IMG/VR virus record: IMGVR_UViG_3300027976_000020
Span: 15,570 to 79,569 of that record
Reading direction: 5' to 3' (one strand)
DNA length: 64,000 nt
Source: a virus
Below, one piece after another: positions 1-64,000 of this stretch. The notes below the pieces were generated by a model that ran no database searches, had not been told where the DNA came from, and saw nothing but the letters and a program-made list of their open reading frames with translations. Numbering within the stretch: the stretch's first letter is position 1; each line of letters opens with the position of its first letter. Both the position numbers and the translations under genes were made by a program.

Positions 1-3000
1 ACAACATCGCTGCCAACTATGTTGAATCCACCGTTGATGTATTGTGCAGCATTGGTCAAGAACACATTGTTGATCAATACGCTAACAGGCGCTGCAGACC
101 CTGACGGCAATGCAAAAGTTGTTGTGCCAGTTTCGTTTATACCAATTTGGTATCTCAACACACTACGATCGTAAACATATGTGCTGCCTGACTCCAACGT
201 GCTAACAATGGTTGTTGGAGCACCAATTACAACTTGACGTCCGTCGGTTGAAGCAGCAACACTATAACCAAAGTTGGCGCTGCCTGCTGGACCAGCAATT
301 TTGTCAATGTATCTGAAATATGTTTTGGCTAATGCATTGATTATAGCACCAGCAGCTGGATTGGATCCAGCTTCAAATGTAACTGTTGTTCCGGTAAATG
401 TATAATCAATGTACGGACGCTGTACCAAGCCGTTGACTATCAATGTAAACGAGTTGGTGGTGGTTGCAGTATACAAATACTCTGCTAAATCAAAGTTACT
501 TGTATTGTCAACGCCAGACCCAGCAGTAGTAAATGTAACAATGCCGCCAACGGTCACAGTTGATACTGTGACAACCAAATCATTTGCGGGTGATGTTCCA
601 CCACCAATGCTGGCAGCATTGATTGTAACAGTGTCGCCTATGGAATAATCCAAGCCAGGTGCAGTCAACTGCACAGCATATGTTCCGCGAGTACGGTCAA
701 CTGTGAATTTTGCTTGTGAACCTGCCCCAGATGTGGAATCTTGCGTTACGCTGTAATAAACTTGATGATCAAGCTGAGTGGCTTCGCGACGTGCAATTAC
801 AATTGTTAATCTAGATTCCGGAGCAGTAGTAAACAATACTGCATTTGCACTTAATGTATAATCAACACCTTCTATTTGTGCAGTATTGTTAACAACAACT
901 ACCATTTGACCTGGTTGTGTGTAATCAACAATAATATTGTCTGAAAATGCATATTGCTGAGTTGTGCCATCTGATGTGTATGTAACTGACTGCGGTGCTG
1001 AGTCAGCACGCCCGTATGCATAAACTGCATTTTCGGCAGGTGCTCCAACATAAACAATACGTTCGTCTTTGCTTATTGCAACTGATGTGCCAAAACTTCC
1101 TGCACTAGCAGCATAGTCCGGTGCAACCAACAATTGAGGCTGTGTAAACGCGCCCGAAGCAGACCGGTTGATAATTGATGCATACCCAACACCGCCGAAG
1201 CTGAGACTTGCTCCTGCCACTGCCCAAGTTTTATTACCAAAATCAATATTGTTTCCGTAACCCAACGTTCCGGGTGCAGTTAAGAACAACAAACTATCTT
1301 CAACGTATTCCCCAGCAGTGCCGCGCTGGTAAGGATATACTGCACCTGTTGCTGTGCTGGTCGAGTCATTGTAATAAGCAGGTGCGCCTACTAGTGCAGC
1401 AAGATTGTCATATGTTTGTGCAACACTTGTACCGTAACCAGTATTTTCTACAGGCAGATTCTGTGTTAAAGAATAGTTGTCAGCAAAGACATCTTGTTTC
1501 TCTAACACTTCCCATAACCCAGTGCCGTTGTTGTCAACCCAGGCCAGTGCGCCAGGCATCATGTCATCAGCGTATGATAATGAAGCAATGTCACTTGCTT
1601 GCGACACACGCATTGTGTCAAGATAAAACGCTAACCCAGACCCGGTTGCAGTGGTTTGATTGGTGTTGGGGAATGAATACGCTACTGTCAATGTAGTCGG
1701 TGTTGGTGTTGTTAGCACACGGAATACTCCGTTGACTGACTCGTTGAAGAAACGCACAATCAACAAATTGCCGCGCGTTAAATTGTGTATTGCTGAGAAT
1801 GCAAATAAACTTGTTCCGTCTAGATTATCACTGACACGAGTAATTTTTCCAGGTGTTTGTGTTGCACGGTATACATTCCAGTCAACACTATTTGTTTTGG
1901 CTACCCAAATGCGTGTTCCTGCGCCAATGTTGTTGAGCTCTGCTGCAATAGAACTTGGATCGTCTAATGAAAATACTGTGATATCAACATCATCAATGTT
2001 TACATAACCTGCACTGGGCAAAGCTGTGTCCGTGATAGTAGATGTTGTTGTGGGAAGAACATTGGTTGATGTTAATTTGTAGCTTTGGTTCCATACATCA
2101 TTCAAGTATACAGTTTGATTTGCTACACTTGTTTCACCAACATCAACAACTTGAATTGTTGATGGATCACTTTGTAACAACGCTTCGTTCAGTTGCAATT
2201 CAAAATAGCTACGGTTTGCATTGGCTCCGTATGTGCCACGGCGGATAGCCCAGTTTTCGTAGATCTGATAATCAGCAACTTCCTTGCCAAGGTTTGCACC
2301 TGTGAATATTTCAGCAGCAAGCGTTGTGCCTTTGGTGCCAATGAATTGTTGATATAGATTAACTTGGCTTGTGTCGTCAAGATTCAACGCAACCATATAG
2401 TCCCGTGGCTGGAATCCAATCAATCCAAAACTTAATAAATCAGTATCACGCTCTAAGTTGGTTGTTTGTGTATTGTAACTATTGGCCAGTTGGTCTGCTT
2501 TGTTGGCAATGTTGGGCAATAGGCCTTTTTGTATTTTTGTGTAATCGCTCTTGACCCAGTCAGAGTAAACAAATTCTCTCTTTGGTTGCACAATTGTCTG
2601 TGCTGACCAGTAATTGTTTTTAAAGTTTACAATTTCGCCTTTGGCGTACTTGCGATTTGATACCCAGTTTTGAACATTGTCCTGATTAAGAATAAAGCCC
2701 TGGGCATTCAATGTTCCTTCCCACTCAGTGGTGGTCATTGCCACCACATTGATACGATTTTGTCTCGCAGCAGTTGTTGGGTTATAAATTAAATCGTTAA
2801 AGATACTGACATTGTCAAGAATTACAAGATTTTCATAACTTGTGTAACGCAAGTTGGCATACGCAATTGCTTGGCCATTGGTGCTGGTAACACTAAATCT
2901 ATTTTCTAAACGTTCAATAGTTAAATTTCTAGCATCAAACGGCAAGCGGTTTTGATCCAACATTATATTTTCAATGTTTTGCATCATGACATTGTCAATT

Positions 3001-6000
3001 ACTGCACCTGGTTTTTCAGCAATCAATTGATTTGCTGCAGGGTTTAAATTGATTAAACTATTAAGTCCCCATCCTTGGTTGGCCCAGTATAAAAATTCTC
3101 TTGCCATTTGTTGCCAGTCGAGCGGATATCCATTTTCTCTGTCTTCGCCGAAAATCAATCCTTGAGTGGTCAAGTATTGCCCGTAACTTAACAAAAAGTC
3201 AACCAATGACGATTGATTTGTGAATACAAATCCGTACGGCACTTGCACAACATCTGTTGAGTACTGTTTTGGTACACGAACCACACTGCCACCTGCTGAA
3301 ACTGTTTGCAATTGACCATTGGCACGGCTGGCCAATATATTAAAATATGCGTCAGTGGTGCTGTATCCAAGCACAGCATATCCGTTTTCAACTGCTTGCA
3401 CAATAACAGCGCTGTACGCAATTGAACTAAACGGCACGTTCTTGTACAACATCAAGTTGTAACTTTCGTCTGGCAATAACAAACTAGAATTTTGACTGTC
3501 AGGGCTAGAACGCTCGGTATATACTTTGAGATATTGCTTGTCTGTAAAACTGGCTGTTCTCCAGCATAGGCGCACATCAAGACTTGCCAACGCATCTTCT
3601 AACGCGTCAGTTGAATTGATACCCAACTGTTGATTGTAATCAACTATCCAGTTGATATAACTTGCTTTGCTAACAGGAGTCACTGTCCCATTGGTCGAAA
3701 CATTGCCGCCATAAACTTGAACACCATTGGCATCCAATCTATAACGTCCGTTGTATAGATATTGGCCAAGGTCGGTGTCGTATTTGTAAAGGTCGCGGTC
3801 AGCAAACAAGCTGAAGAATTCTGCAGGACGTGTCAGTGCCAATAACCGCATAACTGCAAATGGATAGCTACTGCTTGTCCACCATGCAGCTTCAGCGGGG
3901 CCGCCATCGCCTACTATCCAGCTCTTACGGAAAGCATTGGGATTGTATGATCCAACTACGCTTTGCAGTGGTGACAGCAATGCACCTTCAGAGCCAGAAG
4001 GAATAAAATATGTTGACAAGTTTGGACGCTTGTATTTTTCAATCACATAAGGTGCCAGTGGGTCAGCCACATACCCAGCTTGAATGTCATCCCACAATAT
4101 CAAGTTATCACTTGTGTAAGGAACAGGGCCATACCGGTTGGCCCACCATGTAGGCTGTTGACTGAACCCAAGCATTTCCCACGGTGTAGTAGATGGACTC
4201 AATGTATCATAAAAGTCTCTGTAAATTCCTCGCCATGCTCCGAGCAATGGCTCATTTTTTTGTTTGTCGCCTGCTTGGTCGTAGTTGTATGTGAACTCGT
4301 TACTACTGATATATTGTTGAGTTTTAAAGTCAATCTTGTTTTGGCCAATCCAGGTTAAGAAACTTTCACTGAGTATATTTGTAATTTCAGCAGCAGTGTA
4401 ATCTGTTGTTCTGAAGTATCCGGGTATTACATTATCTGCAACAAGTGGCACTGGATTGTTTTGAGTTTTTAAGTTGTTAAACACTCTACGTTCAAATTCC
4501 AACAACACATCGTCGCGCAGGTCACCAAATGCAGCAGTGATACTGCCGTCGTGTCCACGAATTACGTTTGTAGGATTAACATAGTTTGTATCCAAAAACA
4601 TTTCAGGCTTGTAAGCTCCGTACAATCCCAGCTTGGTAGGTGTATTGGGAACAAAACTTCCGGTGGTGGTGGTGTACTCGCGAATTGTAACTATGTCTCC
4701 AACCGCTAGTGTTGCAGAAACATTGATACGTGGTCCATCTGTGGCCACTGTGTAATTGTAGTTTAATGTCAGCAAGTTACCATTTAGATAAACCAACACA
4801 CCTAAAAAGTTAGCAGATGTAAACGTATATGTTTGAACAGTATCAAACACACCTGTGGTGATTGGAGTAACAGTGTGATTTACTTCTGTATAAACACTTC
4901 CGCTTGGAATCATGTCGCTGTAGAAGAAACTGTTTACAGTTGATTTGCCCAGACTCATATCTGTAATAATAGAATCAAGAATCTGGCTTGTTGTGTATGT
5001 GCCCCATTCACTTAGAATAGAATTTTCTAACATTCTATTTTTAAATTTATTATATTCTCTATCGTTAAACTCTAATGATTTAAATATATTATACTCAGGT
5101 TCTCTCATAAAAAAGCCAGCCAGCGTTGCTGGAGAACTTTGTTGTAATATTGTTGTGCCATATTGGCTGATATTACCCAAGTCACGAGTATTGTTGGAAC
5201 CGTTTATTTTACCTGAAAAATCTATTAGATTTTCTGCAATACTTTCGTAATGTGTTCGTACTGTGCCAAGTGTAAACGAACTACTATTTGCGTTGAACGG
5301 ATTATTTTCTAAGTTAACAGGAACTTTGTAGAATCCTGTTTTGCTGACTTGATTGCTCAGTGCTTGCACTTCAATTACTGAGCCGGGAAGATAAATTTTA
5401 TCAAGCGTAATTACAGTTGTGGCAGCATTTCTTGTAACTGTGTAATCGCCTGGCAATACAAATTCATTTGCCACATACAATAAAATTGGAGGAACTACTG
5501 TGTTTTCAGAAACAACAATGTCCAATTGTAAAGACCGGCCGTCATATGTGAATTGGAACTGCTGACGAATTTGACTTGGTGCAACTGCAACTTCCCAACC
5601 AATGTTGCGCGAATACAAAACACGGTCTGCATACTGGTATACAAAACCAGCACTGACATTGCCAACAACACCAGATGTACCAGTTACATAGTTAAATGTA
5701 TCAACGTATAAGTTGTTATCAAACACAATATCGCCAATGTTGGCAAGACTCAAATAACGAATCGGAAATGCCAACACAGGGTCTGCTGTTCCTGTGCCTG
5801 TTGCATAGCTGAATAGTTTACTGCCAACAAAAGTAGAACTAGGGTATGTTGTTTGGTTGCTAAAACTTACACCAGCAGAATCAAACACATCGAACAAAGG
5901 TGCTTGGTTGGCAGAAGTTTTTTCTTGTGCCAATATCCAATCAACACCATCAAAGTAATAACTTAGGCCTTGTTGTTTTAGCCCATTTAATGCAACTACA

Positions 6001-8360
6001 GTTTGATCAATTAGCACTGCAGAATCAAATGCCGGCGTTAAATTTATAATAGGCTGGTTAATCAATGGATTAACTGTGTCAGGTTCAATGAATTCTACAT
6101 TGTATATTTTATTACGAACTTGTAAATCCAAGTCATTGGCAAAAATAATGCGGCTACCAGTGATAAGTGTATAACCGTCGGTGCTATAACCGATTGAGCC
6201 GTTGATATCACTGAATGCATCGGTTGAATTAAAATCAACAATGTTAACTGGTTGTTTACCTTGTGTTCCAAATCCAAATAATTTTGTTCCGGTGTTGAAC
6301 TCTAAAATCGGACGCTTGCCTCTAAATTCATTGTTCAATACTGCTACAGTATTGTTGTACGCAGCACTGGCATTGATAACTTCAATATGGAACCAACGGT
6401 TAGACCGTGTCCATGCATTTAAATCAGCACTGGCACGATTGATTGTTATGTAGTCCGGAATTTCCGGAGCATTGTCTGTGGCATCAAAATTGCCAATGTC
6501 GTAGCCAGTACTATCGTAAGGAACACTGGCACTTTGTGTATATGTTTCGGGAGTGATGAAATCAGCAACTGGCAATAATTTAATTGCAGTTCCTACACCG
6601 TCAACGTAGTATTGCTGATTTTCGTAACTGGCAGGAAATGTTGTGCCACGGAATTGTATTTTCAACCCGTTAGTAAAAATTACCCCCGTTGGACTGGTAT
6701 ATGTTGGTTGCCCAATAACATCGTCAATAAAGATTGTGTCAGCTTGGTCTTGGTCAATAATACGTAACTGTCCAAAAATCTCTGGGTCAGTTCCGTCTTG
6801 GTAATACAACACATCTTTGATTGCTGTCAACAAAGGAATCTGTTCAAACACACCATTGGCATTTTTATACCAATCAGTGTTTGAATACTCAGTTCCAAAT
6901 GCTATGTTAAATTTGTCCAAATTATCAACAAGTAATACATTGTTCAATTTGATGTATTGCTGGCCACCTGTGGTAGTAACATATTCAATTTTCCATACAC
7001 TATAACGTTGTGATTGAGTTAACGGTGTTGCTTGTGCGAACGGAATACTGTCAAAAGATCCAACACCACCTGCGCCGCCGGTGTTGATTAACGGATCAAA
7101 TTGTGTGGCCAGATCCCATCCGCCTTGGTCAGCACTAGCATTGCTAACAAATGCAACAGTTCGGCCATCTAAGTTAGTTATACCATCAATACCACTTGGA
7201 TTTTGTGTAAAGAATTCTGTCAAGAATTGATTGTTTATTTGTTCAAATTTTAAATTAGTTATTAAATCAACTGAGCCAATGCTGGGCAGCGAATAATAAA
7301 AACTTTGTGCAGTTGATTGCGGAACATTAAATGTGACTGATCCAAGATCTTCGCCGTTGTTGGTTACCCCCAGTACATCTCTGCTGCTGATGTTTGGCGA
7401 CCACGGTAATGTTCCGGCGGTGCCTGGCTCTGCTTGAATCCAGAAACCAGGGCCATTGCCAGGCGTTCCGTCTACAATTGCAAATGTTCCTTGCATATTG
7501 AATTGTGATTCGCTGGCGTAGTATAAATTATCTGGTGCATCCTGCGGCACAGTAAATGTAATATTTCCAGTTTGTGAACCATTGCGAGTTACGCCTGTGT
7601 TGTATTGATTACCTGTGCCTTGACTTGGCGCTGTCTTGATCCAAAAAGGTGATGCTACATCAAGATTTAAATTAAAAATATAAGTGTTGCCGCGTACTAA
7701 TGTTAGTGCTGGGTTTGGTGCATAATCAATTACATATGCAGATATGCCAGTTGATGTGACACGGAAATTTACTGATTCTTTTTTATTCTGTGCTACATTA
7801 AATGTATAATTGCCGCCACGAACAAGAGTGATTGCAGGATTGTTCGTGGTATAATTAGAGAAAGTATATACGCCATTTTCTCTTGTGACGGTATAATTGG
7901 CGGTTAGCGGAACAGCAGTGGCGCCAACATTGACAGACAACGGGCCTGCAGGTAACCAATAATATTGACTAAAGTTTACAAACTTGTCAAAGTTGACTTG
8001 TGGATTCCATGTATAGTATTCACTGGTGTAAAGGCGACTGCTGTTGTTGGTGAACGCACCTTGAGTTGCCAGCGCATCATTGATGCCAGGATATGTAATG
8101 GCATCTTCAACAGTGTCACTATCGGTCTTTAACATAACAACACCGGGTTCTAACTGATAGTTGGTACGAGCAGTTGTGGGTTCCACTACATATCGACTGT
8201 CGGCATTGACTCCTGGTCCAACGCGGCGGCCAACAAACCCTTGTGTCTTTTTAAACTGGGGTTCCTGAACCAGTTGATCTAAGGTAGCAGCTAAAAACTG
8301 TTTGTTTGTAGATGTTTGAAATATTTCAGGTAAGAAATCTACCGTTCTCACTTTTGCCAT
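1..8360 (-). CDS. Giant virion structural protein (baseplate wedge/fibre-like, >2780 aa, FG-GAP-like repeats); 3' end lies outside the window
   Basis: ATG at 8360 overlaps the stop of the upstream gp6-like gene (TAATG). Translates MAKVRTVDFLPEIFQTSTNKQFLAATLDQLVQEP..., and the same frame is open where spot-checked, including positions 3-60. Contains GSFGTSVAISKDERIVYVGAP and NFGYSVAASTDGRQVVIGAP. Not every codon was checked. Confidence 0.85.
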   Translation of the reverse strand, partial: MAKVRTVDFLPEIFQTSTNKQFLAATLDQLVQEPQFKKTQGFVGRRVGPGVNADSRYVVEPTTARTNYQLEPGVVMLKTDSDTVEDAITYPGINDALATQGAFTNNSSRLYTSEYYTWNPQVNFDKFVNFSQYYWLPAGPLSVNVGATAVPLTANYTVTRENGVYTFSNYTTNNPAITLVRGGNYTFNVAQNKKESVNFRVTSTGISAYVIDYAPNPALTLVRGNTYIFNLNLDVASPFWIKTAPSQGTGNQYNTGVTRNGSQTGNITFTVPQDAPDNLYYASESQFNMQGTFAIVDGTPGNGPGFWIQAEPGTAGTLPWSPNISSRDVLGVTNNGEDLGSVTFNVPQSTAQSFYYSLPSIGSVDLITNLKFEQINNQFLTEFFTQNPSGIDGITNLDGRTVAFVSNASADQGGWDLATQFDPLINTGGAGGVGSFDSIPFAQATPLTQSQRYSVWKIEYVTTTGGQQYIKLNNVLLVDNLDKFNIAFGTEYSNTDWYKNANGVFEQIPLLTAIKDVLYYQDGTDPEIFGQLRIIDQDQADTIFIDDVIGQPTYTSPTGVIFTNGLKIQFRGTTFPASYENQQYYVDGVGTAIKLLPVADFITPETYTQSASVPYDSTGYDIGNFDATDNAPEIPDYITINRASADLNAWTRSNRWFHIEVINASAAYNNTVAVLNNEFRGKRPILEFNTGTKLFGFGTQGKQPVNIVDFNSTDAFSDINGSIGYSTDGYTLITGSRIIFANDLDLQVRNKIYNVEFIEPDTVNPLINQPIINLTPAFDSAVLIDQTVVALNGLKQQGLSYYFDGVDWILAQEKTSANQAPLFDVFDSAGVSFSNQTTYPSSTFVGSKLFSYATGTGTADPVLAFPIRYLSLANIGDIVFDNNLYVDTFNYVTGTSGVVGNVSAGFVYQYADRVLYSRNIGWEVAVAPSQIRQQFQFTYDGRSLQLDIVVSENTVVPPILLYVANEFVLPGDYTVTRNAATTVITLDKIYLPGSVIEVQALSNQVSKTGFYKVPVNLENNPFNANSSSFTLGTVRTHYESIAENLIDFSGKINGSNNTRDLGNISQYGTTILQQSSPATLAGFFMREPEYNIFKSLEFNDREYNKFKNRMLENSILSEWGTYTTSQILDSIITDMSLGKSTVNSFFYSDMIPSGSVYTEVNHTVTPITTGVFDTVQTYTFTSANFLGVLVYLNGNLLTLNYNYTVATDGPRINVSATLAVGDIVTIREYTTTTGSFVPNTPTKLGLYGAYKPEMFLDTNYVNPTNVIRGHDGSITAAFGDLRDDVLLEFERRVFNNLKTQNNPVPLVADNVIPGYFRTTDYTAAEITNILSESFLTWIGQNKIDFKTQQYISSNEFTYNYDQAGDKQKNEPLLGAWRGIYRDFYDTLSPSTTPWEMLGFSQQPTWWANRYGPVPYTSDNLILWDDIQAGYVADPLAPYVIEKYKRPNLSTYFIPSGSEGALLSPLQSVVGSYNPNAFRKSWIVGDGGPAEAAWWTSSSYPFAVMRLLALTRPAEFFSLFADRDLYKYDTDLGQYLYNGRYRLDANGVQVYGGNVSTNGTVTPVSKASYINWIVDYNQQLGINSTDALEDALASLDVRLCWRTASFTDKQYLKVYTERSSPDSQNSSLLLPDESYNLMLYKNVPFSSIAYSAVIVQAVENGYAVLGYSTTDAYFNILASRANGQLQTVSAGGSVVRVPKQYSTDVVQVPYGFVFTNQSSLVDFLLSYGQYLTTQGLIFGEDRENGYPLDWQQMAREFLYWANQGWGLNSLINLNPAANQLIAEKPGAVIDNVMMQNIENIMLDQNRLPFDARNLTIERLENRFSVTSTNGQAIAYANLRYTSYENLVILDNVSIFNDLIYNPTTAARQNRINVVAMTTTEWEGTLNAQGFILNQDNVQNWVSNRKYAKGEIVNFKNNYWSAQTIVQPKREFVYSDWVKSDYTKIQKGLLPNIANKADQLANSYNTQTTNLERDTDLLSFGLIGFQPRDYMVALNLDDTSQVNLYQQFIGTKGTTLAAEIFTGANLGKEVADYQIYENWAIRRGTYGANANRSYFELQLNEALLQSDPSTIQVVDVGETSVANQTVYLNDVWNQSYKLTSTNVLPTTTSTITDTALPSAGYVNIDDVDITVFSLDDPSSIAAELNNIGAGTRIWVAKTNSVDWNVYRATQTPGKITRVSDNLDGTSLFAFSAIHNLTRGNLLIVRFFNESVNGVFRVLTTPTPTTLTVAYSFPNTNQTTATGSGLAFYLDTMRVSQASDIASLSYADDMMPGALAWVDNNGTGLWEVLEKQDVFADNYSLTQNLPVENTGYGTSVAQTYDNLAALVGAPAYYNDSTSTATGAVYPYQRGTAGEYVEDSLLFLTAPGTLGYGNNIDFGNKTWAVAGASLSFGGVGYASIINRSASGAFTQPQLLVAPDYAASAGSFGTSVAISKDERIVYVGAPAENAVYAYGRADSAPQSVTYTSDGTTQQYAFSDNIIVDYTQPGQMVVVVNNTAQIEGVDYTLSANAVLFTTAPESRLTIVIARREATQLDHQVYYSVTQDSTSGAGSQAKFTVDRTRGTYAVQLTAPGLDYSIGDTVTINAASIGGGTSPANDLVVTVSTVTVGGIVTFTTAGSGVDNTSNFDLAEYLYTATTTNSFTLIVNGLVQRPYIDYTFTGTTVTFEAGSNPAAGAIINALAKTYFRYIDKIAGPAGSANFGYSVAASTDGRQVVIGAPTTIVSTLESGSTYVYDRSVLRYQIGINETGTTTFALPSGSAAPVSVLINNVFLTNAAQYINGGFNIVGSDV

Positions 8361-11300
8361 TAAATTACTCCGCTGCCTGGGGCAGTTCTAAGGTTGGTAC
8401 TTGTTAATGCTTCAATAACTTGAATGTCAACCACTGTGGCAGCGTTGACAAATATCTCGTTGGGAGCTGATCTAATTTCATATAGATCACCAAAACTCTT
8501 TTGTGGATTTAGCGGTACCAGCACAACAGAACTCACAATGTCGCCCATCTGTTGGTGCAAGTACGCTGACAGTTCTGAGAAGTAAAATACATCACCAAAA
8601 TCCCAATTTTCAATTGCAAAATACGCATCTAAGTTGGCCACTACAGTGCTCTTAATTTCACTAATAGATGCAGTTGAATTGCTGGCACGAATAACTTTTA
8701 TAGTTGCTCGTAATTGTTCAGCAGCCTTGGCACCAAACAACGGTTTAAAATTTACAGGATTAACAATCATGTTGTCAGAAATCATTTTATAATCTTGTAA
8801 TCCTGCATACTCTGTACTTAGCGCATCAATTGTTGGGGGTGTTGGCTCTACTACTGTGTTGGTAGAGTCTTGAATATAATTTCTATAAGCAGTGTAATAG
8901 GCCTGCGTTACAACATACAAATCAATGATGTTTGTTGAGCCTGGGTCAATGCGATTGGTCAATGCACTATTGTGACGATACTGGTAGTATAAATCTTGGC
9001 GGCCAACGCGGGTTTGATATTCTGTTGTTGTTACTAATACTGTTGTACCGAAGGTAGTCAAACTTAAAATATAAAATAGTTTGTCTGTATAAGCATAAAA
9101 CACTTGTCCAACAATGTATTGAGCTTTTTCTAATGTGATGTCATTGAATGTTGCGTACTGGCCATTGACAGTGCCTGGCGCAACCAATACAAAACGTTCA
9201 AGACTATCAAAGTCTATAATCTTCTGAAAAAATACCAATTTGGTAGTTGCGGCCACATCCGGAGCAACAATTTCGTTAAAGAAATCTGGATTATCTGGCA
9301 CTCCATCGGCATCTTTGTCTTGCCAAGACACCAACACCTGGTAATCATCAACATAACCATCTGGTTGCACTGGTTGTGCAATAATACGCATTGTGATGTC
9401 ACTATCAAGCGGCAGGTTTGAGTCAGGGCGACTGTTTGTTTTCAACACTCTCACAAAGTCACGAATAACTGTTCCTGTGCGACTGTCGTACACTTGCTCG
9501 TCGCCGTAGAAGAAAAAGCGTGTTTCAAGAACGCTGCCAAAGTAATAGTTCAGTGCTCGTGTTGTTACTGTATATGATTCACCGTCTGTTGCAAACTGTA
9601 CAACCCAACTGGCATCAAGATTTGCGCCAGAAGTGTCTTGTGCATAGTCTTGACTCCAAGTAGCGTTTGCTGCAAGATTAGATGCAGTAATTACATACCA
9701 AGTGTTGGTTAAGTTGTTGTAGCCTAGACCAAAATTGCGGTACAGTTCAATTTGTGTCAGTGCAGTTTGTTTGACAGTTGTTCCTAGATCAGTTACAAAT
9801 AACGGAATAACTTCGACACATTGTGCATTTGTAGGAACATAGTTGTTGAGAACTACAGGACCAAGACCGCTGGTAAAGTTGCCAATGCCTTGATTGGTTC
9901 CATCAAGATATACCGCGGTAGCAGAAGCCCATATGGTTAATTTTTCGTCTGCCCTTGTGGGAGTTCCCAGCACTAATCTATTGTTGGCGTCAAAATAATA
10001 GCCAGTTGGAGATTTAAATTTAATCAAACTTCCGAGCTGGACATATTGCATGTTGCCGCTGGAATACGTGCCCACTGACACAGGAAGTCCAGCAGCGTTT
10101 TTAAAATAACCAGTTGTTTCATTGGCCAATGTTGTACTTTGATTCCAGCTAACTGACAGTGATGTCAATAACGGTCTTGGAAAATTTGCATAATAAAATT
10201 GTACAGCAGCGTCTGTTGCTATCAACGGCTCAACTCGATTAGAAAGTGCATCACTTATATCATTGGTTGTCAACCAACTGAACAAAAATGTTGGCAACTC
10301 GTTTGATTCATACAGCGCGCCATCGCTACCAAATGTATTGGTGGAACTGTATTTGCCTGTGTTGTCAACCAGGTCAAGGTAACGACTGGTGCCTATTGAT
10401 GCACGGTTGAGTGCTTTGGATTTGATAATTGAATTGTAAGCAGTAAACGGAAAGTTATTGTAATCTTCTCCGTTGACCATACGGTTCTGTGTATAGTATC
10501 GGGCAGGGGCACGTTGCTTGATTTCATCAATGGTTTCACGAGCAAGTGCATTGCTCACCGGCTCTGTTATGCCACACGTAACTGTCAGTGTTTCTAACTG
10601 GCCGGTACGGCTAACATAGCTGATACTTAGAATTACATTTTGCATTTCTTCTGGATTGATAATATACTGCAACCCATTTGATGCTCGCACATAGGACCGG
10701 AAAAATCCCACAGGGATTTCAGAAAATACACCGTCGCCAAAATTCAATGTGATTTGATCATTTGCTCTACTGGCAACTGAATATATAGGACGCAACGATT
10801 CTTGTTGCTCTGCCGCGGCTGTATAAACGCTTTCAACATAATCCCATTCGCGGGCAATATTTCCAACATTGTCTAATTGATACAACCAACGATCTGTATT
10901 GTTGACACCTTCAATGTTGACGTTGACTGCACGGTTGGCAATGCGTTCGGCTAAATTAAAATCTTGATTTTGCAGTACGCCTTGTTTAAAGTAAAAGAAG
11001 AATCCAGTATCAGCAGACGCAAAACCCAATTGGTCGTTGCGGAACAGCATGCCAAACTGTCCATTTGGCTGTGGACTTGGTTCGTAAACATATTCTACAC
11101 CAGCAGGCAATCCGGTGGCAGTGGCACTTACAGCTTCGAACGGCATGTTTACGCCATCAATAACTGCACTGAATGGAATCACAGGAAGGAATCCCGGAAC
11201 CAAGTTGACTGTGTATTCATCTGTGCGAATACCTTGGAGTGTTGTCCTGTTACCTGGACGACCCACACGTTGTGTGTTTATCAACGCAGAATTTATAATG

Positions 11301-11773
11301 GCATTGAATTGTTCTTGCCAGTCAAAGTTTGTGGGATCGGCCCAATTGACAGTGATGTTGGCCAAGTTGATGCCGTTGTAGTCAATTACATTTTCTGTTG
11401 TTTGTATTGAAAATACTTTGAGATATCCGTTTGCTTCAGTGTTGCGTTTGGGGGTGTAACTTACCAAGTTGGCAAGTTTGACAACACTGTCTCGACGTTC
11501 TGCAGTGTCTAAATAATTTTCACGAGTGTTTAGGTCTGTGCGGAAAGCCAACGACTGGCCCATAAATGCCATTACATCTAGTATGGCAATAAATTCCGAT
11601 GATTCAATGTAGTCATTGAATGTTTCTGGATAGTACAATCGTACATAATCAACAAAACTCTTGCGCAGAGTTTCGAAGTCATAACTTTGGAAGTCAGCTT
11701 CGCGGTAAGTTTGATAGATTCGTTTCCAATCTTCAACTCCAAATACTGCGGTTTGTCTAGTAGTTTTTGCCAT
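8360..11773 (-). CDS. Baseplate wedge subunit (T4 gp6-like)
   Basis: N-terminal DFETLRKSFVDY...DYIESSEF...ENYLDTAERRDSV..LA..VSYTPKR and ETIDEIKQRAP..YYTQNRMVNGEDY motifs of the gp6/baseplate-J family; adjacent to gp25-like gene. Confidence 0.85.
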   Translation of the reverse strand: MAKTTRQTAVFGVEDWKRIYQTYREADFQSYDFETLRKSFVDYVRLYYPETFNDYIESSEFIAILDVMAFMGQSLAFRTDLNTRENYLDTAERRDSVVKLANLVSYTPKRNTEANGYLKVFSIQTTENVIDYNGINLANITVNWADPTNFDWQEQFNAIINSALINTQRVGRPGNRTTLQGIRTDEYTVNLVPGFLPVIPFSAVIDGVNMPFEAVSATATGLPAGVEYVYEPSPQPNGQFGMLFRNDQLGFASADTGFFFYFKQGVLQNQDFNLAERIANRAVNVNIEGVNNTDRWLYQLDNVGNIAREWDYVESVYTAAAEQQESLRPIYSVASRANDQITLNFGDGVFSEIPVGFFRSYVRASNGLQYIINPEEMQNVILSISYVSRTGQLETLTVTCGITEPVSNALARETIDEIKQRAPARYYTQNRMVNGEDYNNFPFTAYNSIIKSKALNRASIGTSRYLDLVDNTGKYSSTNTFGSDGALYESNELPTFLFSWLTTNDISDALSNRVEPLIATDAAVQFYYANFPRPLLTSLSVSWNQSTTLANETTGYFKNAAGLPVSVGTYSSGNMQYVQLGSLIKFKSPTGYYFDANNRLVLGTPTRADEKLTIWASATAVYLDGTNQGIGNFTSGLGPVVLNNYVPTNAQCVEVIPLFVTDLGTTVKQTALTQIELYRNFGLGYNNLTNTWYVITASNLAANATWSQDYAQDTSGANLDASWVVQFATDGESYTVTTRALNYYFGSVLETRFFFYGDEQVYDSRTGTVIRDFVRVLKTNSRPDSNLPLDSDITMRIIAQPVQPDGYVDDYQVLVSWQDKDADGVPDNPDFFNEIVAPDVAATTKLVFFQKIIDFDSLERFVLVAPGTVNGQYATFNDITLEKAQYIVGQVFYAYTDKLFYILSLTTFGTTVLVTTTEYQTRVGRQDLYYQYRHNSALTNRIDPGSTNIIDLYVVTQAYYTAYRNYIQDSTNTVVEPTPPTIDALSTEYAGLQDYKMISDNMIVNPVNFKPLFGAKAAEQLRATIKVIRASNSTASISEIKSTVVANLDAYFAIENWDFGDVFYFSELSAYLHQQMGDIVSSVVLVPLNPQKSFGDLYEIRSAPNEIFVNAATVVDIQVIEALTSTNLRTAPGSGVI

Positions 11774-11792
11774 AATAATCCATCTTGTGAAT

Positions 11793-11798
11793 TATTTA
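11793..11798 (-). promoter_or_regulatory. Putative late promoter (TAAATA) for gp6-like gene
   Basis: CATAAATAA on the minus strand about 20 nt upstream of the ATG; the motif recurs before many structural genes. Confidence 0.6.
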
Positions 11799-11826
11799 TG
11801 GCGAAAATAAACCACCCAGTTTATGT

Positions 11827-12201
11827 TTATGAGTAGTTTGCTGTGGCAGTTTGTTGGTCAAAGTAGACGCTTAAAAATTCACTTGTTTGTCCCGGCACCA
11901 TCATCAGTTCAATTTCAATCAATATACCATGCAGTTGCGGATACATGTTGGCGGATTGCAAATAAATCCGTGGATCTAAACTGGCTATTCTTTGTATTTC
12001 GGCCAGTATAGCACGTTCAGTATCTTGAGTTTGATTTTCAAATATGTAACTCCATATCATGGTTCCATAACCCGGGCGTCCAACCAGTTGCCCTTGTGTT
12101 ATATTAAGTGCATTTAATAGATCACGCTTGACCAACTCAAAATCTACCAAGGTAAATTTCTTTGTTTGCCCTATTGTGTTAAAACCTCTGAATGTTGTCA
12201 T
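11827..12201 (-). CDS. Baseplate wedge protein gp25-like
   Basis: 124 aa; LVKRDLLNALN...G....PGYGT.IW..IFE...DPRI pattern of GPW/gp25 family. Confidence 0.85.
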   Translation of the reverse strand: MTTFRGFNTIGQTKKFTLVDFELVKRDLLNALNITQGQLVGRPGYGTMIWSYIFENQTQDTERAILAEIQRIASLDPRIYLQSANMYPQLHGILIEIELMMVPGQTSEFLSVYFDQQTATANYS

Positions 12202-12206
12202 AGTTG

Positions 12207-12212
12207 TATTTA
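12207..12212 (-). promoter_or_regulatory. Putative late promoter (TAAATA), 5 nt before ATG
   Basis: GTAAATA-CAACT-ATG on the minus strand. Confidence 0.6.
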
Positions 12213-12220
12213 CTTGTATT

Positions 12221-13696
12221 TTAAGTTACAGCCACCGGAGGCAATCCTAATCTTGCTCTAACAATTGGATCGTTGCCTGTGTACGGTGGCGCATTGGGAT
12301 CGCCCAATGAGTTAGCGCCAGCGTTCAATGCACCTGACAGTCCCGACAATCCGCCCAGCTCGCTGGGTATACTTCCATTCAGTAAACTCTTGGCCTTTTG
12401 CCCAGCAGCTTGCAATGCACCTGACAGTCCCGACAATCCGCCCAGCTCGCTGGGTATACTTCCATTCAGTAAACTCTTGGCCTTTTGCCCAGCAGCTTGC
12501 AATGCTGATGTGTCAACTGCTTGCGGACTGAACGTAGGAGTTGAAATTTTAGTACTGCCGACAAGTTTAGTAAATGCTGCATTTACAGTTGTTCTATCAA
12601 TTGTTTTGCTGAACCCAGCAGCTGGTATAACGCCTGCAACCGCAGCTGGCAATTTAAAATCACTAAAATTAACAGCAAATTGTCCTTGCTTGGCTAAAGA
12701 ATCCATTTGACTTTTTATTGAAGCAGAATTAATAGTTGGTATCTGACCTTTTGCCCACACTAATGCATTGTCAACGCCGAACTTGCTAGAAATTGCTAGT
12801 AATCCCCCAAGAGCAGCTATTCCTCGGTCTAGTGAGTTTGTCAGTCCTGACAAACTAGCAGTTGAAAGGCTGCTGATTGCTGTTTGCACAGAAGACAATT
12901 CACCTGTTGTAGCATTATATATTTGTCCGCTGGGCGCAACAGCATCAGTTCCAGGTGTTACAATTTCTCCGGTCTGAACTAGTTTAGTGTAGCTGTCTTT
13001 TATAATTCCAAGCTGAATTTTATCTTGTAGTTTGGAGTTAGTGAGCAAACAATCAAGTTTGATTACCCCGTCTTTACCGGTCCACACTGATGGACTTTTT
13101 AATAAATCAACAGCGTTGTTTGCTGTTGGTGCATACCTCGAAGCTGTGCCACATTTTATATGGCCGGATCCTTCAAGCTGGTCTATGTCAAACCCGTATT
13201 TGCCAACTCCCAAAGCAGGAGTAGCCAAATCGGCGGGTTGGCAAACACTTGCAGCAACTGCTGCCATTACTGCTTGTACTTGTGTTGCAGACAATGGACC
13301 AATCGGAGTTGTTACCACCGATGTTTCGACATACTCAGACACAGTAATACCGTTGTTGATCGGAACATCCGCAAGTGTTGGCAACGATGAAATTATAGTA
13401 ACAGTTCCGGTAGGAGTAGCGTTTGCAACAGAAGAGCCGCTGACAAAGCCGTCGGTATAAATTGCCAACAACGGAATATCCGGAACGCCTGCTGTTCCTC
13501 TTGTCAACCGTGACTTTGCAAATTCAGTCACAGTTGTTTCTACTGATTGTAAACTGTCGCCCGACGACAGTCCAATAAACGCACCTGCTGCCAATTGCTC
13601 AAGGTAAACTCTTTCGGCTTCGACTGCTGTAGTGCCAGCAGGAGCTTCTAGTGTGAATAACTTTCCATTGGGAAGATTAAAACTAAACTTGGCCAT
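12221..13696 (-). CDS. Hypothetical baseplate-region virion protein (possible lysozyme-like segment)
   Basis: 491-aa ORF between gp5-like and gp25-like genes; GVGKYGF..QLE..G.IK segment loosely resembles muramidase-like folds. Confidence 0.55.
   Translation of the reverse strand: MAKFSFNLPNGKLFTLEAPAGTTAVEAERVYLEQLAAGAFIGLSSGDSLQSVETTVTEFAKSRLTRGTAGVPDIPLLAIYTDGFVSGSSVANATPTGTVTIISSLPTLADVPINNGITVSEYVETSVVTTPIGPLSATQVQAVMAAVAASVCQPADLATPALGVGKYGFDIDQLEGSGHIKCGTASRYAPTANNAVDLLKSPSVWTGKDGVIKLDCLLTNSKLQDKIQLGIIKDSYTKLVQTGEIVTPGTDAVAPSGQIYNATTGELSSVQTAISSLSTASLSGLTNSLDRGIAALGGLLAISSKFGVDNALVWAKGQIPTINSASIKSQMDSLAKQGQFAVNFSDFKLPAAVAGVIPAAGFSKTIDRTTVNAAFTKLVGSTKISTPTFSPQAVDTSALQAAGQKAKSLLNGSIPSELGGLSGLSGALQAAGQKAKSLLNGSIPSELGGLSGLSGALNAGANSLGDPNAPPYTGNDPIVRARLGLPPVAVT
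12326..12505. repeat. Exact 87-bp in-frame tandem duplication
   Basis: Unit starting caatgcacctgacagtcccgac occurs at 12326 and 12413; the protein repeats ALQAAGQKAKSLLNGSIPSELGGLSGLSG. Confidence 0.95.
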
Positions 13697-13697
13697 A

Positions 13698-15212
13698 TTA
13701 TGTCACTGTTCCTTTAAATCCTGGTGGCAGCGGAGGAGTGTTTGGTGGAGTAGACGGTTGACCAGGCTCCATTGATATTTCTACACCGACACCTTGGTTA
13801 TGGAACGGCCAAGGTTCGTGTGTTGGTGCTCTTGTAACAATACTTTCTAATCCAGTGGGAGAAACTTGCCAACCGGTTGCTTGATTAAATTCTGTGCTAG
13901 GCATTACTCGTTTTGGTAATTTCTTAGGCGGATTGACATTTTCAGCAGCGCCGCTGTTGAGATCAATACCTCCTGCACGAAGTACCATTTCGCAACCGGC
14001 ATCCCATGATCCTTTGTTGCTGTACAACGCCAAGCTGCCGTCGGCACGAACAGCAATACGAGCTTTGCTGTACAACACAGTTTCGTCGGTACTGTACAAT
14101 GTTATTTTTTTGTCAGATTCTATTGTTGTATTGCCTGCACTCTTCATATTGATCGATTTACCAGCAAACATGTTGATGTCTTCATCTGCATGAAGATTGA
14201 TTGTTCCTTGTGTGCGAACGTTGACTGAGTTTGTGGCGTATACATCTAGCGTGCCTTCTTGTCCCAACTCCAACCAGGCCTGACCGTTGGCATGAATAAT
14301 GTACAAAAAGTTGCCATCGTCGCTCATTGTGATTTGATGGCCACCGCTGGTACGAACACGCACAAGATTGTCTTTGCCATCAATATTTCCATCGTCCAGC
14401 ACAATGCTGTGTCCACCGCGGCGTCCAATTACATTTACATCATTTGAACTGATGGAGTTGTCGTTAATACGTTTTTGAATGTCAGATTCAGACAGTCCAC
14501 CGTTGTACACTGGGCGTCCGGGTGTGCTGATCCCAAACACTGCACTGGGACTTTCTCGCTGACTAGTTGAACTGATTGGGCCGCGTTGCGGATCTGTTAG
14601 TGTACCTTGCTGAAACATCTCAGCTGCCAAGAAACTGTGCACAGGTTTTGGCTGGTCAAAGTATTGTGGATTGTCGTTAATCTGCTTGTTGTTTGGATTG
14701 ATTTCGGTAACTGGTAGTACCTTTGCACCGTTGTAATAGCTTTTTTGATCGCTATTTTGTAAATTAAATTTTGTACTCGCCCCAATGGCAGGAATCATAT
14801 GCGTCATTCCTTGTTCGGGAATACAACCCATGTAATAGCCTAAGTTTGGATCACCTCCAGCAAAGAAACACAATACACTAACTCCGAGGTCCGGCGGTGT
14901 CATCCACATGCCATAGCTTTGTGGGTTTCCGTCCAAGTATCCGCCCACAGAATCAGTTGTTCCTTTTTTTCCTGGTTGAGGAGGAGTAGATCCGTAAAAT
15001 GGAGAACAATAACTGACAGTACGCCACACTGTTGTATCGTCCGGATTGTTGCCGGCTAGTTGTTCAATAAACACTTCTAACCGGCCTTGCCTGGTGGGAT
15101 CAACATTGTTTTTTACTACGCCAACAAATGGACCAAATATTGCAGACATGCCGCCGCGATCAAACTTGTAGTTGGATGCTACGCCTTTACTTCGTTGTAT
15201 ATTATCTGCCAT
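13698..15212 (-). CDS. Baseplate central spike (gp5/VgrG-like OB-fold plus beta-helix, no lysozyme insertion)
   Basis: GVVKNNVDPTRQGRLEVFI, YGMWMTPPDLGVSVLCFF, RTSGGHQITMSDD, beta-repeat region and C-terminal PTHEPWPFH. Confidence 0.8.
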   Translation of the reverse strand: MADNIQRSKGVASNYKFDRGGMSAIFGPFVGVVKNNVDPTRQGRLEVFIEQLAGNNPDDTTVWRTVSYCSPFYGSTPPQPGKKGTTDSVGGYLDGNPQSYGMWMTPPDLGVSVLCFFAGGDPNLGYYMGCIPEQGMTHMIPAIGASTKFNLQNSDQKSYYNGAKVLPVTEINPNNKQINDNPQYFDQPKPVHSFLAAEMFQQGTLTDPQRGPISSTSQRESPSAVFGISTPGRPVYNGGLSESDIQKRINDNSISSNDVNVIGRRGGHSIVLDDGNIDGKDNLVRVRTSGGHQITMSDDGNFLYIIHANGQAWLELGQEGTLDVYATNSVNVRTQGTINLHADEDINMFAGKSINMKSAGNTTIESDKKITLYSTDETVLYSKARIAVRADGSLALYSNKGSWDAGCEMVLRAGGIDLNSGAAENVNPPKKLPKRVMPSTEFNQATGWQVSPTGLESIVTRAPTHEPWPFHNQGVGVEISMEPGQPSTPPNTPPLPPGFKGTVT

Positions 15213-15221
15213 TGTTTATCC

Positions 15222-16868
15222 TTAATCGTCTTTAGACATTAGCTGGTTATTGAAAATTTGTGCTTCTGGATCATCTGCGTTAACTGCCGAATTAACGTCT
15301 GAGGCAGCGGAAGGGCGCAGTCTAGGAGGTGGTGCAAACGACGGTGCAAACACTTGTGCTTCCGGATCATCTGCGTTGAACGCTGTGTTGACGTCGGGCT
15401 CACTGGGAGTAAACGGCAGAATAGAAGTTCCGCTGTTGTTAACCGATGGGCCAGTTTGTTCAGCCATTCCTGCAAATTCACTTGAATTGTTAAATGCCGA
15501 TGTGGCGTCTTGATTGATTTTTAAAACGCTGGCATCTCTAATTTGTGTTGGTGTTTGCGCCGCTGGTCTATTCCCGGCGTTGGCTAACCTGGCTGTTTCA
15601 GCTGTTGACTCAGTGGGCGGTGATCCAGTGCCCACTGCTTTTATTTCCAGAAGCGGCAATTGTACTATTGAACCTAACAATTCTTGTTCAAACTTGCCAT
15701 TGCTAAATGTGCTAGTTACAGAAGTGGCTTTGTAGGTGTAAATTGCTTGCGGATCTTGTCCAACATTGGGATTTGCAAGTCCGGTGCCATTCACATCATA
15801 ATCAACTCCGGGATTCCATTGCAAATCAAAAATAATTTCTTGTGCGTCAAAATTTATTGACCCGTCGGGTTCAAAAGGATTAAAATTGAAATTCAAAGAG
15901 TCTATCCCGACAGCAGCTTCGCCTTGCTGCAACCACGCAGGATCTCCAATTATTCCTAAGCGAGTAATGCTGATGTCAGATGGACTATACAAGTAATCAG
16001 CGGCCGATGCGCCAATTGAGTTGGTCTTGCCTTCAGCACCTTGGCTGCTGCTGGCAGCAACTGCTGCTTGATACACATAAGCAGGACTTTCCCTGTGATT
16101 TGTTTTTGCTCGGAATAGACCCAAAGTGCTGGGAGTTGTAAATGTCACGTTGAACAAACTGTTGAATGCTTGTTCAAATCGTATTACTTGTGCGTTCTGG
16201 CCTGTGAACCAATATTTGTAACTTTTATGACGTCCGCGCAATCTTGCTTCTGGATAAAATTCACTATTCATATCATTGATGCCGTAAGCACTGATGACAT
16301 ATTTAATATTGTAGGCAAAATCGTTACGCCCAGAATCAAACGCAATTGGTATAGATTGAACTGAGATTTTATACCATGCCAGATCGCCCAATGGATTTTG
16401 TGGCTTTGTTTCTTGTGTGATTTCGTCAATTATTACATTTGCTTGGTCAGTAATGTAACTGCTGTTTTTTAATATTTCGTCTAATACTGCCACAATCGGC
16501 GTGCCGGCAACAATTTCAAATATTCTAACATCATAAGCAACTGAATTGCTTTTGGGATTAACTTTGTCAGATGGATTTTTAGACCGTTGCATTGGTGTCT
16601 TGGATTTGCTGGGTGTGCCGCCTTTGGCAACACGTGAGTCGCCAAGAATGGCAGGAGCAAACTCTATGCTGTAAATGTTGGCTATTTTGAATGGGCCAGC
16701 TTTGACCATCTCAGCTTCTTGATTGTTTAGTGCAGAAACAAGTCCAATTGCAACGTTTTTACTTACACTGGGCGCAGCATTTGCTTTGGGAGGTGTAGTG
16801 CTTTGTATATTGGCGTTGGCCTGGGCTGCGTTGCCTGTTCCATTTAATGGTCGTGCATTAGTTACCAT
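15222..16868 (-). CDS. Putative baseplate hub protein (C-terminal-half-like)
   Basis: 548 aa with GGAGGA SD; L.IIGDPAWL and Y....V.STFSNGKFEQEL motifs typical of hub proteins that precede the spike gene. Confidence 0.55.
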   Translation of the reverse strand: MVTNARPLNGTGNAAQANANIQSTTPPKANAAPSVSKNVAIGLVSALNNQEAEMVKAGPFKIANIYSIEFAPAILGDSRVAKGGTPSKSKTPMQRSKNPSDKVNPKSNSVAYDVRIFEIVAGTPIVAVLDEILKNSSYITDQANVIIDEITQETKPQNPLGDLAWYKISVQSIPIAFDSGRNDFAYNIKYVISAYGINDMNSEFYPEARLRGRHKSYKYWFTGQNAQVIRFEQAFNSLFNVTFTTPSTLGLFRAKTNHRESPAYVYQAAVAASSSQGAEGKTNSIGASAADYLYSPSDISITRLGIIGDPAWLQQGEAAVGIDSLNFNFNPFEPDGSINFDAQEIIFDLQWNPGVDYDVNGTGLANPNVGQDPQAIYTYKATSVTSTFSNGKFEQELLGSIVQLPLLEIKAVGTGSPPTESTAETARLANAGNRPAAQTPTQIRDASVLKINQDATSAFNNSSEFAGMAEQTGPSVNNSGTSILPFTPSEPDVNTAFNADDPEAQVFAPSFAPPPRLRPSAASDVNSAVNADDPEAQIFNNQLMSKDD

Positions 16869-16869
16869 A

Positions 16870-18255
16870 TCATGCTCCTCCTATATAAGGATCGTCAGAG
16901 TCCAGCAGTTGATCGTCTGCTATAGGAGCTTTGTAAGTTGTAGATCGAGGGTCTGTTGATGCATTTAATCTGGAAGTTTTTCTACCGTCGCTGGGCGATA
17001 CTTCTGACAGCACTACACCATTGGTTAATAAGTCTTTTACTGTTGCACCAGATATTTTAACTGATGATTTCACTACACCCAAGTTGGAGCCAAACCCCAC
17101 TAGATAAGAAATTGGAATTCCCTTGACTGTGTATTCAACCAACTTGTTGGCAACTGTAAAAGTGATATTGTTAAGGCCAAAAGGTATAATTTTTTCAACT
17201 ACCACACCGTTGTTTCCGGCTTGCACAAGTTTTCCTTCGTTGTTGTAGCCATAAAATCTAATAACCAATGCATAAGCTGCTGCACGATAGGGAATTCTAT
17301 TTGTCGGGTCCTGGTCTTTGTATTGGTCAGTGACTGCTTTCAACAAACTGTCGATCAATGTTATGTTGGCAGGTTCTGTCACAGTGAATTCTAGAGAAGC
17401 TGAATTATGTGCTTTGTTGCTGCCTTTTCCGGTGATTACACTTTGTATTTTTAAATTGTCAAGATAAAAGTCATTTTTAAAAAACGGACTACGACCCACA
17501 ATGTTGTTTTTTATGTCGCCAAAATCAGCAGCTGAACCACCGCTTTGTATCAGCAAACTGTAGTTGCTTAATACGGGCTTGTGACTTTTTTGCATTTCTG
17601 CATATGCATCGGGCTTTAACAAATACCAACCAATGTTGTATGTGTAACTGGCATATTGGTCCAGCACGTTTGGCTGTGGTGCAAATGGTTTTTTGCTGAA
17701 CGAATTGATAATTCTTGTTGTGTTGGCTGCTGTTGCTCCGTCCTCGCCTGTTGCGCCTGCTCCTGCTGGCCCTGCGGCCTCGCCTGGCCTGATGTATTCA
17801 CTTTGCTGATTGCCAGAATTGACTGTGTACTCGCCAGCAGAATTGTTTAATTCTTCTTTGTTGGCAGAAATGTATTCCTTCATCACGCTGTTGGCATCAG
17901 GAGATACACTTTGTGTGTCTGTTAATTTTTTTACAGGAGGGTTGATTCCGGTTTCTGTTTCGCCTGCCAACGCAGCCGCTTGTTGAGTGTTGAGCCGTTC
18001 GTTGACATTGGCAAGCGGCAACGAAGGCGCTTGAGACGTGCCGGCCAGACTGCTAGTAACTTCTGACTGAGCAGTTGACGTGCTACTGGTGCTTAGTAAC
18101 ACTTCAATTTCGGTTACTACTGCTGCTAACCGTATATTAAGTTGCTGAATTTCCTGGGTTGCTGTTGCATTTCCGGCTTGCGACTGTTGTGCTAATGCTG
18201 CTCGCCGACTCAACAGTTGCTGTCGTTCTGCTTCTAAACTGTTAATATCTGCCAT
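16870..18255 (-). CDS. Putative baseplate hub protein (N-terminal-half-like)
   Basis: 461 aa; PNVLDQYASYTYNI and LEFTVTEP motifs; lies between gp53-like and spike genes. Confidence 0.5.
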   Translation of the reverse strand: MADINSLEAERQQLLSRRAALAQQSQAGNATATQEIQQLNIRLAAVVTEIEVLLSTSSTSTAQSEVTSSLAGTSQAPSLPLANVNERLNTQQAAALAGETETGINPPVKKLTDTQSVSPDANSVMKEYISANKEELNNSAGEYTVNSGNQQSEYIRPGEAAGPAGAGATGEDGATAANTTRIINSFSKKPFAPQPNVLDQYASYTYNIGWYLLKPDAYAEMQKSHKPVLSNYSLLIQSGGSAADFGDIKNNIVGRSPFFKNDFYLDNLKIQSVITGKGSNKAHNSASLEFTVTEPANITLIDSLLKAVTDQYKDQDPTNRIPYRAAAYALVIRFYGYNNEGKLVQAGNNGVVVEKIIPFGLNNITFTVANKLVEYTVKGIPISYLVGFGSNLGVVKSSVKISGATVKDLLTNGVVLSEVSPSDGRKTSRLNASTDPRSTTYKAPIADDQLLDSDDPYIGGA

Positions 18256-18258
18256 TGA

Positions 18259-18558
18259 TTAAAACCCCAGCACTGATCTCAGTGTGCTCAATTTAGGAAT
18301 ATAGATATTGGTATTCATTACAAAATCCAATGGTGGCTTGGTCAATGTGTTTGGGTTGCGTTGATAAAATACCCACCATAGTGCACCATTTTGGTACAAG
18401 TCAAACGCCAATAGGTCTGGACGATATTGATAAGTTTGATTGATAACAAACAACAAATCATCACTTTGCTTGGGTATTGGTCTGTTGACCATTGTATCCA
18501 AAAAGAATTGACTGTAGCCAGTATTTGCGTATGGACTGGTTGCATTGTATGTTGCCAT
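18259..18558 (-). CDS. Baseplate wedge protein gp53-like (LysM-like)
   Basis: YQYRPDLLAFDLYQNGALWWVFYQRN...IYIP motif; start moved to ATG 18558 (TAATG overlap). Confidence 0.8.
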   Translation of the reverse strand: MATYNATSPYANTGYSQFFLDTMVNRPIPKQSDDLLFVINQTYQYRPDLLAFDLYQNGALWWVFYQRNPNTLTKPPLDFVMNTNIYIPKLSTLRSVLGF

Positions 18559-19721
18559 TACCACATGCCTCCTTTGAGCAAGTCACCATTGGCGTACTGT
18601 CGTACGCTGAATCGTTGACTTTGTGCCTGACGACTCACAACCGGCAACAGTGTTATGTTGATATTCATTTTTGTTGGCACATATGTTGGGATAGTGTTTG
18701 ATCCCAGTGTTGCAGGTGCAGGTGGTTTGTTTTCACCACCTGCCGGCATTGATTGTCCATTGAACAATTTTGAACTTGCCAATCTGTTGATTGCTCCACC
18801 AACAAACCCACCTAGTACGCCGCCGCCCCAGCTTGTGCCGGGCCCAGTTGAGTTGTTTGATTGGCGTTGTTGCAGCATGCTGCTGTTATTTACGTTGGGG
18901 CTGTATGCACGGACATAATCTACGTCGGCTGGCAAATCATATGTGAATGATGTCACAACACAAGGATGTTCATTGAATTGGAACTCTCCAAGACCGGTCA
19001 AGTAAACCAACGGTGGTGGCGATCCTCTTTGCGGATCTTGGCCATAGAACATTTTGGTCACACTTTTAAAAAAGTGTATCACTGCCAGTAAATATTCAGC
19101 TTCGGCTGTACTCTGTGCAGTAAACGGACAACTTATTATCACTGGCTCAACAGAACTACCTTGATAAAAATATCCTTTGTAGTTTGAATGTGTGATGTCC
19201 ACCGCAGAGTAATTGGCTTTGTAACTTGTGTTGATTGTGGGAGTGTACGGAAACAGCACACCGTCTGTTGCCGACAATGGAGATAAAATTCCCGAGTTGG
19301 GCGCTTTGTACAAATAATCAGCCAACGGCGCCAAACGCAGTTTAACACGCCAGTCAGCATTGTTTCTGTTGCTGCGCTGATTGGCAATTGTATTTTGTGC
19401 TCTGGCTTTATCCAATGTTGCGGCTTGTTCTGCGGCTTGTTCTGCGGTGAGGGCGGCCTGAGCAGTAGCAGCCGACGCTTCGTCAAATGCTGCTGCGGCT
19501 TCCAATCTAGATTGCTCGTATGGATCTATGCCGCTTTGATCCAACACTACTTCAGTCACTGCGTTGCTGCCTGCAAGCGACGGCAATGTGACCAATGGAG
19601 AAAGATCAAAATCACCAAAGTTGTCATCAGTAATGCCGGCTGCAAGCCTGGCCGCTGTCGGCGAAAGTCCCTGTGCAATAGCTTGATTGTATGCGTTGAT
19701 TATTTCTTGGTTAGTTGGCAT
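18558..19721 (-). CDS. Tail tube initiator / baseplate-tube junction protein (gp48/gp54-like)
   Basis: VLFPYTPTI, HSNY, PPPLVYLTGLG..FNEHPCVVTSFTYDLP.DVDY, VPT pattern of tube-fold proteins; synteny. Confidence 0.65.
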   Translation of the reverse strand: MPTNQEIINAYNQAIAQGLSPTAARLAAGITDDNFGDFDLSPLVTLPSLAGSNAVTEVVLDQSGIDPYEQSRLEAAAAFDEASAATAQAALTAEQAAEQAATLDKARAQNTIANQRSNRNNADWRVKLRLAPLADYLYKAPNSGILSPLSATDGVLFPYTPTINTSYKANYSAVDITHSNYKGYFYQGSSVEPVIISCPFTAQSTAEAEYLLAVIHFFKSVTKMFYGQDPQRGSPPPLVYLTGLGEFQFNEHPCVVTSFTYDLPADVDYVRAYSPNVNNSSMLQQRQSNNSTGPGTSWGGGVLGGFVGGAINRLASSKLFNGQSMPAGGENKPPAPATLGSNTIPTYVPTKMNINITLLPVVSRQAQSQRFSVRQYANGDLLKGGMW

Positions 19722-19745
19722 TGGTAATATTACCCTCGTAGCATA

Positions 19746-19817
19746 TATTTAGTGGAAAAATAAACTGGGTGTTTAATGATCTGGTTGACAAGTACATAAT
19801 CTGTGTTACAATAAATA
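19746..19817. promoter_or_regulatory. Divergent promoter region: late TAAATA on both strands plus a sigma70-like promoter for the gp55-like gene
   Basis: Minus-strand TAAATA 19746-19751; TTGACA 19785-19790, 16 nt, TG-n-TACAAT 19807-19812; plus-strand TAAATA 19812-19817; AGGAG SD before GTG 19839. Confidence 0.65.
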
Positions 19818-19838
19818 TATTATTAGGAGAAACTGCCT

Positions 19839-20795
19839 GTGGCAACAAAACGTACCATATCCACCTTGGATCCCACACAATCAATAGCAGCTACGCCGCC
19901 TGCACCAAAAGTAAATTATCTAAACAACAGAGATATTTTAAAAGAGATTCATGCTAGTAAAAACACATATTGCTACTACATCAATCCCGAAACTGACAGT
20001 CAATACGACATCATTTTGCCCAGTCTGGACAAGATCAACCAACGCACTGTGGCAGAAGCACGCCGTAATCGTGCTGACCGTCTCAAGCGGCTGGGCACCA
20101 TTGTTGATCCGTTGAAGATTCCCAATACTGATTTGGTTTTTCGTATCAGCTGCTGGGATCATATTCCAATGGCAGAGAAAAAAATTCCTAAGTCTGCACA
20201 AAAGAAAAAACAAAAACTAGAAGATCTTTTGGAATTTGTCGAAGATGAACCAGTTGATGATTCACTTGACGAAATATCGGACAAAGGATTTATCAATCCT
20301 GTTCGTCAGCGTTTGAATTTTCCTCCGTTTGAACATTTTCGTATTGACGCAAACAAAGAAAAGTACATTGTGGGACGCAGCCATTGGAAAGGTAATCTTG
20401 AAACCGGAGAGTTCAGCAAGGATCACGGCGACATGACACGCAAACTGGCACACATGTTTATGAAACTGTGTGAACGCTATGCTACTCGTAGCAACTGGCG
20501 TGGTTACACCTACAACGAAGAAATGCGGGGACAAGCATTGCTACAGTTGAGCCAAATTGGTTTGCAGTTTGACGAATCAAAAAGCCAAAACCCATTTGCT
20601 TACTACACAGCAGCCATCACCAATTCGTTTACACGTATTTTGAACTTGGAAAAGAAAAACCAAAACATTCGCGATGACATTTTGGAGATCAATGGTCTAA
20701 GCCCAAGTTGGACTAGACAAAATCTTGGCAAAGCCACCATGGCTCAATTGAGTGGTCCTGTTACCATCACCACATGTTTGACCTCGTCTAATTAA
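19839..20795 (+). CDS. Late-transcription sigma factor (T4 gp55-like)
   Basis: NYLNN..IL.EI, NWRGYTYNEEMRGQA, FDESKSQNPFAYYT.....F.R.L..EKK; precedes gp47/gp46 as in T4-like phages. Confidence 0.85.
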   Translation: MATKRTISTLDPTQSIAATPPAPKVNYLNNRDILKEIHASKNTYCYYINPETDSQYDIILPSLDKINQRTVAEARRNRADRLKRLGTIVDPLKIPNTDLVFRISCWDHIPMAEKKIPKSAQKKKQKLEDLLEFVEDEPVDDSLDEISDKGFINPVRQRLNFPPFEHFRIDANKEKYIVGRSHWKGNLETGEFSKDHGDMTRKLAHMFMKLCERYATRSNWRGYTYNEEMRGQALLQLSQIGLQFDESKSQNPFAYYTAAITNSFTRILNLEKKNQNIRDDILEINGLSPSWTRQNLGKATMAQLSGPVTITTCLTSSN

Positions 20796-21694
20796 TGATT
20801 AAAACAACAATTCCTATATTATTCAGTGGTGGCAGTTATGGAACTTATCTCGAATGGGTATTGACTACGCTAACCACTGACTTAGAAATTGTTGCACCGT
20901 TTACCAGTGTGGGCAATAGTCATAAATTTAAAGGCAATCATCTTGTTAACATGAATGGATGGCACACTTACGTAAAAAACAACAACCCACTTAAATTTGT
21001 AAGATTTCATCCCAAAACATCTAAGAACGAATCTATAACAGACAATTTTGATTGTATTTTTAACTTGGTGAACAAAGCTGTATATTTGTATCCTGACCCA
21101 AAATCCGAATTATTGGTTATTAATAACTGGTTTACAAAGATTTGGAAAAATTGGTGGTTAAGCCAGCAGCTCAGCAAAGAAATTGATCCTACGTTAATCT
21201 ACAATAATTGGCCTGTTTTTCATAACTCTAATTTAGATGACCTGTCACCGTGGATCAAAAGAGAATTTTTAAGTTTTTACCTTATGCCAGCATGGCACGA
21301 TCAAGTTGAATATTACAACCCAGCAATCTTGCAAAATTATAATAATAATTGTTTGATTATAGATGTCACAAACTTGCTTTATAATTTTGAGTCCACGTTA
21401 AAAAATATACAAAACTTTTTCAATTTGACCTATATCAAATCTATTTCAGAAATTATGCCCTTGCATGCTGCAATGTTAAGTATACAAAGCCATCTTGACC
21501 AAGATATAATCTGTAATCAAATTATCAATAAAACTATCGAAGGTAGCAATTTTGATTGGCAACCGTTGCCCTTGCCCAGCGAAGGGTGGATTCAATGGCA
21601 GTTGAGAAATTTAAAGTATGAAATAGAATGTAATGAGCTTGACATATTCCCCACTAATAGTATACAATTGAAAAAACTACTTTACAAAACATGA
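20795..21694 (+). CDS. Hypothetical protein (AT-rich, possibly P-loop sulfotransferase-like)
   Basis: 299-aa ORF coupled to both neighbours; N-terminal FSGGSYGTYLEW resembles a 5'-PSB-type loop (weak). Confidence 0.5.
   Translation: MIKTTIPILFSGGSYGTYLEWVLTTLTTDLEIVAPFTSVGNSHKFKGNHLVNMNGWHTYVKNNNPLKFVRFHPKTSKNESITDNFDCIFNLVNKAVYLYPDPKSELLVINNWFTKIWKNWWLSQQLSKEIDPTLIYNNWPVFHNSNLDDLSPWIKREFLSFYLMPAWHDQVEYYNPAILQNYNNNCLIIDVTNLLYNFESTLKNIQNFFNLTYIKSISEIMPLHAAMLSIQSHLDQDIICNQIINKTIEGSNFDWQPLPLPSEGWIQWQLRNLKYEIECNELDIFPTNSIQLKKLLYKT
21639..21668 (+). promoter_or_regulatory. Putative sigma70 promoter for gp47, embedded in upstream ORF
   Basis: TTGACA-18 nt-TACAAT, ending 22 nt before ATG 21691. 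Confidence 0.45.
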
Positions 21695-22704
21695 ATCTAT
21701 TTAAAAAAGTTGCTGTTTGCACAGATATCCATTTTGGACTCAAGTCCAACAGTTTGGTTCACAATCAAGACTGCGAGCAGTTTATTGATTGGTTCATTGA
21801 AACAGCCAAGGCACAAGGTTGCGAAACTGGAATGTTTTTGGGCGACTGGCATCATCATCGTGCCAGTATCAATTTACAAACATTGAACTTTAGTTTGCGT
21901 AGTTTGGAAAAACTATCAGCAGCGTTTGAACGGTTTTTCTTTATTCCTGGCAATCACGATTTGTACTATCGTGACAAACGTGATATACACGGCGCTGAGT
22001 GGGCCAAGCATTTGCCCAACATCACAGTGTGTAACGACTGGTTCCAAGAGGGCGATGTGGTCATTGCTCCGTGGCTGGTTGGCGACGATCACAAACGTAT
22101 TCCCAAGATGAGTGCCAAATACATGTTTGGACATTTTGAACTTCCGCACTTCAAAATGAATGCCATGGTAGAAATGCCAGACCAAGGTGAAGTCAAGGTT
22201 GAAAGTTTTGGTGGTTTTGAAAGTGTGTATTCCGGACACTTCCATCTACGGCAGCAGAAAAAGAATATCAATTACATCGGCAACTGTTTCCCGCATAACT
22301 TTGCAGATGCAGGCGACAGCAATCGCGGTATGCTGGTCAAGGTGTGGGGCCAGGAAGACCAATACTTTTCATGGCCTGGGCAACCTTTGTATCGTGTTAT
22401 GAAACTAAGCAGTGTGATTGATCAAGCGCCCAAACTACTGGCTGCCAACATGCATGTACGAGTAGAATTGGATATTGATATCAGTTACGAAGAAGCAAAC
22501 TTTATCAAAGAAACATTTGTAAAAGATTACAACCTAAGAGAAATGGCCTTGATCAATGTAAAAAGCAGTGCTGTAGATGCTGATCTTGCGCCAGGCGATG
22601 TAACATTCGAAAGTGTAGATCAAATTGTCACTGATCAAATCACCAATATTGAATCAGAATTCTATGATCCAAAATTGTTGTTAAAAATCTATCAAAATTT
22701 ATGA
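21691..22704 (+). CDS. Recombination nuclease subunit (gp47/Mre11/SbcD-like)
   Basis: Metallophosphoesterase motifs DIHFG, LGDW, GNHD, GHFE, SGHFH. Confidence 0.93.
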   Translation: MNLFKKVAVCTDIHFGLKSNSLVHNQDCEQFIDWFIETAKAQGCETGMFLGDWHHHRASINLQTLNFSLRSLEKLSAAFERFFFIPGNHDLYYRDKRDIHGAEWAKHLPNITVCNDWFQEGDVVIAPWLVGDDHKRIPKMSAKYMFGHFELPHFKMNAMVEMPDQGEVKVESFGGFESVYSGHFHLRQQKKNINYIGNCFPHNFADAGDSNRGMLVKVWGQEDQYFSWPGQPLYRVMKLSSVIDQAPKLLAANMHVRVELDIDISYEEANFIKETFVKDYNLREMALINVKSSAVDADLAPGDVTFESVDQIVTDQITNIESEFYDPKLLLKIYQNL

Positions 22705-22755
22705 TCAAGATAGCAGTATGTTACATCATAAAACTACAGTAAAGTCACCCCTGTA

Positions 22756-23337
22756 ATGACTCAAACAAAGCAAAACCCATTAACAAGACTCTCCACTGAA
22801 GTAGTTGACATTGTACGTGAAAAATACAATGTGATCGGAATTATAGTCCTATCCGAGCACGATTTATATCCTGAAGAATTGGCAACTATATTGGTAAAAT
22901 ATTGCTCACATAATTTTTCCCATAATGACCGACTCATAGTGTTGCATGACGATACTGATTATTATCCAAATCTTAACTCAGTCGGAAACACTGTTTATAA
23001 TTTTTTTAGATTGTGTGCCAATTTTGATATTTCAGTAAATCATATATTATTTTTTACAAATCATTATAATATCGAAGAAGAAATAAAATCTGTAGCAAAG
23101 ACTGTTTGCAATTCAAATAACATTGCAGTAATCTGTACTTCTTTATGGGCTTATTATCCTTTAGACAACAACATTGATCAAACGCTGCTAGATGATAGTG
23201 TTACCACGTACGAAGCGTTGTATGCGTGTTTGAATGGCCAGTGCCGAGAACATAGATTGCTTACTTTATGCATGATGTCAGAGCACAGGTTGTTGGATCG
23301 TGGCGTTGGATCGTGGCGTTGTATCATATCATTTTAA
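22756..23337 (+). CDS. Hypothetical protein (C-terminus altered by a 13-bp duplication)
   Basis: 193-aa ORF with CLNG..R.HR motif near the C-terminus. Confidence 0.6.
   Translation: MTQTKQNPLTRLSTEVVDIVREKYNVIGIIVLSEHDLYPEELATILVKYCSHNFSHNDRLIVLHDDTDYYPNLNSVGNTVYNFFRLCANFDISVNHILFFTNHYNIEEEIKSVAKTVCNSNNIAVICTSLWAYYPLDNNIDQTLLDDSVTTYEALYACLNGQCREHRLLTLCMMSEHRLLDRGVGSWRCIISF
23292..23321. repeat. 13-bp exact tandem duplication (gttggatcgtggc x2 plus gttg)
   Basis: Copies at 23292-23304 and 23305-23317. Confidence 0.9.
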
Positions 23338-23347
23338 AAAGTAGTCC

Positions 23348-23905
23348 ATGTATCACGGTCCATTAAGAACTACAACACCGCCAGCAAGAATTAATGATGA
23401 TTTAATCTTAACCGAGCGGTTTCACGACATTATGTCGAAATATCAACACTTGTTCAGAGATAATAATTATCAACATCCATTGATTGTAGGTGGGTCAAAT
23501 CATTGGAACACTAAATTCAACGCAGATTTTTTAAAAAAAACGTTTGTTTATGTCATCACCGAAACGGTGTCCGAGTATCCTCACCGATACTTTAGTGAGA
23601 AAACATGGAAGGCCATGGTAACCGGTGTTCCCTTTATGATAGTAGGAAGCCAAAATAGTTTGCAAGAATTACAAAATTTTGGTTTTAAAACATTTAATAA
23701 ATGGTGGAGTGAACACTACGATACATTGCCAACTACCGTCGAAAGAATAGAATCATTAGTTATTGAATTAAAAACACTGTCTGAGTTGGACAATAAGACG
23801 CTGTTACAAATTAGATCAGAAATGCAGTCGACTATAAATCATAATTTTAATCAACTTAAAATTTTTAAAAATAAACAGCTTGACAACATACGAAATAAAA
23901 TATAA
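23348..23905 (+). CDS. Hypothetical protein, glycosyltransferase-like C-terminal module
   Basis: VITETV...YFSEKTWKAM..GVPFMIVG resembles the (T/S)EK motif of GT10-type folds. Confidence 0.5.
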   Translation: MYHGPLRTTTPPARINDDLILTERFHDIMSKYQHLFRDNNYQHPLIVGGSNHWNTKFNADFLKKTFVYVITETVSEYPHRYFSEKTWKAMVTGVPFMIVGSQNSLQELQNFGFKTFNKWWSEHYDTLPTTVERIESLVIELKTLSELDNKTLLQIRSEMQSTINHNFNQLKIFKNKQLDNIRNKI

Positions 23906-23913
23906 AATACAAG

Positions 23914-25995
23914 ATGATCCAAATTCGTAATCTTACTGTAAAAAACTTCATGAGCGTGGGCAATGCTACCCAGGCTATTGACTTTGACCGCAACGACCTG
24001 ACATTGGTACTAGGCGAAAATCTTGACATGGGTGGCGACGGAAGTCGCAACGGCACAGGCAAGACCACAATTATCAACGCACTTAGCTATGCGCTGTACG
24101 GGACAGCACTCAGCAATATCCGCAAGGATAACTTGGTCAACAAAACCAATGCTAAAAACATGATGGTCAGTTTGGACTTTGGAGTAGGTGGTAAAGAATA
24201 CAGAATTGAACGCGGTCGCAAACCCAATGTACTACGGTTCTACATAAACAATCAAGAACAAGAAGCAACAGACAACGCACAAGGTGACAGTCGCGAGACT
24301 CAGCAGGCCATTGAACGCACACTCGGACTCAGTCACGATATGTTCAAGCATATTTTGGCACTGAACACTTACACTGAACCGTTTTTGAGTTTGAGAGCCA
24401 ACGACCAAAGAACAATCATTGAGCAACTGCTGGGCATTACCCTGCTGAGTGAACGTGCTGATCGTATCAAAGAACTCAATCGCGAAACCAAGGACGGCAT
24501 TTCACAAGAAGAATTCCGTATTCGCGCTGTACAAGAAGCCAACAAACGAATTGAAGAACAAATTGACAGTTTGAAACGCAGACTAGCACTTTGGCAAAAA
24601 AAGCACAACGATGATCTGGCTTACTTGGTAAAGAAGCACGACCATCTTAAAGAAATTGATATTGATGTTGAATTGCAAGCACACAAAGATCTAGCAATTT
24701 GGAACACAGCAAAACAGCAACAAGATGCATATACTGCATTGCTTGCCAGGCAGACCACTTGGAAACAAAAGCAACTAAACGATGTTACTGATCTCAATGA
24801 TAGTTATGTCAAGCTCGGTTATATTGACATTGTTGCTGAATTACAGTCACATGTTGATGTAGCTGCATATGTTCAAAAGTCAAAAGACATTACTGAGCTG
24901 AAGTCACTGATTGCCAGATGCGAATCAGACGAAAAAAAGGAAACCAAAGTTGTTGCCAAGATCAAGGCAGAAATTGCAGATCTAACGGACCACAAGTGTT
25001 ATGCATGTGGTCAAGATTTTCACGACGCCAATTATGCTGCAGTAATGACTGCTAAAAATGCAGCACTACAAGAAGCGGCGTTGCAAGTACTTGCAACAAA
25101 CGGTCAATGGATAGAGCACACAGAGTCACTTGCTGTGCTAGGGCCATTGGGCAAATTGCCCACTACCCATTATAAAACACAAACTGAAGCAATTCGGCAT
25201 TCAGGCGATTTAAAAAATATCTATCAGCAGATCAACGCTCGGACAAATGAAGTAGATCCGTATGCTGATCAATTGATGGAACACTCTGGTGTGGTGCTGA
25301 GCACACAGCCAAAAACTCATTACGACACAGAAACAGAGGCAATTGATCATCGTAGTCAGTGCAACAACTATCTATACCAAATTGAAACTAAAAACAACGA
25401 TACTGATCCATATACTGAGCAGATTGAAGAAATGCAAGCACAAGCATTGCAGGAAGTCAGCTACGACACAGTTAACGAACTTACCCGACTACAAGAGCAT
25501 CAAGAGTTTTTGTTAAAGTTATTAACCAGCAAAGACAGTTTTATTCGTAAGAAGATCATTGAACAAAACCTAAGTTACTTAAATACAAGACTTACATATT
25601 ATCTTGATCGTATTGGGTTGCCGCACACTGTTGTGTTTCAAAATGATCTGAGCGTAAGTATCGAAGAATTAGGACGTGAATTAGACTTTGACAATTTGAG
25701 TCGTGGTGAACGCAATAGACTTATACTCAGTATGAGTTGGGCGTTCCGTGATGTGTACGAAAGTTTATACCAACCAATCAACGTGTTGTTTATTGACGAA
25801 ATGATTGATTCTGGCATGGACACACAAGGTGTCGAAAACAGTTTGGCATTGCTCAAGCACATGAGCCGAGAGCGTCACAAGAGCATCTGGCTAGTGAGTC
25901 ACAGAGACGAACTAGCAGGCCGTGTTGAGAACATTCTTAAAGTGGTCAAAGAAAACGGCTTTACCAGCTACAATACGTATGTCGAATTACCATAA
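23914..25995 (+). CDS. Recombination ATPase subunit (gp46/Rad50/SbcC-like)
   Basis: KNFMSVGN, Walker A NGTGKTT, CYAC zinc hook, LSRGE signature, Walker B LFIDE, VSH. Confidence 0.95.
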   Translation: MIQIRNLTVKNFMSVGNATQAIDFDRNDLTLVLGENLDMGGDGSRNGTGKTTIINALSYALYGTALSNIRKDNLVNKTNAKNMMVSLDFGVGGKEYRIERGRKPNVLRFYINNQEQEATDNAQGDSRETQQAIERTLGLSHDMFKHILALNTYTEPFLSLRANDQRTIIEQLLGITLLSERADRIKELNRETKDGISQEEFRIRAVQEANKRIEEQIDSLKRRLALWQKKHNDDLAYLVKKHDHLKEIDIDVELQAHKDLAIWNTAKQQQDAYTALLARQTTWKQKQLNDVTDLNDSYVKLGYIDIVAELQSHVDVAAYVQKSKDITELKSLIARCESDEKKETKVVAKIKAEIADLTDHKCYACGQDFHDANYAAVMTAKNAALQEAALQVLATNGQWIEHTESLAVLGPLGKLPTTHYKTQTEAIRHSGDLKNIYQQINARTNEVDPYADQLMEHSGVVLSTQPKTHYDTETEAIDHRSQCNNYLYQIETKNNDTDPYTEQIEEMQAQALQEVSYDTVNELTRLQEHQEFLLKLLTSKDSFIRKKIIEQNLSYLNTRLTYYLDRIGLPHTVVFQNDLSVSIEELGRELDFDNLSRGERNRLILSMSWAFRDVYESLYQPINVLFIDEMIDSGMDTQGVENSLALLKHMSRERHKSIWLVSHRDELAGRVENILKVVKENGFTSYNTYVELP

Positions 25996-25999
25996 CAAC

Positions 26000-27502
26000 A
26001 TGTCCGATGCAATAATTTTATCTGTTCCGCGTATGGCTGCAGTGCGGCCGGCTGCAGGTCCTGCTATCATTAAACAAATTTACAACCAACACGGCGTATC
26101 AAGCAAATGCCTGGATATCAATCTTGATTACTGGACAAGATTTCAACAAGAGTGCGATCTTGAAATTTGGAACAATATTGACGAGTTTTTGTTTATAAAA
26201 AATGCCAAGCTGAGCGCTGCTGCAGAACAAAAATTTAATGAGTTTATAGATCATTGGGTTACAATAATAAATCAATACAATCCTCGGCAATTATTAATCA
26301 GCGTGTTCAGCTGGCAAGCACAACAGTTTACTGAAAAATTCTTAGAAAAATTTAGATTGCAAAGCACCTGTGAAGTTATCATTGGCGGCCAAGGACTTAT
26401 TAGAGAAGAAAACGGAAGTTTTTCTCTTGTGCCTTCATTTGCTCATTATCTCAAAGATAAAAATCTAATTGACCATTGGATAAGAGGCGAGGCAGAATCT
26501 ACTATTCCTGAAATCATACGTGGGAATTATTCAGCAGCAGGAATTGACACTAATTTTCTAGCAGAAAGAAGCGACATCAAATCACATACAGCAATGGACT
26601 TTAGTGATTTTGATATTACTTCTTATAAGAATGGCACCGAGCACGGCGTATTACCCATCGAAAGTTCCAGAGGGTGTATTAGAAGTTGCATGTTTTGTGA
26701 TATTCCTACCATGCAAGGAGGATTTCGGGTCAAACCAGGATTACAACTTGCAAACGAAATGCTACAGTATTATGAAAAATACGGTGTTCGTACCTTCTTT
26801 TTTCATGATGCACTGTGCAACGGCAGTATGAAAGACTTTCGCATATTCAATCAGACATTAATAAATTATTACGAAGAAAAAGGATTGCCGGATCGTACAC
26901 TAAGTTATAGCAGTCATGCAATTGTACGAACACAGGCTGCTATGGCTCCAAAAGATTTTGAACTTATGGGCAGAGCGGGTGCCGAAACAATGGTGCTAGG
27001 AATCGAAAGCGGCAGTGATGCTGTACTTGCTAGTATGCGCAAAGGGTTTACACAAGAAGATTTAAACTACAATATTCAAGAATACAGTAAAAATAGTATT
27101 CAGGTATATTTTTTAATTATAACTGGATGGCCAACCGAAACTGAAAAAGATCATCAAGACACTGTGGATATGCTAACTCGCTATCAAAAGTATGTAGCGG
27201 ACGGAACTATCATTGGAGTTAATTTAGGTACCACACTCACTATCGAGCAAGGAACACCGTTATATGATAATCCATTGTCAATCAATGTTGTAGGAATTAA
27301 CAATCGTCCTCCGCAAGGAACCGAATGGGTATGCACTACCAACACTGAGCTAACTTATAAACGCAGAATCATGCGCAGAATAGAGATTCAAGAACACTGT
27401 CACAATCTTGGGTACACTTTCTGGAAGGGCGACGACCAACTCAAAATTATGATGGACAAATATCAAGAAAGACTATCCATGATACAGGGGATGATACATT
27501 GA
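26000..27502 (+). CDS. Radical SAM protein with N-terminal cobalamin-binding-like domain (class B-like)
   Basis: SRGCIRSCMFC CxxxCxxC motif, IIGG, FFFHDALCNG, GIESGS, GWPTET; start probably ATG 26000 (alternative 25979). Confidence 0.85.
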   Translation: MSDAIILSVPRMAAVRPAAGPAIIKQIYNQHGVSSKCLDINLDYWTRFQQECDLEIWNNIDEFLFIKNAKLSAAAEQKFNEFIDHWVTIINQYNPRQLLISVFSWQAQQFTEKFLEKFRLQSTCEVIIGGQGLIREENGSFSLVPSFAHYLKDKNLIDHWIRGEAESTIPEIIRGNYSAAGIDTNFLAERSDIKSHTAMDFSDFDITSYKNGTEHGVLPIESSRGCIRSCMFCDIPTMQGGFRVKPGLQLANEMLQYYEKYGVRTFFFHDALCNGSMKDFRIFNQTLINYYEEKGLPDRTLSYSSHAIVRTQAAMAPKDFELMGRAGAETMVLGIESGSDAVLASMRKGFTQEDLNYNIQEYSKNSIQVYFLIITGWPTETEKDHQDTVDMLTRYQKYVADGTIIGVNLGTTLTIEQGTPLYDNPLSINVVGINNRPPQGTEWVCTTNTELTYKRRIMRRIEIQEHCHNLGYTFWKGDDQLKIMMDKYQERLSMIQGMIH

Positions 27503-28014
27503 AAATCAACATTGCATTGAACGTTGAAAAACGACTAGGAGATCCGCTGATTAAAATAACAATCGATGACTACATGTTGTTGTACGAAGGAGCAGCTCGA
27601 GAACAATTTGAGTTTGATGTAATGCTAGAAGACGGCCATCATGAAATTAAAATCACACACTATGGTAAAACTATACATCACCATCAACTCGACGACAACG
27701 GAAAAATAGTAATTGACCGTCACGTGGAGATTTCAGGTATCACACTTGACGAAGTTGTGCTCAAAGACGAGCTGTGGTCTGGCAGATTTTTTCCAGTTTA
27801 TTTGCACAAAGCTGATCATGAGCCGTATTTTATATGTCCTAATTTATATCTTGGACACAACGGAACTTGGATCATGGAGTTTAGTACACCTGCTATTCAA
27901 TGGTTAATCAATCGCCGAAAGCCCGGGCTGGATTTAAATAATACCATTTTCAAATCCGGGCATGATGTTTTACTACAAATGAAAAGTAAATTTACGGATT
28001 TCCCTGATGTTTAA
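27499..28014 (+). CDS. Hypothetical protein in radical SAM cluster
   Basis: 171-aa ORF overlapping both neighbours. Confidence 0.65.
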   Translation: MKINIALNVEKRLGDPLIKITIDDYMLLYEGAAREQFEFDVMLEDGHHEIKITHYGKTIHHHQLDDNGKIVIDRHVEISGITLDEVVLKDELWSGRFFPVYLHKADHEPYFICPNLYLGHNGTWIMEFSTPAIQWLINRRKPGLDLNNTIFKSGHDVLLQMKSKFTDFPDV

Positions 28015-29122
28015 TTACAACATAATCGACGAGTACCAAATTGAGATCACCACATACTGCAATGCAGCGTGTCCCCAGTGTCCGAGAAATCTCAACGGGT
28101 ACGGTATCAATCCGCACATGCCGTTGACCCACTTGTCTAGAATTGCAATTGATACCACGTTTGATATTGCATTGTGTACTAGATTACGGCAAATATTTTT
28201 TTGCGGAAGTTACGGAGATCCTATTATGCATCCGGAGTTTCTTGATATATTAAGAGACTTTAGACGTAAGAATCCCACATTGTGGCTATACATACACACA
28301 AACGGCGGTGTACATAATACAGGCTACTGGTCCGAAATTGCTAAAATAATGAACGGCTATGGGCAAATTGATTTTGGCATCGATGGACTCGAAGACACTT
28401 TACATTTGTACAGAAAGAATGTAAAATACAGTAAGGTTATAGAGAACGCAAAAGCATTTATTGACGCTGGCGGGCGGGCACAATGGAATTTTATTGTGTT
28501 CAAACATAATCAGCATCAAGTTGAAGAAGTTAAACAACTAGGAAAAGAATTAAAGTTTTTTAATGTTTTGATTAGAAAAACAGGAAGATTCTTTAATCAT
28601 GCAACAGTAGAAGAAATGAAGACTTGGCCAGTCAAAGACGAATATGTGTTAGAACCGCCAAGTTTGCCAGAGTATCAAAATCAAAGCATGTTGTTTTTGC
28701 CTGATCTGAAAAAAGAATATAATGATATCAAAGAATATTTTGATACAACAGAAATAAAATGTGATGCGTTGCTTGGTAAAAAAGTTGCCATCAATGCAGA
28801 AGGATTAGTGCTACCATGTAATTTTCTCAATCATAATTTATACGATCGACGATTTTACGAAGACGAAGTATTACCCGGTGCTAATTCATTAAGCACTGTT
28901 AACGGTAAGAATCAAACACGCGAGTTTTTAGAATCGTATAATTTAGACAGTTTTGACATTAATAAAAACAGTTTAGAAAATATTTTTATCAATCCCATGT
29001 GGAATGATTTAGTTGCCAGTTGGAATAAAACATTATCGCAAGGCAGATTATTTGAGTGCGCAATGACATGCGGTTCAAAATTAACAAAAGTTTGGGATCA
29101 AGGAGGATCTATAAAATTATGA
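28007..29122 (+). CDS. Radical SAM protein with C-terminal SPASM/twitch-like cysteines
   Basis: CNAACPQC motif, CGSYGDP, HTNGG, GIDG; C-terminal C...INAEG.VLPC...CAMTCG. Confidence 0.88.
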   Translation: MFNYNIIDEYQIEITTYCNAACPQCPRNLNGYGINPHMPLTHLSRIAIDTTFDIALCTRLRQIFFCGSYGDPIMHPEFLDILRDFRRKNPTLWLYIHTNGGVHNTGYWSEIAKIMNGYGQIDFGIDGLEDTLHLYRKNVKYSKVIENAKAFIDAGGRAQWNFIVFKHNQHQVEEVKQLGKELKFFNVLIRKTGRFFNHATVEEMKTWPVKDEYVLEPPSLPEYQNQSMLFLPDLKKEYNDIKEYFDTTEIKCDALLGKKVAINAEGLVLPCNFLNHNLYDRRFYEDEVLPGANSLSTVNGKNQTREFLESYNLDSFDINKNSLENIFINPMWNDLVASWNKTLSQGRLFECAMTCGSKLTKVWDQGGSIKL

Positions 29123-29697
29123 AATATATGATAACAGGCGGCAATAGAGGACTAGGCGAAGCACTGTGTGCTCATTACAATGGTGACAGTTATAGTCGCA
29201 ACAGTGGTTACGACATTACCAAAGACCGAGAAAAATTAGTAGAGGCAAGTTTACAATACGATGTGTTTGTTAACAATGCGTTTGACGGACCTTTTCAAGA
29301 ATCGTGGGCCGACTTTGCACAAGTTAAATTATTGTTTGATGTTGCTACAGCATGGAAAAATGCCAACAAAATTGGCCACATCATCAACATTGGTAGCTCT
29401 GGAAGTGAATCTATTGTGGCACCGGCCCCTGCATGGGAAACTTACCGTGTCAGCAAAGCAGCCTTAAAACATCATAGTTTACAATGGACACAAGCGTTCA
29501 AAACAAACCAAGCACCGTTTAGAACAAGTCTAATCACATTGGATCGATTAGACACTGTACTAAGCCGTAGTCGTCCAAACTGGACAGGCAACGGTATTGA
29601 TTTGTCCGATGTGAGCAATATGATCGACACTTGCATTAGCGTAAAAAACAACACCTGCATAGGCGAAATTACTGCCTGGGTAAACTTTGACGCATAA
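29119..29697 (+). CDS. Short-chain dehydrogenase/reductase
   Basis: ITGGNRGLG, VFVNNA, IINIGS, YRVSK catalytic YxxxK; ATGA overlap with the rSAM stop. Confidence 0.88.
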   Translation: MKYMITGGNRGLGEALCAHYNGDSYSRNSGYDITKDREKLVEASLQYDVFVNNAFDGPFQESWADFAQVKLLFDVATAWKNANKIGHIINIGSSGSESIVAPAPAWETYRVSKAALKHHSLQWTQAFKTNQAPFRTSLITLDRLDTVLSRSRPNWTGNGIDLSDVSNMIDTCISVKNNTCIGEITAWVNFDA

Positions 29698-29772
29698 TCA
29701 CTAAAAATATAATACTAATTCATCAACAGGCATAACTATACAACATAACAGGCAACTCATCAAATAAAACAC

Positions 29773-30207
29773 ATGACATCATGGTACTATCAAAACATCT
29801 CAGTTGAGACATTACCCGAAGAATGTGTTGGATTTGTATACTTAATCACAAATAATCTCTCCGGACGCAAGTACATAGGCAAAAAATTAGCAAAGTTCTC
29901 AAAAACATCAGTAAAAGTAGTAAAACAAAAGAACGGCATCAAAAAGAAAAAGCGCATACGCACAAAAATCGACAGTGATTGGCGTGAGTACTACGGATCA
30001 AGTATTGATCTAGCCGCAGACATCTTAACTTTAGGCACCGAAAACTTCTCCAGAGAAATACTTTATTATTGCGCATCCAAGGCAGCATGTTCATACATTG
30101 AAGCCAGAGAACAGTTCAATAGAAAAGTATTGGAATCAGACGATTATTACAATGGACAAATCAGTGTACGTGTACACGGTAGTCACATCAAAAACAAAAC
30201 ACTTTAA
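29773..30207 (+). CDS. Stand-alone GIY-YIG nuclease-family protein
   Basis: GFVY.ITN....KYIG, YYGS, F.REIL, conserved Glu (YIE) and YYN; 144 aa with a Lys-rich insertion and no C-terminal DNA-binding repeats. Confidence 0.8.
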   Translation: MTSWYYQNISVETLPEECVGFVYLITNNLSGRKYIGKKLAKFSKTSVKVVKQKNGIKKKKRIRTKIDSDWREYYGSSIDLAADILTLGTENFSREILYYCASKAACSYIEAREQFNRKVLESDDYYNGQISVRVHGSHIKNKTL

Positions 30208-30209
30208 AT

Positions 30210-30622
30210 TCGATTACGACTCTGTGTTGGGTGCAATGGCCCAACCCCATTGAAGAACGGTGCAATACCCGGTCCGGACTTGGGTGTCAAAGGACAATGC
30301 TAACTTAAGGCAACAAATGGTTTGGGCTATGTGAAAAAGATACACCCCATGCTTATAGGACTTCGATTTATTATGGGGTCACTAGGGTTCCGTTGATACG
30401 TGAAGCTAGAGTAAGGGGTACCGGTCAACCGCCTCTGTGTAAGCAATTACAATCTCTTGATAATAAAGGCTGCTACACTCAGATAATGCTGTAAAAACCT
30501 TTTCACCGTGCATACGGTGAATTGTGACTGCGTAATCTAGATAATACTAGATACATTGATTGTTCTAACAAATAAAAAAAATTGATGAACGAAGTGAAAT
30601 CAATAGACTTGCTAGCAAGTCT
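30210..30622 (+). ncRNA. Candidate structured non-coding RNA/element
   Basis: About 410 nt with no ORF of 60 aa or more, in an otherwise tightly packed genome; several hairpins (30226-30245, 30438-30451 with GCAA loop, 30502-30521) and long-range complements; strand and identity inferred. Confidence 0.45.
30605..30622. terminator. Perfect 18-bp palindrome at a convergent gene junction (possible terminator or protein-binding site)
   Basis: AGACTTGCTAGCAAGTCT directly abuts the stop codon of the minus-strand nucleosidase. Confidence 0.45.
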
Positions 30623-31159
30623 TTAACGTATAGATAACTCTTTTAATTTGTTTATGTAATGCTTTTCACCTAAGGAAACTGTGTGTTTCCAATCTACATT
30701 TGCATTGCTGTCGGCTAAATCTGAGATATATTTAAAACAAGTAAATTCTATTTTTGAATATTGGCATGCTTTGGCTATAGCATATGCTTCCATGTCAACC
30801 AAGTCTGCGGGTATTTCCAATACAGGATTGGATACAAAATTATCTCCTGTGCTGCACGTGATACCATCAATGCCTATGGCTATATCTGATTCAAATGGCG
30901 TTTGTCCTGCTTTAAGTCCAAACGCTTTACAATCCATGTCTCGCTGAACAAAGCGTGTGCACTGATACAATCCTGTGCCCACAGTGATACCACCTGCTGT
31001 ACCAAAGTTTATAATGTGCTTTGGTTTGTATTGTTCAATAAGACGGGCAGTACACAAGGCCGCATTGACCTTGCCTACTCCTGTAAAAAATACATTATCT
31101 CGGTGTTGTAACTCCAGCGGTGCTTCGTTGCTGATAGCAATCAAGATAATGGTATCCAT
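30623..31159 (-). CDS. mtnN: 5'-methylthioadenosine/S-adenosylhomocysteine nucleosidase (Pfs/MtnN-like)
   Basis: GVGKVNAA, IINFGTAGG, STGDNFV, VDMEAYAIA, KYISD motifs; start ATG 31159 (TAATG overlap). Confidence 0.85.
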   Translation of the reverse strand: MDTIILIAISNEAPLELQHRDNVFFTGVGKVNAALCTARLIEQYKPKHIINFGTAGGITVGTGLYQCTRFVQRDMDCKAFGLKAGQTPFESDIAIGIDGITCSTGDNFVSNPVLEIPADLVDMEAYAIAKACQYSKIEFTCFKYISDLADSNANVDWKHTVSLGEKHYINKLKELSIR

Positions 31160-31497
31160 TAGAACTGATCCGGCCAATCACGGAACAGTGCATGTTGAAT
31201 AGTGTTGCAATCAACAAACTGGTTAAATGATTTGTGTTTCACTTCGAGCTCGCCTTCTAGCGGCGCAACTCGTTTAAATGCACTGTCCATTTGTGCCATG
31301 CCAGTGAACTCCATAAGTATCATCCACTCAGGCATGTCTGCAATGCTGCGGAATCCCAGTTTACAACGAGTAATTCTGTAACTTTCCATTTTGCCTTCAC
31401 CAATTAAATGATCAAAAAAACTTTTCATTCCGTTGACCCATTCAAGGTCTGTAAGGTCGCCTTCTTTGTTTGCCCAAATTGTATATACGTCTGCCAT
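31159..31497 (-). CDS. Hypothetical protein (possible alpha/beta barrel-like)
   Basis: 112-aa ORF tightly coupled within the minus-strand operon. Confidence 0.7.
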   Translation of the reverse strand: MADVYTIWANKEGDLTDLEWVNGMKSFFDHLIGEGKMESYRITRCKLGFRSIADMPEWMILMEFTGMAQMDSAFKRVAPLEGELEVKHKSFNQFVDCNTIQHALFRDWPDQF

Positions 31498-31498
31498 G

Positions 31499-31930
31499 TT
31501 ATAGTGGTCCTAAAATTTCAAAGCCCTGCATGCTTTGTTTGTATAAGTGAGCCTGTTCCAGATACAAGTATTCAAAACCCCGCTCACGATATATTGCACA
31601 CTCAGTTTGTAAACTTTCTATACCAAGCCGTAGCTTGGGTGTTCGATAGTCCCAGGCAAACTGAGCGCACAATGCGTTCTTGCTGTTGTAGCGTTCAATC
31701 AAACTGAACGCTACCAATTCTCCGTTGTTGCGATAACCAACAACATCTGTGTTTGGTGCTGTGTATCTACAATCAAATATAGGCATTACACTGGCAAAAT
31801 GTCGATAGATACAGTAGCGTTTGTATATTTCGTTCAACTGATCTATGTCTGGATCTGTTATGTAATACCAGTCGCATGTCTGCTTGTAATCAGTTTTACT
31901 AAGATCTATTCTGGCAAATTGATAACTCAC
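31499..31930 (-). CDS. GNAT-fold aminoacyl-tRNA-protein transferase-like protein (ATE1/Bpt C-terminal-like)
   Basis: Y..Y..YRHF, G.LVAFS, FAWDY...L.LG..SL..E......GFEYLYL resembles the ATE_C signature; GTG start overlaps the upstream TGA. Confidence 0.6.
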   Translation of the reverse strand: MSYQFARIDLSKTDYKQTCDWYYITDPDIDQLNEIYKRYCIYRHFASVMPIFDCRYTAPNTDVVGYRNNGELVAFSLIERYNSKNALCAQFAWDYRTPKLRLGIESLQTECAIYRERGFEYLYLEQAHLYKQSMQGFEILGPL

Positions 31931-32430
31931 CGAGGATCTTTTCTGTTGTTGAACAGCGCGGTCAAGTACTCTTCTGGCCATGTGTGATAAAATCCTTTGC
32001 TGGCCATTTGTTCTGCACTGTCATCAAGTTTGCTTAAACTTTGCACCAACGACAGTGCATACTTGCCTTGATTCATACATACTCCGTTGACTAACTCTGT
32101 TTCTGCTGGATGATCTTCCAGCACTAATAAATCTTTTGCAACTAAAAATTCTTTATTGGCATCTTCCAATGCTTGATGAAAGCGAGCGTAATGGACTTCT
32201 GTAGGATCGTATGCGTAAATTATAACTTCGTACTTGCCCATGCCCTGTCGACAACAATTCTTTAAATCAAAATAAGGGTTAACTCCCACTAGAATATTGA
32301 CTGTTCCGGTCAACCGTGCCTTGCGAGCAAACGGACACGGCGCCCATCCTCCCAATGCAGGATGCGGAACTTCTACAAAGTTCTCTGACCATGCTAGTAT
32401 GTCTTGTTTTACTGTTTCTAAGTTTAACAT
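31927..32430 (-). CDS. DUF1415-like protein
   Basis: W...FVE......PCPFA and later DHP motif resemble DUF1415 (CPFA / FHP). Confidence 0.5.
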   Translation of the reverse strand: MLNLETVKQDILAWSENFVEVPHPALGGWAPCPFARKARLTGTVNILVGVNPYFDLKNCCRQGMGKYEVIIYAYDPTEVHYARFHQALEDANKEFLVAKDLLVLEDHPAETELVNGVCMNQGKYALSLVQSLSKLDDSAEQMASKGFYHTWPEEYLTALFNNRKDPR

Positions 32431-32431
32431 T

Positions 32432-32644
32432 TCAAAAGAACGGTAGGCCGCTTTTCTTTGTTGTCTCTAAATTGTCTTTGATAATTTGCGAAACTGTAGT
32501 ACGCTCATCCGGGCTAAGGTTCAATGCAGCCTCGTATGACAATCCGCCTCGCATGTACCAAACCATTTTCAACGCCTCTTGTTTGATTTCTCTACTTTCT
32601 TTTTCCATCTGGTCTACCCATTTGGAAATTTCGTCAGAGTCCAA
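32432..32644 (-). CDS. gp51-like tail/hub assembly chaperone segment (probably expressed by -1 frameshift)
   Basis: WYMRGGLSYEAALNLSPDER helix pattern; only a TTG start with no SD; -1 frame is open back to a slippery site. Confidence 0.7.
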   Translation of the reverse strand: MDSDEISKWVDQMEKESREIKQEALKMVWYMRGGLSYEAALNLSPDERTTVSQIIKDNLETTKKSGLPFF

Positions 32645-32646
32645 GA

Positions 32647-33483
32647 CTAAGAGGCGTCCTCGAAAAAACTTGTCATGTCCAATGTGATAGCTTGTTGATA
32701 TTCTTTTTCACACGCAGCGCATTTCAATTTCATTGGCTGAATCTCGCCTTCTGCTTTGACATTGACAATATGATCTCTTATTTTTCCAAACAATCGCCGA
32801 TCACAATTTTTCAACATGTCTTCGATAAATTCAGGTTCACTGACCAATGAATCTGGAGTTTTAACAGCAGAAATACTTTGTGCAATAGCACTTATTGTAA
32901 TTTCGGTAATTTTTGTCAACGCTGCACTCAATGCAGACATGCGTAGGTCGTCGGGCATGTCTGTACTGGGCAACACTTGTAAAATCTTTTGTTCTTCAAA
33001 CTGACGCTGATTGTTGTCGTTTAAATTTTTGTAGGTCATTGGTTTGAAGAAGATTTCAAGATCGCCATCGTGTATTGATTTTGAATAGTCCGGCGGTCGC
33101 ATACGCTCCATGACTGTTCTAAGATCTAGCCCATAGTCTGCTTCGTTTTGGCAATGAGGACAACTTGTTGAAATTTCCATAGTATGCCCGTAACTGGCGA
33201 TGCGAATAGCAACAAGAATAGTATCTACATCCATCGCAGGAATTGCCCATGGATCTTGTATGCTGGGTATACAACTTTTTATAACATTAACAACAGCATT
33301 GCCGTTGAACAATGCATCTGGTGTTCTGTATGTAATTTCGTCAATTGCAGTCATTGGATACACTGGCAACTCGCGGTTTGCTGGAATGTTTATTGCTGTT
33401 TCGGGATAATATTTTCCGTCACTTGGCAACTTGACATAAATTGCTGGTTGCCTAAAATATTGTGTTAACGGGTTGGTTGACAT
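32647..33483 (-). CDS. Baseplate hub/tail assembly chaperone (T4 gp26-like)
   Basis: LPS.G..Y, VYPMTAIDEI, D.DTILVAIRIASYG, CPHC and C-terminal CAAC. Confidence 0.8.
   Translation of the reverse strand: MSTNPLTQYFRQPAIYVKLPSDGKYYPETAINIPANRELPVYPMTAIDEITYRTPDALFNGNAVVNVIKSCIPSIQDPWAIPAMDVDTILVAIRIASYGHTMEISTSCPHCQNEADYGLDLRTVMERMRPPDYSKSIHDGDLEIFFKPMTYKNLNDNNQRQFEEQKILQVLPSTDMPDDLRMSALSAALTKITEITISAIAQSISAVKTPDSLVSEPEFIEDMLKNCDRRLFGKIRDHIVNVKAEGEIQPMKLKCAACEKEYQQAITLDMTSFFEDAS
32662..32668 (-). other. Predicted -1 ribosomal frameshift heptamer T-TTT-TTC
   Basis: In-frame agT TTT TTC shortly before the gp26-like TAG; the -1 frame reads FFRGRLLVLDSDEISKW into the downstream ORF. Confidence 0.7.
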
Positions 33484-33495
33484 GCGATTTTCCTA

Positions 33496-33511
33496 TATAA
33501 ATATAGTTATG
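33496..33511. promoter_or_regulatory. Adjacent opposed late promoters: TATAAATA (+) and CATAACTA variant (-)
   Basis: Exact T4 late consensus at 33496-33503 upstream of the tape-measure-like gene; variant at 33504-33511 upstream of the gp26-like gene. Confidence 0.6.
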
Positions 33512-33539
33512 GTAAAATCTAACCCAGGCCAATAAAATT

Positions 33540-35939
33540 ATGACACCCGAAGAACAAGAACAGCAAGAAACTCTTATCAAGTTAAACAACGCGCAAAGGC
33601 AAGCCGTTTACGAAACAGAACAGTTTGGTAAAGTTACTGATGAAACTGCTGCCAAGTTGTCTCAGTTACAATCTAGTTTAACCAACAATTTCAAAGCCTT
33701 GGGCAACAGTGGCATCAGCTTGGCCAAGCAATTAAACAACGGTGCTATTGGCGCTTCTGTGTTCAACGATTCAATTGGATCACTAACTGATGTTATAGGA
33801 GACTTGGTTGGACTGCTTCCGTATGTTGGTACTGCACTTAAAACTATAGTCAAAGGTGCAAGCGAATACACACAAGCAGTAAACAAACAAACAGATGCAT
33901 TGTTTGAAAGTTATGAACAAATGTCCAAGATCGGTGCTGCTGGCGCAGGCGGCATGCAATCTGTTTACGATAACCTAAAAAAACTCAACCTTGGTGTCAA
34001 TGAGCTGGACAAGTTTGTGGCCATTGTTGGCGAAAATTCTGACACGTTATATAAATTTGGGCAAACAGTAGGCGGCGGACTTACTGAGTTTGCCAATGTT
34101 GCAAACTCGATACAGCAGAGTGATGTAGGCCGTCGGTTCATGGAAATGGGTATCAGTGTTGATGAAATCAACAACGGTATTGCCAGCTATATGAGAATGC
34201 AAACAATTGGCGGAGTACGACAACAAATGTCTACTGATCAATTAATCAATGCTTCAAAAGACTATATCAGAGAAATTGATTTACTATCCAAAGTCACTGG
34301 ACAAACTAGAAAACAACAAGAAGAGGCCATGGAAAGTGCAATGGCCGAAGAACGTTTTGCTGCGTTTAGAACAGAACTACAACTTCGTGCCAATATGGGT
34401 GACGAAGCTGCCAAAGCTCAACTGAAAGAAGTTGATACTTTAACCAAGAGTTTGGCCAAAGAAGCACCAAAGTTAAGAGTAGGAGTGTTGAATCTTTTGT
34501 CTGGTACATTGGACAATCCAGAAGCACAAAAAATAGCAAGAGGAATGCCAACTGCTACTGCGGCATTGCAAAAAGGAGCATTCAAAGCCAACGACATACT
34601 CAATGCAATGCAAAAAGATACAAGCAGAACCATTGGCAAGTCCGGCGAAGGATTTGGTGTAGCTCTTGGTAAATTGGGAATATTTGGCGAAACATTTGGT
34701 GACTTCAACGAAACAGTAAAACTAGCAAACATGAATGTGTATGGCACGCTGGAAGAAAGAATGGCAGCAGCCAAAGTTGAGCAACAGGTAACAGATCAAA
34801 ATACCAAAGATGCCAACCAAACTCGTGTCAATAACCGTACAGCACGTCAGAGTCTCAATGATTTGATCAATGCCGGTATAGGACCAGTTACAACTGCAAT
34901 GAAAGGTCTGTCAACTGCAACAGAAACCACAATTACTGCATTTGAAAAAATGGCCAACACAATGGGCATTGAAACTAGGAAACGCGAGTTGGCACCAGCA
35001 GCATCTCCACGTCCCGCAGGTCGTGCAGTACCTGCAGTTACAAGACCATCAGTAACACCACGCCCGCCGGGCGGAACGTCTACTCAGACAAGTGGGTCTG
35101 GCACCTTGTTGCAACAAAAAATTATACAAGCCGAAAGTGGCGGCAGAAATATACCAAATCAAAGCGGCCCTGGTGGTAAAGCAACAAGTTCTGCATACGG
35201 AGTTGCTCAAATAACCAAAGGCACATTTGAAGATTTGGTAAAGAACGCACAACCAAGCAGCCCGTTGTATGGTAAAACTCATGATGATATGAAAGCTGAT
35301 GTAGGCTTACAATACGAAGCGTTGAGTGCGTTAACAGACAAAAATAAATCTATCTTGGCAAAAGCAGGTGTTAGTACAACTGACGCTGCAATGTATTTGG
35401 CACACTTCTTAGGTCCATACGGCGCAGTAAAAGCGCTGAAAGTAGGTGATTCATCAATGCTAAACTCTGCTGTGAATCAAAAGCAGATTGATGCAAACCC
35501 TAATTTGCAAAAAATGTCAACTGTTGGAGATTTGAAAACTTGGGCTGACCAAAAAATGGGTGGCGGTGGTTATAAGTTTGGCGGCATTGATTCAATGCTA
35601 AACTCTGCTGTGAATCAAAAGCAGATTGATGCAAACCCTAATTTGCAAAAAATGTCAACTGTTGGAGATTTGAAAACTTGGGCTGACCAAAAAATGGGTG
35701 GCGGTGGTTATAAGTTTGGCGGCATTGCAACTGGGCCAGACTCCGGGTATGAAACTACATTACATGGCACAGAAGCAGTGGTACCGTTGCCAAATGGCAA
35801 TAGCATACCGGTTGAAATGCAAGGCAACAGCGAACAAATGGGATTGATGTCGGCGCAACTGTCAAGACTAGACGATATTGTGCGTGTGATGCAAAACCAG
35901 CTGGGCGTGTCGCAGAAACTTTTACAGTACGCACAGTAA
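33540..35939 (+). CDS. Tape-measure-like tail protein with C-terminal lytic transglycosylase domain
   Basis: Long helical Ala/Gln-rich N-terminus, Pro-rich linker, AESGG...SSAYGVAQIT..TF...MYLAHFLG SLT motifs, GGIATGP..G...LHGTEAVVPL tail motif. Confidence 0.75.
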   Translation: MTPEEQEQQETLIKLNNAQRQAVYETEQFGKVTDETAAKLSQLQSSLTNNFKALGNSGISLAKQLNNGAIGASVFNDSIGSLTDVIGDLVGLLPYVGTALKTIVKGASEYTQAVNKQTDALFESYEQMSKIGAAGAGGMQSVYDNLKKLNLGVNELDKFVAIVGENSDTLYKFGQTVGGGLTEFANVANSIQQSDVGRRFMEMGISVDEINNGIASYMRMQTIGGVRQQMSTDQLINASKDYIREIDLLSKVTGQTRKQQEEAMESAMAEERFAAFRTELQLRANMGDEAAKAQLKEVDTLTKSLAKEAPKLRVGVLNLLSGTLDNPEAQKIARGMPTATAALQKGAFKANDILNAMQKDTSRTIGKSGEGFGVALGKLGIFGETFGDFNETVKLANMNVYGTLEERMAAAKVEQQVTDQNTKDANQTRVNNRTARQSLNDLINAGIGPVTTAMKGLSTATETTITAFEKMANTMGIETRKRELAPAASPRPAGRAVPAVTRPSVTPRPPGGTSTQTSGSGTLLQQKIIQAESGGRNIPNQSGPGGKATSSAYGVAQITKGTFEDLVKNAQPSSPLYGKTHDDMKADVGLQYEALSALTDKNKSILAKAGVSTTDAAMYLAHFLGPYGAVKALKVGDSSMLNSAVNQKQIDANPNLQKMSTVGDLKTWADQKMGGGGYKFGGIDSMLNSAVNQKQIDANPNLQKMSTVGDLKTWADQKMGGGGYKFGGIATGPDSGYETTLHGTEAVVPLPNGNSIPVEMQGNSEQMGLMSAQLSRLDDIVRVMQNQLGVSQKLLQYAQ
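35454..35727. repeat. Exact ~136-bp in-frame duplication (period 138 bp)
   Basis: Copies at 35454-35589 and 35592-35727; protein repeats SMLNSAVNQKQ...GGGGYKFGGI. Confidence 0.95.
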
Positions 35940-35946
35940 CATACGG

Positions 35947-35952
35947 TAAATA
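35947..35952 (+). promoter_or_regulatory. Putative late promoter for portal
   Basis: GTAAATA 27 nt upstream of ATG 35980; AAAGGA SD follows. Confidence 0.6.
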
Positions 35953-35979
35953 CATGCTGTATGTTAAAGGAATTTCTCA

Positions 35980-37794
35980 ATGGCTGAATCAAACAATGGC
36001 AAAAACGGACGCAATGGAGGGTGGCGCAAGTACTTCAAAATTGCTGACGGTGATGCCAACGGACAACTTAGTCCTATTTCCGGAAACAATGCCAACGGAT
36101 TACCCGGCTACAACAGACAAACAGGCAGCGGCAACACTGGCTCTGCCAACGATTTTGCTTTTAGAAATTATGCAAGCCGCCTACCAGAAGTGTATTCAGG
36201 GCATCCCAACCGTGTTGAGCGATACAATCAATACGAAAGCATGGACATGGATTCAGAAATCAATGCATGTTTAGACATTATTGCTGAGTTCAGTACACAA
36301 AACAACGAAGACAACAACACACCGTTTGACATTGTATTCAAAGATACGCCTACTGATCACGAAGTAGAAATTATCAAAAAACAATTGCAGCAATGGACCA
36401 AGTTGAACAAACTGGACCAACGCATGTTCAAACTGTTCCGCAACACCATCAAGTACGGCGATCAAGTGTTTGTGCGTGATCCAGAAACATTTGAAATGTA
36501 CTGGGTTGACATGGTCAAAGTAAGTCGTGTGATTGTAAATGAAAGTGAGGGCAAGCGTCCCGAACAGTATGTTATTCGCGACATCAATCCCAACTTTGAA
36601 AATTTAAGCATTGCCCCCAAAACCACCAGCGATTACTATGTGAGTCGTGCCACAGGATCTGCAGGACAAAACAGTTATTCAACACCTGGCGGTGGCGGTG
36701 GAGGACAAGGCGGTGCCAGTGGCAGTAGGTTTACACAAGCAATGAACGAAACCACTGTGGATTCCAAACACGTTGTGCATTTGAGTTTGAATGAAGGACT
36801 TGACTTCTTTTGGCCATTTGGACAAAGCATTTTAGAAAACATTTACAAAGTTTATAAACAAAAAGAATTGTTAGAAGACGCAGTGCTTATCTATCGTGTA
36901 AGCCGTGCTCCGGAACGTAGAGTATTCAAAATTGACGTGGGCAATATGCCAAGTCATATGGCTATGGCTTTTGTTGAGCGTGTTAAAAATGAAATGCATC
37001 AGCGTAGAATCCCCACTGTAAACGGAGGTGGCGCCAACATGATGGATGCTGCATACAATCCACTCAGCATTAATGAAGATTACTTTTTCCCCCAAACAGC
37101 AGACGGCCGAGGATCCAGTGTAGACACACTGCCGGGCGGTTCGGGCCTTGGCGAAATTGATGACTTGAAGTATTTCAACAACAAAATGGCCCGCGGCTTG
37201 CGTGTGCCCAGCAGCTACTTGCCTACTGGACCAGACGACTCTGACCGTGCTATGAATGACGGAAAAGTAGGAACAGCATTGATTCAAGAATATCGTTTCA
37301 ACCAGTACTGCGAACGCTTGCAGCGTTTGATCATGCAAAAACTGGATGACGAATTTAAGATGTTTATGAAGTGGCGCGGATTCAACATTGACAACAGTAT
37401 TTTTGATATTGTTCTTGGACCGCCACAGAACTTTGCCAGCTACCGTCAAGCAGAAATGGACACAAGTAGAGTTAGTACGTTTGCTTCATTGGAGCAGTTG
37501 CCTTATATGAGCAAGCGTTTCTTGATGGAACGTTACTTGGGATTGAGTCAAGAAGAGATTGCAGAAAACTCTAAGCTATGGCTTGAAGAACGCGACCAGC
37601 CAGAACTCAGAACCACACAAGGACAAGACTTGCGTAGTATCGGTATTACCCCTGCTGGCATGGAAGGTGATATCGAAACCGGTGATGCATTTTCTGCAAT
37701 GCCACCAGACGGCAGTGCTGACATGGGTGCCGTCCAGGGCGCACCTGCTGGTCCTGGCACTGCGCCAAGTGCTGTTCCTCCGGCAACTGCATAA
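35980..37794 (+). CDS. Portal protein (T4 gp20-like)
   Basis: LLEDAVLIYRVSRAPERRVFKIDVGNMP, EDYFFP, VDTLPGG..LGEIDD..YF...L.VP.S. Confidence 0.96.
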   Translation: MAESNNGKNGRNGGWRKYFKIADGDANGQLSPISGNNANGLPGYNRQTGSGNTGSANDFAFRNYASRLPEVYSGHPNRVERYNQYESMDMDSEINACLDIIAEFSTQNNEDNNTPFDIVFKDTPTDHEVEIIKKQLQQWTKLNKLDQRMFKLFRNTIKYGDQVFVRDPETFEMYWVDMVKVSRVIVNESEGKRPEQYVIRDINPNFENLSIAPKTTSDYYVSRATGSAGQNSYSTPGGGGGGQGGASGSRFTQAMNETTVDSKHVVHLSLNEGLDFFWPFGQSILENIYKVYKQKELLEDAVLIYRVSRAPERRVFKIDVGNMPSHMAMAFVERVKNEMHQRRIPTVNGGGANMMDAAYNPLSINEDYFFPQTADGRGSSVDTLPGGSGLGEIDDLKYFNNKMARGLRVPSSYLPTGPDDSDRAMNDGKVGTALIQEYRFNQYCERLQRLIMQKLDDEFKMFMKWRGFNIDNSIFDIVLGPPQNFASYRQAEMDTSRVSTFASLEQLPYMSKRFLMERYLGLSQEEIAENSKLWLEERDQPELRTTQGQDLRSIGITPAGMEGDIETGDAFSAMPPDGSADMGAVQGAPAGPGTAPSAVPPATA

Positions 37795-37802
37795 ATACTT
37801 TT

Positions 37803-38024
37803 ATGATTTTAAACGAACTGTACGAAAAGCAACCTGAAGGATATCAAGATATTTCTCAGGACAACAGCCAGCCCGAGCAAGGCCAATTGCGTAAAACTCG
37901 TTTGACATTAAAGCAACTATCTAAACTACGACAAATGTCGGACGTAAGACAATACGAATACAGTGAAAAACTGAAGGACATTCGTAAACAATACGCTCCG
38001 CCTGCTCAGCCCCCTGGCCTATAA
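37803..38024 (+). CDS. Small head-region protein (possible prohead core/internal protein)
   Basis: 73 aa between portal and protease; own TAAATA 5 nt upstream. Confidence 0.7.
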   Translation: MILNELYEKQPEGYQDISQDNSQPEQGQLRKTRLTLKQLSKLRQMSDVRQYEYSEKLKDIRKQYAPPAQPPGL

Positions 38025-38122
38025 ATTTACGTCAAAAACACCAGTTTTGGCCGCTAAAAGTACCAAGTTTATTATTTTTATGTAAGTAATAAACATGAGC
38101 CATAACCTACTGGAGGAAAATT

Positions 38123-38842
38123 ATGACATCAAAATTTGAAAAGTTAATTGAACACGTGATTAACGATGAAGAAAATGAAGCACAAGCACTTTTTCATGAA
38201 ATTGTAGTTGAGACATCTCGCGAAATTTATGAAAATTTGATGGACGAAGAAGACTCAGACGAAGAAGAAACAGTTGAAGAAGGTATGATGAACGACGGCG
38301 ATGCTGCTGACGATTTAATCACTGACGTTGAAACTGAAGAAGAAGGTATGAGCGAAGACGAAGAATTTGATGTCGAAATGGATGACGCTGAAGACTTTGG
38401 CGCCGAAGTTGGTGCAGAAGAAGGCGAAGAAGAAGACATCGAAGACCGTGTTGTTGACCTTGAAGACAAACTCGACGAACTAATGGCCGAATTTGAAGCC
38501 ATGATGGGCGGAGAAGAAGAAGCCAACGACGACATGGACATGGACATGGACGACGAAGAAATGATGCCGGAAATGGGCATGATGGAAAACGTTGATCTTA
38601 AAGCTGCTCCAAAGCCAGTTACTACAGAACCAGCTGGAACAAACAGCAGATCTACAGTAGCCGCCAATAGTGGTGCCAAAGGAATGGCAGCTCGTCCAGT
38701 TAGAACAACTGATGGCGCAACTGCTGGTCGTGCTAACCCTGCTGTTAAAGACATGGGCATGACAACTAGTCCCGCCCAAGGCGCTGCACCAAAGCCTGTG
38801 TCAACACAAGCAGCTGGCGTAAACACCAAGTCACCGGTTTAA
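38123..38842 (+). CDS. Highly acidic prohead core/scaffold-like protein
   Basis: GGAGG SD; D/E-rich; occupies the position of T4 gp67/gp68. Confidence 0.7.
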   Translation: MTSKFEKLIEHVINDEENEAQALFHEIVVETSREIYENLMDEEDSDEEETVEEGMMNDGDAADDLITDVETEEEGMSEDEEFDVEMDDAEDFGAEVGAEEGEEEDIEDRVVDLEDKLDELMAEFEAMMGGEEEANDDMDMDMDDEEMMPEMGMMENVDLKAAPKPVTTEPAGTNSRSTVAANSGAKGMAARPVRTTDGATAGRANPAVKDMGMTTSPAQGAAPKPVSTQAAGVNTKSPV

Positions 38843-38848
38843 TAGATT

Positions 38849-39496
38849 ATGGCTCGTTATCTACAAGAGCATCTTAGCTTCTCGCAAGCGCAGGTAAAAC
38901 TGCTGAGCGAGGACGCCGCCGATGGCTCTGGTAAGACCCTTTACATGCAAGGTATTTGTATTGAAGGTGACAAACGTAACGCCAACGAAAGAATATACCC
39001 GGCTCATGAGATCCGCAAAGCAGTTGGCACTATCAATGAACAACTTGAAAATGGCAATTCGGTATTAGGCGAAGTAGATCATCCCGATGATCTCAAAATT
39101 AACTTAGACCGTGTCAGCCACATGATAGATAAAATGTGGTGCGACGGCTCAATAGGTTATGGAAAATTAAAAATATTACCAACGCCAATGGGACAACTGG
39201 TTAAAACCATGTTGGACAGCGGTGTTAAATTAGGTGTTTCAAGTCGTGGATCAGGAAATGTCGACGACCGAACAGGACATGTTAGTGACTTTGAAATAGT
39301 CACTGTAGATGTAGTTGCACAACCCAGTGCTCCAAATGCATACCCAACAGCAATTTACGAAGGACTCATGAATATGAAGTACGGACATAGATTATTAGAA
39401 GTGGCAAAAGAAGCTGGGTCGGACAACAAGGTACAAAGATATTTGAAAAGCGGAATAGTAAAGCTGATCAAAGATCTTAAAATTAGGGAGGAATAA
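38849..39496 (+). CDS. Prohead core protease (T4 gp21-like)
   Basis: RNANERIYP, LGEVDHP, VSH, LGVSSRGSG, DVVAQPSAPNA. Confidence 0.95.
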   Translation: MARYLQEHLSFSQAQVKLLSEDAADGSGKTLYMQGICIEGDKRNANERIYPAHEIRKAVGTINEQLENGNSVLGEVDHPDDLKINLDRVSHMIDKMWCDGSIGYGKLKILPTPMGQLVKTMLDSGVKLGVSSRGSGNVDDRTGHVSDFEIVTVDVVAQPSAPNAYPTAIYEGLMNMKYGHRLLEVAKEAGSDNKVQRYLKSGIVKLIKDLKIREE

Positions 39497-39498
39497 GC

Positions 39499-40599
39499 AT
39501 GTTAGATGCTATTAAACCGTTACTAGATAGCGACTTGATCACCGAGGAAACTCGCCAGGAGATCTCTGAAGCTTGGGAAGCCAAGATGACAGAAGCTCGT
39601 GAACAAGTTCGTGCAGAACTACGTGAAGAGTTCGCACAACGCTACGAGCATGACAAAACAGTGATGGTGGAAGCCCTAGATCGTATGGTAACAGAAGGTC
39701 TTACAACTGAGATCCGAGCAATTGCAGCTGAAAAGCAAGCAATTACAGAAGATCGTGTCAAATTCAATGGCAAAATGAAGGAATCCGCAACGAAGTTCAA
39801 CAGCTTCATGGTTTCTAAATTAGCCGAAGAAATTGGCGAGTTGCGCAAAGATCGTAAGCAGCACAATGAAGGTCTCCAGAAATTGGAAGGATTTATTGTG
39901 CATGCATTAGCCCGTGAAATTCAAGAATTTGCAACTGACAAACGTGAAGTTGTAGAAACAAAAGTTCGTTTAGTTCGCGAAGCACGTGGCCAATTAGAAT
40001 CATTGAAGCGCCGTTTTGTAAAAGAATCAGCACAGAAAATGAGTCAATCTGTAAGCCGTCATCTAAAGGCAGAACTCAGTCAATTACAAGAAGACATCAA
40101 AGTTGCTCGTGAGAACAATTTTGGTCGTCGTATCTTTGAAGCATATGCAAGTGAATTTGGTGCTACCCATCTCAATGAGAAAGCAGAAGTACGCAAGTTG
40201 CACGACACAATTGCAAACAAAGATGCCAAGTTGTCTGAAGCCATCAAACTTATTAAGACTGCAAAAGTTCTTAATGAGAGTAAAGAGCGTGAAATACGCA
40301 TGATCAAAGAGTCAAATGAGCGTCAAGCTACATTGGATAATTTGCTGGCCCCTTTGAACAAGGAAAAAGCCGAAGTCATGAGTAATTTACTCGAAAGCGT
40401 ACAAACATCACGTTTGAAAAGCGCGTTTGAAAAGTATCTTCCAGCTGTTCTAACAGACCGCTCTGTAAAAGCTAACAAAGTAATTACAGAATCCGTGTCC
40501 GAAGTCACTGGCGATAAATCTGCCCGTAGCCAATATGTAGATGAAGTTGCTGACAACAGCAATGTAATTGACATCAAGCGGTTGGCAGGGTTGAATTAA
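39499..40599 (+). CDS. Prohead scaffold protein (T4 gp22-like)
   Basis: Coiled-coil, E/K-rich, FGRRIFEA motif; lies between protease and MCP. Confidence 0.85.
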   Translation: MLDAIKPLLDSDLITEETRQEISEAWEAKMTEAREQVRAELREEFAQRYEHDKTVMVEALDRMVTEGLTTEIRAIAAEKQAITEDRVKFNGKMKESATKFNSFMVSKLAEEIGELRKDRKQHNEGLQKLEGFIVHALAREIQEFATDKREVVETKVRLVREARGQLESLKRRFVKESAQKMSQSVSRHLKAELSQLQEDIKVARENNFGRRIFEAYASEFGATHLNEKAEVRKLHDTIANKDAKLSEAIKLIKTAKVLNESKEREIRMIKESNERQATLDNLLAPLNKEKAEVMSNLLESVQTSRLKSAFEKYLPAVLTDRSVKANKVITESVSEVTGDKSARSQYVDEVADNSNVIDIKRLAGLN

Positions 40600-40617
40600 T
40601 TTTAAAGGAGACATTAA

Positions 40618-41826
40618 ATGTCACAACAATTATTAGAAGGTCGCTGGGACGAGACCAAGGAAGCACTACTTGAAGGTCTAAACGGTTCCAAGCGCAGTAG
40701 TATGAACGTTATTCTTGAGAATACACGCAAGTACTTGAAAGAAAATGCAAGTGCTGGTAGTACAGCAGCTGGTAACATCGCTACATTAAACCGTGTGATT
40801 CTTCCAGTTATCCGACGTGTCATGCCAACAGTTATTGCTAACGAGTTGGTTGGTGTTCAGCCAATGACAGGTCCAGTTGGACAAATCCACACACTGCGTG
40901 TACGTTACGCTGCTGGCTTGACAGACAACTCAGCAGCCGGTACTTCAGTTGCTGCCGGACAAGAAGCGTTGAGCCCATTCACAATTGCTACAGCTTATTC
41001 ATCAAGCCCAGCTGCTGCAAACAATGGTGCCACAACAACCACCAACTACCAAGGTGCTAGTACAGCTAGCATGGAAGGTAATGGCGGTAAGACAGTTTCA
41101 GTACAAATCTTGAAGCAAGCAGTTGAAGCCAAGACACGTAAATTGCAAGCTCGTTGGACATTTGAATCTGCACAAGACGCACAAGCCATGCATGGTATTG
41201 ACGTTGAAGCAGAGATTATGGCTGCACTAGCACAAGAAATTACAGCTGAAATTGACCAAGAGATTCTCTTGAGCTTGAGCAGTTTGGCTGCCACTGAGTA
41301 CACATACAACCAAGCTACTGTATCAGGTACAGCTACATTTGTTGGTGACGAGCACGCTGCTTTGGCTGTTCTAATCAACCGTGTTGCCAACTTGATTGCA
41401 CAACGCACACGTCGTGGTGCTGGTAACTGGGCTGTAGTTAGTCCAGCTAGTTTGACAGTGCTACAAAGTGCTACAACTAGTGCGTTTGCTCGTACTACAG
41501 AAGGCACATTCGAAGCACCTACAAACACCAAGTTTGTTGGTACATTGAACGGTGCAATGCGTGTGTTTGTCAACAGCTACGCTACAGACTCAAGTCCAGT
41601 TCTAGTTGGATACAAGGGTTCTAGTGAAGCTGATGCAGCTGCGTTCTATTGCCCATACATTCCATTGATGAGCAGTGGAGTTGTGTTGGATCCATCAACG
41701 TTCGAACCAGTCGTGAGTTTTATGACTCGTTATGGCTTCGTGGAATTGACAAATACTGCAAGTTCGTTTGGTAATGCTGCCGATTATGTCGGGGAAATTG
41801 CCGTTCAAAACTTGTCTTTCTCTTAA
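40618..41826 (+). CDS. Major capsid protein (T4 gp23-like)
   Basis: RRVMP..IA..LVGVQPMTGPVGQI, VEAKTRKLQARWT.E.AQD..A.HG.D.E, FYCPYIPL, P...FMTRYG. Confidence 0.97.
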   Translation: MSQQLLEGRWDETKEALLEGLNGSKRSSMNVILENTRKYLKENASAGSTAAGNIATLNRVILPVIRRVMPTVIANELVGVQPMTGPVGQIHTLRVRYAAGLTDNSAAGTSVAAGQEALSPFTIATAYSSSPAAANNGATTTTNYQGASTASMEGNGGKTVSVQILKQAVEAKTRKLQARWTFESAQDAQAMHGIDVEAEIMAALAQEITAEIDQEILLSLSSLAATEYTYNQATVSGTATFVGDEHAALAVLINRVANLIAQRTRRGAGNWAVVSPASLTVLQSATTSAFARTTEGTFEAPTNTKFVGTLNGAMRVFVNSYATDSSPVLVGYKGSSEADAAAFYCPYIPLMSSGVVLDPSTFEPVVSFMTRYGFVELTNTASSFGNAADYVGEIAVQNLSFS

Positions 41827-41849
41827 TCCAGAAAGTTTGTTCGTATTAC

Positions 41850-41874
41850 AAAAACCCACTTCGGTGGGTTTTTT
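41850..41874 (+). terminator. Rho-independent terminator after MCP
   Basis: AAAAACCCAC-TTCG-GTGGGTTTTTT. Confidence 0.9.
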
Positions 41875-41940
41875 GTTGACCAAAATATCTATTGGTGTTA
41901 GTATAGTAGGTGAAGTTGCGGTACAGGACTAAATACTATT

Positions 41941-42666
41941 ATGAAACTAATACACGAAATAAAACCATACACATACTTGATCCGGTGCAAAGTAACCGGA
42001 GAAGTATATTATGGAAGCAGAACCAAGAATGTAAAACTCAAAAGAACCCCTGCAGAGGACTTGATGCTGTACTATCAAACAAGTAGTAAACTTGTTAAGA
42101 ACATGATACAACATCACGGGATAGAAAACTTTGAGTGGGAAGTACGCAGAACCTTTGACGACGTCAATACTACCGGGCTGTGGGAGAACAGAGTGTTGCG
42201 TCGTTGCCGGGTATTAGAAAATGATATCTGGTTAAATGCAAATCTAGCTAGTAAAAAAGAACTTACAAAAGCCGGTGCTAAAATAATCAGCAAAATTCAC
42301 AAGGATAAGCCTAAGTCAGAAGAACATAAAAAAAATTTAAGTACTTCTCAAAAAGGTAAACCCAAAAAATCAACAGTGTATCAAAGTGAAGACTATCGAA
42401 GAAACATGTCTAAACTAAAATCCGGCCCAGGCAATGCTATGTACGGAAAACCCTGTTCGGAAGAAAGAGCTGCAAACATCAGTGCCGCTAAAAAAGCGCA
42501 AAACTTAACAGCCTATAATAAAGATATTCCAATGACACAAGCACAAAAAGACAAAATAGCCGCTACTAAAGAAAAAAATAAAGTTATGCTAACCTGTGAA
42601 GTATGTGGCAAAACTATGCGTCAATCCAACTTCAAACAATACGGGCACGGACCCAACTGCACATGA
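41941..42666 (+). CDS. Free-standing GIY-YIG (Seg-like) homing endonuclease with NUMOD3-type repeats
   Basis: YTYLI......VYYGSR, Y.TSS, KSEEHKKNLS, GNAMYGK..SEE, C-terminal CEVC...H...C; TAAATA 5 nt upstream. Confidence 0.78.
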   Translation: MKLIHEIKPYTYLIRCKVTGEVYYGSRTKNVKLKRTPAEDLMLYYQTSSKLVKNMIQHHGIENFEWEVRRTFDDVNTTGLWENRVLRRCRVLENDIWLNANLASKKELTKAGAKIISKIHKDKPKSEEHKKNLSTSQKGKPKKSTVYQSEDYRRNMSKLKSGPGNAMYGKPCSEERAANISAAKKAQNLTAYNKDIPMTQAQKDKIAATKEKNKVMLTCEVCGKTMRQSNFKQYGHGPNCT

Positions 42667-42681
42667 AATAATAAATACCGC

Positions 42682-42981
42682 ATGTCCAATCCACCACCAC
42701 CCTACACTGACATCACCGGCATAAGTCGTGCTGTGATGAAAGACAATGCACAGGTCAACATCACTGACTACAACGGCTCGGCTCGACCCAGCGAGCTGGT
42801 GGTCAGTCAAACGGATCAAACCATCTATGTGGGCAATGCCAGCGGCAGCTTGACACAGGTCATGCAAGTCACCGGAGCAGGTGTATTTTTAGGCAATGTG
42901 CGATCAGTCACAGATGTGACCGGGCTAAAACAAGTGTACATTGATCCTGTGACCGGCGAACTTGTGTACCACAACATTTGA
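42682..42981 (+). CDS. Small hypothetical virion protein
   Basis: 99 aa; late TAAATA at 42672-42677; ELVV....IYVGN resembles fibre N-terminal modules. Confidence 0.65.
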   Translation: MSNPPPPYTDITGISRAVMKDNAQVNITDYNGSARPSELVVSQTDQTIYVGNASGSLTQVMQVTGAGVFLGNVRSVTDVTGLKQVYIDPVTGELVYHNI

Positions 42982-42989
42982 AATATCTC

Positions 42990-43127
42990 ATGATCACGCA
43001 AATAAAATACTCAGGATTGTTTCCAGAGCCACACCCCAGCCCTGTGGGCACAACGCAGGGTCTCAATCAACCAAAATCCACACCGGTGCCACCGGTTCCG
43101 GTTGTGCAACAGCCAGTTAAATCTTAA
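42990..43127 (+). CDS. Small Pro-rich hypothetical ORF (45 aa)
   Basis: MITQIKYSGLFPEPHPSPVGTTQGLNQPKSTPVPPVPVVQQPVKS; starts 8 nt after the previous stop; below the ORF-track cutoff. Confidence 0.4.
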   Translation: MITQIKYSGLFPEPHPSPVGTTQGLNQPKSTPVPPVPVVQQPVKS

Positions 43128-44277
43128 ACAGCTTCAAGTGCAAGTTGATTTTCGTCACAACTGACGCCCAGTCACCCATTGTGGGTTGGCGGAACAATCT
43201 GGCTGTGGCATACCAAGGAGTGTCGTCTCTATTCAGCAACCAGCGCCAACACGGTGCATAGTTGTTCAACATGATCCAAGTGGGTTTGCCCAGTGACGCA
43301 CTCAAGTGTGCTGTGGCAGTGTCCACACTGACAACCACGTCAAGATTTGCAATCAATCCGGCTGTGTCGGCAAATGCAGATGTGCCGCCCGGGAAGCAAT
43401 GAACACCCGCGCTGACAAGTTTTTGTTGTTCTTCTGCTGTGCAATCAGATTGCAAGTTGTACCAGTCATAATTGGGATTTGATTCAACCAGTTCAATCAT
43501 TTTCTCAAACGGCATTGCTTTGTGTTGGTTGATCCAACTGTCGCGTCTGCCACTCCATGCAAAACCCACACGCAGCTTTGTTTTGGCACCTAGATTTCTA
43601 CGCCATTCGTCAACCAATTGTCGTCCCGGATCCAAATATTGAATAGTTGTGGGCAAGTTTTCAACCCGTACGTTTATTTTTCCAGGAATACTCATCAAAG
43701 GAATCCAATAATCAAAGTGTTCACCTGGATCTTGGTTATAGGTCAGTACTTGGACTCCTTGCCCCACGCCACTTGACTGTATCAACGATACCATGGCGTC
43801 AGTAACTTGTATGGTCACAGCAGCACCAATGTTCTTCAAATTCTGCACAAAGCGCACAAACTGAATAATATCGCCATGTCCTTGTTCTCCACGTACAAAA
43901 ATACGTTTGCCTTGCAAGTCCTCGCTGTTCCAAACTGGCCAAGGATATTCTGGCAGTGTGCCTTTCATGTGTTCAAAGTTGTGTCGTGCTTCGTATGCAG
44001 GCCATCCACGTGCGTAGTCACCGCTCATTAAATACGCAACAGCAAGATTAAAGTGGTTGGTCACAGTATTGCTATCAAGTTGTACAGCACGCTGGTTGAA
44101 CGGAATAGCACCCGCAGGGTCTCCCAGTTCTCTCAACACATTGCCGTAGTTGTTGAATGCACTGGCAGAGTATCTGTCTCGGACCATGGCATGCATGTAC
44201 TGCTGTAATGCTAGCTCGGGTTGATGTTGTTCTCTAAAAGTGTTGCCTTGGGCAATAAGGAATTCTGTATTTTGCAT
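43117..44277 (-). CDS. TPR-repeat protein fused to GT-B (GT9-like) glycosyltransferase domain
   Basis: TPRs (AFNNYGNVLRELG, HFNLA..YL..GDY..GW..YEAR), EQGHGDIIQFVRF, LDVVVSVDTATAHL..SLGKPTW, WRWLL.R.D.PWY; start ATG 44277 with TAAATA 5 nt upstream. Confidence 0.85.
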   Translation of the reverse strand: MQNTEFLIAQGNTFREQHQPELALQQYMHAMVRDRYSASAFNNYGNVLRELGDPAGAIPFNQRAVQLDSNTVTNHFNLAVAYLMSGDYARGWPAYEARHNFEHMKGTLPEYPWPVWNSEDLQGKRIFVRGEQGHGDIIQFVRFVQNLKNIGAAVTIQVTDAMVSLIQSSGVGQGVQVLTYNQDPGEHFDYWIPLMSIPGKINVRVENLPTTIQYLDPGRQLVDEWRRNLGAKTKLRVGFAWSGRRDSWINQHKAMPFEKMIELVESNPNYDWYNLQSDCTAEEQQKLVSAGVHCFPGGTSAFADTAGLIANLDVVVSVDTATAHLSASLGKPTWIMLNNYAPCWRWLLNRDDTPWYATARLFRQPTMGDWASVVTKINLHLKLFKI

Positions 44278-44282
44278 GACAA

Positions 44283-44331
44283 TATTTACACAGCTTTTTA
44301 GCCAGGTTAAAAATACTATTGTGGCTAAATA
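44283..44331. promoter_or_regulatory. Back-to-back late promoters
   Basis: Minus-strand TAAATA 44283-44288; plus-strand TAAATA 44326-44331. Confidence 0.6.
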
Positions 44332-44418
44332 CTTGTCAACACAATACGGTGTTTTATGCGGCACACCAGCCGCGTAGTAGCTAGAACCTACATCGGACTT
44401 CTTTAAGGAGAAAACAAC

Positions 44419-45213
44419 ATGGGACGTCCTCTAAAAATTCAAAAATACAACGTAGTCACATCAACACCAATTGATCAAGGCTATGCTCCATTTGGTGCTC
44501 CCACTTCAATGGACACAAGTACTGTTGTACTTCCACAACCAATTACACTACCGTTTCCATTCAGTGGAGTAGTCGGCGGCATTGACAGTGCAGGCGTCAG
44601 CGCTACATATCCTATTGTTTCTGTAACAGTGAATATTGTAAACAGCTTCTCTGGTGCAGCCGCAGGCGCAATTATTCGTCAGAAAGGTGCTCGTAAGTAT
44701 CTAGTGGCAACCACAACTCCTATTGATCCTGCAAACGCAGTAGTGGGTGTTGCTCTTCAAATTGCAGCGGTTGGCAACACAGACTGGCAAGCAATGGGCG
44801 CGCCATACGGTGCTGCAATTGGTACACTGTTTACCCCAACAGTGGCCTCTGCAGGTGGTTCAACTGGTACAGCATTCGAAGTTGGTCAGTGCGTGTTGGC
44901 AGCCGCTGCGATTCCAACTGCTGGCAATATGAACATTGCTATGGCAGTTGCTGACGACAGTACCAACGTTTTCATCAGCAAGTTGACCAACAAGTTTGTG
45001 CAAGACTTCAACGGTGGCGGCGCCGGCGGTGTTGCTAGTACTGGCGATGTATGGGATTACGCTGCTACAGTTGACAACATTGACTACGCAGCCAACTTCT
45101 TCACTGATTCGTCAACATTTGCCAAGTCAGGCGCAGAAGTTTCTACATGGGCCGGAACCCAGCAAAACAGCAATGGCACATTGGGCCTAGCACAAGTTGA
45201 CAGTACAACCTAA
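44419..45213 (+). CDS. Virion structural protein (hypothetical, probably abundant)
   Basis: TAAGGAG SD; MGRPLK start, IIRQKG.RKYLV motif; own promoter and terminator. Confidence 0.7.
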   Translation: MGRPLKIQKYNVVTSTPIDQGYAPFGAPTSMDTSTVVLPQPITLPFPFSGVVGGIDSAGVSATYPIVSVTVNIVNSFSGAAAGAIIRQKGARKYLVATTTPIDPANAVVGVALQIAAVGNTDWQAMGAPYGAAIGTLFTPTVASAGGSTGTAFEVGQCVLAAAAIPTAGNMNIAMAVADDSTNVFISKLTNKFVQDFNGGGAGGVASTGDVWDYAATVDNIDYAANFFTDSSTFAKSGAEVSTWAGTQQNSNGTLGLAQVDSTT

Positions 45214-45242
45214 TACGTTAGTTACTTAATTTTCAACACTTG

Positions 45243-45275
45243 ATCCCCGCAGTTAAATACCGTGGGGATTTTTTT
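45243..45275 (+). terminator. Terminator hairpin whose loop holds a TAAATA late promoter
   Basis: ATCCCCGC...TAAATA...GTGGGGAT followed by a T run. Confidence 0.6.
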
Positions 45276-45863
45276 ATGACTGTGGCATTTGTGCTTGGAA
45301 ACGGCGTTAGCAGGTCTGGCTTACCGTTGGAACATATTCAAAAACTAGGAAAAATTTACGGGTGCAATGCTCTTTATAGAGAGTTCACACCGGATGTTCT
45401 TGTGGCCACAGACCGTGCAATATCACAAAGGATACAAGAAACTGGGTATCCTGTTAAAAATAAATTTTATACTCGCAAGCCCATCGAAGGTCTTGGCGCA
45501 CACCGTGTACCGCAAGAATATTACGGATACAGTTCTGGGCCAAATGCTGTGGGCATAGCGGCAACTGATCAACATACTAAAATTTATATTATAGGGTTTG
45601 ACATGGGTCCCAGTGTACATAATCAATTCAACAACTTGTACGAAGGCACAGAGTTCTACAAACCATCAGGGTCAGCACCTACTTATACCGGAAATTGGGC
45701 AAAACAGTTGACAAAAATAACAAAAGATTTTCCTAAAACGCAGTTTATTCGTGTATGCGGCAACACCACGGCCCGTCTACCGGCACTAGATAATATTACA
45801 AATCTGACACACGAGGATTTGTCAACCTTTGTAATGCGGATAAATAATCAAAAGGATCTATAA
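45276..45863 (+). CDS. Hypothetical protein, Rossmann-like (Maf/DUF115/sialyltransferase-like motifs)
   Basis: AFVLGNGVSR, IYGCNALYR..PDVLVATD, SSG, IYIIGFD; start ATG 45276. Confidence 0.6.
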   Translation: MTVAFVLGNGVSRSGLPLEHIQKLGKIYGCNALYREFTPDVLVATDRAISQRIQETGYPVKNKFYTRKPIEGLGAHRVPQEYYGYSSGPNAVGIAATDQHTKIYIIGFDMGPSVHNQFNNLYEGTEFYKPSGSAPTYTGNWAKQLTKITKDFPKTQFIRVCGNTTARLPALDNITNLTHEDLSTFVMRINNQKDL

Positions 45864-46475
45864 ATGGCTACAGTAAAAAACACCAGCGACGACTACACTA
45901 TCACAGTGGCGGATGGCCTTGGTACGCTGACCATTAATGCCAATCTTGATGTATTTGGTAATATCACCTACATTGACTCAACTGAGCTAAGAGTCTCTGA
46001 CCCGTTTATAACAGTTGCATATGACAATAACGGCACAATACAAAGCATGGGCTTGGTGGCTCAAAAATCAACAACAACATTTGCCGGTCTGCGATTTAAC
46101 ACAGTGTCCGGTGAGTGGGAAGTTAGTCCTGCGGTTGATGCAGATGGCGGACCAATAACACCATACTCAACTATATCAACAGCTGGCCTACGCATCCTGC
46201 CAGGAGCACCTGTTAATTCAGTGCAGTACAACGGAGCAGGCAGCTTTGCAGGCGATGCAGCATTTACGTTTGATGCTGGCAACGCCAAAGTAAACATAAC
46301 AGGACAAATGGTGTTGGCAAATATTGTATCAACACCTGCTGCTACGCCAAACGTGGCAGCACTATACAACAAAGCCGAAGGTTCAGGTGGCACTGGCGTT
46401 TATGTCATAAGCCCAACTGTCAACGATGAATTGGTTAGTAAAACCAAAGCAATTGTATTTGGCATTATATTTTAA
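45864..46475 (+). CDS. Virion structural/fibre-associated protein
   Basis: L.VSDPFI, QYN..G.FAG fibre modules; C-terminal KAIVFGIIF. Confidence 0.65.
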   Translation: MATVKNTSDDYTITVADGLGTLTINANLDVFGNITYIDSTELRVSDPFITVAYDNNGTIQSMGLVAQKSTTTFAGLRFNTVSGEWEVSPAVDADGGPITPYSTISTAGLRILPGAPVNSVQYNGAGSFAGDAAFTFDAGNAKVNITGQMVLANIVSTPAATPNVAALYNKAEGSGGTGVYVISPTVNDELVSKTKAIVFGIIF

Positions 46476-46484
46476 GGAATCAAC

Positions 46485-46802
46485 ATGGCAATCACCAACA
46501 CTCGATTAGACAGCACTAATCCAACCACAGTATTTGATGCAGTGGGACAACAAGCTATCACAGTGCTGTATCTTTGTAATACAACTGCAACCACTTGCAC
46601 AGCAAATGTGTTTGTAATCAACAGCAGCGACAGTACATCGTCTGCTGATACAAATATGGTATATTCACAGCTGGAACTCACAGCAAACGAAACTTATGTG
46701 ATATCAACAGAAAAACTCATACTCAACGACAACGACTTAGTTGAAGTCGAAGCCAACATAGCAGATTGCATCACAGTAACAGTCAGCTCAATATCTGTAT
46801 AA
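46485..46802 (+). CDS. Small virion structural protein
   Basis: 105 aa, beta-rich, AAGGA SD, within the fibre operon. Confidence 0.65.
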   Translation: MAITNTRLDSTNPTTVFDAVGQQAITVLYLCNTTATTCTANVFVINSSDSTSSADTNMVYSQLELTANETYVISTEKLILNDNDLVEVEANIADCITVTVSSISV

Positions 46803-46803
46803 C

Positions 46804-47202
46804 ATGGGCAACTGGACAAAAAACCGCAGATTAGAATCAGGCAGCACTTCGGTTGTTATGCCTTCTGGCAATTCAGCAACTCGCCCTGTTGGCCCCGTTT
46901 TTGGTCAGTTTAGATTCAATACCGATGTTGCTCAAATTGAATTCTACAACGGATCAATTTGGGTTACTGTTGCAGCTGACGGCGGCATTTCCTACACGGT
47001 TGACAGTTTTGTTGGTGATGGTTCTACTATCATATTTACTATGTCAGAAGTTGAAAGTTTAGCACAACAAATTATTGTGTTTGTAGGAAGTGTTTATCAG
47101 ATACCCATTACAAACTATACCGTCGACGGCGGATTTGACATTGTGTTTGCCAGCCCGCCGCCGAACACAATGCCTATAAACGTAATTCACAGTAACAGTT
47201 AA
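46804..47202 (+). CDS. Small fibre-associated protein
   Basis: PSG..ATRP...GQFRFNT...EFYNG..W and GDGST..F modules shared with neighbouring fibres. Confidence 0.7.
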   Translation: MGNWTKNRRLESGSTSVVMPSGNSATRPVGPVFGQFRFNTDVAQIEFYNGSIWVTVAADGGISYTVDSFVGDGSTIIFTMSEVESLAQQIIVFVGSVYQIPITNYTVDGGFDIVFASPPPNTMPINVIHSNS

Positions 47203-47233
47203 CAAACTAAATACCCTGTAAGGGAAAAAATCA

Positions 47234-49327
47234 ATGGCCATTAGTAAAATTGCAGGACAGATGTTGAAAGACAATCTCGAAAGAGATGGTGCTAATCTGG
47301 CAATTTCCGACACTATAGCCGATACTCCTATATTCTTAGTTGATGTTACCAATGCCAGAATTGGTATTAACACAGCCACACCAACTGTTAGCTTAGACAT
47401 TGCAGGCAATATTCTTGCAACAGGTATCTACACAACAGTTGATATTGAGTCAGACCTGTTAATATCTAATACACTTGCAGTCGCAACCTCTGCCAATATT
47501 GGCGGCGTTAATATTATAGGAAATTCAATATCAGCAGATTCGGGCATTCTAGAACTAGGGTCTGTTGCCAATATTTCGATCACAGGTGGATCACTCAATT
47601 TCATACTGTCAACAGACGGCACTGGAAATTTATCATGGTCATCATTTGGATCAGTTGGTGTAATTGGTAATAGTATTGCAATGGGTACCAACACACTGGG
47701 CAATCTTGTAAGTAACGCAGTTACGTTAACAACCAGCACAACTGTAACAGATGGTATAACACAATTAAACTCAGTTCTAGGTAAATTGGTTCCACCGTCA
47801 CCTGGAAACTTTCCGGATAGCCAACCACTTTCGATCTCTAGTGTATCAACTTACAGAATGACCAACATTACTCAAGTTGACAATACCCCAGAGACCAATA
47901 AATCAGTAGCCGCAGGAACAGTTGTATCAACTGTTCGTAGAGCCGCTACATACTCTACAAATACTATTTCAACAGTTGGACCGGGTGACTCTGGCACAAT
48001 TGCTGCTGTGCTCAATGGAGTTGATGTTGGGTCAGTTACTTTAAACACATCGGCTAACCCATCTGCCAACGGAACTTACGGCGGTAATCTTGTTATTTCC
48101 AACAACTTTGATTACAACACAGCCAACGCAAACATTGCAGCCGGTTTTTGGTATGTGTTTTCGTCTGCAATTTCAGGCAGCGCAGCACCGGCAGGATGGA
48201 ACGAAGTTTATATTTCTGATACAGCAACTGCAAGCACCACAAATACCCCAGTTTGGTATTATGACAATAGTAGTCCACCTGCTCCAAGTTTTAGCAACAG
48301 CACAATTGCCACAACCGGATCACCTACGTTGTTGTACAGCAGTACTATTCCGCATTATACCACTGCTACTCAATTTACAATAACATCGGATGTGGCCAAC
48401 ATAAGTGGCAATACATATCCAACATCAAATACACTGACATCTGGATCCGCCGCGGGTAGTTTTTCAACCCCTGCGTCAGTCACTTACAGCGCCAGCAACA
48501 TTGGAAGTAATGTTCTTGGCTCTTTTGCATCAGCATCATTTTCAACAACTGCATCGATAGCATCAGGCTTTGGCTCCAGTTCATCTGGTCCGTTAATGAG
48601 CGTAAACAACAGTTATAGTTCAGGCACACTGACACTGACATCAGCTTTGGCCAATGTTGTATTACGAAAAACAGGTACTTCGACAGCAGTTGACGAAAGC
48701 AATATTGTTGTGACCAGTGTTGGCACCGGCAGCGGCAATGCTGTTCGCATTATAAACTCGGGAAACAGCAGCACTCCAACATACACAATTAACGCAGCAA
48801 CCTTCAACAGTCAGTCATCTACGTTAGAAACATACGATGCAGTGGTTGTTGGCACAGGATCGCAAGGTGTACTCAAACACGATCAAACAGATTACACGAC
48901 TGGCTACTTGCCAACTGGTCCTGATTTAAGTGCTGGACGTACAGGAACACAGTATTTTACATTTAAATTTGTAAGATCAGATGTAAGTAAATTTGACATC
49001 ACGTATGCAGGCAATGTAGCTGGTATGTGGGTAGCATTGCCTGGCAGCGCAATAGATTCAAGTTCCAGTGCAAACGGGTGGATTGACATGACAGTGTCTT
49101 ATGCAGGCGCTGGATATCCAGGCGTCAACGCACCAGGCAACGGGTCTGATGGATGTAGTCTTGGTGGTGTAGTTGTTGCCAACTCAAACACAGGCAGCAC
49201 CAGCAAAACTTGTACGTTTGGTACTGTGTCAAGTTCAAGCACTGGCACAAACGAAATTTATGTAAGACTAGCTCTTACATCTGGTCAATCAATGACCGGC
49301 CTTTCTTTAAAAGCAGCGAGTAACTAA
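47234..49327 (+). CDS. Tail fibre/virion structural protein (S/T-rich)
   Basis: RIGINTATP...LDIAG fibre motif, LSTDG.GNLSW; TAAATA at 47208. Confidence 0.7.
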   Translation: MAISKIAGQMLKDNLERDGANLAISDTIADTPIFLVDVTNARIGINTATPTVSLDIAGNILATGIYTTVDIESDLLISNTLAVATSANIGGVNIIGNSISADSGILELGSVANISITGGSLNFILSTDGTGNLSWSSFGSVGVIGNSIAMGTNTLGNLVSNAVTLTTSTTVTDGITQLNSVLGKLVPPSPGNFPDSQPLSISSVSTYRMTNITQVDNTPETNKSVAAGTVVSTVRRAATYSTNTISTVGPGDSGTIAAVLNGVDVGSVTLNTSANPSANGTYGGNLVISNNFDYNTANANIAAGFWYVFSSAISGSAAPAGWNEVYISDTATASTTNTPVWYYDNSSPPAPSFSNSTIATTGSPTLLYSSTIPHYTTATQFTITSDVANISGNTYPTSNTLTSGSAAGSFSTPASVTYSASNIGSNVLGSFASASFSTTASIASGFGSSSSGPLMSVNNSYSSGTLTLTSALANVVLRKTGTSTAVDESNIVVTSVGTGSGNAVRIINSGNSSTPTYTINAATFNSQSSTLETYDAVVVGTGSQGVLKHDQTDYTTGYLPTGPDLSAGRTGTQYFTFKFVRSDVSKFDITYAGNVAGMWVALPGSAIDSSSSANGWIDMTVSYAGAGYPGVNAPGNGSDGCSLGGVVVANSNTGSTSKTCTFGTVSSSSTGTNEIYVRLALTSGQSMTGLSLKAASN

Positions 49328-50649
49328 TGGCAGTCTCAATAACACAATATGTTGATTTACTGTTCAAGAAGCTGCAAGGCGTAGCAAAAACTGCCAACAG
49401 CATATCCAAAGGCGCTTCGAACGAAAGCATTGCTAGCCCGGCATTTATTCGCGGCGATGTTGTTTGGATGGAAGCAGATCAAATTACAGCAACTGCTGGC
49501 GCAATTTCTGGCATTGCCAACGCCAGCATAAATGGAACTTCTGTCGAATGTGTTGCGGATATCACAGTGTCGCCCATTGGTGGTATACGTCCTACGTGGT
49601 TGTCCAATGTACAATATTGGATCCCTCAAGAATTTGGACCCACATGGTTACCAAAAGTTTTTGTAGCCCCGTCCGGGGAAGCCAATATACAAGCAACAGG
49701 AACACAAATATTTGCTGCTGGTATTGGAGGAGTTGGTGAGTACTTTTTTGACACACAAGCCGGAGTGCTGAATTTTATCGGCGAAACTATTCCAAGTGTT
49801 CTCACATCAGGAAATGTAGTTTACATTTCGGGTTATGAATATGTTGGGTCAATTGGTGTAAACAACAACACAGGCAACGTAACAATTGGCAATTTAACAA
49901 TAGCCAACACTACTATATCAACATCGCTTGCTGATGGCAACATAACACTTGATGCAACCGGTAATGCAATTGTGCAAATTACAGGAACTGCCGGTGTTTC
50001 CATTCCGACTGGTGATACCGGGGATCGCCCAAATCCAGCAATTGCAGGAACGTTGCGCCTTAACACTGATACAAATATTGTAGAAGTATACACAGGATCT
50101 GTTTGGAAAAGTGCCGGCGAAGGATTGTCAGTTATCAGTAACCAAACTATCGAAGGCGACGGAGTTACTGATACGTTTACACTGAATCAAGACGCCACAG
50201 CAGCCGGCATACTGGTCACTATCAACGGTGTTAATCAAACACCTGGTGCGGATTACGATGTATCCAGTGGTGATCAAATAACATTTACAACAACTCCAAT
50301 TGTGTCAGACACTGTGCAAGTTCGATTTATCACAGTGACCACTACAATTTCTGCATTGACAAACACCAGTGGAAATACCACAGTTGCAACCACTGCAAGC
50401 GGAAATATCAATTTTGAAATAAATAGTTTGACAGTAGCACAGATAACCAATGCCAGTATTTTGGATATCAGTGCAGCCCACAGCCTTCGATTGCCTACAT
50501 ACACAGTAAGCCAGGCCAGTGGGTTAAGCAACGTAGCAACGGGACAGGTAATTTATGTTTCGGACGGAGCTTCTGGATCACCATGTCTGGCAGTATACAG
50601 CGTCGGTGGTTGGAAGCAAATTGCAATCGGCAGCGCTATTACAACCTAA
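49327..50649 (+). CDS. Tail fibre/virion structural protein
   Basis: IPTG.T..RP...G.LR.NT, GDGVT..FTL, V.INGV.Q.P..DY modules. Confidence 0.7.
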   Translation: MAVSITQYVDLLFKKLQGVAKTANSISKGASNESIASPAFIRGDVVWMEADQITATAGAISGIANASINGTSVECVADITVSPIGGIRPTWLSNVQYWIPQEFGPTWLPKVFVAPSGEANIQATGTQIFAAGIGGVGEYFFDTQAGVLNFIGETIPSVLTSGNVVYISGYEYVGSIGVNNNTGNVTIGNLTIANTTISTSLADGNITLDATGNAIVQITGTAGVSIPTGDTGDRPNPAIAGTLRLNTDTNIVEVYTGSVWKSAGEGLSVISNQTIEGDGVTDTFTLNQDATAAGILVTINGVNQTPGADYDVSSGDQITFTTTPIVSDTVQVRFITVTTTISALTNTSGNTTVATTASGNINFEINSLTVAQITNASILDISAAHSLRLPTYTVSQASGLSNVATGQVIYVSDGASGSPCLAVYSVGGWKQIAIGSAITT

Positions 50650-50776
50650 CTTTTTCCTGCACTGGAAATTAACTACCCAGTGAGGTTTCCTCACGATTTT
50701 GGTAAATATATTCAGTAGTATTGAACGCATAGTGATGGGCATTGTGCAGGAACAAATATAAAATAGGAGTCTTAAA

Positions 50777-53700
50777 ATGGCTGTAACCAGAATTAAGAAT
50801 AATCAGATAACTGACGCAACAATTGTTGCAAGTTCAAAGTTAACTGATTATTCAATCAGCGCAGGAAAAATTGCTAACAACTTAGTTTATGGATCAAACC
50901 TAACAGTTTCTGGAAACCTAACAGTTTCCGGAAACACCACTGCAATTGACACCAACATAACAACAATTGAAGATCCGGTTATTTTGTTGGCATCAACAGC
51001 AACAGGTGCACCTTCAGTTGACATTGGTTTTCTAGGGCAACGTGGATCAAGCACAAACATTGCGTTTGTATGGGACGAAAGTCAAGGCTTGTTTGTAACA
51101 GCGTTTACAAACACAGCTGAAACTGAAACAACCATCAACATCACTGCGTATGCCAGTACCAAAGTATTGAATTCAGAAGTAACTGGTGATCTACGTGTCA
51201 CAGGCGCAAGTAACATTGCCAGCATGAACGTTGCTGCTGCATCAACTATTGACTTTAACACAAGTGTTATTGGAAACATTGGAACGCCTGTTGCTGCAAC
51301 AGACGCTGCTACAAAAGCATATGTTGACAGCGAATTAAGTGCATCAGGATTCAGTATCACCGACGGTGTCACAACCGAAGCAGTAGTAGGCGGCGACACA
51401 ATCGAGTTTGAAGGCGACACCAACATCACTGTCACTGTTGACCAAGTTTCTGGTACAGAAAGTAATGTTGCTGTTGTATTGAACAACAGTATTACTCTTT
51501 CTGGCACAATCACAGGCGGCAACTTGGCAACAGGTGGCACTGTAAGTTCAACTGGAACAGCTACTTTGGGCAATGTTGCCACAGGTGGAACAATCAGTTC
51601 AACTGGAACAGCCACACTGGGCAACATTGCAACAGGTGGAACCGTAAGTTCTGTTGGTACAATCACAGGTGGTAATATTGCCACAGGTGGTACAATCAGT
51701 TCAACTGGCACAGCCACATTAGGCAATGTTGACACAGCTGGCGCAATCAGTTCAACTGGTACAGCTACATTGGGCAACGTTGCAACTGGTGGAACCGTAA
51801 GTTCTGTTGGTTCTATCACAGGTGGAAGTATTGCTTCTGGCACTACAGTAAGCGCAGCAGGTACAATCACTGGTGGAAACGTTGCAACTGGTGGAACAAT
51901 CAGTTCAACTGGAACAGCCACACTGGGTAATGTTGCAACAGGTGGTACTGTAAGTTCAACTGGCACAGCCACATTGGGCAACGTTGCAACTGGTGGTACT
52001 GTAAGTGCTGTTGGCACAATCACAAGTGATGCTACAATCAGCGGTGGCAACTTGGCAACTGGTGGAACAGTAAGTTCGACTGGTACAGCTACTTTGGGCA
52101 ATGTTGCCACAGGTGGAACAATCAGTGCAGCAAGCACAATCACAGGTGGTAACGTACTAACTGGTGGAACAATCAGTGCTACCAGCACTATCACAAGTGC
52201 TGATACAATCACAGGTGGTAACATTGCAACTGGTGGAGCAATCAGTTCAACTGGTACAGCTACTTTGGGCAATGTTGCCACAGGTGGAACTATAAGTTCT
52301 ACAGGCACAGCTACTTTGGGCAATGTTGCAAGTTCTGGATTTATTTCCACAACCGGTAACGTAAGTGCTGGAAATGTCAATACATCTGACATTGTTGGCG
52401 CAACAGTTACTGTCACATCTGCTGGTGCTATTTCATTGGCTGGTACAGAAATCAACGCCAATAGTACAAAAATTCTCAACTTGGCTGACCCAACCAGCGG
52501 CGGCGATGCTGCCAACAAGCAATATGTTGATTCAGTTGCTGAAGGTCTAAACGTTAAAGCAGCAGTAATTGCCGCAACAGACGGCAACATCACATTGAGT
52601 GGTGCTCAAACAATTGATGGTATCAGTATTGTTGCTGGCAATCGTGTTTTGGTCAAAGACCAAACTGCTCCTGCTGAAAATGGTATCTATGTTGCCGCTG
52701 CCGGAGCATGGGCCCGTTCTACTGACATGGACGTATGGGCAGAATTTCCTGGTGCGTTTACTTTTGTTACAACTGGTACTGACTACGCCGATACAGGTTG
52801 GGTATGTACATCTGATGCAGGCGGCACACTTGGCGTAACAGCAGTTACATGGAGTCAGTTCTCTGGTGCAGGTCAATACACTGCTGGTGCTGGTTTAGAC
52901 CTAACTGGTGTGATATTCAGTGTCAACGTTGACGAAACTACAACTACAATCACAGGCGATGCTGTTGTGGTTAAAGCAAGTGCTCAGTTTGTAACACCAA
53001 ATATTGGTGCTGCTACAGGTGCAAGTTTAAGTGCAACTGGTGCTGTTACTGCTGATGCTACAATCACAGGTGGTAATGTTGCAACAGGTGGAACAATCAG
53101 TTCAACAGGAACTGCTACAGTTGGTAATGTTGCAACAGGTGGAACAATCAGCTCAACTGGAACTGCTACTGCTGGTAATTTGGTAACAGGCGGCACATTG
53201 AGTGTTACTGGAACAGCTACTGTTGGTAACGTTGCAACTGGTGGAACAATCATTGCTACTAGTTCTATCACAGGCGGAAGTGTTGCTACAAGTGGCACAG
53301 TAAGTGCAACGGGCACAATCACAGGTGGTAATATTGCCACAGGCGGAACAGTAAGTTCAACTGGTACAGCTACTTTGGGCAACGTTGCCACCGGCGGTAC
53401 TGTAAGTGCTACAGGTACAATTACCGGCGGTAACGTACTAACTGGTGGAACAATCAGTGCTACCAGCACTATCACAAGTGATGCTACTATCACAGGTGGT
53501 AATATTGCCACAGGCGGAACAGTAAGTTCAACTGGTACAGCTACTTTGGGCAATGTTGCCACAGGTGGAACAATCAGTTCAACTGGAACAGCCACACTGG
53601 GTAATGTTGCAACAGGTGGTACTGTAAGTTCAACCGGAACAGCTACTTTGGGCAACGTTGCAACAGGTGGAACAATTGATTCAACTGGTACAGCTACTTT

Positions 53701-55474
53701 GGGCAACGTTGCAACAGGTGGAACAATCAGTGCTGTTGGTACAATCACAAGCGATGACACAATCACTGGTGGCAACCTGGCAACTGGTGGAACAATCAGT
53801 TCAACTGGAACAGCCACACTGGGTAATGTTGCAACAGGTGGTACGGTAAGTGCTACAGGTTCAGTTACAGGTGGAAGTATTGCTACAGGCACCACAGTGA
53901 GTGCTGCTGGCACTATCACAGGTGGTAATGTTGCAACTGGTGGAACTGTAAGTTCAACTGGAACAGCCACACTAGGTAATGTTGCAACAGGCGGAACAAT
54001 CAGTTCAACCGGAACAGCTACTTTGGGCAATGTTGCCACAGGTGGTACTGTGAGTGCTACAGGCACAATCACAGGCGGTAATGTTACAACGGCTGGTACA
54101 TCTAGTCTGGGTAACATTCGTATCAGCAGCGACGACATTACTGATGTAGGCGGCGGAATTGTTAATATTAACCAAGCACTTGACAATGTTGACTTTGCTG
54201 TAAACGGTGATACAACTGCCAACGTGTTGTTTGTTGATGCCGGAACAGAAACAGTCAGTATTGGTAGTTCAACACAGACAACTGGCGTTATATTGGCAAT
54301 GAATTCTACAACATCATTCCTGCAACCAGTTGGTAACACAGCACAGCGTCCAGCTACCGGTGTAACAGGTATGTTGCGTTTCAACAGTCAAGTAAACAGT
54401 GTAGAAGTTTACAACAACACTGAATGGGTAGCAGTTGGTGTGCAAGAAATTACAGTTATTACCGATGATCAGTTTGCTGGTGATGATGTTACTGTTGCCT
54501 TTACGCTAACTGAAGAATCAACTACATCAGGTACAATTGTTGCAATTAACGGTATTCAACAGGTCCCAACCAGTGCTTACTCTGTAGCTGGCACAACATT
54601 GACGTTTACTGAAGCTCCTGCTACAGGCGACGTGATTGACTGTCGTATCTTGACCACTACCACCACTGTTACCGGTATTACCGATGGTACAAGTAGTATT
54701 GACATTGACGGCAGCGGCGGAAACGTTGTAATAGAAGTTGGCGGTACTGACATTGCTGTGTACCATCCAGGTGGTGAAAATATCACTGGTGCAATAAGTG
54801 CAACTGGCACAATCACTGGCGGAAACGTTGCAACAGGTGGTACTATGAGTGCAACTGGTGTACTCACAGGCGGCTCAATTACCACAGGTACTACAGTAAG
54901 TGCCACTGGCAATGTAACTGGTGCGTTTATCATTGGTAATGGTTCACAACTAACTGGTTTGCCAGCAGGTTATGCCAATTCTGACGTTGCTGCATACTTG
55001 GCCGGTGGTACTGTAAGTACTGATATCAAGACAACTGCAACAATCAGTGCTGCTGGCACAGTTACAGGTACATCGTTTATTGGTGTTGCAACATCAGCTC
55101 AATACGCTGACTTGGCAGAAAAATACACAGCTGACGCTGAGTATGCTCCGGGTACAGTGGTATCGTTTGGTGGTGATGCCGAAGTTACTGCAAGTACAGA
55201 TGCCGACACTCGTGTTGCAGGTGTTGTTTCTACAAACCCTGCGTTTACCATGAACAACAACTTGGTTGCTGATCATGTGGTCACTGTGGCATTTACTGGT
55301 CGTGTACCATGTCGTGTTGCTGGAACTGTACGCAAAGGTGATTTGATGGTATCTGCTGGAAATGGTTTGGCCCGCGCCGAATCAAATCCTGCACCAGGAA
55401 CAATCATTGGTAAAGCTCTTGCTAACCATGATGGTGCCGAAGGTACAATCGAAGTTGTAGTCGGACGCTTCTAA
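50777..55474 (+). CDS. Long tail fibre with 17-aa Gly/Thr repeats and C-terminal intramolecular chaperone/autoprotease-like domain
   Basis: DAATKAYVD and RVLVKDQT...NGIY fibre motifs; dozens of TGTATLGNVATGGT(I/V)SS repeats; C-terminal YADLAEKY...GVVST.P...GRVPC.V.G...KGD...IGKAL. Confidence 0.85.
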   Translation: MAVTRIKNNQITDATIVASSKLTDYSISAGKIANNLVYGSNLTVSGNLTVSGNTTAIDTNITTIEDPVILLASTATGAPSVDIGFLGQRGSSTNIAFVWDESQGLFVTAFTNTAETETTINITAYASTKVLNSEVTGDLRVTGASNIASMNVAAASTIDFNTSVIGNIGTPVAATDAATKAYVDSELSASGFSITDGVTTEAVVGGDTIEFEGDTNITVTVDQVSGTESNVAVVLNNSITLSGTITGGNLATGGTVSSTGTATLGNVATGGTISSTGTATLGNIATGGTVSSVGTITGGNIATGGTISSTGTATLGNVDTAGAISSTGTATLGNVATGGTVSSVGSITGGSIASGTTVSAAGTITGGNVATGGTISSTGTATLGNVATGGTVSSTGTATLGNVATGGTVSAVGTITSDATISGGNLATGGTVSSTGTATLGNVATGGTISAASTITGGNVLTGGTISATSTITSADTITGGNIATGGAISSTGTATLGNVATGGTISSTGTATLGNVASSGFISTTGNVSAGNVNTSDIVGATVTVTSAGAISLAGTEINANSTKILNLADPTSGGDAANKQYVDSVAEGLNVKAAVIAATDGNITLSGAQTIDGISIVAGNRVLVKDQTAPAENGIYVAAAGAWARSTDMDVWAEFPGAFTFVTTGTDYADTGWVCTSDAGGTLGVTAVTWSQFSGAGQYTAGAGLDLTGVIFSVNVDETTTTITGDAVVVKASAQFVTPNIGAATGASLSATGAVTADATITGGNVATGGTISSTGTATVGNVATGGTISSTGTATAGNLVTGGTLSVTGTATVGNVATGGTIIATSSITGGSVATSGTVSATGTITGGNIATGGTVSSTGTATLGNVATGGTVSATGTITGGNVLTGGTISATSTITSDATITGGNIATGGTVSSTGTATLGNVATGGTISSTGTATLGNVATGGTVSSTGTATLGNVATGGTIDSTGTATLGNVATGGTISAVGTITSDDTITGGNLATGGTISSTGTATLGNVATGGTVSATGSVTGGSIATGTTVSAAGTITGGNVATGGTVSSTGTATLGNVATGGTISSTGTATLGNVATGGTVSATGTITGGNVTTAGTSSLGNIRISSDDITDVGGGIVNINQALDNVDFAVNGDTTANVLFVDAGTETVSIGSSTQTTGVILAMNSTTSFLQPVGNTAQRPATGVTGMLRFNSQVNSVEVYNNTEWVAVGVQEITVITDDQFAGDDVTVAFTLTEESTTSGTIVAINGIQQVPTSAYSVAGTTLTFTEAPATGDVIDCRILTTTTTVTGITDGTSSIDIDGSGGNVVIEVGGTDIAVYHPGGENITGAISATGTITGGNVATGGTMSATGVLTGGSITTGTTVSATGNVTGAFIIGNGSQLTGLPAGYANSDVAAYLAGGTVSTDIKTTATISAAGTVTGTSFIGVATSAQYADLAEKYTADAEYAPGTVVSFGGDAEVTASTDADTRVAGVVSTNPAFTMNNNLVADHVVTVAFTGRVPCRVAGTVRKGDLMVSAGNGLARAESNPAPGTIIGKALANHDGAEGTIEVVVGRF
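51500..54115 (+). repeat. Two arrays of degenerate 51-bp (17-aa) coding repeats
   Basis: Arrays at about 51500-52380 and 53030-54115, separated by a non-repetitive domain; synonymous variation between units. Confidence 0.9.
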
Positions 55475-55514
55475 AAGGTTTATACTAGCAGGCAACTGCT
55501 GGTATTACCTACCG

Positions 55515-55543
55515 AGAATAGGACCCAACGGTCCTATTCTTTT
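55515..55543 (+). terminator. Rho-independent terminator
   Basis: AGAATAGGACC-CAAC-GGTCCTATTCT-TTT, followed immediately by TAAATA (55547). Confidence 0.85.
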
Positions 55544-55574
55544 GGCTAAATATAGATAACAAAATGGAAAACAA

Positions 55575-56651
55575 ATGGGATTAACCAAACCTCGTGCATC
55601 GCAAATTCTTGATTTAGATTACAAACAAGCAACCCGTGTGATAACTGTTGCTGATGTAACACTAAGTAGTGGTGCTCCGTTGGTGGTTGACGGAGTGTCG
55701 TTGAACGCAGGCGATCGTGTTCTAGTGACTGGTCAAAGTACCGGCAGCCAAAACGGAATTTATGTAGTAACAGTAGTTGGCGTAGGGTCAGACGGAACAT
55801 GGGCTCGTACAAATGATGCCAACGAAGATGATGAGATTTCTGGCGGCATGATTATTATGGTTACCGAAGGCTCTGTTTACCAAGACACTCAGTGGAAACT
55901 AACAACCAACGACCCTATTGAACTGGGAGTGACCAGTTTAACTTTTGTAATCAATATTTTAAGCAGCGTGGGCGGTGCCAATACACAAGTACAAATAAAT
56001 GATGCTGGCACATTAAGTGGATTTGGCAACTTTGTGTTTGATAAAATAACAAATGTTCTTTCAGTTACAGGCAACGTTGCTGGGACATATATATTAGGCG
56101 ATGGTAGTCAGTTGACTGGCTTGCCAGCAGGGTATGCTGACTCAGATGTTGCTGCATACTTGACCAGTGGTACGGTCAGCACTGATATCAAGACAACTGC
56201 AACAATCAGTGCCACTGGTACAGTTACAGGTTCGTCATTTGTTGGTGTTGCAACATCGGCTCAATACGCTGACTTGGCAGAAAATTACCTTGCAGACTAT
56301 TCTTACAACGCAGGCACAGTTGTTGAATTTGGCGGCAGCGCAGAAGTTACTATTTCTTCCACAAGTCATAGCACCGCGGTTGCTGGTATTGTCAGCACTG
56401 ACCCTGCTTACTTAATGAACTCTCATTTAGTAGGTGAACATGTTGTTGCTGTTGCATTAACAGGGCGTGTTCCGTGTGTGGTACAAGGTCCTGTGAAAAA
56501 AGGAACTGTGCTAGTTGCTGGAACAATACCCGGAACAGCTATGGCTATTGATAATTTAATATTTCAACCTGGTTGTGTAGTGGGCAAAGCATTGGAATTG
56601 ATTGATTCTGTTGATGTAAAAACTATCGAAGTGGCGGTGGGAAGATTATGA
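55575..56651 (+). CDS. Short tail fibre with the same C-terminal chaperone-like domain
   Basis: GDRVLV..Q.....NGIY, YADLAENY...GRVPC.V.G. Confidence 0.8.
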   Translation: MGLTKPRASQILDLDYKQATRVITVADVTLSSGAPLVVDGVSLNAGDRVLVTGQSTGSQNGIYVVTVVGVGSDGTWARTNDANEDDEISGGMIIMVTEGSVYQDTQWKLTTNDPIELGVTSLTFVINILSSVGGANTQVQINDAGTLSGFGNFVFDKITNVLSVTGNVAGTYILGDGSQLTGLPAGYADSDVAAYLTSGTVSTDIKTTATISATGTVTGSSFVGVATSAQYADLAENYLADYSYNAGTVVEFGGSAEVTISSTSHSTAVAGIVSTDPAYLMNSHLVGEHVVAVALTGRVPCVVQGPVKKGTVLVAGTIPGTAMAIDNLIFQPGCVVGKALELIDSVDVKTIEVAVGRL

Positions 56652-57316
56652 TCAGAGAACAATACCGTAGTGATTATGAAGGTGAATTTGTAATCACCGA
56701 AAGCAAATGGTCTGCAGGCAAAAAAAGTCAAAATAGAGAATGGGTAGAAAACCCAATCAACAACCAACACGTCAGTGGCCGCGCTGCTTGTATTGTTGGC
56801 AACATTGACAAAGAACGTTTTGACTACACACGACTGCAACGCCATAAAGGCGGACTACTAAGCTCTAAAAAATTACAAACATATGGCACTGGGTCTATCA
56901 CCAAAGAAATGCGTTTGGATTTTGCTGTTGAAATCAATAGACCAATACTACAGGATATATTAGATCGCAAATACTCAACTGACAATATTGTGTACACCAC
57001 TACCAGAAACTGTTTGGTAAATCCAGGAGAGTTTTATTTGATTCCGTACAATACACTTATGGCAATGGAAGCACTTATGCTTTGGTTGGCAGCGTTTGAC
57101 GGACATAAAGAAATCTTTATGATAGGATACAACAATTTAACAAATGGCACAACCAGCGAATGGATGTCACATGTGAACACAGTTATCGGTGTGTTTCAAT
57201 CTGTTAAATTTACGTTGGTTGGCGAAGAAACTTCTATGCCAATAGCATGGCGCAAAAACGCCAATGTTGATTGTATAGACTACCGCAGTTTTGTCACATA
57301 CTGCGATGTCAGGTAA
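56648..57316 (+). CDS. Hypothetical protein (distantly similar to 45276 product)
   Basis: ATGA overlap; LAAFDGHKEIFMIGY resembles IAATDQHTKIYIIGF. Confidence 0.6.
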   Translation: MIREQYRSDYEGEFVITESKWSAGKKSQNREWVENPINNQHVSGRAACIVGNIDKERFDYTRLQRHKGGLLSSKKLQTYGTGSITKEMRLDFAVEINRPILQDILDRKYSTDNIVYTTTRNCLVNPGEFYLIPYNTLMAMEALMLWLAAFDGHKEIFMIGYNNLTNGTTSEWMSHVNTVIGVFQSVKFTLVGEETSMPIAWRKNANVDCIDYRSFVTYCDVR

Positions 57317-57740
57317 TACTGTTTTCGATAGTGGACATTTTACCACGAACAGCATCAAAATTCACAGTTGACCATAACCCAGGGTGCATGGGCCTAGGCC
57401 AAGTGCCACTGGCAATCCACGCCCACCCAATGTGCTCTTCGTTCAATACTGGAGCAAACTCGTTAGCAACACTACAAAAGAATGTGTGATAAAAAAATCC
57501 GCCATCTGCACTGGTAAACTTTTCTATTGGTACCAACTTTAAATAGTAAGGCATTGAACCCAATTCTTCTTCGCACTCTCTAACCATTGCTGCCATCAGT
57601 GTTTCGTCTGCTTCTACTTTACCTCCGGGTAGCCCCCAAGAGTCTGGATGTCTTGTATCGTTGCGCAACAAATAAAGATACCGCTGTGTGCTGACGCTAA
57701 AAAACCAAACACCAACTGCGTTCAAAGTACTATTCTCCAT
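57309..57740 (-). CDS. Nudix hydrolase
   Basis: WGLPGGKVEADETLMAAMVRECEEELG Nudix box, LNEEH..WAW; probable start ATG 57740. Confidence 0.9.
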   Translation of the reverse strand: MENSTLNAVGVWFFSVSTQRYLYLLRNDTRHPDSWGLPGGKVEADETLMAAMVRECEEELGSMPYYLKLVPIEKFTSADGGFFYHTFFCSVANEFAPVLNEEHIGWAWIASGTWPRPMHPGLWSTVNFDAVRGKMSTIENSIT

Positions 57741-59134
57741 TGCCCACCAGGATATAATCCTTGGTAACTCTTGACCCAAGTTGTGCCTGTCCACTTGTAT
57801 TGTAATGCAGTGGTGATGTTTGTTACATACTGTAAATTATCTGGGCTTGATGTATTGTCAAACAACACTTGCCAGCGACTGTCAATGTATTCAATAATGT
57901 CATTGGCTTTGGCAACCAAGGGTTGTCCCACTGTACCTTCCCAGTCAGCCGCATTGCCTGTGTTGCTGCCTGTGGCTTCGGTCAACAAGTAACGTTGTCC
58001 AACAGCCGCAGCTGGTAACCCATTGCCCGGGCCACTGCGCAATGGGTCAATGACAGACCTCACTGGTGATAATGTATTTTGTGGCTTTGAATCTTCGTCA
58101 ATTGTAAACAACATAAAGCGATCATCGCTTGGATCATATGCAACAGTACCAGCAACTTCAGTGCCGTCTTCTTGTTCTAAGAATATTTGACTAATGCCAG
58201 GACGTAACACGCCATACGCACCCACCAAGCCTGTCCATAACAAGTTGCTGGCCGGAGAGTCGGCAGGTGCCAAACTTGAATTTGGTTGATCAACCACAGC
58301 ACTAGGACGCAGTGCTTGCAATTTATTACCAATCAACAATGTTTGGTAATCCCACGGAGTGATCACAATCCGTGTGCCCATCAACAAATCATTATCTAGC
58401 ACAGCGTTGGATGCATCGCCATTGGCGTCGTGTATGTTGGCAATAATACGTTCAACTACACCTAACTTCTTGACCTTGGCCGGACTTGTGATCCAAATTG
58501 GCAACGTGAATGTCAATGTTGCTACATCAATGTTGTCGTCTGTGCCAACAGGCACTGATCTAGAAGTCCATTGCGAAGATTCCAACTGAACAATACTCAA
58601 ACTGGTCCAGTCAATGTAATTGTCTGTGCTTTGTATTTCCAATGCAGGGTTAAACAACACTGCTATTTGTTCTAACAATTGAAACTTTTGATTTGTATTG
58701 GACGTCCATACATCCAGTTTCAATGTCAACTTGTACGGCACAGGCATCAATCGTTCAAGTGTAAATGCATTGCCTTGTGTGGTTTCGTATGTCTGGGTAT
58801 TCTCGTCGTATGTGCGTTGGCGTACCGAAGTCTTGCTTACAAAATATGGTTCTTGCATCCGCGGACGATCGTAATCAAATCCTGAAATGTAAAACGACAT
58901 TATCGGAACAGATGTCATGAAGTTTGCTGAATTATTTTGTATAATAGTTTGTACTTGACGGCTTGAATCACCGTAACGAATTGGAACACGAACCAATGTG
59001 TGTGCAGTTCCTGCTTCGTTACGTCCGTATTCTACTTGAAAGTTTGAAAAAATACGTGTGAATTGTAAAAGGAAACGACGTATTTGTTCATCATAAAAGA
59101 ACATTGGGTTAGAAGTTGAAGGTACAGTTGCCAT
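57722..59134 (-). CDS. Tail completion/sheath stabiliser (T4 gp15-like) with C-terminal extension
   Basis: FFYDEQIRRFLLQF..IFSN, VPIRYG, PVPY.L...L......Q..QLLEQI..LFNP. Confidence 0.8.
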   Translation of the reverse strand: MATVPSTSNPMFFYDEQIRRFLLQFTRIFSNFQVEYGRNEAGTAHTLVRVPIRYGDSSRQVQTIIQNNSANFMTSVPIMSFYISGFDYDRPRMQEPYFVSKTSVRQRTYDENTQTYETTQGNAFTLERLMPVPYKLTLKLDVWTSNTNQKFQLLEQIAVLFNPALEIQSTDNYIDWTSLSIVQLESSQWTSRSVPVGTDDNIDVATLTFTLPIWITSPAKVKKLGVVERIIANIHDANGDASNAVLDNDLLMGTRIVITPWDYQTLLIGNKLQALRPSAVVDQPNSSLAPADSPASNLLWTGLVGAYGVLRPGISQIFLEQEDGTEVAGTVAYDPSDDRFMLFTIDEDSKPQNTLSPVRSVIDPLRSGPGNGLPAAAVGQRYLLTEATGSNTGNAADWEGTVGQPLVAKANDIIEYIDSRWQVLFDNTSSPDNLQYVTNITTALQYKWTGTTWVKSYQGLYPGGQWRIVL

Positions 59135-59140
59135 TGTTTA

Positions 59141-60466
59141 TTAACCGCCGTTGTCTGCGTCTGGTTTGAGTATGTCACTTAAACTTTGACGACTTGGAAT
59201 AGCACCACGATCAGTGGTTTGCACAGTTTCTCTATTGTTGACAAAGCCTGCTCTTAGTGAAGAATTTTTGTATGTGGTTTCGTTGTAACCGGTTGCTGGT
59301 TCAAATACAGGTGCAGTACGCACACTGTCTTCAATTTTGATCCATGATCCGCCATTGAATCGGAACAAACGATTTGGAAAGTAATCCAAGCGCAATGCAT
59401 AGTCACCGGCAGCTGGATTAGACGGAAATCCAACACCGGCTGTAATTGGCAAGCCGTTGGGAGCAACACCGTCTCCTGTTAAATAACCAACTGTGTAACC
59501 GTCAGCGCGTGGTGTGATACCTTGGCCGCCTTGTGTACCATCCACCGTCGGCGATGAATCATCGGCAGTGAGTCCTTCTTGAGCAGGTTGTCCGTCTTCT
59601 GCGCTAGGAAGAATATAAAACTTAACAGTATCGTACCCTGTCAATGGAACCTCTACTGCTGCTTGTGTTAGTATAGCATCGTTTATTTGTAAATCTTTTG
59701 TGCGTGTAGAAGTTTTGCCAGCAATTGTATCTGGAGTTTTTACTGTCCAGTAAGTTGCATCAGTGACAGGTGTTCCAGGCGGAACTTCTCTACTGGCAGT
59801 GTAAAATGTATCGCCGTTGTTGACAACAGTACCAGCAGGATATAAATTACCCGGATCCCAGATATTGTCTGGTTCAAATGCTTGTTTAGTAATACTGTTG
59901 TATTCTTGGGCATTGACCATTGGGGTAACTTTGACGCGCCACAAGTGCGGCAGCCAAGTTTGACTAAAGCCTTCTGCTGCAAATGATGCATCTTGAACCA
60001 CATACCATTTGGGCAATGCTTTTACAATGCTGGTATCCAGTGGATGATAATCTTTCAAGTTAGGAACTTCAATTACATCTCCGCTCATAAGTTTACGGCC
60101 AATTGTGTCCATCATATCATTATAATGGAATGTAATAAACAATGTATCATTGTTTAGAAATAATCCAAATTGTGTCAGATCAAAATCAATATCCGATACA
60201 CGATAAACGCCGCGTTGAACATATACATCTGGATCGTATTGGCGATCCCTATTTTCTAACAATAATAAATCTTCAATAAAAAGAGGATTTGCAGTATCAT
60301 AAACAGGCAATGTAGCATCTGCATTGCCGGGATCACCTGTGGATGGTCCAATGTATTTGTGGATATATATGTCAAGCCCGCCTATGGTGTACATTTCGGA
60401 TATAGTTCTATCCAAAAATTTATAATCGGAGGTTTTATTTGGTCTATATAAACTTAAACGGGGCAT
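59141..60466 (-). CDS. Neck/head-closure protein (T4 gp14-like)
   Basis: DRTISEMY..GG.DIYIHKY, LTQFGL, GDVIEVP, EGFSQTW.PHLWRVK; adjacent to gp15-like gene. Confidence 0.7.
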   Translation of the reverse strand: MPRLSLYRPNKTSDYKFLDRTISEMYTIGGLDIYIHKYIGPSTGDPGNADATLPVYDTANPLFIEDLLLLENRDRQYDPDVYVQRGVYRVSDIDFDLTQFGLFLNNDTLFITFHYNDMMDTIGRKLMSGDVIEVPNLKDYHPLDTSIVKALPKWYVVQDASFAAEGFSQTWLPHLWRVKVTPMVNAQEYNSITKQAFEPDNIWDPGNLYPAGTVVNNGDTFYTASREVPPGTPVTDATYWTVKTPDTIAGKTSTRTKDLQINDAILTQAAVEVPLTGYDTVKFYILPSAEDGQPAQEGLTADDSSPTVDGTQGGQGITPRADGYTVGYLTGDGVAPNGLPITAGVGFPSNPAAGDYALRLDYFPNRLFRFNGGSWIKIEDSVRTAPVFEPATGYNETTYKNSSLRAGFVNNRETVQTTDRGAIPSRQSLSDILKPDADNGG

Positions 60467-60496
60467 AGTCTATTATTTAGCTATTCTTTTTGGCAC

Positions 60497-60525
60497 TTGA
60501 CCTGAAAAACAGCTTGTGCTATAAT
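60497..60525 (+). promoter_or_regulatory. Strong sigma70-type (early) promoter
   Basis: TTGACC-17 nt-TATAAT with extended TG; GGAG SD before ATG 60556. Confidence 0.8.
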
Positions 60526-60555
60526 AACAGCATAATTAGCAGTTTGGAGAACCAT

Positions 60556-61701
60556 ATGAATGCAACACCCGCCCGTATCAAAGCACTGAACCCACGTAGC
60601 CCTGACACCAAAGTTCTAGGCGACGAACCCACATGGACAACCCAGCCCATCCCTCAACGCCGAGTTGGGGTGATATCAGCTGCATTCAATTGGTACAATT
60701 ACTTTTACAGTAAAAAAGATGCCCGTGATATGGTTGTTGCATATTTAGAACACCACGGTCGTAAGGCAGACGTCAAACGCTTTCGCGGAGTAAGTGATAG
60801 TACTTTGCGCACAACCACTGCTTGGTTGTGCCGCATGAGTATGGTAGGACTGCAACTTACCGAGCATGAGCAAGAAAAACTTGACACAATGCTCAATGAA
60901 ACACTTGACTCAAAACAACAAGAAGCAGCAGCAGCAGTAGATCCAAATGCAGCGGCTGTTGTCAAGATCACTATTCAAGATCGCTTGCGTGTAAAAGTAA
61001 GCGAATGTGCCGGCGAACTTGACGGTATGTTTGACGAGTTCATTGCCGACGGCGCCAAGATGAGTGCAAGCTACAAACCTATTTCTACTATCCGTGGCAT
61101 GAACGTGGCACCGCAAATGATCAAGGACATTGCTAATATTTGGCAAGAAAAACTTCCAGAGTTTGAAGAAGCGCTTGCCGGAAAGGACAAAGATCTAAAC
61201 GAAGCATACAGTCAGTTTACTAAAATTCAATTGCGCAACATAGTTAAGTTTTGTGAAACAGTGATCAACGACTGCGGTGCATACGTTCAAATCAAGAAAG
61301 TTGAACGCAAGCCACGCCAGACAAAAGTTGCCAGTCCTGAAAAACGTGCAGCAAAGTTCAAGTATCAAACTGAGTTTGCGGATCTTAAAATCAAAAGTTT
61401 GCCTGCTTCCAGTTTGGTGGACAAGAGCGAAGCCTGGTTGTACGATAGTAAAAAGCGTAAACTTATCCATGTGGTAGCGGACACACATGTGGGGTCGTTT
61501 ACTGTAAAAAGCAACAGTATCATTGGGTTCTCAACAGTGGAAAGTCAGCAACGAACTGTGCGCAAACCTGCTGAAGTTATAAAAGCAATGAGCGCAGCAG
61601 GCAAGCCTGCTGCCAGGAAAATCTACAAAGACCTAACCACAACAGAAACTGTGTTCAACGGTCGCGGCACAGAGAACTTGATCATACTGAAATCGTGGTA
61701 A
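60556..61701 (+). CDS. Hypothetical phage protein (probably early)
   Basis: AFNWYNYFY, ..KF.Y, TVRKP, NGR...IIL; start reassigned to ATG 60556 by SD and promoter position. Confidence 0.75.
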   Translation: MNATPARIKALNPRSPDTKVLGDEPTWTTQPIPQRRVGVISAAFNWYNYFYSKKDARDMVVAYLEHHGRKADVKRFRGVSDSTLRTTTAWLCRMSMVGLQLTEHEQEKLDTMLNETLDSKQQEAAAAVDPNAAAVVKITIQDRLRVKVSECAGELDGMFDEFIADGAKMSASYKPISTIRGMNVAPQMIKDIANIWQEKLPEFEEALAGKDKDLNEAYSQFTKIQLRNIVKFCETVINDCGAYVQIKKVERKPRQTKVASPEKRAAKFKYQTEFADLKIKSLPASSLVDKSEAWLYDSKKRKLIHVVADTHVGSFTVKSNSIIGFSTVESQQRTVRKPAEVIKAMSAAGKPAARKIYKDLTTTETVFNGRGTENLIILKSW

Positions 61702-61724
61702 ATAAGTAGGAACGGAGTTCCTAC

Positions 61725-62495
61725 ATGGCTATTGAAGTTGAAACAAGTCTTAATACATTAAAACAAGATCTAATTGAGTATGTGCGCCTACAACTGGGTG
61801 CTCAGATCATTGATCTTGAACTAGATGCTGAACATTACGAAGCTGCTTATCAACGTACACTAGGCGTTTATCGCCAACGTGCCCAAAACGCTTACGAAGA
61901 AAGCTATAGCTATTTGGAACTGGTAGACGGTGTTGCTCTTTATGATCTGCCACAGGAAGTTATTCAAGTCAAGCAAATCTTCCGTAGAACATTTGGAAAT
62001 TCCCAAGGGCCGTTTGCATCAAACTTTGATCCATTTGCTCAGGCGCAGATGAGTGTTTACCTGATGAACTTCAACGTATCAGGTGGACTTGCTACATATG
62101 ATTTCTACAGTCAATACGTTGAACTAGCCGCAAGAATGTTTGGTGGCTACATGAACTTTACATGGAATCCGGTTACTAAAAAACTACAATTGATACGTGA
62201 TCCAAATGGCTCCGGCGAAAATGTATTGCTATGGACATATAACCTAAAGCCAGAATTTAATTTGTTGCGCGATTTTCAAATATCACAATGGGTGCGTGAT
62301 TTTATGGTTGCCAACTGTAAAATGATCATCGGAGAAGCTCGTGAAAAGTTTGCGTCAATTGCTGGTCCACAAGGAGGTTCTACGCTAAACGGTTCTGCAA
62401 TGAAATCCGAAGCACAAACACAAATGGATTTCTTGGTCCAGGATCTCAAGAACTATGTCGACGGTTCGGAGCCGTTGTACTGGGTAATTGGATAA
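61725..62495 (+). CDS. Neck protein (T4 gp13-like head-tail adaptor)
   Basis: LIEYVRLQLG...IDLEL, K..IGEAREKF..IAGPQGG.TLNG......A; TAAATA at 61699. Confidence 0.85.
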   Translation: MAIEVETSLNTLKQDLIEYVRLQLGAQIIDLELDAEHYEAAYQRTLGVYRQRAQNAYEESYSYLELVDGVALYDLPQEVIQVKQIFRRTFGNSQGPFASNFDPFAQAQMSVYLMNFNVSGGLATYDFYSQYVELAARMFGGYMNFTWNPVTKKLQLIRDPNGSGENVLLWTYNLKPEFNLLRDFQISQWVRDFMVANCKMIIGEAREKFASIAGPQGGSTLNGSAMKSEAQTQMDFLVQDLKNYVDGSEPLYWVIG

Positions 62496-62773
62496 TGAGA
62501 GCAAGCGAATTTATAACCGAACACACGCTGGTCTGGGCACGTAAAAAAGGCAGCGGTACGCCTGTTATGAAATGGCGTTGCGCCAGCGGACCGCGCAAAG
62601 GACGCGTAGTGCCTACAGCATCCAAATGTGGCGATGCTCCGGACATAGCTGCAAAAGAACGTATGAAAAAAACTCGAGCCAAAACAAAAATCATACAAGC
62701 ACGTAGGGCTAAAAAAACAAAAAAGATCAATCCAGCAAGTCGATTGGTCAGCCGTTTGAATAAAAAACGCTAG
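62495..62773 (+). CDS. Small basic protein with capsid-targeting-like N-terminus
   Basis: MRASEFITE followed by a K/R-rich body with two Cys; TAATG overlap. Confidence 0.7.
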   Translation: MRASEFITEHTLVWARKKGSGTPVMKWRCASGPRKGRVVPTASKCGDAPDIAAKERMKKTRAKTKIIQARRAKKTKKINPASRLVSRLNKKR

Positions 62774-62799
62774 ACAAACACTATTAAAGCTGTTATACT
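62771..62799 (+). promoter_or_regulatory. Sigma70-type promoter, leaderless geometry
   Basis: TAGACA-17 nt-TATACT with extended TG; ATG begins 7 nt after the -10 box. Confidence 0.7.
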
Positions 62800-62805
62800 A
62801 TACGT

Positions 62806-63330
62806 ATGGCAGACCTTATGATAGATCTCGAAGGACTTGGAACAGGTCCTGACACAACAATACTAACTATAGCCGCGCAGAGTTTTGATCCTCTGGGCAA
62901 CGGCTATAACGACCGCTTTTACTATGCTCGCATTGATCTGGAAAGTCAAGAAGCTCGTAGCATACAGCAAGACACAATAGATTGGTGGGCAACTCAACCT
63001 GCAGAAGCACGTGACGAAGCGTTCAACGAAGCAGATCGTATTCCGTTGGATCAAGCACTGGACGATCTTGGTAAAATAATATGGCAAAGCAAACGCATAT
63101 GGGCACAAGGTCCCACATACGATATGAACATACTGGAACATGCATACAAAAGCTATAGCAAGCCGTTGCCGTGGATGTTCTATGTGGTTCGTGACAGCAG
63201 GACTGTGTTTGGTTTATGGCCAGAGTTGCCAAAGCCTCCCACAAGTCACCATGCATTAGAAGATTGCCGTAGACAGATTGACATGTTGCAGTTGACACTA
63301 AGACACTTAAACGTAAGAGAACTTTCGTGA
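62806..63330 (+). CDS. 3'-5' exonuclease (DEDDh; DexA/RNase AS-like)
   Basis: MIDLE, WAQG..YD..IL, RDSRT, HHALED. Confidence 0.88.
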   Translation: MADLMIDLEGLGTGPDTTILTIAAQSFDPLGNGYNDRFYYARIDLESQEARSIQQDTIDWWATQPAEARDEAFNEADRIPLDQALDDLGKIIWQSKRIWAQGPTYDMNILEHAYKSYSKPLPWMFYVVRDSRTVFGLWPELPKPPTSHHALEDCRRQIDMLQLTLRHLNVRELS

Positions 63331-63992
63331 TTATTGGTGTATGTGGGTTCATTGGCAGCGGCAAAGATACTGTAGCTGATCATCTAGTGAACCTTTATGA
63401 ATTTAGGCGAGAATCTTTTGCTAATAGTCTCAAAGATGCAGTGGCATACGTGTTTGGTTGGGACAGGACCATGCTTGAAGGGCGAACTAATCAAGCCCGA
63501 GACTGGAGAGAACAAGTAGACCCTTGGTGGGCTGACCGCTTAAATATGCCTAACTTGACTCCGCGCTGGGTACTACAATACTGGGGCACTGAAGTATGTC
63601 GTTTTGGATTTCACGACGACATTTGGATTGCATCGCTAGAAAACAAACTGCGCAATAGTCATGACAGTGTTGTTATTAGTGATTGTCGATTTCCGAACGA
63701 AATCACATCAATCAAAGCGCAAGGCGGCATTGTGGTGCGTGTAGTACGAGGCTCTGAACCCAGCTGGTTAGAGCATGCTAAAAATTATATGGCAGGTGAA
63801 AACGGAAACGTAGGCTGGGCACTGGGAAAACGCAACTTGGATTCGAACAACATACATGCTAGTGAATATTCGTGGGTAAACACTAAATTTGATGCAGTGT
63901 TAGACAACAATGGTACACTTGATGATTTGTATGACCAAGTTACAAGTCTGGTAACAAGTCCCCTGGTTGCCATGGCAGATCAGACTTTTTAA
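63327..63992 (+). CDS. Deoxynucleoside monophosphate kinase (T4 gp1-like)
   Basis: IIGVCGFIGSGKDT, SFA..LKD, PR..LQ..GTE, VISDCRFPNE, H.SE, NNGTL. Confidence 0.93.
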   Translation: MIIGVCGFIGSGKDTVADHLVNLYEFRRESFANSLKDAVAYVFGWDRTMLEGRTNQARDWREQVDPWWADRLNMPNLTPRWVLQYWGTEVCRFGFHDDIWIASLENKLRNSHDSVVISDCRFPNEITSIKAQGGIVVRVVRGSEPSWLEHAKNYMAGENGNVGWALGKRNLDSNNIHASEYSWVNTKFDAVLDNNGTLDDLYDQVTSLVTSPLVAMADQTF

Positions 63993-64000
63993 TTTCAACA

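What the first reader, a model, noticed from the sequence alone, without database searches (positions are those of the whole stretch)
29773..30622. Minimal GIY-YIG nuclease followed by a ~400-nt structured non-coding tract: candidate nuclease-RNA system
Seen: a 144-aa GIY-YIG domain without the NUMOD/zinc DNA-binding tail present in the 41941 enzyme, but with a very basic insertion (KLAKFSKTSVKVVKQKNGIKKKKRIRTK). It is followed directly by the largest ORF-free gap in the window. The gap has hairpins gttggg/cccaac (30226-30245), tgtc/gaca (30285-30296), cgg-tcaa-ccg (~30422-30431), tgtaa-GCAA-ttaca (30438-30451, GNRA loop) and ttcaccgt/acggtgaa (30502-30521). It also has long-range complements actct/agagt (30219/30408), gggtgt/acaccc (30282/30342), accccat/atggggt (30344/30373) and tttattat/ataataaa (30367/30460), and repeated ggtgcaat and agataat words. 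I could not match it to tRNA, tmRNA, RNase P or a group I core. Known: HEARO/OMEGA RNAs partner compact HNH/RuvC nucleases. Inference: this could be a GIY-YIG ribonucleoprotein in which RNA supplies scaffold or specificity. An alternative is a replication origin served by a nicking enzyme.
Basis: partly seen in the sequence, partly recalled or inferred. Interest (0 to 1): 0.85.

Follow-up and report, generated by a model that had tools for sequence, protein, structure and literature searches.

The report
Large knotted twin-word phage RNA gene
The gene-free stretch behind a small nuclease gene of this uncultured giant freshwater phage encodes a real, intricately folded RNA of about 335 bases, a new variant of the little-studied Polynucleobacter-1 RNA; nothing shows that it guides the nuclease, and its job is unknown.

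Summary
Confirmed: ORF 29773-30207 is a 144-aa GIY-YIG catalytic domain, and the 415-nt gap holds a plus-strand RNA (about 30217-30549). Its 12 helices and pseudoknot are backed by covariation: 95% of cells pair, 39 of 82 pairs show double changes, and 0 of 500 shuffles reach this.

More than 110 viral contigs carry it, including complete 346-kb jumbo phages with one copy each.

The 3' 160 nt are shared with sister RNAs whose 5' part is Rfam Polynucleobacter-1 (RF01718). The window's 5' 175 nt match no Rfam family.

A 7-nt word after ACUC/AUCU occurs twice, flanking a hairpin. It is identical in both copies in 126 of 127 distinct sequences although 12 different words exist. This is unexplained.

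The nuclease link is positional only:
- 74% of loci have the gene adjacent, 14% have other genes between, and 9% lack it (some carry a PD-(D/E)XK nuclease there instead).
- Cultured relatives of the protein have no such RNA.
- No protein residue tracks the word.

Weinberg et al. (2010) already noted this gene family upstream of Polynucleobacter-1. This scan also reported the same RNA family earlier on other genomes.

Verdict: new variant of a known, uncharacterised RNA. The RNP idea is not supported.

The parts
29773..30207 (+). 144-aa stand-alone GIY-YIG catalytic domain (SegE type, phrog_447), with a basic beta-hairpin insert and no DNA-binding tail.
   Evidence: Pfam PF19835 E 1.6e-30. phrog_447 E 9e-35. 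AF2 model pLDDT 84.9. VIA Z 7.8 to the I-TevI catalytic domain 1LN0, 7.0 to PD-T4-3, 5.3 to UvrC-N and 4.9 to T4 EndoII. Conserved Y23, Y34-I35-G36 (I35 nearly invariant), R94, E110/E113 and N127.
30217..30549 (+). The whole conserved structured RNA, about 335 nt. The ends are set by where conservation starts and stops.
   Evidence: Conserved at 77-87% nt identity in related contigs. Alignments A1 and A2. Structure test. In loci with genes inserted upstream, similarity starts at ACGAC.
30217..30389 (+). 5' module. P1 30218-20/30286-88; H1 30226-31/30240-45; H2 30246-49/30281-84; H3 30254-60/30269-75; H5 30297-301/30309-13; H6 30320-31/30343-52; H7 30356-64/30375-84. No Rfam match.
   Evidence: Compensatory changes in every helix. 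No Rfam hit at E<=10. Not matched by the sister subtype's profile.
30367..30467 (+). Pseudoknot PK1. The loop of H7 (30367-30374) pairs with 30460-30467.
   Evidence: Mutual information. 5 of 8 pairs show changes on both sides, and 91% of cells pair.
30390..30549 (+). 3' module shared with Polynucleobacter-1-type RNAs. H8 30386-90/30402-06; PK2 GTTGA 30392-96 x TCAAC 30425-29; H9 30408-11/30454-57; H10 30414-23/30430-36; H11 30439-42/30447-50; then the twin-word domain.
   Evidence: The nhmmer profile of the sister subtype hits 30390-30549 at 51.5 bits. PK2 is invariant here but appears to covary in the sister subtype, read by eye from the alignment (GTCAT/ATGAC, GTCGT/ACGAC, GTTGT/ACAAC). H9, H10 and H11 covary.
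30477..30487 (+). Word copy 1: ACUC followed by the 7-nt word AGAUAAU (30481-30487).
   Evidence: Identity covariation with copy 2 in 97 of 97 sequences at two independent A/G sites. 126 of 127 sequences carry identical 7-mers, with 12 different words.
30501..30522 (+). Hairpin H12 between the two word copies.
   Evidence: Conserved with compensatory changes. It has a different sequence but the same shape in the sister subtype.
30535..30545 (+). Word copy 2: AUCU followed by the same 7-nt word AGAUAAU (30539-30545).
30605..30622 (-). Terminator-like hairpin at the end of the convergent minus-strand operon. It may also end plus-strand transcripts.
   Evidence: Consensus scan only.
30623..31177 (-). 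Convergent neighbour: a PNP_UDP_1 (Pfs-like nucleosidase) gene. It is not part of the element and is absent in most related loci.
   Evidence: Pfam. Synteny table.

Best explanation
The gap encodes a single-copy, plus-strand non-coding RNA of about 335 nt. It belongs to an uncultured lineage of roughly 346-kb aquatic jumbo phages with T4-like cores.

The RNA is modular. A 3' module of about 160 nt is shared with sister RNAs whose 5' part is the Rfam motif Polynucleobacter-1. This module holds a loop-loop pseudoknot, then two copies of one freely variable 7-nt word on either side of hairpin H12. The window's 5' module of about 175 nt is a different, uncatalogued fold, tied to the 3' module by pseudoknot PK1.

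Shown here: the RNA is real, the fold is under selection, the strand is +, the 3' module is homologous to the sister RNAs, there is one copy per genome, and the two word copies stay identical.

Inferred: it sits at the end of the rightward gp47-gp46 gene block, is probably co-transcribed with the genes before it, and acts in trans as its own gene. The rigid knotted core would display the same single-stranded word twice, so that one partner is bound twice. That partner is most likely a nucleic acid whose sequence differs between phage lineages.

The 144-aa GIY-YIG gene is a conserved neighbour and not a shown partner. It is probably a free-standing nuclease of homing-endonuclease descent. It sits beside a highly conserved RNA gene, a spot that also attracts other nuclease genes.
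For: Fold:
- RNAalifold gives 73 pairs, 26 of them compensatory.
- My model with two pseudoknots has 95.2% of cells paired, 39 of 82 pairs with double changes and 270 such cells. 0 of 500 shuffles reach this, and slid controls give at most 57 cells.
- Invariant G-U pairs fix the + strand.

Spread:
- The core 21-mer occurs in at least 120 IMG/VR stretches, 114 of them distinct.
- nhmmer finds the RNA in nearly all GIY loci that have enough downstream DNA.
- In the complete 346,856-bp genome there is one RNA and one GIY gene; the 345-kb genome has one GIY gene, and its RNA copy escaped BLAST.

Relation to Polynucleobacter-1:
- Sister loci score 82-119 bits against RF01718, above the gathering score of 37.
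- Their profile hits window 30390-30549 at 51.5 bits.

Independence from the nuclease:
- Adjacency counts are 77 adjacent, 3 with a short gap, 15 with genes between and 9 without, out of 104.
- The inserted genes are unrelated accessory genes.
- PDDEXK_15 or other nuclease genes replace it in some loci.
- L083 and L111 carry the RNA with no GIY-YIG or PD-(D/E)XK gene beside it, and no phrog_447 gene on those contigs.
- The protein family has no RNA behind it in Melnitz, BUCT-ZZ01 and P-SSM2.
- No residue tracks the word alleles (MI at most 0.47 of 1.07 bits).

Twin word: identical in 126 of 127 distinct RNAs, with 12 words. Further words occur in L111 and L129.

RNA libraries: 18 metatranscriptome runs from about 10 studies hold part of the stretch, and the four runs I laid have contigs on the RNA part. 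Contigs bridge the ORF and the RNA.
Against: The function is not shown. No partner for the word was found inside the RNA or in the flanks, where own-word versus other-word complements count 56 to 164, which is the chance ratio of 1 to 3.

Adjacency to a small nuclease gene, GIY-YIG or PDDEXK_15, holds in over 90% of loci. That could still mean a functional link and not only synteny or a homing hot spot.

The GIY-YIG gene is far more constant in presence and position than a typical selfish homing endonuclease gene.

Transcript ends and abundance are unknown. Only assembled contigs were available, and they may contain DNA carry-over.

The two word copies could also stay identical through DNA-level homogenisation between close direct repeats and not through an RNA-level requirement.
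Confidence: 0.6

Rival explanations
1. Nuclease-RNA system. The RNA binds the domain-less GIY-YIG protein, or the PDDEXK_15 protein that replaces it, and supplies scaffold or target choice, with the twin word as the specificity element.
For: The protein lacks any DNA-binding tail but carries a long basic beta-hairpin. The RNA starts about 10 nt after its stop codon. A nuclease gene lies directly upstream in most loci, and an unrelated nuclease takes the same place when the GIY-YIG gene is missing. The word is free to vary yet kept identical twice, as a specificity element might be.
Against: In 14% of loci, one or two unrelated genes separate the two. The RNA occurs with no GIY-YIG or PD-(D/E)XK gene beside it in L083 and L111. 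The protein family thrives without the RNA in cultured Kyanoviridae. No protein residue co-varies with the word. The basic hairpin is also present in the long SegE+NUMOD3 enzyme of L191, so it is not special to RNA-linked copies. No GIY-YIG enzyme is known to be RNA-guided (my own knowledge). A 7-nt word is short for a guide.
Confidence: 0.15
2. A cis-acting 3' element of the upstream mRNA. It would be a structured 3' UTR that stabilises or controls the transcript of the nuclease gene, or ends the rightward operon.
For: It has the same strand and sits directly after the stop codon. RNA-library contigs bridge the ORF and the RNA. It is always at the end of the plus-strand gene block, facing convergent genes.
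Against: About 335 nt with 12 helices, two pseudoknots and a 60-nt invariant core is far more than 3'-end protection needs. The gene in front varies: GIY-YIG, accessory enzymes, PDDEXK, MazG-like or PNP. No terminator-like U-run follows the RNA on the + strand.
Confidence: 0.08
3. A mobile ribozyme or intron-like element that travels with homing endonuclease genes. The direct repeats would be remnants or sites of its insertion or processing.
For: Four kinds of homing-type nuclease genes cluster around it: short GIY-YIG, GIY-YIG+NUMOD3, HNH+NUMOD3 and PDDEXK_15. Direct repeats flank a hairpin.
Against: There is no group I, group II or small-ribozyme hit in Rfam even at E<=10. No interrupted host gene or exons exist. 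It keeps the same genomic position in nearly all contigs and has one copy per genome. Both word copies are retained in every member.
Confidence: 0.04
4. A DNA-level element, such as a replication origin, a recombination cassette or protein-binding repeats. The apparent structure would be incidental.
For: The two word copies behave as co-varying direct repeats, which DNA-binding sites or recombination can produce. A nuclease gene lies next door.
Against: Thirty-nine base pairs keep pairing through double changes, and several invariant G-U pairs would be C-A on the other strand. The word is not a repeated genomic motif.
Confidence: 0.02

Closest known systems
Polynucleobacter-1 RNA motif (Rfam RF01718; Weinberg et al. 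2010, Genome Biol 11:R31, PMC2864571)
   Same: Sister RNAs at the same genomic place, behind orthologous GIY-YIG genes of 72-80% aa identity, match RF01718 at 82-119 bits. They share the window RNA's 3' 160 nt, including the twin word. The 2010 supplement already says most examples lie downstream of gene family GOS11034, related to PSSM2_218. I show that PSSM2_218 is the same short GIY-YIG family (37% identity, E 1e-19). Function is unknown in both.
   Different: RF01718 is a 141-nt model of the sister subtype's 5' part only. The window's 5' 175 nt do not match it (no hit at E<=10) and have a different helix order. The 3' module, the pseudoknots and the twin word are not part of the published motif, as far as the table, the supplement text and the Rfam model show.
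GOLLD, ROOL and other large ornate RNAs linked to phages (Weinberg 2010/2017; cryo-EM preprint 10.1101/2024.12.08.627333)
   Same: They are large, heavily structured, found mainly in phages or metagenomes, act as independent genes, and have no known function.
   Different: No sequence or model match. This RNA is smaller, at 335-400 nt. Multimer formation was not tested here.
HEARO / omega RNA with IscB or TnpB (OMEGA systems)
   Same: A structured RNA abuts a compact nuclease gene.
   Different: The nuclease family differs (GIY-YIG, not RuvC/HNH). There is no transposon end, no variable guide at an RNA end, no strict co-occurrence, and no Rfam HEARO hit.
Free-standing homing endonuclease genes next to conserved genes in T4-type phages, for example SegB in the T4 tRNA cluster (from my own knowledge)
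   Same: GIY-YIG genes of SegE type, plus HNH, PD-(D/E)XK and NUMOD3-bearing enzymes, are inserted beside a highly conserved RNA gene.
   Different: The short enzyme has no DNA-binding module. It is nearly fixed in presence and position across hundreds of contigs, unlike sporadic selfish genes. Homing was not tested.
I-TevI catalytic domain (PDB 1LN0/1MK0) and other GIY-YIG nucleases
   Same: The protein model's best structural matches are all GIY-YIG enzymes (Z 7.8, 7.0, 5.3 and 4.9). The motif residues are conserved.
   Different: A 27-residue basic beta-hairpin is inserted after the YIG motif. There is no linker, zinc finger or helix-turn-helix domain.

Membership tests
Polynucleobacter-1 RNA (RF01718) | Score at or above the Rfam gathering threshold (37 bits) against the RF01718 covariance model. 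| tested here: not met
   No RF01718 hit in window 30100-30750 even at E<=10, nor in the whole window at gathering score. Sister loci L051, L029, L003 and L020 score 82-119 bits.
Polynucleobacter-1 RNA (RF01718) | Homology to the RNAs that carry the motif, taken over their full length. | tested here: met
   The profile of 30 full-length sister RNAs hits window 30390-30549 at 51.5 bits. All 97 window-type RNAs are hit from profile position 222 onward.
Polynucleobacter-1 RNA (RF01718) | Location downstream of the GOS11034 / PSSM2_218 gene family, as noted by the describers. | tested here: met
   Supplement text. PSSM2_218 against the window's protein gives 37% identity and E 1e-19.
GIY-YIG nuclease superfamily (protein) | Family profile match and the GIY...YIG motif with conserved Arg, Glu and Asn. 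| tested here: met
   PF19835 E 1.6e-30 over the full profile. Y23, Y34, G36, R94, E110, E113 and N127 are invariant, and I35 nearly so (at least 90%), in 20 homologues.
GIY-YIG nuclease superfamily (protein) | GIY-YIG fold. | tested here: met
   AF2 model pLDDT 84.9. VIA Z 7.8 (rmsd 2.4, 78 aligned) to I-TevI 1LN0. The next three matches are also GIY-YIG enzymes. Foldseek probability 0.99 but E 0.12.
Modular Seg/Tev-type homing endonuclease | A catalytic domain joined to a C-terminal DNA-binding module (NUMOD, zinc finger or HTH). | tested here: not met
   144 aa with a single domain. The listed homologues match over about 133-144 residues. By contrast, the 357-aa SegE+NUMOD3 enzyme of L191 has such a module, and the 241-aa enzyme at 41941 has a long C-terminal tail (not scanned).
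RNA-guided nuclease systems (OMEGA/HEARO type) | Strict co-occurrence of nuclease and RNA, and a variable guide segment at one end of the RNA. | tested here: not met
   Co-occurrence is broken in 23% of loci. There is no variable end segment, and conservation stops at AT-rich spacer. The only variable matched element is the internal 7-nt twin word.
Group I intron | Match to the group I core model and flanking exons of an interrupted gene. | tested here: not met
   No Intron_gpI hit at E<=10. The upstream ORF ends with its own stop codon and the downstream genes are on the other strand.
tRNA / tmRNA / RNase P RNA | Detection by ARAGORN or Rfam models. | tested here: not met
T4 endonuclease II (DenA)-like host-DNA nickase | Specific similarity to EndoII beyond the shared GIY-YIG fold. 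| tested here: inconclusive
   2WSH aligns at Z 4.9, below I-TevI. There is no sequence hit to any PDB chain. The position after gp47-gp46, or after nrdB in Melnitz, is suggestive only.

The most novel reading that the evidence does not exclude
The twin word is a programmable specificity element. The knotted RNA would present one freely evolving 7-nt word twice to capture a matching nucleic acid. The small domain-less nucleases encoded just upstream (GIY-YIG, or PDDEXK_15 where it replaces it) would be its effectors. That would make this a new kind of RNA-directed nuclease in jumbo phages.
Probability: 0.07. Interest if true: 0.95.

Novelty: new variant of a known kind. Interest (0 to 1): 0.6.

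Why it matters
Large, knotted RNAs without a known job are rare, and they have repeatedly turned out to be ribozymes or new machines.

This one is a single-copy gene in complete 346-kb jumbo phage genomes and occurs in well over a hundred aquatic viral contigs. It extends a 141-nt motif catalogued in 2010 into a modular RNA of 335-400 nt with exchangeable 5' domains.

It also shows an unusual signal. One 7-nt word is displayed twice and changes in step, with 12 variants. That points to a specific partner yet to be found.

The work also identifies the gene family noted beside the motif in 2010 as a minimal GIY-YIG nuclease. This makes the nuclease-partner question directly testable at the bench.

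Tried and rejected
- blastn of the ORF plus gap against 50,697 cultured phage records gave no match.
- Rfam at gathering score and at E<=10 gave only chance rows for the gap. ARAGORN found nothing.
- Single-sequence folding is only mildly better than shuffles on either strand (z -1.9 and -1.8). It could not decide anything; covariation did.
- A decayed C-terminal domain of the nuclease is rejected. All listed homologues are about the same length, and the gap evolves by paired changes.
- RNAalifold's helix GTCA/TGAC (30286-89 with the TGAC before word copy 1) was replaced by P1 (GAC 30218-20 with GTC 30286-88). P1 covaries, and the other helix breaks in L112 and L099.
- Small hairpins that would put each word in a loop, or pairing of word copy 1 with copy 2, fold inconsistently across sequences and do not explain the identity.
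- A partner for the word inside the RNA was not found (best own-minus-other score 0.9 of 7). In about 770 kb of flanks there was no enrichment. As a repeated motif in the window it does not occur.
- Association of GIY-YIG residues with word alleles gave background levels only.
- Rolling or template-jump copying between the two words by a phage reverse transcriptase was considered. No RVT_1 gene is present in two complete genomes.
- RNA-library contigs cover both the ORF and the RNA, with a depth spike on the invariant core in one run. They cannot show ends, strand or level, and DNA carry-over is possible.
- The 21-mer hit in a Pseudarthrobacter genome (L203) has no further similarity, so it is chance.
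- Foldseek against PDB gave no match at E<=0.001.
- A literature search found no paper on the RNA beyond Weinberg 2010. The aquatic jumbo-phage paper PMC12619734 does not mention it.
- Complex prediction was not used. It cannot take RNA.
Full report
**What is there**

The window comes from a 79.6-kb viral contig. It carries T4-type genes, including a baseplate hub and radical SAM enzymes. By baseplate hub, the nearest cultured phages are jumbo phages (Phosso, Atu_ph07, PA5oct) at only 30-34% identity. Related contigs include a complete 346,856-bp genome with terminal repeats and a 345-kb genome rated 99% complete.

ORF 29773-30207 (+) encodes 144 aa. It matches Pfam SegE_GIY-YIG over the whole profile (E 1.6e-30) and PHROG 447, a family with a 148-position profile. 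The gap 30208-30622 has no credible ORF and lies between this gene and a convergent PNP_UDP_1 gene.

**The protein**

At least 596 relatives exist in IMG/VR. The 80 best share 66-86% identity and match over about 133-144 residues, so the short form is not a truncation. In 20 aligned homologues, Y23, Y34, G36, R94, E110, E113 and N127 are invariant and I35 nearly so.

An AlphaFold model (pLDDT 84.9) shows the GIY-YIG core with the basic insertion as a long beta-hairpin at residues 41-67. Its best structural matches are the I-TevI catalytic domain (Z 7.8), PD-T4-3 (7.0), UvrC-N (5.3) and T4 EndoII (4.9). Foldseek agrees on I-TevI but only at E 0.12.

More distant homologues (36-48% identity) occur in 443 cultured phage records, mostly Kyanoviridae.

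**The RNA is real**

Gap bases 6-342 are 77-87% identical in many related contigs. An nhmmer profile finds the element downstream of nearly every GIY-YIG locus that has enough DNA.

RNAalifold on 23 sequences predicts 73 pairs, 26 of them with compensatory changes. It also shows several invariant G-U pairs, which fix the RNA on the + strand.

Mutual information on 97 distinct sequences added three features:
- a pseudoknot between the H7 loop (30367-74) and 30460-67;
- a 5' closing helix, GAC 30218-20 with GTC 30286-88;
- co-variation of two direct repeats.

I tested my model of P1, H1-H3, H5-H12, PK1 and PK2 on 42 diverse sequences. The result was 95.2% of cells paired, 39 of 82 pairs with changes on both sides and 270 such cells. 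0 of 500 shuffles reached this, and slid controls gave at most 57 cells.

PK2 (GTTGA 30392-96 with TCAAC 30425-29) is invariant here. In the sister subtype it appears to covary, read by eye from the alignment.

**What it is related to**

The window's RNA matches no Rfam family even at E<=10, and no tRNA or tmRNA. Cultured phages have no similar DNA.

A sister subtype sits behind orthologous GIY-YIG genes. Its 5' part of about 141 nt matches Rfam RF01718, Polynucleobacter-1, at 82-119 bits against a gathering score of 37. A profile of 30 sister RNAs hits the window only from 30390 to 30549 (51.5 bits).

The family is therefore modular. It has a shared 3' module and at least two different 5' modules. 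The helix order of the window's 5' module differs from the RF01718 consensus.

Polynucleobacter-1 is listed in Weinberg et al. 2010 only as a candidate RNA from Burkholderiales and fresh water or estuary. The supplement says most examples lie downstream of gene family GOS11034, possibly homologous to PSSM2_218, and that none was found in a sequenced purified phage. PSSM2_218 is a 145-aa homologue of the window's nuclease (37% identity, E 1e-19). So the gene-RNA adjacency was already recorded in 2010, without the gene being recognised as GIY-YIG. No other paper in the library mentions the motif.

Earlier agents of this scan reached the same family assignment on other genomes. I tested it independently here.

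**The twin word**

In the 3' module, ACUC+AGAUAAU (30477-87) and AUCU+AGAUAAU (30535-45) flank hairpin H12.

Across 97 distinct window-type RNAs, two A/G sites in the word are identical in both copies in 97 of 97. All four haplotypes occur, and these sites show little linkage to the rest of the RNA.

Counting both subtypes, 126 of 127 RNAs carry the same 7-mer twice, and 12 different words exist. Of the 97 window-type RNAs shuffled as a control, none does. More distant members use yet other words, again matched: ACGAAAU in L111 and AUGAAG in L129.

I found no complementary partner in the RNA or in the flanks. The word is not a genomic motif, no consistent local fold explains it, and no reverse transcriptase is present that could use the repeats for template jumping. 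It remains unexplained.

The candidate explanations are two equivalent docking sites for one partner whose sequence varies between lineages, or DNA-level homogenisation of close repeats.

**Link to the nuclease**

The core 21-mer alone retrieves 114 distinct loci, of which 104 have enough upstream DNA:

| GIY-YIG gene relative to the RNA | Loci (of 104) |
|---|---|
| Directly upstream | 77 |
| 311-600 nt away | 3 |
| One or two genes between | 15 |
| Absent | 9 |

The wider order is conserved: gp47-gp46, accessory genes, GIY-YIG, the RNA, then convergent genes down to a gp26-like hub. Much of the association is therefore plain synteny.

The inserted genes are unrelated accessory ORFs or I-TevI-like enzymes. 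Where the short GIY-YIG gene is missing, the place is taken by:
- a PDDEXK_15 nuclease in L133, L146 and L159 (in L107 it lies about 1.3 kb further upstream, with another gene between);
- a 357-aa SegE+NUMOD3 enzyme in L129 and L191;
- no DNA nuclease of these kinds in L083 and L111.

An HNH+NUMOD3 gene lies downstream in L127 and L147. L083, L111 and L159 show no phrog_447 gene on the contigs available.

In Melnitz, BUCT-ZZ01 and P-SSM2 the homologous gene has no such RNA behind it. No protein residue tracks the word alleles.

The ribonucleoprotein idea therefore has no support beyond position. The persistent neighbourhood of small nucleases keeps it alive at low odds.

**Expression**

Eighteen metatranscriptome runs from about ten studies hold part of the stretch. 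In the four runs laid, contigs cover both the ORF and the RNA, and two bridge them. These are assembled contigs from RNA libraries. They show neither ends nor level, and they may include DNA.

**Verdict**

The element is a large pseudoknotted phage RNA, a new variant of the Polynucleobacter-1 family with a novel 5' module and an undescribed twin-word 3' module.

It most likely acts as its own gene. The GIY-YIG enzyme is a conserved neighbour.

The function and the meaning of the twin word are open.

Noticed in passing
window 44337-44421 (+): Rfam freshwater-2 RNA (RF02980) at 69.3 bits, full length, ending at an AUG preceded by AAGGAG. It is a known cis-regulatory candidate sitting in this phage.
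   Followed up: no
window 41941-42666 (+): A second, 241-aa GIY-YIG-like enzyme with a long basic C-terminal tail that ends in Cys/His residues. It looks like a classical free-standing homing endonuclease.
   Followed up: partly
L127/L147 (+211..+1110 from the RNA core, minus strand); L129/L191; L176/L177; L133/L146/L159/L107: The RNA's neighbourhood collects nuclease genes of four kinds in different contigs: HNH+NUMOD3, 357-aa SegE GIY-YIG+NUMOD3, I-TevI-like GIY-YIG, and PDDEXK_15. It looks like a homing hot spot.
   Followed up: partly
L201, L202 (NZ_JBBAKG010000003.1 and NZ_JBBAKG010000001.1): Two contigs of 148 and 183 kb, binned as a Haliscomenobacter MAG, each carry the GIY-YIG gene plus the RNA. 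They are either phage contigs mis-binned or a hint at the host.
   Followed up: no
L083 8971-9576 (-), about 1 kb downstream of its RNA copy: An Rv2179c-like 3'-5' exoribonuclease gene lies near an RNA copy that has no GIY-YIG or PD-(D/E)XK gene beside it.
   Followed up: no
window 30502-30521, read on the minus strand: In this window only, hairpin H12 is followed on the minus strand by AAGGTTTTTA and scores as a terminator-like site. The linker is variable in relatives, so this is probably incidental.
   Followed up: partly
window 29056-29697 and 25922-29122: The accessory block between gp46 and the nuclease gene (two radical SAM enzymes and an SDR-like protein) is present in only some related contigs. 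The RNA and nuclease sit in a plastic region where accessory genes come and go on both sides.
   Followed up: partly
PHROG 447 / GenBank annotations (e.g. PSSM2_218, YP_214449.1): This short GIY-YIG family is widely annotated as 'NAD synthetase' in phage records and in PHROGs. That looks like a propagated mis-annotation.
   Followed up: partly
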